Shown: in pieces, positions 1 to 18,856 of the stretch | How positions within the stretch are numbered: position 1 is the stretch's first letter | Layout: each line of letters begins with the position of its first letter | Position numbers and translations under genes: made by a program | Notes under the pieces: generated by a model | Seen by the model: the letters and a program-made list of their open reading frames with translations, nothing else | What the model was told of the DNA's origin: nothing | The model's database searches: none | IMG/VR virus record: IMGVR_UViG_2630968500_000001 | Length of the DNA: 18,856 nt | Source of the DNA: a virus | Lineage: Duplodnaviria; Heunggongvirae; Uroviricota; Caudoviricetes | Direction: 5' to 3' (one strand)

Positions 1-296
1 AAACCAAGGTTTTCGAGAGCCGTTTTCACCGTGCCATCCGATTTGATATCGCCAAACGGATTCTTGCGGCTTAACAGCAGCGCACGAAGCGCGGTAAGCA
101 ACTGGTCGTGCCGCGCCTTCTCCAGGCTGGCACCGGATGCCTCCACCACGCTGCAGAGTTCTTCCTGCAACATATCAAAGTAGTCATCATCCAGATCGGT
201 GGCAGGTGTGCCGGTCTGGGGGTTACCACGGGTAAAACCGTTCTTACCCGCGCCGAACTTATCCTTCTGCGCGGTTTTCGTGTCTATACGATGCAT
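1..296 (-). CDS. Tail fibre protein, N-terminal part (partial; 3' end lies beyond the window start)
   Basis: Minus-strand ATG at 296-294 preceded by GGAG (6-nt spacer), 3 nt after the stop of the upstream gene. Translation [60 protein letters not shown]... stays open to position 1. It resembles conserved N-terminal domains of enterobacterial phage tail fibres (recollection, not searched). Position after the baseplate genes fits. Confidence 0.55.
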
Positions 297-299
297 GGA

Positions 300-884
300 T
301 TACTCCGGATATTTAAAAATTACGTAGGTATGCGAAGGGCAGAGTTTGTTAAGCACGCACTCGACAACGGTGTCGCCCCAGATACGCAGTGCGGAATCAC
401 AGGGATCGCCACATGTCATCCAGGTGGTGTTGGTGGCGGCTGGCATGTTGACCTGCCAGTAATACCGCCATTCCGGCGCATTCACCGCGTCAGTACAGGC
501 CGATGAGCAGGTGAACGTGCTTTTATCGTATCGCGTGATAGTGGCGTCTGGTCTGCACAGGACAGCAAGCTGTGCAAGGTAAAAATCCTCATTGATGCCG
601 CCCGCCAGATTAACCTTCGCATCCAGCCGTTGCTGACGCTGGCGAAGGGTCGGTGTCCCTGCGGGAATACATTCATCCGGCAGACCGCACAGACGCTCCC
701 AGCGGTTTATCAGTTCAGTGGTGGTGCGCGGATCCAGCTCCCGCATCAGGGCATCCGCACGCTGATGAACACGGGTTAATGACGGTGCCGCACCTGCAAT
801 CGCCGGATCGCTGGCTGACCACGCCGGACCGGGCGGCAGCAGTGCCGACAACAGACGGATGTAATCATCGTTTGTCACGTCCAT
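300..884 (-). CDS. Mu gp48-like tail/baseplate protein (DUF2313/YmfQ-like)
   Basis: 194-aa ORF from the track ([23 protein letters not shown]...). Sits between the baseplate J-like gene and the tail fibre gene, as in Mu-type tail modules. Stop TAA at 302-300. Confidence 0.55.
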
Positions 885-1933
885 GAAATCGTCCCCAGAA
901 CCGCCAGTTCATTTTTTGCAATGGAGATATTGTCTGCCGGTGCAAGCAACTGATGGCTGTATTCCCCGTTCGCACCGGAAATCGCCTCACTGATACGCGA
1001 TACCTTCAGTTCTCCCTGCGGATAACCATCACGCAGCAGGAACGAACGCAACTCCGCGGTGATGGCAGCCCGTATTTCCGGTGTGTCCGGCGTCACACGG
1101 ATATGAAAATCCACCGTATGTGCCACCGGCCTGAACACATACAAATCAGAGCCTGCCACCGGGGCCAGTGGCCCGATATGTTGTCTTGCCGCCGTTTCCG
1201 TTGATTCTTCCGGAATGGGATTAATCAGGTCACTGCCGGCAATCATCACACCGACAGTTCCCGTTCCCATCCAGTGACGGTATGTCCATGCGCGGGTAAT
1301 GCCGGGCACTTCTTTAGCCCAGACGACATAGTCCCCGTCAGCCCCGCCCTGAGGCGTCCAGTAATACCGCTCAATGACGCGGGCGCGCCACGTTTCCAGC
1401 TCTTCAGTATCAAATCCGCCTGTCAGGGTGTCAGCCACACCGGAAGACGGCAGACCATTCACCGGCGTGACCAGGATTAATGCCGTACCGTCGTCAGCGT
1501 TACCGACCGCACCTGCACTTGAGCAGGCGATCGGCACGCGCAGGACACCACCGGAGCTGGTTGCATCGGCAGTTGCCGTGTACTGAACCAGGTCATCGCG
1601 CTGAATAACACTCCCGGCAGTCACCTTCAGGCCATCGCTGACACCTTCCCAGCGCATATACCCGCTGGCAGCCGTGGCCCCCTTGCGCGGACACCGTTTC
1701 ATCGCAGCATGTCGCGCCAGCCAGGACTCATCGCACAGGTCAGGCAGCATGTTCATTGCCAGATAATCGATGTAACCGTAAACCGTATGCAGCGCCGCCG
1801 CATACACCTTTGCCCGCACGTCTTCATCCATGCGCCGGAGCGTGTCGCTGACGTCCAGCCTGGCGAATAAATCGTTACGGAGCATACTGATATTTTCTGC
1901 CAGCGTCGGGCGCTGAAATTCACTGTCCGCCAT
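875..1933 (-). CDS. Baseplate J-like protein (Mu gp47-like)
   Basis: 352-aa ORF. Size and position after the gp46-like gene fit baseplate J family proteins. Overlaps neighbours by 10-14 bp, typical of translationally coupled tail genes. Confidence 0.7.
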
Positions 1934-2348
1934 GCGTTATCGCACTCCACAGATCATCAAAAGAAATCATTACCGGTCCGTCACGACGCCAGAGAGTGAT
2001 ACTGTTACCCAGTTCATTAATCCCGGTGCGGCGGATATCCAGATCAATACGGGACACCACGCCGTCATCAATCATCCATTGCAGGCATTCGCGGATATAC
2101 CCCCTTACCGTCTGCACCAGCTGATTGGTCAGTTTGCTGCGCTGAAGCAGCCACAGTCGGGAGCCGTAACGGTCATTCTGTACCGCAGGCCAGGTATCCC
2201 CCCACCATCCCATCGGGACGTCGGCATTATCATCAGGCTCCGCCCGCCGCCAGGTGAACAGGGAAATCACCACGGCGCGGGTCAGCGGATCCAGCGGTGC
2301 GCTGGCGCAGGTGCGTTTACCGTTCACCGTCAGCCACAGTTCCATCAT
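1920..2348 (-). CDS. Mu gp46-like baseplate protein
   Basis: 142-aa ORF between the spike gene and the baseplate J gene. Start overlaps the upstream stop. Confidence 0.55.
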   Translation of the reverse strand: MMELWLTVNGKRTCASAPLDPLTRAVVISLFTWRRAEPDDNADVPMGWWGDTWPAVQNDRYGSRLWLLQRSKLTNQLVQTVRGYIRECLQWMIDDGVVSRIDLDIRRTGINELGNSITLWRRDGPVMISFDDLWSAITHGGQ

Positions 2349-2893
2349 GCCTCCATCGCTTTATCCGGTTTGTCGGTGTTACTGCCCTGACCGTTCTCTC
2401 TGTGACGATGGCCGTTATAGGCAAGCCGCATCGCTGACATGGTGGTGCCGCCGGAGTCGCACAGGTCTTTCACCTGTCCGGTCACTTCCAGGTCCATTTC
2501 AAAACGCGCTTTAGGTGAATTGCGAAACGTGATCGTTTTACCTGCACCGTCCACCACGATCCCCTCCCGGGTCAGCGTCACGGACTGCCCCTGATCGTCA
2601 TAGACAGCCACCTCACCCGTCTGCAGCCCTTTCAGGCGGTAGCGCCGGTCCGACACCGTAACAACCACCGCATGAGAACGGTCGCCATCCGGAAACAACA
2701 CCACCGCTTCCGCACCGCTGTTTGCCCTTGAGGTAAAACCGTAGGGTTCAAGATGTTCAACCCCGGCTTTGGGTTCACCGGCAATCAGGGACACATCCAC
2801 GGTCTGACATTTCGTGGCGGCACTGATGCTTTTCACCACGGCCCGCCCAATCAGGCCGAGGAGTTGTCGCTGCATGGCTTCAATCGTCCTCAT
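2345..2893 (-). CDS. Baseplate assembly protein V / central spike (Mu gp45-like)
   Basis: 182-aa ORF immediately downstream of the hub gene, with overlapping start/stop at 2893. Confidence 0.6.
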   Translation of the reverse strand: MRTIEAMQRQLLGLIGRAVVKSISAATKCQTVDVSLIAGEPKAGVEHLEPYGFTSRANSGAEAVVLFPDGDRSHAVVVTVSDRRYRLKGLQTGEVAVYDDQGQSVTLTREGIVVDGAGKTITFRNSPKARFEMDLEVTGQVKDLCDSGGTTMSAMRLAYNGHRHRENGQGSNTDKPDKAMEA

Positions 2894-3972
2894 CAGAACG
2901 GGTCCTCCTGTACTCTGGCTTTTTTCTTTTTCCGCGCGCCGGGGGCTTCGGGTTCAGGCAGATAAGCATCAGGTGGGCCGACACGGATTTCCGTCAGGGT
3001 GCCGTTCTGGTCCTGAGTAAACGTGACTTCCGAAACAAGCAGTTCGGTATTGTCGAAACCACAGACCGGATCAAAGACAATCACCCGCTGGTTGGGCTGC
3101 CACAGCGTACCGTTACCCTGTCGCCAGCCCTGCACCACATAGGTGGTTTCATCCGTCCGCGCCGCCCGTTGTCGGGCTTCAAAGTCCGCACGGGCAATAC
3201 AGCCTGCCCCCGTAGCCTGCCCTGTCTGCCTGATATACATCGGACGGTAACGGGCAATAAATGCGTCCTCTGTGCGGGCCCGCAGCGCGGTGGTGGTGGC
3301 CTCACCGAAATCATCGTCGTTTCCGGCACGCTGCCCCGCCACCTGGTAAACAGAAAACCGCTCCCGGATACTCTTCTCCGTATCGCAGGAAAGGATGTTT
3401 TCCCCGAGTACCAGCGCAGTATGTGCCCGCGTTGAGCCAATACCGCCAATCACCAGCCTGCCGTGCGGGTCGTCGTAAGCCAGTGCCTGCTGCTGACCGA
3501 GTATTTTGTTGATTACCTCAATCACCGTTTCACCGTGATCAGGCTGGACATCAGGAATAACACCCGACGGCGCACCGTTGTTCACCACCTCAATGCCGAA
3601 AGGCGCAGCAAGCGCCTGCGCAATCTGTACCAGCGATCGTCCATTAAACTGTGTCGGTTCGGCTGCACAGTCAATCAGGTCAGCGGTCAGACTGCGTCCG
3701 GCAATACCGGTGCTGACCGAACGGGCATCGTAACGAACGGGCGTCGCCTCCACCCAGCCGGTGATCACCAGCTCATCACCAATCAGCACCTCCACTTTTG
3801 AACCGTTTTTAATGCGCGGCTGAAGCGTGGTGATACCCTCATCTCCCGGCCACTGGCGGGTGATCTCCACACTGAAATCCCGCGCCAGCCGTTCAATACC
3901 GGCACCGATGCGCACCGATGTCCAGCCATTCCACTCCCGGCCATTTACCCGTAGCGTGACATTGTCGTTCAT
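2893..3972 (-). CDS. Tail/baseplate hub protein (Mu P / gpD-like, Mu gp44-like)
   Basis: 359-aa ORF in the expected position after the DNA circulation gene. Size fits gpD/Mu P family proteins. Confidence 0.65.
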   Translation of the reverse strand: MNDNVTLRVNGREWNGWTSVRIGAGIERLARDFSVEITRQWPGDEGITTLQPRIKNGSKVEVLIGDELVITGWVEATPVRYDARSVSTGIAGRSLTADLIDCAAEPTQFNGRSLVQIAQALAAPFGIEVVNNGAPSGVIPDVQPDHGETVIEVINKILGQQQALAYDDPHGRLVIGGIGSTRAHTALVLGENILSCDTEKSIRERFSVYQVAGQRAGNDDDFGEATTTALRARTEDAFIARYRPMYIRQTGQATGAGCIARADFEARQRAARTDETTYVVQGWRQGNGTLWQPNQRVIVFDPVCGFDNTELLVSEVTFTQDQNGTLTEIRVGPPDAYLPEPEAPGARKKKKARVQEDPF

Positions 3973-5297
3973 TGCACTGGCACCTTCAGAGGGATCACCG
4001 GCACAAAGCCGGGATGCGTAATGGCATTACGCCGGATAATGTCCGCGTCACGCGCCGCGTTATCAAACCAGGTCGCCGCCAGCACCAGCGCGGGTAAAAC
4101 CTCATCCGGTGTGCGCTGAATGATCCGAGCAGACTGTTCAAGGCGCGTGTTGATATCCGCATTCAGATCTGCTTTCACCCGGCGCAGCGCCAGAAACAGC
4201 GCATCACTGGTTGTACGGGACAACTCCTTATCAATTGCCGTATTCAGTGTGTCGCGAATGTCAGTCAGTTCTTCCCACGTCGGCAGGTCAACCGTGTTTT
4301 TCACCGCCGGTGCATTGTTCAGTGCCGGATGCGTGACAGAAGGCCAGCCGGTGCTCTGCGCGGGTGTTGTTGACTGCCCCATTGTGGCATTCTGCATCAC
4401 CGCGGAAGTTGTGGGCGCAGGCAATCGTGTGACGGCATACGCCGCTTCGCTGATTGCGGTCGTACGAAGGGTGCTGGCAACCACGTTACGCTGCTGCGTC
4501 GCCGTGGCGTTGGTTTTACTGTCCGTTTTCCAGACGCCGCGCGGTTGCAGATCGCTGCCGAGGCTGACACCGGAAAGCGTTTTGATCATGGTGACCAGGT
4601 CGCTGGCGTTACCATAAAGGCGTTTCCCGGTACGCCACATTTTCTGCACCTGCTCAACGAAATTTTTGCCTGACGATGGCGGCGGCAGAAGTACCGAGAT
4701 ATCCCCCTGCAACAGCCTGGCGGCATCCGATACGGCAGAATCCACCACTTTCATCGCATCAGAAACATACCCAAGCATTGTGCTGGCATTACCGACGACG
4801 TCGTTCTGCACAAAATCTGCCACGCCATCGATACTGAAACCACTGAAGCTGTCACTGATGCAGTCATCCAGTGCAGAACAGGATGACATCAGCGTCTGCG
4901 CCGTCGCCGCACCTGATGTGGGGTAAGAGAGTTCTCCCGCTTCGACAAACTTCAGGTCAAAGCGGACAATACGCCCTTCACTTTTCGATGTGCTGACCCG
5001 AACCTCTCCGTCAACACAGACTTTCAGCTCACCGTAAGTCGGGTGGACAAGCGTGCCGGGACCGGGTTTATTCAGCGCGTCAATCAGGCGATCGCGCTGG
5101 TCAAAGCAGTCATCTCCCACCACATAAGCTGTGATGGACGGGCGGAAAGTGATTTTCCCCAGGTCTTCGGTATAGGGTTTGTCGCGGTTCGGGTATTCGT
5201 GCGTTTCCACACGACGACCGGTTCCCGCACTTTCTTCTTCAACCTTAAACGGCACACCGCGAAATGACGCGTCCTGAAGCCTGTCTTTCCACGTCAT
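3969..5297 (-). CDS. DNA circulation protein (Mu gp43-like), start revised to an internal ATG
   Basis: The track ORF runs 3969..5345 (458 aa), but its first 16 codons contain a hairpin plus T-tract terminator (5311-5334). The ATG at 5297-5295 (MTWKDRLQDASFRGVPF...) has GGAG 8 nt upstream, so about 442 aa is more plausible. Confidence 0.6.
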   Translation of the reverse strand: MTWKDRLQDASFRGVPFKVEEESAGTGRRVETHEYPNRDKPYTEDLGKITFRPSITAYVVGDDCFDQRDRLIDALNKPGPGTLVHPTYGELKVCVDGEVRVSTSKSEGRIVRFDLKFVEAGELSYPTSGAATAQTLMSSCSALDDCISDSFSGFSIDGVADFVQNDVVGNASTMLGYVSDAMKVVDSAVSDAARLLQGDISVLLPPPSSGKNFVEQVQKMWRTGKRLYGNASDLVTMIKTLSGVSLGSDLQPRGVWKTDSKTNATATQQRNVVASTLRTTAISEAAYAVTRLPAPTTSAVMQNATMGQSTTPAQSTGWPSVTHPALNNAPAVKNTVDLPTWEELTDIRDTLNTAIDKELSRTTSDALFLALRRVKADLNADINTRLEQSARIIQRTPDEVLPALVLAATWFDNAARDADIIRRNAITHPGFVPVIPLKVPVQ

Positions 5298-5310
5298 ATA
5301 AACTCCGGAT

Positions 5311-5334
5311 ATAAAAAAGCCCACCGAAGTGGGC
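5311..5334 (-). terminator. Intrinsic (Rho-independent) terminator of the moron gene
   Basis: Minus strand reads GCCCAC-TTCG-GTGGGC followed by TTTTTTAT: a perfect 6-bp GC-rich stem, 4-nt loop and 6-T tract. It lies 27 nt downstream of the moron stop codon (5363-5361). Confidence 0.65.
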
Positions 5335-5360
5335 ATGAAAGACATAAATTAATGTAAGGT

Positions 5361-5738
5361 TTACCCTGCTATTTTTTGAGCCAGATGAGCCTGCAATTTA
5401 TAAATGTTTGCTCCTTTACTGAACTGTTTTTTTATCGGTTCTGCAATACCAGAAATCCATATCTTCATTTCAGCATCAAGATCAAGATGCCCGGCGGTTT
5501 CAATAGAAAAGTTTGTCACAGATTTATAAGGAATCGAACGATACTCTACTTTTTTCCCTGTGACACCCTGCTTATCAATAAAAATTAACCTTCTGTTAGT
5601 CAGAATAATTTGGTCACGAATGAGTTTATAGGCAAGTTCGACATTTTCTCCCTCACCTAAAACAGCCCCTAATTCCTGTTGTGCATCTGATGCATTAATT
5701 TCACCGGCATTACCTATAATGGCATGTAACAGACCCAT
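5361..5738 (-). CDS. Moron-encoded small soluble protein, bacterial PH-domain-like (bPH_1/DUF1696-like); function unknown
   Basis: Preferred start is the ATG at 5738-5736 with AAGGGA 6-7 nt upstream, giving about 125 aa (MGLLHAIIGNAGEINASDAQQELGAVLGEGENVELAYKLIRDQIILTNRRLIFIDKQGVTGKKVEYRSIPYKSVTNFSIETAGHLDLDAEMKIWISG...). The longer track ORF (from 5819) would overlap the tape measure gene. Hand-counted GC is about 35% over 5401-5640 versus 52-62% in flanking 60-bp samples. The TNRRLIFIDKQGVTGKK...IPY...ETAGHLDLD pattern matches my recollection of bPH_1 proteins. Confidence 0.55.
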   Translation of the reverse strand: MGLLHAIIGNAGEINASDAQQELGAVLGEGENVELAYKLIRDQIILTNRRLIFIDKQGVTGKKVEYRSIPYKSVTNFSIETAGHLDLDAEMKIWISGIAEPIKKQFSKGANIYKLQAHLAQKIAG

Positions 5739-5774
5739 AGATTTCCCTTCAGTTGATAACAAACTTAAAGACAA

Positions 5775-5801
5775 ATTATATCTGGTTCCGTCATCTGCCA
5801 A
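5775..5801 (-). promoter_or_regulatory. Candidate sigma70 promoter for the moron gene
   Basis: Minus strand has TTGGCA (5801-5796), a 15-nt spacer, then a perfect TATAAT (5780-5775), about 37 nt upstream of the moron ATG. The -35 element overlaps the last codons of the tape measure gene. The spacer is shorter than optimal. Confidence 0.35.
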
Positions 5802-7746
5802 TATGCGTATAGCCAACATCGTGATTTATATCAAAACCGCTGGATCGCGTTTCCATAACCCGCATACCCGGAGGCGAATTCACAAAAGAGACCTTGATCT
5901 CACCGTCAACTTTTGGCGCAGAAGCTTTGTTAATCATGAAGGGATTCGGGCCTGTAGCATCGGAGGCGTTGTTTGACTGAGCCGGATCTACCGCCGGATA
6001 AGGTGTGTATCCCCGCGCCGGTATTCCCGTCCCATAAGCATCATAAGCACCCGCGCCCCACTGCGCCGAGTTAATGGCATCGACCGTGTCACCGGAGGCG
6101 TTGTTTGACTGCGCCGGATAAGGAGTGTATCCCCGTGGCGGTATTCCCGTCCCATAAGCATCATAAGCACCCGCGCCCCACTGCGCCGAGTTAATGGCAT
6201 CGACCGTGTCACCGGAACTGTCGGTAAACCACTCAATAATTGGCTTCAGCTTGTCCCACATATCCTGAAACCACTTAACAACCGGTCCCCAGTTATTGAT
6301 TACCATCCCCAGCGGCGACCAGGCAAAAACCTTCTTCAGAAGTTCCCAGCCAGCCTCAAAATAAGGACCAATGGTTTCCCAGAGCTTCTTGAAATAAGGT
6401 CCAACAACATCCCAGTTAGTGATAATTAATCCCGCAGCCAAGGCAATCGCCGTCGCAATCATGCCAATCGGCGTCATCGACATGATCCTGCTGACGATAC
6501 TGATGGCACTGCCCACGCCCATCAATCCCAGTTTCAGAATCGCAAGACCGGCAGCAAGCCCGACGACGCCGCGAATAACCCGGGGATTTTCATCCGCAAA
6601 CTTCGTGAATTTTTCCCCCAACTCCCCCAGCCATTGCGTGATATTTTTGGCGTCACCAGAAAATGCGCCGCCAATAGCCGCAAGGCCGTTAGTTGCGGTC
6701 CCCGTCATTGCCTCCCACAGGTTGGACAGCGTACCAAGCTGTGCCTGAACACGTTTATTCAGGCTGGCCTGTTTATTCATCTTCTGCTGGATCTGATCGT
6801 AACCATCCTTTCCTTTATCGATTAGTGCATTGACCACCTGAAGGGTTTCGGCATCATCACCAAATATTGCCTTAAGTACGCCTGTTCGCTTAACGTCGGT
6901 CAGTTTTCGCAGCTTTGCCAGTTGCCTGAACATGTTATCAAGACCGCCAAAACTTCCTTTGCCGTCAGTAAAATCGAGCTGTACCCCGAGTTTCTGGCGG
7001 GCCATGACTTTATTGACGTCCCTGATTTTCTTAACGCTTAATCCGGACTGGATAACTTTTCGCAGGGCATTACCTGCCGACTCCCCGTTCATCCCCATCT
7101 GATCCATCATGACGCTGATGGGAGCAAGGCTCTGTGCAGCCTGAAGACCGTCCTTGTTCACCATCTTCAGAACAGAACTGGTTTTAGTGAAGAAGGACAA
7201 CATGTTGGTATCGTCAACGCCCAGATAAAACGCCTTCTGGATAGTGTCGAACAGCCCCATCATGTCTTCTGACGCCGTTCCGGTAGCATCCTGCATCTTT
7301 GCGGCAAACTCAGCAGCCGCTTCCGGTGTTTTTTTCAGTTGTACCGCAAGATAAGCTGTCGCTTTACCCACACCACCCAGAATGTTTTCTGCCGGGATCC
7401 CCTGACGCACCAGCATCTGCATCATGTTCTGGAAATCAGCCGTTGTACCGGGTAGCTGGTTACCCAGGCCAATAGCCAGTTTATTGATGTCCTGAAAGCT
7501 CTTTCCAACCTCGCCGTTCGCATCCATCATGGCGACTTTCAGCCCGGTGGCGGCGTTTTCCTGATCGGCATAAGATTTCAGGGAAAGCGTCAGACCCGCT
7601 GCCAATCCGCCACCAAGCGCCAGCCCACCCTGTGACGCTTCTTCCGCCTGGCGTTTAAATCCCCGGATTTTCTTTTGCATTTTCGACAGCGCGGGAGAAA
7701 GCCTGTCGACACCGGTGATCAACGCCTTAAGCTCAAATTCAGCCAT
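5791..7746 (-). CDS. Tail tape measure protein
   Basis: 651-aa ORF directly downstream of the frameshifted chaperone pair. Has a central hydrophobic segment (…GLAAGLAILKLGLMGVGSAISIV…TAIALAAGLIITNW…) and a C-terminal tandem repeat. Confidence 0.85.
   Translation of the reverse strand: MAEFELKALITGVDRLSPALSKMQKKIRGFKRQAEEASQGGLALGGGLAAGLTLSLKSYADQENAATGLKVAMMDANGEVGKSFQDINKLAIGLGNQLPGTTADFQNMMQMLVRQGIPAENILGGVGKATAYLAVQLKKTPEAAAEFAAKMQDATGTASEDMMGLFDTIQKAFYLGVDDTNMLSFFTKTSSVLKMVNKDGLQAAQSLAPISVMMDQMGMNGESAGNALRKVIQSGLSVKKIRDVNKVMARQKLGVQLDFTDGKGSFGGLDNMFRQLAKLRKLTDVKRTGVLKAIFGDDAETLQVVNALIDKGKDGYDQIQQKMNKQASLNKRVQAQLGTLSNLWEAMTGTATNGLAAIGGAFSGDAKNITQWLGELGEKFTKFADENPRVIRGVVGLAAGLAILKLGLMGVGSAISIVSRIMSMTPIGMIATAIALAAGLIITNWDVVGPYFKKLWETIGPYFEAGWELLKKVFAWSPLGMVINNWGPVVKWFQDMWDKLKPIIEWFTDSSGDTVDAINSAQWGAGAYDAYGTGIPPRGYTPYPAQSNNASGDTVDAINSAQWGAGAYDAYGTGIPARGYTPYPAVDPAQSNNASDATGPNPFMINKASAPKVDGEIKVSFVNSPPGMRVMETRSSGFDINHDVGYTHIGR
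5961..6216. repeat. In-frame tandem direct duplication (132 bp + 120 bp) inside the tape measure gene
   Basis: Copy 1 at 5961-6092 and copy 2 at 6093-6212 (the match continues 4 nt to 6216) are identical except for 3 substitutions (6004/6124, 6016/6136, 6018/6138) and a 12-bp indel (5980-5991). The encoded peptide SGDTVDAINSAQWGAGAYDAYGTGIP(P/A)RGYTPYPA...QSNNA is repeated. Confidence 0.9.
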
Positions 7747-7921
7747 GTGTGCGTTTCTCCTGCTCTATCCTGTTTGCCTGACTGACCAGCAAGGGAATTT
7801 CACTGATCGGCATATTCAGCAATTCGAAGGGATTAATGCGCCAGTAACTGGCGCAGTCAAAGAAGCGATCAGTGAGGTATTCAGCCGTCAGGCCTGGAGG
7901 AAAAAACCGGCCACAAGCCAC
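7739..7921 (-). CDS. -1 frame extension of the tail assembly chaperone (lambda gpGT analogue); expressed only as a frameshift fusion
   Basis: The 60-aa ORF is in the -1 frame relative to 7888..8157, has no convincing RBS of its own, and overlaps the slippery site. Its end overlaps the tape measure start (7746) by 8 bp. Predicted fusion is about 140 aa. Confidence 0.6.
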   Translation of the reverse strand: MACGRFFPPGLTAEYLTDRFFDCASYWRINPFELLNMPISEIPLLVSQANRIEQEKRTHG

Positions 7922-8157
7922 GCCGCTGCATTCAGGTCTGCCGGAGACATCTGGTCGACAGAGCTTTGCGGCACTTTCGCCAGCCGCACGATGTATTTCG
8001 ATACCACATGCGCCAGAAGTCTGACGGACTCATCCTGATTCATCTGGTAGGGATATCCCAGCTCGCGGACATCTTTCCCGGTGGGCTCATCAAACTCCAG
8101 TACGGAGAGTGTCTCGCCATGAGCGGTAATCGGTTTCTTTAACTCAAGCTCTTTCAT
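7888..8157 (-). CDS. Tail assembly chaperone (lambda gpG analogue; short product)
   Basis: 89-aa ORF between the tail tube and tape measure genes. It ends just past a slippery heptamer; stop TGA at 7890-7888. Confidence 0.7.
   Translation of the reverse strand: MKELELKKPITAHGETLSVLEFDEPTGKDVRELGYPYQMNQDESVRLLAHVVSKYIVRLAKVPQSSVDQMSPADLNAAAWLVAGFFLQA
7900..7906 (-). other. Programmed -1 ribosomal frameshift slippery heptamer T_TTT_TTC
   Basis: Minus strand reads GCC GGT TTT TTC CTC CAG GCC TGA in the zero frame (…AGFFLQA*). The heptamer T TTT TTC fits the X_XXY_YYZ rule, and a -1 slip continues into CCT CCA GGC… (PPGLTAEYL…), which is the downstream ORF. Confidence 0.65.
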
Positions 8158-8513
8158 TACTGGTAATCCCCTTCTTCACCGTGGAACTCAAGATCGACCG
8201 TGCCTTCTTCGGCATTATGGTTCGCTTCGCCGTGCAGCCAGGCAGACGACAGTACATAGACCTGACCGTTCGCCAGCTCGGCAGTGATGGTCATCTCATC
8301 AGACGAGGTGATTTTGCTCACCGGAAAATTCTTCGGCACCTTGAAGGTCCCTTTGACATAAGGTGCACGGTGAGTTTCCTTGCGGTCCACTGAACCGTCC
8401 AGGCCGATGATGTCATCGTTAACCGTTTTGTTCATGGGCACCTCAATGCCGCCGGTCAGCGATAGCTGCTGACCGTCAATTTTGAAATAACAGGTTCCCC
8501 CGATACGGGCCAT
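8157..8513 (-). CDS. Tail tube protein (Mu-like contractile tail)
   Basis: 118-aa ORF immediately after the sheath gene (overlapping start/stop at 8513) and before the chaperone. Size and position are typical of Mu-type tube proteins. Confidence 0.7.
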   Translation of the reverse strand: MARIGGTCYFKIDGQQLSLTGGIEVPMNKTVNDDIIGLDGSVDRKETHRAPYVKGTFKVPKNFPVSKITSSDEMTITAELANGQVYVLSSAWLHGEANHNAEEGTVDLEFHGEEGDYQ

Positions 8514-10009
8514 TATGCAGACTCCTCTGAATACTGAAGACGGAACTGGTTAACCACGGCAAAGACACGCAACTGGTTAACATAGTCAGGCGGGAACAGC
8601 GTGTTCAGGCGGTTCGGATCGCTGGCATCACGCTCCACAACCAGGTACTGCTTAAACAGTTCGTAGTTTTCCACGATCCCCGCACGCTCGAGCTGACGGT
8701 AGGTTGCCAGCAGTTCCCCTTTGATCACCGCCGGGGTGACAATCGCCTGACCGGGACCAAAGCGGGTACCGTCACTGGCAAGCTTGTGACGCCCGTACTT
8801 ACTGGTAATGACGGATTTCAGTTTGCGCAGTACATACGCGCTGGTATGCAGCGTCTCACTGTCGAGGTAGCTGTTATCCGCAACCCCGTAAGCGTTTTTC
8901 CTGTACGTGGTGACATCACGCTGAATGCGCAGTACCCCACTTTCGACATACGCCGTTGCCACGCCATGAGACAGCAGGGTCTGTTGCTCGGTCATCGTGA
9001 ACCGTTTCCCCTTCGGCGCAGGCAGCATACCCACCAGCTCACCGGTCTGCGTGGGACGTGCCGGATCGTTGCGAATAAACACCGCTGCGCGGGCGGTACG
9101 GCTTGCCGCCAGCTCGTCGGCTGGCGTCTGAGTGTCTTTTTCGTATCCCGCCAGGGTAATGTGCTGCTGGTTAAACTGGTCACCTGCGGTCACCAGTTCT
9201 GACAGCGTGCCGATCTTTGCCGTATACACATGACCATACAGCTGACGCGCATAGCTCCAGCGACCGCTGGTATCGTTCATCTCGGTCACCAGCGTGTTAA
9301 CGGAGGCCGTGTCGTTGAACGGCAGGCCGATATAATCAAACGGCTCATCCGCCATTGCAGCCACCGCGCCGGTGAGAACCGGAGCGCCCGTTCCGGCGGT
9401 ACCCGTCGCCACGGCAATCTGTACGCCCGCTGGCAGCACTTCGCCCCCACCAAACCCGTAGTAATTGAGGCTGACAGGAATTTCATTCCCGCAAAGCCCC
9501 TTATGACGCGCGGTCAGTGTGACCACGCCTGCCGAAGATGAAGCCGTAAACGGCAGGGCCGGAACGGCATTGATGGCATCTTTGATACTGCTGGCAATCG
9601 TCGCAACGTTATCGCCGTTGGTCACCGGTGCCTGTACGCGGGTACGTCCCACATAAACATTAACCGTGCCGGTTTCGGTTGCCGCCCCGGTCACCGTCAG
9701 CGTAACCGTTGCCGCCGCGCCCGTGGATTCAGGAACGGCAATCACATACAGCTCACCAAACGGGTCGGTCTGGCGATAAGCCTCGACCATACGCGCCAGC
9801 TGACTTCCCGCACCACAAATCTGGCGTGCATAGTCTGCCGACGGCATCAGCACCAGACTGTTGGCAACAATCTCTGCACCGTTATTGGCATGACCAATCA
9901 GCAGCGATGCTCCGCTGTCCTGTGCAGTATTCGCCGCCTGGTTATCCATTTCCGCATAAAACAGCGGAACCAGCGTATTCGACGGAATGGTGTTAAAGCT
10001 TATCGTCAT
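8513..10009 (-). CDS. Tail sheath protein (Mu gpL-like)
   Basis: 498-aa ORF directly upstream of the tube gene. ATG at 10009-10007. Confidence 0.8.
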   Translation of the reverse strand: MTISFNTIPSNTLVPLFYAEMDNQAANTAQDSGASLLIGHANNGAEIVANSLVLMPSADYARQICGAGSQLARMVEAYRQTDPFGELYVIAVPESTGAAATVTLTVTGAATETGTVNVYVGRTRVQAPVTNGDNVATIASSIKDAINAVPALPFTASSSAGVVTLTARHKGLCGNEIPVSLNYYGFGGGEVLPAGVQIAVATGTAGTGAPVLTGAVAAMADEPFDYIGLPFNDTASVNTLVTEMNDTSGRWSYARQLYGHVYTAKIGTLSELVTAGDQFNQQHITLAGYEKDTQTPADELAASRTARAAVFIRNDPARPTQTGELVGMLPAPKGKRFTMTEQQTLLSHGVATAYVESGVLRIQRDVTTYRKNAYGVADNSYLDSETLHTSAYVLRKLKSVITSKYGRHKLASDGTRFGPGQAIVTPAVIKGELLATYRQLERAGIVENYELFKQYLVVERDASDPNRLNTLFPPDYVNQLRVFAVVNQFRLQYSEESA

Positions 10010-10163
10010 CGGTGTTCACCTTTTTATTCACGCGCCGGATATCACCCGCTGCTTCACGGCGCAGCCAGTAGTTGTTCTCATCAACATTTCGCCCTTCGGT
10101 GGGCAAAAGGTCACCGCGGGCAGGGTCAGGCACTGACCGCCCTTTAACAGGTTTCACAAACAT
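9993..10163 (-). CDS. Small conserved-position ORF (56 aa) upstream of the sheath gene; possibly Mu gp38-like
   Basis: Not in the supplied track (below its apparent length cutoff). ATG at 10163-10161, stop TAA at 9995-9993, translation MFVKPVKGRSVPDPARGDLLPTEGRNVDENNYWLRREAAGDIRRVNKKVNTDDDKL. It fills the otherwise empty 160-bp gap between the gp37-like gene and the sheath gene, and its 3' end overlaps the sheath start in another frame. Confidence 0.35.
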   Translation of the reverse strand: MFVKPVKGRSVPDPARGDLLPTEGRNVDENNYWLRREAAGDIRRVNKKVNTDDDKL

Positions 10164-10171
10164 GAAGATTC

Positions 10172-10732
10172 TCAGGAAGGAAGGGTTATTTCGGTGTGAT
10201 GTTCGATATCGCCGTCAGGCCCGTTACCGGGATCGAGATAATCAACATCAATCGCCAGCGTTCGCAGTTCATCCAGACTGTTCAGGTCATCCTGCTGGCG
10301 GGTATCGTCTTCGGTCAGCTCGCTGATGACCGAAAAATCGAACTGATAAATCAGCTCATGACGATTCAGATCCAGCAGCGTGCCGCCGTCATAGGTAATC
10401 GGGTTACCGCACGCTTCCGGGTTCCAGCCCAGCAGGGCCTTAAAGAGCATCTGCCGGACATCGTCCACCACATCATACGAAGCAAACTGACCGCGCTCAT
10501 CACGCCCGTTACTCAGTATGACAACCACGGAGAAGCCCTCTTTCAGCTCCTGCCAGTAGTCGGTCTGGCTTTTGTTTTCTCCCGGAGAGTCATCACCCGG
10601 TACCACATACGCCGCCGGGAGTCTCAGCTTTCCGACCTCCGGCAGATTTTTGAACTGTGCCGCGCCTGCCACCCGGTTTTCAAAATACGGGCAGCGGGCA
10701 CGCAGCGCAGCAATAACAGGCGTCAGTTTCAT
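10172..10732 (-). CDS. Tail-associated protein (Mu gp37-like / DUF1834-like)
   Basis: 186-aa acidic ORF between the HK97 gp10-like gene and the sheath gene. Assignment is by position and recollection only. Confidence 0.45.
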   Translation of the reverse strand: MKLTPVIAALRARCPYFENRVAGAAQFKNLPEVGKLRLPAAYVVPGDDSPGENKSQTDYWQELKEGFSVVVILSNGRDERGQFASYDVVDDVRQMLFKALLGWNPEACGNPITYDGGTLLDLNRHELIYQFDFSVISELTEDDTRQQDDLNSLDELRTLAIDVDYLDPGNGPDGDIEHHTEITLPS

Positions 10733-11235
10733 CTGTGTCGTCGCTCCGGCTTCAGTGATTTACGTAATTCCCGCGCCAGAAAATAGCGTGTCCAGCTGCG
10801 GTTCTTTTCAAGCGTTTCCACCATAAAGTTATTACGTGGAGCCAGTCGCCAGCCGCTGCCACCGGATGCACCACGATGATGGCTGCGACGACGCTTTGCT
10901 CCTCCCCGGACACCAAAAAACAGAAACGCCGGATAGAAGTCACCAGAGATCATCCGGTTCCCCTTCCCGTTGCGCTGGTTAGGGGCAATGCGTGTCATAA
11001 AACCGGCTCGCTTTTTACTGGCTCTCGGCACCATGTAACCAATCGAACGAGCCAGGCGTCCGGTCTGATAACCGGGGTTTTCACCCGGTGCCGACCGCGC
11101 ACGGCGCATCACCAGCCGACGGGCATCACGCATATGACGCTGCCCAATCGTGACAAACGCCCGCCGGACACGGGCACGGTTAAAGCGCATCTCCGCGGGC
11201 TGCTGAACATCAACGTGAAAAAAGGGAGTCGCCAT
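10729..11235 (-). CDS. HK97 gp10-family head-tail joining protein
   Basis: 168-aa strongly basic ORF (many R/K) located after the head closure gene. Composition and position fit the HK97 gp10 family. Confidence 0.55.
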   Translation of the reverse strand: MATPFFHVDVQQPAEMRFNRARVRRAFVTIGQRHMRDARRLVMRRARSAPGENPGYQTGRLARSIGYMVPRASKKRAGFMTRIAPNQRNGKGNRMISGDFYPAFLFFGVRGGAKRRRSHHRGASGGSGWRLAPRNNFMVETLEKNRSWTRYFLARELRKSLKPERRHR

Positions 11236-11620
11236 TGCTGCCTCCGTGACTCTGCGTAAATTCGCCCAGTTCCGTACACTCCAGCAGCAGAAAGCGCCGC
11301 GCCCCGTTCAGATCGCGCTGACGTTTCACCCGGTACACACTGTCACCGCAGACCACCTCATAATCAGCGGTGATCCCCCGGCGGTAACGAATGGTGATGT
11401 AATGGGTGATGGCGTCCCCGGTCTGCGCGGTTTCCTGCCAGGTGGTGGCACTGGTCTGGACAACCTTCGCCCATGTCCGGAACGCAACCGGGTATTGAGG
11501 ATCCACGCCAAAGTTATCCGCGGGCATATCCACCCGCTGGCGGATCAGGACGCGTTTATTCAGTTCACCGGGGTCCGGCAGAATGTAGGTTGCGCTGGTC
11601 TGCGCCTGACGAATTTTCAT
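11210..11620 (-). CDS. Head closure / head-tail adaptor protein
   Basis: 136-aa ORF following the gp6-like connector gene. Start overlaps the upstream stop. Confidence 0.55.
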   Translation of the reverse strand: MKIRQAQTSATYILPDPGELNKRVLIRQRVDMPADNFGVDPQYPVAFRTWAKVVQTSATTWQETAQTGDAITHYITIRYRRGITADYEVVCGDSVYRVKRQRDLNGARRFLLLECTELGEFTQSHGGSNGDSLFSR

Positions 11621-11940
11621 TGCGGAAAGTACCTGTACGGGCCGACAAGCCAGCCAAAACTCTGCGGCATGTCGAGTTTCTCCACTTCCGTAACCGACGA
11701 GCGGTTTTCGTAAAAATGGCTGATAAGCATCAGCATCCCCAGACGAATATCATCCGGCAGGTGCAGCCCGTCCGGATCGCTGTCCGGAATGGTTTCATCC
11801 GGAGCATAGAGCTTCCGGTTCAGATACGTTTCCGTCCGCTTTTGCGCCGCACAGGCCAGCAGTTGCAGATGGCGGTCATCAGCATCGAAATCCTCATCCA
11901 GCCTGAGTTGGGCTTTAATCTCTTCCATTGTCAGAAGCAT
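11617..11940 (-). CDS. Head-tail connector protein (phage gp6-like)
   Basis: 107-aa ORF (MLLTMEEIKAQLRLDEDFDADDRHLQLL…) with GAGGG 6 nt upstream of the ATG. The N-terminal motif is typical of gp6-like connector proteins. Confidence 0.6.
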   Translation of the reverse strand: MLLTMEEIKAQLRLDEDFDADDRHLQLLACAAQKRTETYLNRKLYAPDETIPDSDPDGLHLPDDIRLGMLMLISHFYENRSSVTEVEKLDMPQSFGWLVGPYRYFPQ

Positions 11941-11952
11941 ACTCAGCCCTCT

Positions 11953-12144
11953 TTACTGGTCGTGGCTTTTTTTCTCTTTTGTCGCTTTACTGCTTTTTGC
12001 ACTGGTTCCGCGCTCTGCTAACCCGGCCTGAAGTGCAATCTCCTGCACCCGGGCAGGAAGCGCCCCGTCGTCATACTCACCGGCCCGAATGACCTCAACA
12101 CGCATACCGTCCGGTGACCATTTCAGATCTTGTTTCAGGATCAT
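11953..12144 (-). CDS. Hypothetical small protein (63 aa) between the major capsid and connector genes
   Basis: ORF with a weak SD-like GGGTGA upstream and a Lys/Ser-rich C-terminus (…TSAKSSKATKEKKSHDQ). GC content is phage-like. Real expression is uncertain. Confidence 0.35.
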   Translation of the reverse strand: MILKQDLKWSPDGMRVEVIRAGEYDDGALPARVQEIALQAGLAERGTSAKSSKATKEKKSHDQ

Positions 12145-12163
12145 GATTCTTCACCCGTCAGAA

Positions 12164-12188
12164 CAGGGGGCGCGGTTCCACGCCCCTG
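12164..12188 (-). terminator. Hairpin immediately downstream of the major capsid gene (possible attenuator or partial terminator)
   Basis: Minus strand reads CAGGGGCG-TGGAACCG-CGCCCCCTG, an 8-bp GC-rich stem with a 1-nt bulge, starting 6 nt after the capsid stop codon. It is followed only by TTCTG, a weak U-tract, so at best it is a leaky terminator or RNA stabiliser. Confidence 0.3.
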
Positions 12189-12193
12189 AGTGA

Positions 12194-13399
12194 TTACGCC
12201 GCTGCAATCTTCAGCAGTTTGATGGCCTGCGAATCGACCAGCATCCCGCCGGTGCGCTTGGTGGTATAAAAACCGACAAACGGTTTATTGGTGTACGGGT
12301 CACGCAGAATGCGGGTGCCGATACGGTCAACGATGGTGTAACCCCGTTTGAAGTTACCAAATGCAATGGCTTTCGCATCAGCGGCGATATCCGGCATCTG
12401 TTCGTTTTCAGCGATACCGTAACCCGCCAGAGAGGACGGCTGCCCCAGTTCCAGCCCCGGACGCCACAGATAGTTACCCTCGGTGTCTTTCAGCAGACGG
12501 ATGGCAAACAGGCTGTTGTTGTTCATCATGAACTTCGCGCCAGTGCGGTGTGCCTTACGCAGCGTGTAAATCAGTTTGATAATGGCGTCTGCGGTCACCG
12601 CGGTCGCTTCGCCGGATACAATATGCTGAAGTTTGCCGAACGCCCGGACCTTGTCGGTTTCATCAGTGGATTCATACGCCAGGAACCCTTTCGGCTTCTT
12701 GGTGCCATCGCCTGAGGTAAAGGCAATTTCTTCCTGTTCGGCAAATTCGGTTGCCAGCTCGCTGTTGATCCAGGCCTCCACGTTGAAGAAGGCATCGTCC
12801 AGCATTTTCTGGGTAGCCTGCGGGTTGCCGTAGATTTCCCCCATGAGAGGTTCAATCTGCTCCAGTCTGGAGGTGGCAGTCTGGGCTCGCGTATCCGTTT
12901 CCCCCACCCATCCGGAAGCCGTACCGCCCAGATTCACCAGTTTTTTGTAGTCGGAACCGCCAACGGTGATCACCGTGGCTTCCTGACGCATCACCACTTC
13001 ATCTTTCAGCAGGTTAAGAATGTTGCGATCCAGTTCTTCCGGCACGGCGTAGCCACCGTCTTCATCGGTACCCACCTGCAATGCCTTACGCTCCAGATCG
13101 CGCAGACCGTCTTCACGGCCTTTACGCAGGAAGCCCACAAACGCCTCTTTATGCTCGGTGGCCAGTTTATTTTGCGCTCCACCTGCCGGACGTTTCAGCT
13201 CAAGCAGCTCTTTTTCAAGGTCGCTTTTGAGATTTTCCAGCTCGCTGAGTTTCCCGTTCAGGGTTTCCACCTGCCCGGCAAGCTTGCCTTTTTCCTGCTC
13301 AATCGCATCCACGCGCTTGTCGTTCTTTGCTTTGAAGTCGTCAAACTTCTGCTGCAGCTCCTGCGCGACCTGTTCCACATCTTTAATATCAACCGCCAT
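12194..13399 (-). CDS. Major capsid protein, HK97 family, with N-terminal coiled-coil delta (scaffold-like) domain
   Basis: 401-aa ORF with AGGAG 8 nt upstream of the ATG. The N-terminal ~90 aa are rich in E/K/L heptads (DIKDVEQVAQELQQKFDDFKAKNDKRVDAIEQEKGKLAGQVETLNGKLSELENLKSDLEKELLELK). It directly follows the prohead protease gene. Confidence 0.85.
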   Translation of the reverse strand: MAVDIKDVEQVAQELQQKFDDFKAKNDKRVDAIEQEKGKLAGQVETLNGKLSELENLKSDLEKELLELKRPAGGAQNKLATEHKEAFVGFLRKGREDGLRDLERKALQVGTDEDGGYAVPEELDRNILNLLKDEVVMRQEATVITVGGSDYKKLVNLGGTASGWVGETDTRAQTATSRLEQIEPLMGEIYGNPQATQKMLDDAFFNVEAWINSELATEFAEQEEIAFTSGDGTKKPKGFLAYESTDETDKVRAFGKLQHIVSGEATAVTADAIIKLIYTLRKAHRTGAKFMMNNNSLFAIRLLKDTEGNYLWRPGLELGQPSSLAGYGIAENEQMPDIAADAKAIAFGNFKRGYTIVDRIGTRILRDPYTNKPFVGFYTTKRTGGMLVDSQAIKLLKIAAA

Positions 13400-13413
13400 C
13401 GTATTTCTCCTGA

Positions 13414-14064
13414 TTAGAAGTTCAGATTTTTCAGTGCATTCAGTGCAGAGCCCACATCCTCAGCGTCGCGCAGGGACAGTGCGCCATAGCCCCCGGCCAT
13501 GAATGCTTTGGCCTGGGTACGGGAGAGTCCGACATCACGCAGGACTCTTTCGATTTTTTTCTGTTCGGGGATTTCCCCGCGGGCCAGTGCGTTCTTGACG
13601 TCGCTGATCCGCGCCTCGTCGTTAGACGGGAACGTCACCAGGCTGACTTCCCAGAGGTCGATTTCTTTCAGCAGAAAGGCTTCTTTGCTCCGGTCGTATT
13701 CCCAGTCTTTCAGGACGTACCCAATAGAAAGGCCGGTTAACGAACCGGCCTTCATGTGTGCATGTGCGCGTTTTGCGAGGGGATCATCATCAATAAGCAA
13801 CCGTCCCCTGACGTAAAGCCCGACATCGTCTTCCTTCATTTCAGTGTAAACACCGATGGGTTCATCCATGCGGTGCTGCCAGAGCAGCGCAGGTAACGCT
13901 TTTCTGTCACTCCACGCCCGCAGGGAAGCAGCAAATGCCCCGGACATCACCACATCATCGTGGCTGTCCTTTACACCAAAGACGGAGCCATACCCTTCAA
14001 ACTCACCGGAGTCACTGACAGATTTCAGACTCAGCGGTACATCAAGACGTTGTTTCGTCTGCAT
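13414..14064 (-). CDS. Prohead maturation protease, HK97 family (start revised to an internal ATG)
   Basis: The track ORF runs 13414..14100. The ATG at 14064-14062 (MQTKQRLDVPLSLKSVSDSGEFEGYGSVFGVKDSHDDVV…) has AAGGA 8 nt upstream, whereas the ATG at 14100 has no good SD. The FEGYGSVFG motif is characteristic of HK97-type proteases (recollection). Confidence 0.8.
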   Translation of the reverse strand: MQTKQRLDVPLSLKSVSDSGEFEGYGSVFGVKDSHDDVVMSGAFAASLRAWSDRKALPALLWQHRMDEPIGVYTEMKEDDVGLYVRGRLLIDDDPLAKRAHAHMKAGSLTGLSIGYVLKDWEYDRSKEAFLLKEIDLWEVSLVTFPSNDEARISDVKNALARGEIPEQKKIERVLRDVGLSRTQAKAFMAGGYGALSLRDAEDVGSALNALKNLNF

Positions 14065-15283
14065 TGGCGTTATCCTTCTGCTTACCGGCTTTACTGCCAT
14101 CGGAGGGTTTCGTGGTCATGTTCATCGGTGTGAGATAGACATCACCACCGGGTCGTGGATTCATATCTTCCAGGTCGCGGCAGTCATTGGGAGAGTAAAT
14201 TCCCCAGTTGATCCCGGTGGCGTAGGCTTCAAAACGGGACTTCATATCCCCGCGCAGTAACGCCCCGGCGTTAAATTTGGCGTAATAAACGCCCTGCTTA
14301 CTTTTTCGTACCAGTCCGGTGTTGATCCGCTGTTCGATGCGGGTCAGATACGGCACCAGTGAATAGTTGATAAATCCCAGCCCCAGCTCTTCGATATTGT
14401 TGAAGGTGGCGCGATCGGTGTTCTGCACCATGTGCAACGGCACCCGGAACAGACGACAGATTTCTTCAAGCTGAAACTTGCGGGTTTCCAGGAACTGGCT
14501 GTCCTCGGCGTTCAGCGCCATCGACTTCCAGTCCAGCCCCATCTCAAGGATCATCGGGCGGTGAGCATTGCCAAGCCCGGTGTGACGCTCCTCAAAATCT
14601 TTCTTCAGGCGCTCATAAGCCTGATCTGACAGCGTCTGCTCTGTACGCAACACACCCGACGTCACCGCGCCATTGCTGAACAGTCTGGCCCCGTGCTCTT
14701 CGGTCGCTGCCGCCAGCGATATTGCCTCGCGGGCATAGGCGATGGGATTCAGCCCCACCAGTCCGTCCAGCGTCAGCGTGCGCACATGCCAGATATCCTC
14801 CTGGCTCAGTACATCCGTGGAGCCATCCGGGAATGTGACCTGATAGACCGGCTCCCAGCTACTGTTAAGCTTCGGTACCACACAGCCGGGATCGACGGGC
14901 AGCAGTTCAGCCACTTCGCCAAATGCTTTCACTTTGTAGGCGTAAAAGTTTCCCCGCAGGCACAGACAGGTGACCACCAGCTCCCAGAACTCCTGCGGCG
15001 TCATATAGCCATTGGGATGCGTGGAGATCAGCTTATGCAGACGTTCGCCAGCGGCTCTCTGCTTCAGACTGCCGTTCAGGTGATACAGGTTGCAGGGCAA
15101 CATCCCGACCGACTCCGCCAGCACCCTGACACAGGAAAAAACCGCCGTCAGTCGCATGGCCCGCTGGCTGCTGATCTGCTTTCCGGTATAGGTGTCGTAG
15201 GACAACCCGATAGCATCCGCCAGCTCTGCTGGCGTGGTCACCGGTGCGTCACTTTTTCGTTGAAATAATCCCGAAAAGAACAC
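14042..15283 (-). CDS. Portal protein, HK97 family
   Basis: 413-aa ORF starting at GTG (15283-15281) with GGAGG 5-6 nt upstream. It sits downstream of the terminase large subunit gene and upstream of the protease gene. Confidence 0.85.
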   Translation of the reverse strand: MFFSGLFQRKSDAPVTTPAELADAIGLSYDTYTGKQISSQRAMRLTAVFSCVRVLAESVGMLPCNLYHLNGSLKQRAAGERLHKLISTHPNGYMTPQEFWELVVTCLCLRGNFYAYKVKAFGEVAELLPVDPGCVVPKLNSSWEPVYQVTFPDGSTDVLSQEDIWHVRTLTLDGLVGLNPIAYAREAISLAAATEEHGARLFSNGAVTSGVLRTEQTLSDQAYERLKKDFEERHTGLGNAHRPMILEMGLDWKSMALNAEDSQFLETRKFQLEEICRLFRVPLHMVQNTDRATFNNIEELGLGFINYSLVPYLTRIEQRINTGLVRKSKQGVYYAKFNAGALLRGDMKSRFEAYATGINWGIYSPNDCRDLEDMNPRPGGDVYLTPMNMTTKPSDGSKAGKQKDNANADETTS

Positions 15284-15465
15284 TATTTACCTCCGCCGAC
15301 AGACGACTGTGTACGGTCGAGATATCGCGCCACCAGCCACGACCAGAACAGGCACAACGCCCCGGCAACAACAAACCCCGCCGGGGGATAAATCAGCCAG
15401 GCACCATACGCCAGCAAAAGCGCCCCCAGCACGCCCACCAGAGGCGCGAGAATCAGCATGATCAT
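15283..15465 (-). CDS. Small predicted membrane protein (60 aa, two hydrophobic segments), translationally coupled to the portal gene
   Basis: ATG at 15465-15463 with GAGGT 5 nt upstream. Translation [60 protein letters not shown]. Its stop TAG (15285-15283) overlaps the portal GTG by 1 nt, and its last codons carry the portal SD. Confidence 0.45.
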
Positions 15466-15476
15466 AATTACCTCAG

Positions 15477-17210
15477 TTAAAGCGAGCGGATCCCATAGGA
15501 CTCAATGTGGTCAGACAGCGTGTCTTCTTTCTCGTACAGCATGGCTCTGCCAACCGCCATAATCAGCGCAACTGCACCATCGATTTTGTTTTCCGCCTGC
15601 TCTTTGACGGGCTTCACCACATCATCGTTACCCGGAATGGTTTTGCCGACCACGTTGCCGATACACCAGGTCATGATGGGATTGCCATCATGATGAAAGC
15701 GCCCCGATTCAATTGCCGCTTCCAGCTCTTTCATCGGGTCGGACATGTTGGTGTAGTTCTGAATGATAGTGACGGGATTCAGGTCTTCATCAGCAAGGTC
15801 ATGTGACAACCCGGTCGCCCCGAAGGGGTCGATGGGTGACTCACTGACCGGGCTGATTTTGTTCGCCGCTTTGGCCTCCTCGAGGATGTAGCGATAATCC
15901 ACCTCCGCACCATCGGTAACGGTCAGAACGCCCATTTCCACCCATTTCTGAAAGCGTTCGGCTGTCCGTCGATCTTCATTTTTCTCGACGCTGTACACCG
16001 TGTCATACGGTACCCAGAAACGCGGGGCCACACTGTAGTAATGCGTTTTACCGTCAATCTCGCGGGTATAAAGTCGCGCCATGCTGTTCATATCCAGCTT
16101 ACGCGCCAGGTCAAAGGCCAGAATGCACGGCTGCCCCTCGAACTGCTCAAGGGTCAGTGATTTATCCTCGCAGCTCTGCCAGCTCACCAGGTTGAAATAC
16201 GCCGAACGCGCCGACACCCAGATATTGAGGTGTTTTGTTTTAAAGACGTTTGCCAGACGGGCGTTATTTTTCGCACGCTGCTGCTGACTTAACAAAAATT
16301 CGCGATAAACCGACACGCCAATATTTGGATTGGCTTTTTCCAGCACCTGCGGGTCGGTCCAGTCGTCACCTTCATCAACGGTATAGATGATCCCGAACAG
16401 TTCATCGTTAGGCACCGAGCCGTTGAGCATCTCGATGACTTCCCGCCGCTTGTCGTAGCACGGCCCCTCAATGTTGTACCCGGCGGTGGTGATGGCCCAC
16501 ATCAGTGGCTGACGTCGCGCCCCCATCCCGGTAAGCATTGTGGTATAAAGCGCATCGGTGGCATGCTCGTGATATTCATCAACCACGGCACAGTGGGGTG
16601 ATGAACCATCACCTGGGTTGCCGATCAGCGGTTCAAACCGCGCGCCATCCTCCGGACGGTTCATGTTTGAGGCGTTAACCTCAATCCCGAACGCTTCCGT
16701 CAGCATGGGTGTGCGTTTACACATCAGTCGTGCCGGGCGAAAGACTTCCCACGCCTGTTTCTCTGTCGTGGCACCGGAATACACTTCCGCGCCAAACTCG
16801 TTATCACAGGCAAAACAATACAGGGCAACACCGGCAGAGATTGCTGATTTGCCGTTCTTACGGGGGATTTCGGTGTACACCTCCCGGAAGCGGCGCAACC
16901 GGGTGCCTTTATTGACCCAGCCAAACGCACAGCAGATCACAAATAGCTGCCACGGCTCCAGCGTGATGGGCATCCGTTTGAATGCCCACTCCCCCTTGGT
17001 GTGCGGCAACAGCTGAATAAATTTCGCGGCCCGTTCAGCCAGGTCCTTGTCGAAGCGGTAACGAAACGACTTACTTTTTTCCGCCATCAGGTCATCAAGA
17101 TGGCGCTGGCAGGCCTGAATCACAAACTGGCAGGCCACAATCTTTCCGCGCACAACATCACGGGCATACTGATTGGCAGCATTTACGTTGGGGTAAGATT
17201 TCCGGCTCAT
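15477..17210 (-). CDS. Terminase large subunit
   Basis: 577-aa ORF. Its ATG (17210-17208) overlaps the small-subunit stop in an ATGA arrangement. Size and position are typical of TerL. Confidence 0.85.
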
Positions 17211-17701
17211 GACTCGATGATTTTCAGAAACGGGTTAGTGGCTTTCTTCTGCCCCGCCAGGCCAATCAGACGCTGGCGGCTGCTGGGGTCGAGTCCGAGC
17301 ATTGCCCCCGTGCTGCTCATCTCGGACTCCTGTTCTTTTTTGGCGGTCAGCTCCGGATTTTTGACCCTGCCGCCCATTGCACCGGTGATGGTGTTGCCCT
17401 GTATGGCAATATTTTTCACGGCACGTCGCCAGAACTCATAGGCCACGCACCACCGCTCAAGCACCGCGAGGTCAGTCACGCACAACAGGCCCTGACCGCA
17501 GAGTTCTTTGGTTGTCAGTTGCCACATGATCGTGGCGAGAGGGAGATCTTCTTCAGCGAACCACTCTGGTGGCTCAACACCTTTGATGGGCGTAAAAACA
17601 GGTTCATCTTTGTTCAGGGCTCGCTTGCCGGGGTTTCCGGCCAGCGCCTTGCGCGCCGTTGGCTTGGGGCGACGCCCGGAACGCCCCGCCGTTCCAGCCA
17701 T
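17207..17701 (-). CDS. Terminase small subunit (P27 family-like), start revised to ATG at 17701
   Basis: The track ORF starts at GTG 17710, which has no usable SD spacing. The ATG at 17701-17699 ([27 protein letters not shown]…) has AGGAG 9 nt upstream. The basic N-terminus is typical of P27-family small terminases. Confidence 0.75.
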
Positions 17702-17710
17702 ATGCGGCAC

Positions 17711-17826
17711 TCCTGGTTAAATTTCATTTTTCGCGGGTATAAAAAAACGATGGGGCGGGCAGTCCGGAAGACGTCAGGTCACAGAGATTTGACCCGCCCC
17801 TCCCCTCAGGCAGTTGAGAATCATTA
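17711..17826. other. Intergenic region between the HNH and terminase genes with a GC-rich inverted repeat; candidate cos / packaging-initiation region
   Basis: GGGGCGGG (17752-17759) and CCCGCCCC (17793-17800) form an 8-bp inverted repeat around a 33-nt spacer that contains the palindrome GACGTC. On the minus strand the downstream arm is followed by ATCG and then a run of seven T. In HK97-type genomes the HNH gene and terS flank cos (established knowledge); placing cos here is inference. Confidence 0.3.
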
Positions 17827-18177
17827 TCACTTCAACCGTTCACGGGCCGTCTTCGCCTTATGACACGGCCAGCACAGACTCTGCAGATTACTGTCTGCAT
17901 CAGTGCCGCCATGCGCTTTAGGGATGATGTGGTCAACGGTTTTCGCCTCACGCACCACACCGGCACGCAGACATAACTGACACAGGCCTTTGTCACGCTT
18001 CAGCACACGCGCGCGGATAACGTCCCACTTCGAACCATAACCGCGCTGGTGACGGGACTGACCTGGCTTGTATTGCCTCCAGCCTTCGCTTTTGTGGCTT
18101 TCACAATAGCCTGACGGATCTGTGGTGGTATGGCGGCAACCGCGAACACGGCAGGCTTTTGGGATTCGTGGCGGCAT
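17827..18177 (-). CDS. HNH endonuclease (packaging-associated)
   Basis: 116-aa ORF with Cys pairs and the motif DHIIPKAHGGTDADSNLQSLCWPCHKAKT (HNH signature). GGAG lies upstream of the ATG at 18177. It is adjacent to the terminase genes, as in HK97-like phages. Confidence 0.8.
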   Translation of the reverse strand: MPPRIPKACRVRGCRHTTTDPSGYCESHKSEGWRQYKPGQSRHQRGYGSKWDVIRARVLKRDKGLCQLCLRAGVVREAKTVDHIIPKAHGGTDADSNLQSLCWPCHKAKTARERLK

Positions 18178-18339
18178 ATGTACTAATCTCCGATTTATCC
18201 AAATTTCACTGCCATAATGCCGACATTCTCTGCCATTGTTGGCTCCGTTTATCCGTTAAAAGGGATATCAGTTAAGTTATCCCGTGTAGGGTATAAGCCA
18301 TTATCAAAGCCACTCTGTAGGGAATGGCTTTTGTAATAA

Positions 18340-18720
18340 CTACTGTTCGCTTAGCTTCTGCTTCAGCAAGTAACCTTCGAGCATCCAGATTTTGTTTACA
18401 GCATTCTGCCTGGCAATCTTCCGACCAATTTCTGCATCAAAGTTTTCAGGGCTTGCACAGGCACTCTCTCCGGTGACGGTGAAGCCATTCTTCAGCACCA
18501 GTACGCAGAAAGTGAGCAACTTCAATGGTGATAAATCACGATCGCCTTCTTCTGGTTTTTCCCTGCCACAATATTCGTTGCTGGAAATGGCACCATTTCG
18601 TCCATCATAAGCAGTAAAGTAATGCTCGCTTTTAATCACGTCTTCGATGTGCTGCGGGGTGATTCGCGGTGCCGTTTGGCCTTTCTCAACGATTTCTTTT
18701 TCGATTTGCTGGTCGTTCAT
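18340..18720 (-). CDS. Conserved phage protein of unknown function (126 aa)
   Basis: ORF MNDQQIEKEIVEKGQTAPRITPQHIEDVIKSEHYFTAYDGRNGAISSNEYCGREK… in an AT-richer segment upstream of the HNH gene. I cannot assign a family from the sequence alone; a possible relationship to N4 gp49/Sf6 gp66-like proteins is a low-confidence recollection. Confidence 0.45.
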   Translation of the reverse strand: MNDQQIEKEIVEKGQTAPRITPQHIEDVIKSEHYFTAYDGRNGAISSNEYCGREKPEEGDRDLSPLKLLTFCVLVLKNGFTVTGESACASPENFDAEIGRKIARQNAVNKIWMLEGYLLKQKLSEQ

Positions 18721-18856
18721 AATTATGACCCTGTAGAGTGGTTGCTTGATTAGGATGTCTTTCCATCAGTCCGCCACCACAAAGAATCTTTTTTGCCATA
18801 AGGCTGGAGGTTCATCTTTCAGTGGCTGCCAGTGTTATTTCCCCACTTACTGGCTT

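Follow-up and report, generated by a model that had tools for sequence, protein, structure and literature searches.

The site between the tape measure and DNA circulation genes of SfV-like myovirus prophages is a polymorphic cargo slot, reported here as new; our literature search found no published description of it. The DNA analysed here ("the window", 18,856 nt or 18.9 kb) is from an SfV/SfI/SfII-like prophage located at the dusA site of E. coli G5. In this prophage the slot holds a small AT-rich cassette (5801-5311, minus strand) with a single gene, which encodes a full-length bPH_1/PHb1 protein. The PH cassette is a well-built example of an already known kind of element, the moron. We tentatively interpret it as a classical moron that was horizontally acquired, sits in a recombination-prone slot and has a putative lysogen-protective function, an interpretation that, taken as a whole, we place somewhat short of an even chance.

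The PH gene is flanked by the tape measure and DNA circulation genes. It follows the stop codon of the co-oriented tape measure gene after 52 nt, and no terminator was found between the PH and tape measure genes. The features of the slot are listed in the direction of transcription.

5791-7746, minus strand: tape measure gene; its last few codons vary with the cargo and form the left border of the slot
5796-5801, minus strand: -35-like hexamer TTGGCA, within the final tape measure codons (I-G-R-stop)
5335-5794 (approximate), minus strand: cargo-specific segment relative to the empty SfII-type allele, from junction comparison
5775-5780, minus strand: -10 hexamer TATAAT, 15 nt after the -35
5744-5749, minus strand: Shine-Dalgarno-like AAGGGA, 5 nt ahead of the ATG
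5738-5361, minus strand: PH-domain gene (125 codons plus TAA; bPH_1/PHb1 family; RefSeq WP_001514801.1)
5313-5334, minus strand: predicted intrinsic terminator, GCCCAC-TTCG-GTGGGC plus T6 (stem-loop 5334-5319, T6 5318-5313)
5295-5306, minus strand: conserved right border of the slot, where the DNA circulation gene actually begins (GGAG 5306-5303, ATG 5297-5295)

The original prediction, made from the sequence of the window, had described a promoter-like TTGGCA-N15-TATAAT, an AAGGGA, an ATG at 5738 and an ORF of about 125 aa, and we located each of them on the minus strand where it had been placed. It had also pointed out that the terminator falls within what an ORF track presents as the N-terminus of the DNA circulation protein. 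This is correct, as the longest ORF of that gene begins at 5345, just upstream of the hairpin, and the RefSeq start is at 5297, behind the GGAG. After the hairpin, the window and the same-strand cargo variants SKA5 and h225 share ATATCCGGAGTTTATATG; the matching stretch in the empty SfII allele and in the h176 variant has a few base differences. The low GC content from which a foreign origin had been proposed is also confirmed (0.355-0.39 over 5300-5800 vs. 0.53-0.60 in the flanks). The PH ORF has a GC content of 0.378 and a GC3 of 0.286, compared with a GC3 of 0.57-0.64 in the four neighbouring tail genes, and the cassette is the only part of the window where any 378-nt segment falls below 0.42 GC. 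We found no flanking repeats or att-like sites at the cassette beyond short chance matches. An imperfect inverted repeat of 10 nt at its borders is not kept in Edwardsiella, and an Rfam search of 5200-5900 returned no RNA family above threshold.

The promoter-like element is unique on both strands of the window (at least 5/6 matches to the -35, 6/6 to the -10 and a 15-19 nt spacer), with a chance expectation of 0.07 such sites in first-order Markov sequences that have the window's dinucleotide transition frequencies. Its 15-nt spacer is short for sigma-70, and an automated promoter scan that accepts only 16-18 nt spacers missed it. The element is present, as the claim that the cassette has its own promoter requires, and conserved across genera; in E. 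coli the -35 lies in tape measure codons and only the -10 is cargo-specific. The -35 is contained within TATTGGCAGAT, which is unchanged in six diverged copies of the cassette; in the Edwardsiella copies this stretch is non-coding, yet unchanged. GATATAA and the RBS (GAAGGG) are also unchanged in six copies, and the Edwardsiella -10 reads TATAAC. The terminator hairpin has an RNAfold dG of -11.8 kcal/mol. E. coli shares all 22 nt of the terminator with four of the five Edwardsiella-type copies, and the fifth has one different loop base. The idea that this terminator belongs to the cassette was accurate as to its presence and conservation but not as to exclusivity, because empty slots keep a near-identical TCCCAC-TCCG-GTGGGA hairpin plus T6, with a compensatory change of the outer pair. 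Each of the alternative same-strand cargos has its own hairpin at the same place, so that a terminator goes with the slot and not with the PH cassette alone. The promoter and factor-independent terminator by which a moron is recognised are thus predicted here at the sequence level.

The cassette had been described as interrupting a tail operon, and relatives support this, since the same position lacks the PH gene in SfI, SfII, SfV and most close relatives. The suggested comparison of SfV-like prophages showed that the slot is mostly empty and that others carry at least four alternative AT-rich single genes (slot cargos are about 125-225 aa). Approximately 400 of the roughly 1100 E. coli genomes with this tail module have a filled slot. 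The PH cargo was detected in 28 of 5426 E. coli genomes, and the other four cargos in 85, 178, 55 and 72. Among 80 IMG/VR contigs whose DNA circulation protein is 98-100% identical, 61 have empty slots, 10 have a TM-protein cargo, five have a signal-peptide cargo and none has the PH cargo. Hydrophobic segments at the N-terminus are common to the four alternative cargos. One of them comprises a TM segment, a linker and a tRNA_anti-like OB fold; it has a PHROG "Sie-like" match and shares both Pfam family and architecture with Sie2009. In the E. coli carriers the PH cassette was seen in no place but this slot, and the reading frame is intact in 24 of the 28; IS1 interrupts the gene in the other four. 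Edwardsiella phage EPP-1 and E. tarda prophages have a PH gene in the same slot.

Comparison of the E. coli and Edwardsiella PH genes yielded pS of 0.71-0.75, pN of 0.06 and dN/dS of 0.02-0.03. The proteins share 89-90% amino-acid identity, with synonymous sites near saturation. The surrounding non-coding DNA has diverged, while the hexamers, RBS and terminator are unchanged or nearly so across copies. Given a dN/dS of about 0.02 at near-saturated synonymous sites and the invariant signals, the cassette appears to be a maintained, autonomously signalled moron that, judged from these alignments, is kept together with its signals under strong purifying selection. The synonymous divergence rules out very recent transfer as the cause of the conservation.

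The product had been predicted to be a bPH_1/DUF1696-like protein, and the match is very strong. Residues 3-122 align to positions 2-121 of the 122-position Pfam bPH_1 profile (PF08000; E = 3e-48, 163.2 bits vs. a cut-off of 27.7). A phmmer search against the PDB aligned nearly the full length to 3DCX (E = 4e-39; about 1e-39 for 3DCX/3HSA). The AF2 model (pLDDT 82) has stacked beta-strands (eight by DSSP, the first three residues long) followed by a helix at 112-124, and so shows the beta-sandwich of about seven strands with a C-terminal helix cap that we used to define a PH fold. Its best Foldseek matches are 3DCX and 3HSA (TM 0.80), followed by eukaryotic PH domains. All invariant columns are kept in the protein, both in a 20-sequence alignment (23/23) and in a 25-sequence alignment (36/36). 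Core and rim residues of the family are thereby retained, and D86, L87 and D88 are among the invariant residues of the rim. In crystals, Shew_0819 of Shewanella loihica (3DCX) and the S. amazonensis protein (3HSA) form dome-shaped C5 rings (Xu et al., 2010; PMC2817789), and we assume by homology that the E. coli protein may do the same.

The PH protein is 57-66% identical to chromosomal homologues from four or more phyla, including those of Streptomyces, Bacillus, Clostridium and Photobacterium. The chromosomal bPH_1 genes are standalone, with synteny within genera, Streptomyces among them. Across 80 species we detected no cross-phylum operon partner, and within-genus synteny alone provides no guilt-by-association lead. 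As the original prediction had stated, the family is without an assigned function: we found neither a function nor a phenotype for it in the literature. Neither the PH protein nor the other four cargos matched a PADLOC-DB v2 model at E <= 1, and NCBIfam had nothing for any of them. The PHROG family of the PH protein (phrog_7115) is not functionally annotated, and a Foldseek search of viral structure models revealed no relative with a functional annotation. No sequence or profile relation to validated exclusion proteins (Sie2009, Ltp and HK97 gp15 types) was detected, nor does the protein have a transmembrane segment, signal peptide or lipobox. Its maximum 19-residue Kyte-Doolittle value is 0.58, vs. 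1.7-2.6 in Sie2009 and the four alternative cargos.

Genes for bPH_1 proteins occur in other phages. In at least 22 Firmicute prophage loci they are located between repressor/ImmA and integrase genes, on the same strand, and their immediate neighbours include an Ltp lipoprotein (two loci), Abi_2 and SIR2. The lactococcal int-cI slot likewise alternates between bPH_1 (ul36 ORF124) and Sie2009. The lysogeny-module members ul36 ORF124 and Min1 ORF77 were already noted by Xu et al. (2010; PMC2817789), who left their function open.

We considered the lactococcal phages as a precedent for a "PH-domain Sie" and rejected it. Sie2009 has an OB fold, and Sie309 and Sie312 are without a PH domain; Sie309 has only a SHOCT tail in common with bIL285 Orf2, and Sie312 has no match. 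The bIL285 Orf2 protein itself is of the bPH_3 plus SHOCT type, with a local match of 27% to the PH protein, and was named sie285 but is not reported as protective in the available text of the source (PMC6127208). As none of the validated Sie proteins examined (Sie2009, Sie309, Sie312) contains a PH domain, this precedent is not established.

If the cassette is a lysogen-protective moron, then sigma-70 RNA polymerase in a lysogen would start at the TTGGCA-N15-TATAAT element, read the PH gene alone and stop at the hairpin, and the downstream baseplate genes would consequently stay silent. During lytic growth the PH gene would also be read within the late tail operon, given that no terminator follows the tape measure gene and that the prophage carries a Q-type antiterminator. 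With low confidence, we suggest that a PHb1 ring, soluble or peripheral to the membrane, may act at the cytoplasmic face, where its conserved acidic rim would cap or bind a partner associated with the membrane. It could protect the lysogen in this position, most probably by blocking entry or an early step of superinfecting phages, and might represent a cytoplasmic-side counterpart of the membrane-anchored exclusion proteins in the slots of sister prophages; our confidence in both of these steps is also low. It is context that suggests exclusion or membrane protection by the PH protein, at a low level of confidence. The other slot occupants and the positions of phage bPH_1 genes elsewhere provide indirect support for a defence or exclusion role. 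This idea is tempered by the very strong conservation of the PH protein with vertically inherited chromosomal homologues, as identities of 57-66% and a dN/dS of about 0.02 are the signature of a conserved cellular function and not of an arms-race gene.

Other observations speak against a protective role. Without a membrane or export signal, the PH protein differs from every validated exclusion protein compared; it has no PADLOC match, its PHROG family is function-less and 4 of 28 carriers have an IS1-disrupted copy. A bolder version of the protective interpretation, which we consider distinctly unlikely, is that PHb1 rings constitute a new class of prophage protection factor at the cytoplasmic face of the inner membrane and that the slot is a hotspot of exclusion genes. 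PHb1 would then cap the exit of the DNA-delivery channel of a superinfecting phage, or a host partner that the channel needs, and the cellular homologues would perform related gatekeeping.

It is also possible, though on balance unlikely, that the cassette is a host-fitness moron, in which a captured cellular PHb1 gene contributes to ordinary physiology, for example tolerance of envelope or membrane stress, and not to phage resistance. Such a role is consistent with the close similarity to chromosomal homologues in four or more phyla with all invariant residues kept, with the standalone chromosomal copies, which show synteny within Streptomyces but no partner gene shared across phyla, with the dN/dS of 0.02-0.03 and with the absence of a PADLOC match. 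Such a stress role has been suggested for the sigma-W-controlled YozO of Bacillus, which is induced by antibiotics, heat and alkaline shock; another protein, YvbH, was found in a sub-membrane fraction (Xu et al., 2010; PMC2817789). However, the stress link of YozO is one of regulon membership only, and no stress phenotype is reported for family members. Moreover, the other slot occupants resemble exclusion or surface-modifying proteins, one of them Sie2009-like, and in lysogeny modules phage bPH_1 genes group with cargo of the Ltp, Abi and SIR2 kinds.

We regard as improbable a role as a lytic-cycle accessory, expressed late and helping the phage itself, in some hosts, with tail assembly, handling of the tape measure, DNA ejection or the timing of lysis, with the promoter-like element being incidental. 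The co-oriented tape measure gene that ends 52 nt upstream with no intervening terminator, the constant position beside it in two genera and the overlap of the E. coli -35 hexamer with the codons for the tape measure C-terminus all fit such a role. Nevertheless, most phages with 98-100% identical flanking tail genes have no PH gene and IS1 has disrupted it in four lysogens, from which we conclude that the gene is dispensable for the virion. In addition, the Firmicute family members are in the lysogeny module and transcribed with the repressor, the promoter hexamers are kept in Edwardsiella where the stretch no longer encodes tape measure protein, and the C5 ring of the homologues would fit no common tail symmetry (based on PMC2817789). 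A neutral passenger, left by phage recombination and with no current function, could explain why the gene is rare and IS1-disrupted in four of its 28 carriers, but is highly improbable given 89-90% amino-acid identity despite near-saturated synonymous sites (dN/dS of about 0.02), regulatory islands and a hairpin kept amid diverged non-coding DNA, and an intact frame in 24 of 28 carriers.

PF08000 is a very widespread family of small proteins with about 60% identity across phyla and crystal structures since 2008. Here the PH gene is found alone, with its own signals, in tractable E. coli, and the empty, four-cargo and IS1-disrupted alleles are ready-made controls. A phage or envelope-stress screen on isogenic lysogens could yield the first phenotype for PF08000. 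The slot is also a compact source of candidate exclusion genes, and its Sie2009-resembling cargo would give a Gram-positive system a Gram-negative counterpart.

Lambdoid morons are reportedly extra genes of atypical GC content, flanked by a promoter and a factor-independent terminator. Like classical morons in the sense of Juhala et al. (2000), the PH gene is a single extra gene in a late structural operon and is missing from close relatives. HK97 gp15, the gene for which lies beside the tape measure gene, is said to be an inner-membrane superinfection exclusion protein that is expressed from the prophage and blocks other phages. Tab, a protein of 83 residues and novel sequence from Pseudomonas phage JBD26, is likewise encoded by a prophage-expressed moron in the late operon and blocks phages (PMC10884400). 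The PH product, a conserved cytoplasmic protein with a PH fold and widespread homologues in cells, has no sequence or fold relation to Tab or gp15. It resembles the Shewanella PHb1 proteins (Shew_0819/3DCX and 3HSA) in length and single-domain architecture, but the E. coli copy is in the tail operon of a Gram-negative myovirus prophage with its own promoter-like element. It is neither a chromosomal gene nor part of a lysogeny module.

The int-cI slot of lactococcal P335 phages holds sie genes, namely Sie2009 of Tuc2009 and orf2 of bIL285, bIL309 and bIL312 (McGrath 2002 and Mahony 2008, as summarised in PMC6127208). Both that slot, which is expressed in lysogens, and the one described here are variable and take single genes, and both have Sie2009-type OB-fold and bPH_1 occupants. 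They differ in that the lactococcal slot belongs to another phage lineage and to the lysogeny module instead of the tail operon, and the validated members examined (Sie2009, Sie309 and Sie312) do not belong to the PH-domain proteins. In P2-like phages and P4 satellites, anti-phage systems occupy prophage hotspots (Rousset et al., 2022; PMC9122126). The cargos of the E. coli slot differ from those of the P2/P4 hotspots in being small single genes (about 125-225 aa) with no PADLOC matches, but like these hotspots the slot has a fixed position between conserved genes, and unrelated cargos alternate there on near-identical backbones.

An identical copy of the window lies in E. coli G5 (NZ_CP060065), where it makes up the head and tail module of a prophage integrated beside dusA; the Shigella phages SfI, SfII and SfV share 95–96% identity with this module. 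The original prediction had placed an AT-rich single-gene moron, with its own promoter and terminator, between the tape measure and DNA circulation genes; moron architecture of this kind is textbook. All of the predicted elements, including an ORF of ~125 aa, are present when 5100–6000 is read on the minus strand:

5801–5796, minus: −35-like TTGGCA, inside the final tape measure codons
5780–5775, minus: −10-like TATAAT, 15 nt past TTGGCA
5749–5744, minus: RBS-like AAGGGA, 5 nt ahead of the ATG
5738–5361, minus: PH ORF, 125 codons, ATG at 5738 and TAA at 5363–5361
5334–5319, minus: hairpin GCCCAC-TTCG-GTGGGC, then T6 at 5318–5313, both found by the terminator scan
5297, minus: ATG of the DNA circulation gene with GGAG in front, in agreement with RefSeq

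The tape measure gene ends in TAT ACG CAT ATT GGC AGA TGA, at 5791. The terminator falls, as proposed, within what the ORF track gives as the N-terminus of the DNA circulation protein. That longest ORF begins at ATG 5345, which we rejected as the start in favor of the RefSeq position. The promoter-like element is the only site in the window with at least five of six −35 and all six −10 matches, and 0.07 such sites are expected in random sequence with the same dinucleotide transition frequencies. The built-in promoter scan missed it because that scan takes only 16–18 nt spacers. The folding energy of the hairpin is −11.8 kcal/mol. The reported composition dip is real by three measures: GC is 0.355–0.39 over 5300–5800 versus 0.53–0.60 in the flanks, GC3 is 0.286 in the PH ORF versus 0.57–0.64 in four neighboring tail genes, and the cassette is the only stretch of the whole window with GC < 0.42 over 378 nt.

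Elsewhere in the window, the tail assembly chaperone gene (8157–7888, minus) stops shortly past GGTTTTTTC, with a T-run at ~7901–7906, and this region probably corresponds to the −1 frameshift site conserved among tail assembly chaperones. A 60-aa ORF (7921–7739, minus) overlaps the chaperone gene and spans the 141 nt that separate it from the start of the tape measure gene. RefSeq also annotates a frameshifted hypothetical gene at 11943–12144 (minus), between the major capsid and head-tail connector genes.

The PH gene is absent from SfI, SfII and SfV, where 60 nt separate the tape measure stop from the DNA circulation start. This spacer holds TCCCAC-TCCG-GTGGGA and T6, annotated as a terminator in the SfII record. 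Other E. coli prophages carry different single genes in this slot (positions are those of each compared record):

L003 1889–2401, same strand: 170 aa, signal-peptide-like N-terminus (phage SKA5)
L006 1689–2219, same strand: 176 aa, N-terminal hydrophobic (TM) helix
L005 1852–2529, same strand: 225 aa, lipobox LLGGC
L261 1130–1576 (+) and L004 1827–2213 (+), opposite strand: 148 aa, TM helix, Ser-rich linker and tRNA_anti-like OB fold

The GN05505 copy of the 148-aa cargo (L004) is 5′-truncated and lacks the TM helix. Neither Pfam nor PADLOC gave a match for the 170-, 176- or 225-aa cargo; these are candidate exclusion or surface-modifying genes. The same-strand cargos are all AT-rich with promoter-like hexamers, and each is closed by its own GC-rich hairpin and T-run. 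The next stretch, holding the DNA circulation RBS and start, is ATATCCGGAGTTTATATG in the window, SKA5 and the 225-aa variants and has a few base changes in the others, and the final few tape measure codons vary by cargo. We found no flanking repeats around the cassette pointing to site-specific insertion. Given this and the conserved flanks, homologous recombination across those flanks is the simplest reading of how cargo is exchanged.

We sampled 80 IMG/VR contigs with a DNA circulation protein 98–100% identical to that of the window. The slot is empty, with an identical spacer, in 61; ten carry the 176-aa cargo, five the 170-aa cargo and none the PH cargo, and in four no tape measure 3′ end was located. 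Among 5426 complete E. coli genomes, ~1094 of which matched the module, cargo DNA was detected for PH in 28, the 170-aa cargo in 85, the 176-aa in 178, the 225-aa in 55 and the 148-aa OB-fold in 72. All of the E. coli PH copies are ≥99% identical and lie in the slot, and IS1B interrupts the gene in 4 of the 28 carriers (L259, an interrupted copy, 2522–3675), leaving fragments of 100 and 33 aa. These comparisons show, from gene content and flanks, that the slot is a site of cargo exchange among near-identical phages.

One PH prophage was deposited as a 70,209-bp circular “plasmid” (NZ_AP023208.1, strain TUM18781; our L260), which could be an assembly artefact or the prophage in excised or episomal form. 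Its tape measure protein has 611 aa versus 651 aa in the window. The strong empty-slot hairpin and T6 (SfII: L002 1808–1846) show no variation across the 61 sampled contigs, and even without cargo the late tail operon contains this intrinsic terminator. It may govern the tail:baseplate expression ratio or act as a cargo landing site.

The product, already labeled “PH domain-containing protein” in RefSeq (WP_001514801.1), was proposed to be PH-like, and profile and structure prediction both agree. Pfam bPH_1 (PF08000, PHb1) covers the domain end to end (E = 3e-48), phmmer against PDB sequences aligned 3DCX and 3HSA (Shewanella PHb1) over nearly the full length at ~1e-39, and the AlphaFold model (pLDDT 82), a PH beta-sandwich with a C-terminal helix, matches these structures at TM 0.80, with eukaryotic PH domains next. 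Every invariant family residue is present and no hydrophobic segment was found. PADLOC and NCBIfam gave no match, and PHROG assigned the protein to phrog_7115, a function-unknown family. Xu et al. (2010, PMC2817789) showed PHb1 assembling into a dome-shaped C5 ring whose rim bears a conserved, electronegative site; they argued for a protein partner and against a lipid as ligand, speculated that the ring caps a membrane-associated assembly, and pointed out members in phage lysogeny modules, leaving their function open. The family is thus known, with its structure solved and its phage presence noted in 2010; our literature search found no later functional assignment, as the original prediction had supposed. 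By composition, distribution and profile, the cassette is shown to be an accessory, horizontally acquired single gene encoding a PHb1 protein.

In Edwardsiella phage EPP-1 and in E. tarda prophages, this slot encodes a protein of 88–90% identity. DNA identity between the E. coli and Edwardsiella genes is just 79%, with synonymous sites near saturation (pS 0.71–0.75) and pN of 0.06, so that dN/dS is 0.02–0.03. We aligned six cassette copies from both hosts. TATTGGCAGAT (which includes the −35), GATATAA (which includes the −10) and the RBS GAAGGG are unchanged in all six, and the 22-nt hairpin and T6 are identical in five, the sixth having one loop base changed; the DNA between these elements has diverged, with indels. 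The Edwardsiella −35 stretch lies inside a fossil tape measure 3′ end of SfV type, interrupted by stops, and its conservation is therefore not due to coding:

L008 3850–4000 and L011 5849–6000 (Edwardsiella records), upstream of the PH gene: fossil of ~60 nt with TTGGCA-N15-TATAAC

The fossil is ~150 nt past these phages’ own tape measure stop, which suggests that the cassette moved along with its left flank. Conservation of the elements is the best available in silico support that the predicted promoter and terminator are functional, with the caveats of a 15-nt spacer and an Edwardsiella −10 of TATAAC.

Chromosomal proteins of Photobacterium, Bacillus, Clostridium, Paenibacillus, Streptomyces, Bordetella, a cyanobacterium and Herpetosiphon are 57–66% identical to the prophage protein. 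The closest non-phage copies (Edaphovirga, 72%; Photobacterium, 66%) stand alone amid metabolic genes. Across 80 species, chromosomal bPH_1 neighbors are conserved within genera only, with no cross-phylum partner gene. By this distribution the PH gene appears to be of cellular origin and captured by phage, unlike a typical fast-evolving defense gene. A 65% identical bPH_1 on an SRR29693848 contig (L018 1–12378) neighbors a KAP-family NTPase, a KptA/Tpt1-like RNA 2′-phosphotransferase, DUF2625 and a large DUF676 protein, an island-like and possibly defense-related neighborhood.

In phages, the setting differs from this and recurs: bPH_1 lies between repressor/ImmA genes and the integrase, on the same strand, in at least 22 of 66 non-enterobacterial IMG/VR loci, and direct neighbors include an Ltp lipoprotein (two loci), Abi_2 and SIR2_2. 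Vibrio P2/186-like phage 10N.286.45.B12_PE001 (L010 2740–6902) encodes cI, bPH_1, a 612-aa SIR2_2/TPR protein and int, in that order, on one strand; the middle pair may be a two-gene unit in which PHb1 is paired with a SIR2 effector.

In the lysogen, the PH gene would be transcribed alone, and the hairpin would stop this transcript and insulate the baseplate genes. From context we tentatively prefer the reading that PHb1 protects the lysogen at the inner membrane face, most probably against superinfecting phage. The main rival, somewhat less probable, is that the prophage supplies an ordinary cellular PHb1 activity, perhaps envelope-stress tolerance, which the extreme conservation and low dN/dS favor. 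Late transcription of the PH gene is also expected, since the tape measure gene is not set apart from it and the G5 prophage encodes an antitermination protein. A lytic-cycle role is unlikely. The alignments show coding sequence and flanking signals kept by selection, and a neutral passenger is very improbable.

Prophage cargo hotspots are already known from P2/P4 (PMC9122126). The SfV-like slot, its cargo set and its lactococcal parallel appear, from a limited literature search, to be undescribed. The chief value of the cassette is as a clean, genetically tractable way into PF08000 function. PH domains also occur as accessory domains in some defense proteins, for example in SNIPE homologues (PMC13190303) and in a Thoeris system protein of E. 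coli CFT073 (PMC11204291), which says little about stand-alone PHb1. The lactococcal parallel is limited: the validated exclusion proteins Sie309 and Sie312 lack a PH domain, and bIL285 Orf2 (bPH_3+SHOCT) carries the name sie285, with no report of protection in PMC6127208. The int-cI slot is occupied by a bPH_1 gene, ORF124, in Lactococcus phage ul36 and by the validated exclusion protein Sie2009 in Tuc2009. Sie2009 consists of a TM segment, a linker and a tRNA_anti-like OB fold, the same Pfam family and architecture as the 148-aa E. coli cargo. Thus, two unrelated slots hold the same two cargo families.

What the first reader, a model, noticed from the sequence alone, without database searches (positions are those of the whole stretch)
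7739..8157. Programmed -1 frameshift in the tail assembly chaperone pair (gpG/gpGT analogue) with slippery heptamer T_TTT_TTC
The 89-aa chaperone ORF ends 4 codons after the heptamer TTTTTTC (7906-7900, zero-frame codons GGT TTT TTC). The -1 frame stays open for a further 53 codons and ends 8 bp inside the tape measure start. The arrangement and a canonical X_XXY_YYZ site are both read directly from the sequence. A conserved frameshift immediately upstream of the tape measure gene is established for dsDNA tailed phages. Gene callers will report two separate small ORFs or miss the second.
Basis: partly seen in the sequence, partly recalled or inferred. Interest (0 to 1): 0.5.

Follow-up and report, generated by a model that had tools for sequence, protein, structure and literature searches.

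The report
Tail chaperone -1 frameshift, P2-type
An SfV-like prophage of E. coli makes a short and a long tail-assembly chaperone from one start codon by a -1 slip on TTTTTTC just before the tape measure gene; this is a well-known phage device that public annotations of this phage group have simply left out.

Summary
On the minus strand an 89-aa chaperone gene (8157-7888, Pfam Phage_TAC_7) reads GGT TTT TTC CTC CAG GCC TGA. The heptamer T_TTT_TTC (7906-7900) is in the X_XXY_YYZ phase. The -1 frame adds 53 codons and stops at 7741-7739, 8 nt inside the tape measure gene, giving a 139-aa fusion.

It is not chance. T_TTT_TTY is kept in phase in the 20 genome loci retrieved (18 distinct after duplicates) and in 5 sequenced phages, down to 40% protein identity. 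The -1 segment is conserved as protein (775 synonymous against 665 non-synonymous codon differences, versus 138/1292 and 130/1280 in the other frames). Its stop always sits at the tape measure start. Most relatives have no start codon for it.

Geometry and slip-site position match phage P2 E/E+E', the experimentally established member of the same Pfam family.

No public record examined annotates the shift, so the only new thing is an annotation fix. Open points are ribosomal versus transcriptional slippage on the T run, and a conserved hairpin 44 nt downstream. Interest is low.

The parts
7888..8157 (-). Tail assembly chaperone gene, short product ('G', analogous to P2 gpE), 89 aa. Its ATG overlaps the tube gene stop (TAATG).
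   Evidence: ORF listed and translated. Pfam PF10109 Phage_TAC_7 scores 60.3 bits against a cut-off of 25. PGAP names it 'phage tail assembly protein' WP_000661054.1. The AlphaFold model (pLDDT 82.9) resembles predicted viral tape-measure or tail assembly chaperones, TM 0.6-0.73.
7900..7906 (-). Slippery heptamer T_TTT_TTC; the zero-frame codons are GG[T TTT TTC].
   Evidence: Read directly. GGTTTTTTCCT is invariant in 16 aligned relatives, while the preceding Ala codon takes all four forms. T_TTT_TTY is in phase in the 20 genome loci and 5 sequenced phages. It falls in the same alignment column as the P2 E/E+E' shift site.
7739..7900 (-). -1 frame extension ('T' segment): 53 codons plus stop TGA 7741-7739. 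With residues 1-86 of G it gives the 139-aa GT fusion, join(8157..7900, 7900..7739), with base 7900 read twice.
   Evidence: Translation. It is conserved as protein (FDCAxYWRINP...QANRI; invariant A103, W106, P110, A128, R130, I131). Synonymous/non-synonymous codon differences are 775/665 in this frame against 138/1292 and 130/1280 in the others, and third positions vary in 42 of 53 codons. It matches phrog_32181 ('unknown function') at E = 4e-40. There is no usable start codon in 14 of 22 relatives.
5791..7746 (-). Tape measure protein gene. Its ATG at 7746-7744 lies 8 nt inside the end of the T segment (ATGGCTGA).
   Evidence: PF10145 PhageMin_Tail, E = 1.1e-26. In the relatives where a tape measure start was found, the -1 stop ranges from a 14-nt overlap with that start to one spacer base before it (most often an 8-nt overlap); one locus had no start called. 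P2 E+E' overlaps gene T by the same 8 nt.
8157..8513 (-). Tail tube gene directly upstream. It sets the canonical context: tube, then chaperone pair, then tape measure.
   Evidence: PF10618 Tail_tube, E = 3.3e-33.
7837..7855 (-). Conserved 8-bp hairpin UGCGCCAG-UUA-CUGGCGCA inside the T segment, 44 nt 3' of the heptamer. Its role is unknown and it is a possible accessory element only.
   Evidence: Local dG is -12.2 kcal/mol, and the 126-nt region folds with z = -3.2. It is kept in 14 of 16 aligned relatives with no compensatory change. The four synonymous stem positions are invariant while the loop position varies.

Best explanation
This is a programmed -1 ribosomal frameshift in the tail assembly chaperone gene of an SfV/SfI-like prophage with a contractile tail.

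Most ribosomes translate the 89-aa chaperone and stop at TGA 7890-7888. A minority slip back one base, with tRNA-Phe in the P site (UUU) and in the A site (UUC) of U_UUU_UUC. E. coli has a single tRNA-Phe (anticodon GAA), which reads both UUU and UUC, so both tRNAs re-pair fully as UUU UUU (established knowledge). These ribosomes continue for 53 codons and make a 139-aa protein with the same N-terminal 86 residues and a new C-terminal domain. They terminate 8 nt inside the tape measure gene.

By analogy with lambda G/GT and P2 E/E+E', both products coat the tape measure protein, and the rare long form uses its extra domain to recruit the tube protein. The slip rate thereby fixes the ratio of the two chaperones.

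Shown here: the anatomy, its conservation, protein-level selection on the -1 segment, the absence of an independent start, and homology to P2 E.

Inferred: that the fusion is made, that the slip is ribosomal, its efficiency, and the chaperone roles.
For: Anatomy.

Gene context (sheath, tube, Phage_TAC_7, tape measure).

Slip-site conservation: the heptamer T_TTT_TTY is in phase in the 20 genome loci, from 100% down to 40% protein identity (Edwardsiella, Buttiauxella, Citrobacter, Erwinia, Pantoea, Kosakonia, Derxia), and in AH07, F1055, ST64B, phiP27 and SfIV. The Gly wobble base T and the first Phe codon TTT never vary in 16 aligned sequences, although the neighbouring Ala codon takes all four forms.

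Placement of the shift: the -1 stop always lies at the tape measure start. The -1 frame opens only 5-16 codons upstream of the heptamer in several relatives, so the shift is confined to about 10 codons around it.

Coding evidence for the T segment: synonymous/non-synonymous differences of 775/665 against 138/1292 and 130/1280 in the other frames, with six invariant residues across 16 fusions.

No independent translation: there is no ATG/GTG/TTG in the -1 frame upstream of the heptamer in 14 of 22 relatives, and no Shine-Dalgarno where one exists. In the window, the first start codon inside T lies after the conserved FDCASYWRINP block.

No fused form: no natural in-frame fusion turned up among 1.84 billion representative proteins, only 53-70-aa separately called ORFs.

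Link to P2: P2 E is in the same Pfam family. P2 has T_TTT_TTG, the same 8-nt overlap with its tape measure gene, and a curated -1 frameshift. A profile of the fusion family aligns with P2 E+E' over 118 columns, E = 5e-5, with the shift sites in the same column.

Motif properties: U_UUU_UUC and U_UUU_UUU are experimentally shift-prone in E. coli, at 0.12% and 0.33% alone and 7.6% and 10.2% with a pseudoknot (Sharma et al. 2014, PMC4066793, Table S3).

Background on G/GT frameshifting: PMC5009743.
Against: No protein or ribosome data exist for this phage group in anything I could reach.

The bare motif gives only 0.12% in a reporter, far below the few per cent reported for lambda and P2. No classical stimulator (a structure 5-9 nt downstream, or an upstream Shine-Dalgarno-like sequence) is conserved.

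Three of 80 near-identical IMG/VR loci carry GGG instead of GGT, which breaks the X position. In one of them the T6 run is restored one base out of phase, which fits run-length selection better than phase selection.

The site is a homopolymer, so the sequence alone cannot exclude RNA polymerase slippage, which would give the identical protein.
Confidence: 0.85

Rival explanations
1. Transcriptional slippage. RNA polymerase adds one extra U on the T6 template run, so a fraction of mRNAs carry U7 and encode the same 139-aa fusion by normal translation.
For: The site is a homopolymer: T6 here, T7 in the ST64B/phiP27/SfIV branch and in two distant loci. In L025 the run stays T6 but has moved one base out of the X_XXY_YYZ phase. 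The bare heptamer supports only 0.12% ribosomal shifting in a reporter. A weak hairpin directly 5' of the run was flagged as terminator-like (7920-7908). By my recollection, that layout is known to promote polymerase slippage.
Against: By my recollection of the literature, efficient slippage by E. coli RNA polymerase needs runs of about 8-9 or more; I did not check this here. The upstream hairpin has only 3 G-C and 2 G-U pairs, is not conserved in relatives (alignment), and such hits occur at the chance rate (2 found, 1.0 expected). The phase T_TTT_TTY is kept in all 25 diverse relatives. The homologous P2 site is curated as a translational frameshift (Christie et al. 2002, cited in PMC3091744).
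Confidence: 0.08
2. The -1 ORF is an independent small gene (60 aa from GTG 7921), as annotated in ON470584.1 and collected in phrog_32181.
For: A GTG lies 15 nt upstream of the heptamer in the -1 frame. One GenBank record calls it. Gene callers have produced 53-70-aa proteins of this kind in metagenomes.
Against: Fourteen of 22 relatives have no start codon at all in the open part of the -1 frame upstream of the heptamer. The others have no Shine-Dalgarno sequence. Conservation of the T peptide begins directly at the heptamer. The GTG arises from the conserved Ala-Trp codons of the zero frame.
Confidence: 0.02
3. An inactivating frameshift mutation in a decaying prophage, or a chance open frame in a non-coding spacer.
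For: The window is a chromosomal prophage. PGAP flags another gene in it as frameshifted. A 53-codon open -1 run occurs at 6% of positions by chance.
Against: The same split is present in records deposited as complete phage genomes (SfV, SfI, SfII, SfIV, ST64B, phiP27, AH07) and across genera. No unsplit version exists among 1.84 billion representatives. There is strong synonymous bias in the -1 frame.
Confidence: 0.02

Closest known systems
Phage P2 gpE / gpE+E' (programmed -1 frameshift at T_TTT_TTG; Christie et al. 2002 J Bacteriol 184:6522, as cited in PMC3091744)
   Same: Both short products fall in Pfam PF10109 Phage_TAC_7. The sizes are similar: 89 and 139 aa here, 91 and 142 aa in P2. 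Both sit between the tube and tape measure genes of a contractile tail. Both have a U_UUU_UUN heptamer a few codons before the stop, in the same alignment column. Both long forms overlap the tape measure start by 8 nt.
   Different: The last base of the heptamer is C (or T in relatives) instead of G. The -1 segment does not score against the P2 E' model PF06528 and is linked to it only by a profile alignment of moderate confidence (probability 67%). Pairwise BLASTP is not significant. The rest of the tail module is Mu/SfV-type, not P2-type.
Lambda gpG / gpGT (G_GGA_AAG; Levin et al. 1993; Xu, Hendrix & Duda 2004, 2013, 2014, as summarised in PMC5009743)
   Same: The logic and position are the same: two chaperones from one start, with a -1 shift just before the stop of the gene preceding the tape measure gene. 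According to the review, the long form is rare and neither product is in the virion.
   Different: No detectable sequence relationship (no lambda-type family appears). The heptamer and tRNAs differ. Lambda has a non-contractile tail.
Phage Mu gp41 / FS-gp41 (UniProt P0DJY4; -2 frameshift per PMC5009743)
   Same: The tail module is related: sheath and tube of the SfV-like phages are annotated as similar to Mu L and M. Mu gp41 scores 24.7 bits against PF10109, 0.3 bits below that family's cut-off of 25 (E = 2.5e-5), so this is only a weak resemblance.
   Different: Mu gp41 is 144 aa and belongs to PF23746. Its -1 frame closes early, and its +1 frame is the one that reaches the tape measure gene. 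The window's +1 frame closes after 2 codons, so the recoding event differs.

Membership tests
G/GT-type conserved tail assembly chaperone frameshift (Xu, Hendrix & Duda 2004) | Two overlapping ORFs lie between the major tail (tube) gene and the tape measure gene. | tested here: met
   Tube 8513-8157, G 8157-7888, T 7900-7739, tape measure from 7746.
G/GT-type conserved tail assembly chaperone frameshift (Xu, Hendrix & Duda 2004) | [quoted passage not shown] | tested here: met
   T_TTT_TTC sits 3 sense codons before the stop. It is the only conserved slippery motif in the window of about 10 codons where the shift must occur.
G/GT-type conserved tail assembly chaperone frameshift (Xu, Hendrix & Duda 2004) | The downstream ORF has no translation start of its own. 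| tested here: met
   No start codon in 14 of 22 relatives, and no Shine-Dalgarno in the rest.
G/GT-type conserved tail assembly chaperone frameshift (Xu, Hendrix & Duda 2004) | The arrangement is conserved among relatives despite sequence divergence, and the downstream frame is under protein-coding selection. | tested here: met
   The 20 genome loci and 5 sequenced phages, down to 40% identity. Synonymous/non-synonymous differences 775/665 against 138/1292 and 130/1280.
G/GT-type conserved tail assembly chaperone frameshift (Xu, Hendrix & Duda 2004) | Both products are made in a fixed ratio, both are needed for tail assembly, and neither is present in virions. | not testable with these tools
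   This needs protein analysis and genetics. No such data for SfV-like phages turned up in the paper library.
Pfam PF10109 Phage_TAC_7 ('E, or 41 or 14') | The score against the family model exceeds the gathering threshold. | tested here: met
   60.3 bits against 25, covering model positions 2-78 of 79.
P2 gpE+E' family | The C-terminal extension belongs to PF06528 Phage_P2_GpE. | tested here: not met
   No PF06528 hit for the fusion or the T segment at E up to 1, while P2 E+E' scores 76 bits.
P2 gpE+E' family | Full-length homology of the fusion to E+E', with the shift site at the same position. | tested here: inconclusive
   hhalign of 16 fusions against P2 E+E': 118 columns, E = 5e-5, probability 67%, with GFF|P aligned to GFL|V. 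Pairwise BLASTP gives E = 0.56.
Mu gp41 / FS-gp41 (-2 frameshift) | The extension is encoded in the +1/-2 frame, and the short product belongs to PF23746 Gp41_Mu. | tested here: not met
   The window's +1 frame closes after 2 codons. There is no PF23746 hit. Mu itself shows the +1-frame layout.
Classical stimulated -1 PRF cassette (dnaX / IS3 type) | A stimulatory hairpin or pseudoknot lies 5-9 nt downstream, and/or a Shine-Dalgarno-like element lies 6-17 nt upstream. | tested here: not met
   The only conserved structure starts 44 nt downstream. The upstream sequence GCGGCGTGGCTTGTGGCC has no GGAGG-like element. No Rfam match.

The most novel reading that the evidence does not exclude
The conserved 8-bp hairpin 44 nt downstream of the heptamer (7855-7837) is a selected RNA element. 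It would raise shifting on an intrinsically weak U_UUU_UUC site from a distance, for example by pausing a leading ribosome so that the following one stalls near the slip site. That would be a long-range or collision-type stimulator in a phage tail chaperone gene. An alternative of similar novelty is that the long form is made by RNA polymerase slippage on only six T's.
Probability: 0.1. Interest if true: 0.45.

Novelty: new member of a known kind. Interest (0 to 1): 0.15.

Why it matters
The main value is correct annotation. This prophage type is present in about a fifth of complete E. coli genomes: 1086 of 5426 have a match and 896 hold most of the query. It also includes the Shigella serotype-converting phages SfV, SfI and SfII. 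In every record I looked at, the long chaperone is missing or split off as a 'hypothetical protein', and PHROGs files the segment under 'unknown function'. Adding a join(8157..7900, 7900..7739) CDS with ribosomal slippage would remove an apparent 141-nt gap and one orphan family.

Biologically it extends the P2-type E/E+E' device to tail modules of the Mu/SfV type, while Mu itself uses a different shift. This fits the established view that the frameshift is nearly universal in long-tailed phages. It does not open a new question.

Tried and rejected
1. Structure route. I could not submit the fusion sequences to AlphaFold, so I folded only the 89-aa product. Foldseek against the PDB gave nothing (best E = 2.4). 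A profile search of PDB sequences gave only chance hits. BFVD gave predicted chaperones only. No solved structure exists for this family.

2. NCBIfam has no model for G, T or P2 E. Rfam has no match.

3. Full-length 'fusion' proteins P0001-P0006 from the protein search looked at first like natural in-frame fusions. Their sequences drift between frames at different places and are singletons from assemblies, so I treat them as indel artefacts.

4. Three repeat proteins (P0123-P0125) in the representative search are spurious summed matches.

5. A 9-bp long-range stem (7874-7866 with 7810-7802) in the window's minimum-energy fold is not conserved.

6. The terminator-like hairpin upstream of the T run is weak, not conserved, and at chance frequency.

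7. Literature. Xu et al. 2004, Christie et al. 2002 and the SfV genome paper (Allison et al. 2002) are not held. I therefore could not check whether SfV was already listed in the 2004 survey. Full-text searches found no paper that describes this frameshift in SfV-like phages. The genome-wide E. coli screen of Sharma et al. 2014 lists other prophage chaperone clusters (A_AAA_AAG, G_GGA_AAG) but not this one.
Full report
**What the window is.** Positions 7600-8300 are 100% identical to the chromosome of E. coli strain G5 (NZ_CP060065.1). They are 98% identical to phages SKA5 and SfI and 97.7% identical to SfV and SfII. All genes of interest lie on the minus strand. Pfam assigns 10009-8513 to the tail sheath, 8513-8157 to the tail tube (PF10618), 8157-7888 to Phage_TAC_7 (PF10109, 'tail assembly chaperone proteins E, or 41 or 14', 60.3 bits) and 7746-5791 to a tape measure protein (PF10145). 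The finding therefore sits exactly where the conserved chaperone frameshift of long-tailed phages is expected.

**The observation.**
- ATG at 8157. The zero frame ends ...GCC GGT TTT TTC CTC CAG GCC TGA, with the stop at 7890-7888, giving 89 aa.
- The heptamer T_TTT_TTC lies at 7906-7900 in the X_XXY_YYZ phase.
- The -1 frame reads PPGLTAEY... for 53 codons to TGA 7741-7739.
- The tape measure ATG is at 7746, so the overlap is 8 nt.
- The fusion is 139 aa with junction AGFF|PPGLTAEY.

**Is it chance?** Across the 21 minus-strand ORFs I took as the window's genes (5548 codons) there are six in-phase X_XXY_YYZ heptamers. A -1 run of at least 53 codons starts at 6.1% of positions. The coincidence of the two at the last codons of the gene preceding the tape measure gene is therefore already unlikely, on the order of one in a thousand for a given gene. 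The +1 frame closes after two codons.

**Comparative evidence.** A scan of one genome per species with a profile of the 89-aa protein returned 20 loci with 100% to 40% identity (18 distinct after duplicates). They came from Edwardsiella, Shigella, Buttiauxella, Citrobacter, Atlantibacter, Scandinavium, Kluyvera, Erwinia, Pantoea, Kosakonia, Enterobacter, uncultured proteobacteria and the betaproteobacterium Derxia gummosa.
- Every locus has T_TTT_TTC or T_TTT_TTT in phase at the homologous position, and a -1 frame that stays open 41-49 codons beyond the zero-frame stop.
- Where a tape measure start could be called, the -1 stop ranges from a 14-nt overlap with that start to one spacer base before it; the 8-nt overlap is the commonest.
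- A tblastn search of phage genomes with the fusion found two-piece matches in different frames in Edwardsiella phage EPP-1, Pantoea phage AH07, Salmonella phages F1055 and ST64B, phiP27, SfIV and a Burkholderia phage. Of these, AH07, F1055, ST64B, phiP27 and SfIV were examined in detail. They carry T_TTT_TTC (AH07) or T_TTT_TTT (the other four) and the same 8-nt overlap with the tape measure start.
- In a 16-sequence nucleotide alignment, GGTTTTTTCCT is invariant. The Ala codon just before it occurs as GCC, GCT, GCG and GCA.

**The -1 segment is a protein.** The 16 distinct fusion sequences align with six invariant residues in the extension (A103, W106, P110, A128, R130, I131) and a motif FDCAxYWRINP...QANRI. 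Among 11 distinct relatives with no indels (mean 77% nucleotide identity), codon differences are 775 synonymous against 665 non-synonymous in the -1 frame. In the other two frames they are 138/1292 and 130/1280. Variable columns number 29, 19 and 42 at codon positions 1, 2 and 3.

**It has no start of its own.** In 14 of 22 relatives the open part of the -1 frame upstream of the heptamer contains no ATG, GTG or TTG. In the others the single candidate lacks a Shine-Dalgarno sequence. In several relatives the -1 frame opens only 5-7 codons before the heptamer, and the zero frame closes 3-16 codons after it. Together this confines the shift to about ten codons around the heptamer.

**No fused version exists.** A search of 1.84 billion representative proteins with the 53-aa segment found only 53-70-aa separately called ORFs, one artefactual fusion and three spurious repeat proteins. 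The split arrangement is therefore the rule, as expected if both products are needed in a set ratio.

**Comparison with known systems.**
- *P2 (closest match).* P2 gpE is in the same Pfam family (47.8 bits). The P2 record carries a curated -1 frameshift at T_TTT_TTG, products of 91 and 142 aa, and an 8-nt overlap of E+E' with the tape measure gene T. A profile of the fusion family aligns with P2 E+E' over 118 columns (E = 5e-5, probability 67%), with the two shift sites in the same column. The extension does not reach the Pfam model of P2 E' (PF06528), so homology of the second domain is only suggested.
- *Lambda G/GT.* This is a functional analogue without detectable sequence relationship.
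- *Mu.* Mu has a related tail, but its -1 frame closes early and its +1 frame reaches the tape measure gene. This agrees with the -2 shift reported for Mu (PMC5009743) and with the UniProt entry FS-gp41 seen.
- *Fold.* The AlphaFold model of the 89-aa protein (pLDDT 82.9) matches predicted viral tail assembly or tape measure chaperones (TM 0.6-0.73). Nothing in the PDB matches.

**Mechanism.** Shown: the anatomy, its conservation, coding selection on the extension, no independent start, and homology to P2 E. Inferred: tandem slippage of the tRNA-Phe molecules from UUU-UUC to UUU-UUU. This is plausible because the single E. coli tRNA-Phe reads both codons (established knowledge), and because H_HH.U_UU.Y motifs are among the most efficient in E. 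coli (Sharma et al. 2014, PMC4066793).

The bare motif gives only 0.12% in a reporter, against 7.6% with an IS3 pseudoknot (Table S3). The review quotes a 30:1 ratio for lambda and two- to three-fold higher efficiency for P2. Either context raises the rate or the ratio here is very low. I found no conserved classical stimulator.

**The downstream hairpin.** The one conserved structure is an 8-bp hairpin 44 nt downstream (7855-7837). Its four synonymous stem positions never vary in 11 relatives, while its loop position and 42 of 53 third positions overall do vary. A post-hoc Fisher test I calculated by hand (no tool call) gives about 0.007. It shows no compensatory change and is absent from the more distant branches, so its role is open.

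**Transcriptional slippage.** Slippage of RNA polymerase on the T run would give the identical protein and cannot be excluded from sequence. One of three variant loci (L025) keeps a T6 run out of phase, which hints in that direction. Against it, the run is short, and the phase is conserved in all diverse relatives.

**Novelty.** None of the records examined annotates the shift (SfV, SfI, SfII, SfIV, ST64B, phiP27, AH07, F1055, SKA5, and the RefSeq E. coli genomes annotated by PGAP). One record calls the second ORF a hypothetical protein, and PHROGs lists it as phrog_32181, function unknown. Full-text searches found no description of it for SfV-like phages. The 2004 survey by Xu et al. could not be read and may well list it.

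The device itself is textbook. I file this as a new, or at least unannotated, member of a known kind. It is ordinary in mechanism and useful mainly as an annotation correction for a prophage found in about a fifth of complete E. coli genomes.

Noticed in passing
window 7837-7855 (minus strand): A perfect 8-bp hairpin, UGCGCCAG-UUA-CUGGCGCA, lies inside the T segment 44 nt after the heptamer. It is conserved in 14 of 16 relatives. Its synonymous stem positions are invariant and its loop position varies. It shows no covariation, and it is absent from the ST64B/SfIV branch. P2 has a different hairpin at the homologous place, just 5' of the conserved Trp codon.
   Followed up: partly
L025, L056, L062 (IMG/VR loci), about 2750-2760 in each: Three of 80 loci with an identical 89-aa protein have Gly GGG instead of GGT before the Phe-Phe codons. 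Two read G_TTT_TTC. One reads GGG TTT TTT CTC, which keeps a T6 run but one base out of the slippery phase.
   Followed up: partly
L023 (IMGVR_UViG_2541047860_000003), from about 2845: Similarity to the window ends about 100 nt after the heptamer. The T frame then runs into an unrelated ORF of about 500 aa. This is either a rearranged prophage or an assembly chimera.
   Followed up: no
window 5361-5819 (minus strand): A bacterial PH-domain gene (PF08000 bPH_1, E = 6e-48) lies between the tape measure and DNA-circularisation genes. Its longest ORF overlaps the end of the tape measure gene; PGAP starts it later. It carries an in-phase A_AAA_AAA at 5433-5427.
   Followed up: no
window about 11943-12144 (minus strand): PGAP marks a small hypothetical gene between the major capsid and head-tail connector genes as a 'frameshifted' pseudogene in the identical E. 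coli G5 record.
   Followed up: no
L109 (phage Mu) 2553-3132: In Mu gp41 the -1 frame closes 38 nt after the stop, while the +1 frame stays open to 15 nt before the tape measure start. This fits the -2 frameshift reported for Mu, which differs from the SfV-like phages that share its tail type (PMC5009743).
   Followed up: partly
L099/L100 2750-2772 and L104 about 2759-2785: Distant relatives have strong hairpins right after the heptamer: GGGCUCG-GCGG-CGAGCCC, -15.4 kcal/mol, starting 2 nt after it in the uncultured proteobacteria, and a -13.6 kcal/mol hairpin 9 nt after it in Derxia. Stimulators may therefore differ between lineages.
   Followed up: no
proteins P0001-P0006 (metagenome and Logan assemblies): These singleton ORFs of 107-139 aa look like in-frame G-T fusions, but they switch frame at different points and carry homopolymer-type errors. 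They are assembly artefacts that could mislead a search for natural fusions.
   Followed up: yes

Follow-up and report, generated by a model that had tools for sequence, protein, structure and literature searches.

The window, the whole stretch of 18,856 nucleotides that was analysed, carries on its - strand the gene order HNH endonuclease, terS and terL, as recognised by Pfam (PF01844, PF05119, and PF03354 plus PF20441, respectively). The HNH gene occupies 17827-18177 (PF01844, E=2.3e-16); its product was 36% identical to HK97 gp74 (E=2e-10), aligned full-length with the GVE2 HNH endonuclease (HNHE, 5h0m; E=8e-12), and serves as an accessory nuclease in packaging. The next gene, terS (17207-17701, PF05119, E=3.7e-20), encodes a P27-family small terminase of 164 aa that was 98-99% identical to the TerS of SfV and SfII, and its stop is overlapped (17207-17210) by the start of terL (15477-17210), whose product is a large terminase of the HK97 type with 26% identity to HK97 gp2 (E=4e-30). 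Downstream of terL lie genes for the portal, an S78 protease and an HK97-fold capsid protein (PF05065), and then those of a Mu-like contractile tail, with tail and baseplate genes for the sheath, gp44/46/47/48-like proteins and DNA_circ_N. A head of the HK97 type joined to a Mu-like contractile tail is the combination typical of SfV-like myoviruses. On the other side of the HNH gene, a Phage_gp49_66 gene was found at 18340-18720, also on the - strand. The DNA between these two genes (18178-18339) is a mosaic junction; it contains a small inverted repeat, AAAGCCA...TGGCTTT, at about 18295-18330, and is unlike SfV, where the HNH gene comes after the lysis genes Rz/Rz1.

The preliminary description had placed a GC-rich inverted repeat in a 116-bp spacer flanked by an HNH gene and terS. 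The identity of both flanking genes was confirmed by the PF01844 and PF05119 matches; the length of the spacer had to be corrected. The program-made list of open reading frames started terS at a GTG at 17710, and this start was rejected. A ribosome-binding site AGGAG could be read from the sequence at 17710-17714 (- strand), with an ATG following 8 nt later at 17701, and the latter start matches both the annotation of SfV orf1 and the homologues of 164 aa. With terS starting at the ATG at 17701, the HNH-terS spacer measures 125 nt, not 116.

The inverted repeat itself was found where it had been described. Its arms, GGGGCGGG (17752-17759) and CCCGCCCC (17793-17800), show perfect 8-bp complementarity and are separated by a core of 33 nt that holds GACGTC (17770-17775). 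The T7 run claimed to follow on the transcribed (-) strand was also present, as seven A on the + strand at 17741-17747, starting 4 nt past the repeat. The window contained 16 perfect 8-bp inverted repeats with loops of 3-40 nt, vs. 12 ± 4.3 in dinucleotide shuffles, and a single all-G/C 8-bp repeat vs. 0.28 expected from the shuffles, whilst 4.5% of shuffled 116-nt spacers held at least one perfect 8-bp repeat. By chance statistics alone the repeat was thus only marginally significant, and these statistics cannot decide its role; what gives the repeat its significance is the identity of its arms and not their pairing.

The cohesive end and its identity with SfI

When SfI virion DNA was sequenced by run-off, a gap of 10 nt with respect to the prophage came to light, 5'-TGCCCGCCCC-3', from which cos packaging was concluded (PMC3636060). 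In the window the same 10-mer occupies 17752-17761 (- strand), running on the transcribed strand from 17761 to 17752, and comprises the repeat arm nearer to terS and a further CA. In SfI, the record closes with ...GGACTGCCCGCCCC and resumes directly past the 10-mer, with GTCGTTTTTTTATACCCGCG. A stretch of 56 nt, which begins with the G-rich box and includes the whole overhang, was identical between window and SfI, and window and SfV were identical up to the terS ATG; the first position past the overhang (+1) is A in the window and in SfV, whereas it is G in SfI. Identity to SfV, SfI, SfII and SfIV was 95-98% for the region as a whole and 96-98% for the flanking region, and ST64B-like phages of Salmonella reached 84-88%; several of these relatives have linear records that begin or end within the HNH-terS spacer. 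The flanking HNH gene and the P27-family terS and terL genes are the same in SfI, SfV, SfII and SfIV (96-99% identity), whereas the DNA on either side of the HNH gene, directly past its stop and ahead of its start, varies between members of the Shigella Sf phages. According to the SfIV authors, one and the same cos site is found in SfI, SfII, SfIV and SfV, which package their DNA site-specifically (PMC3851460), and restriction data together with the conclusions of the respective authors point to cos packaging for SfI, SfV and SfIV (PMC3636060, PMC3851460). The overhang TGCCCGCCCC was invariant in 77 close relatives.

The SfI authors reported a gap without stating its polarity (PMC3636060). Recessed 5' ends would give a gap in run-off sequencing, and two homologues with known ends were available for comparison. 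The HK97 cos site has a 10-nt 3' overhang (PMC9410871, PMC11331095), and the HK97 record ends ...ATGAC CGCCGCCAAA and starts GTTTGAATTT... In phiE125 and phi644-2 there are ten-base 3' extensions, with the right end 5'-CGCCCGCTTC-3' (PMC2920897), and the phiE125 record ends ...GGGAC CGCCCGCTTC and starts GTCGAATTTTCACGCCCGCGAAATT, exactly at the published extension. The experimentally defined ends of SfI, HK97 and phiE125 fell in the same alignment columns, so that the HK97 and phiE125 overhangs are positional homologues of the 10-mer mapped in SfI. Run-off logic and these two homologues together argue for a 10-nt 3' overhang in the window as well.

The HNH-terS spacer is therefore very probably, on the strength of this identity, the cos packaging site of a temperate phage of the SfV/SfI type, whose head and terminase are of the HK97 type and whose contractile tail is Mu-like. 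Since the SfI experiments were carried out on essentially the same sequence, the cos reading offered by the preliminary description is established, and the ends of HK97 and phiE125 at the same alignment positions agree with it; the end position within the window rests on identity with SfI and SfV. The left virion end would start at 17751 and run into terS, and the right end would stop at 17752, with the HNH gene as the last gene ahead of it, so that the window would, as had been anticipated, span the ends of the virion genome. The predicted nicks fall at 17752/17751 on the - strand and at 17761/17762 (CA^GT) on the + strand. In window coordinates the records of SfV (U82619.2) and SfIV (KC814930.1) both start at 17768, that of SfII (KC736978.1) at 17826 and that of ST64B (AY055382.1) at 17717, and the vB_E438 record (PQ789832.1) starts 26 nt upstream of the phiE125-mapped end; these starts miss the mapped end and are conventions, not true termini. 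The site as such is ordinary and already known, having been mapped in SfI, and would belong to the HK97-type class of HNH-assisted cos sites with 3' overhangs.

Conserved architecture of the cos region

Junction regions of distant relatives were aligned by eye and then formally. A search for the locus based on the HNH gene gave only relatives with 96-99% identity, which were usable for polymorphism and not for covariation, and pairs were counted on 28 diverged cos regions. Read on the transcribed strand, the layout was G-box, (G/T)AC, 10-nt overhang, RTC, an AT-rich segment of 13 nt, ACCCGCGAAAAAT, and the ribosome-binding site with terS. The cos region was strongly conserved and its flanks varied.

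The first element in the window (17786-17807, - strand) is a G-rich box followed by TCAAATC, reading GAGGGGAGGGGCGGG-TCAAATC on the transcribed strand, and it holds the HNH-proximal arm of the repeat (17793-17800). With regard to a possible G-quadruplex, the G-box here has just three G-runs of at least three. A G-box with TCAAATC (or GAAAAAG) was found 23-25 nt upstream of the cut in HK97, in phages of Escherichia, Klebsiella, Burkholderia and Moraxella, and in IMG/VR contigs, the distance being exactly 24 nt in the window, HK97, Kp4885-1, vB_E438 and Mcat32. The G-box was conserved although overhangs and TerS families differ between these phages. Between it and the cut lies a spacer (17762-17785 in the window, - strand; 24 nt) that contains GACGTC and ends in GGAC at the cut; its length was held at 23-25 nt across all lineages whereas its sequence was poorly conserved except for the terminal (G/T)AC. 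GACGTC, which had been highlighted in the preliminary description, was rejected as a conserved core, as it sits in this least conserved and variable stretch and is absent from other lineages.

Within 17748-17765 and the homologous columns, the cohesive end itself was flanked by two-fold symmetric half-sites, (G/T)AC ... (G/A)TC, and the dinucleotide AC stood ahead of every predicted overhang. The site of the bottom-strand nick reads CA^GT in the window and CG^GT in HK97 and in the Klebsiella, Burkholderia and Moraxella relatives. Beyond the overhang, the left virion end would begin with the AT-rich segment ATCGTTTTTTTAT (17739-17751, - strand), which contains the T7 run; this segment was a constant 13 nt in the lineages with a P27-family TerS, with the consensus RTC(R) followed by a T-rich part. 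It is followed by ACCCGCGAAAAAT (17726-17738, - strand), at +14 to +26 from the cut, a candidate TerS recognition site of the cosB kind. An IHF site (WATCAANNNNTTR) at TCAAATC or at the T-run was also considered and was dropped after a poor match by eye.

The spacing of these elements was surveyed by a pattern scan of IMG/VR for a G-box and a following CCCGCGAAA separated by any 33-63 nt, which returned 66 unique sites. The gap was 47-49 nt in 51 of them, and the remaining 15 were spread over 28 other gap lengths (about 0.5 each), so the geometry is fixed. The predicted overhangs behaved differently: 20 distinct 10-mers were obtained from the scan sites and the loci of other relatives (two of them 1-nt register shifts from indels) while the G-box stayed GGGGnGGG.

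Comparison with HK97 gave the closest parallel in organisation. In both, cos lies between the HNH gene and terS, and TerL (gp2) and the HNH protein (gp74) are homologous. Both share a C-rich 10-nt overhang after GAC, a G-run plus TCAAATC exactly 24 nt upstream of the cut, and downstream a CCCG with an A/T-tract, the place where HK97 TerS binds. No sequence similarity was detectable between the window TerS and the HK97 TerS, gp1, which belongs to a different family, whereas the predicted fold of the window TerS was most similar to that of HK97 TerS. Differences were also found in the overhang (CGCCGCCAAA in HK97), in the 8-bp inverted repeat, which HK97 does not have, in the offset of the TerS site (+19 in HK97 vs. 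+15 in the window) and in the distance from the HNH stop to the G-box (about 250 nt in HK97 vs. about 20 nt in the window). The latter distance indicates that the G-box travels with cos and not with the gene. The Burkholderia phages phiE125, phi1026b and phi644-2 encode a P27-family TerS (50% identity) next to an HNH gene and carry, at the position homologous to the overhang of the window, the ten-base 3' extension CGCCCGCTTC; they also share the spacings of 24 and 13 nt, the GCCCGCGAAATT box and a G-rich box upstream. They differ in the sequence of the overhang, in having GAAAAAG in place of TCAAATC, and in their siphovirus tail. A more remote parallel is lambda, whose cos is tripartite (cosQ-cosN-cosB), with an upstream element, staggered and partly two-fold symmetric nicks, and a downstream small-terminase site by the terminase genes. 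The cos region of the window shows the same tripartite layout, whereas lambda has 12-nt 5' overhangs, needs no HNH protein, carries cosB R sites with IHF, has an unrelated TerS and cosB, and shows no sequence similarity.

Two observations on individual genomes were made during the survey. In Vibrio phage P2 (KY658676.3, locus positions 435-801), whose TerS was 49% identical to that of the window, the HNH gene (mis-annotated as 'holin') ends 6 nt before terS; this gap is too small for a cos spacer, so that the cut site must lie elsewhere or within coding sequence. The contig IMGVR_UViG_2711768073_000020 carried two full cos motifs (3497-3563 and 6368-6434) about 2.9 kb apart, which could reflect a tandem or partly duplicated prophage, a satellite using the cos of its helper, or an assembly artefact.

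Pairing of the repeat and alternative roles

Perfect 8-nt complementarity between overhang and G-box was confined to the TGCCCGCCCC lineage. The other lineages reached 3-6 nt at most, the exception among the 19 other 10-mers being one that represents an indel-shifted register of TGCCCGCCCC. In the 28 diverged cos regions, no covariation was detected in the eight pairs of the repeat: pairs were formed in 72.3% of cases (eight positions × 28 sequences) vs. 72.5% after shuffling, with 303 of 500 shuffles reaching the observed value, and the covariation score was 0.189 vs. 0.196 in shuffled data. When the partner was slid by -1, 68% of the positions were still paired. Pairing at the level of the shuffles points to a composition effect of a G-rich segment facing a C-rich one. 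Among the 77 near-identical relatives, left-arm variants (GGGGTGGG, GGGACGGG and GGGCGGG) occurred uncompensated.

The preliminary description had proposed, as its second reading, that the repeat and the T7 run form an intrinsic terminator or attenuator, which would end HNH/lysis transcription before the terminase operon, either in place of cos or in addition to it. An all-G/C stem of 8 bp followed by U7 can indeed be drawn on the transcribed strand, and the minimum free energy fold of the segment contains this stem (-26.9 kcal/mol). The z-score of the fold was, however, only -0.88, and 37 of 200 shuffles folded at least equally well. The loop measures 33 nt and the U-run begins 4 nt past the stem, unlike the short-loop hairpin with an immediate U-tract that is expected of such terminators; a promoter and terminator scan gave no match in the spacer, and no Rfam match (E<=1) was obtained on either strand of 17400-18300. 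The folds of 10 lineages gave no support, the T-run was conserved where the overhang cannot pair with the G-box, and neither the pair counts, similar in slid registers, nor the uncompensated left-arm variants showed any compensatory change. In lambdoid phages, late transcription must read from the lysis and HNH genes across cos into terS in the replicating circular or concatemeric genome. Taken together, these data make a terminator or attenuator improbable.

Slightly less probable still is that the repeat itself acts as a recognition structure at cos, either as a cruciform or hairpin or as two inverted GGGCGGG half-sites for terminase or the HNH protein. Both arms lie within conserved cos elements, a G-rich box and a C-rich overhang co-occurred in all lineages, and loose G-rich/C-rich pairing was predicted in several of them. 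Against this stand the restriction of the perfect complementarity to a single lineage, the pairing at shuffle level, the HK97 overhang CGCCGCCAAA, which does not pair with the G-run of its own cos, and the 33-nt loop, which disfavours cruciform extrusion. That the repeat is a chance occurrence with no role and the phage packages headfuls from a pac site elsewhere agrees with the marginal shuffling statistics, but has next to no probability given SfI ends defined at exactly this sequence, the cos packaging indicated for SfI, SfV and SfIV, the HK97-type TerL with its adjacent HNH gene, and a cos region strongly conserved between varying flanks.

The 8-bp repeat is thus an accidental by-product of a conserved G-rich box facing the C-rich overhang of this lineage, and the hairpin is not a functional unit. 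From the two readings of the preliminary description, the cos site stood and the terminator did not, and neither the repeat nor the GACGTC on which attention had been drawn is the unit that functions.

Putative packaging mechanism and significance

The cut at the cos site rests on experiments with relatives whose sequence is identical or positionally homologous: terminase cleaves concatemeric DNA on both sides of TGCCCGCCCC (17752-17761), which would leave 10-nt 3' overhangs. For the remaining steps the following course of events may be proposed. By analogy with HK97, whose TerS binds CCCG and an A-tract at +15 to +29, TerS would bind the conserved ACCCGCGAAAAAT at +14 to +26 (17726-17738). 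HK97 TerS requires C15-T29 (CTAACCCGATTTTTT), where it recognises the C:G pair at position 21 together with the shape of the A-tract next to it (PMC11331095). The nicks would be made by TerL, together with the HNH protein, in the symmetric flanks (G/T)AC-N10-(G/A)TC on the two strands; the two-fold symmetry of these flanks suggests N^RTC as the nick site of either strand. The terminase-adjacent HNH endonucleases of phages of Gram-positive bacteria nick CG^GT, as does that of GVE2, and CA^GT is nicked off target (PMC3592412); the predicted bottom-strand nick, which falls at CA^GT in the window and in most relatives at CG^GT, would match this measured specificity. A division of labour in which TerL cuts one strand and the HNH protein the other has been proposed (PMC11331095), and the pattern agrees with it. 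It is speculative, however, to ascribe the bottom-strand nick to the HNH protein, since HK97 gp74 has been reported to be non-specific. The T7 run would be part of the AT-rich left end, and the model would require no hairpin or terminator from the repeat or the T7 run.

The G-rich box with TCAAATC, 24 nt upstream of the cut, would be a further element of cos, possibly acting like cosQ at the termination of packaging; we infer a candidate cosQ-like or terminase/HNH site from its position and conservation. If cosQ-like, it could signal pausing or termination either to the translocating TerL/portal or to the HNH protein. No description of the G-box element or of the symmetric nick flanks was found in the accessible literature, outside which some key papers lie. 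We only tentatively suggest that the G-box is an undescribed third, cosQ-like element of HK97-type cos sites and that the symmetric flanks set the nicks through an HNH-type N^RT(C) specificity.

Of 5426 complete E. coli genomes, 1188 (22%) contained the HNH-terS region, and E. coli strain G5 (NZ_CP060065.1) was 100% identical over 17500-18200. The virion ends of a very common family of E. coli and Shigella prophages, already mapped in SfI, would thereby be placed at 17751/17752 in the window. The practical use lies in annotation: within this family the pattern (G/T)AC-N10-RTC-N10-CCCGCGAAA with the upstream G-box locates cos to the base, and several GenBank records (SfV, SfIV, SfII, ST64B and vB_E438) begin away from the true ends. 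The comparative anatomy also yields testable predictions for packaging of the HK97 type, namely the sequences that position the nicks and the upstream cosQ-like element, and the remaining lead may be the conserved G-box as such an element together with the symmetric flanks of the nicks.
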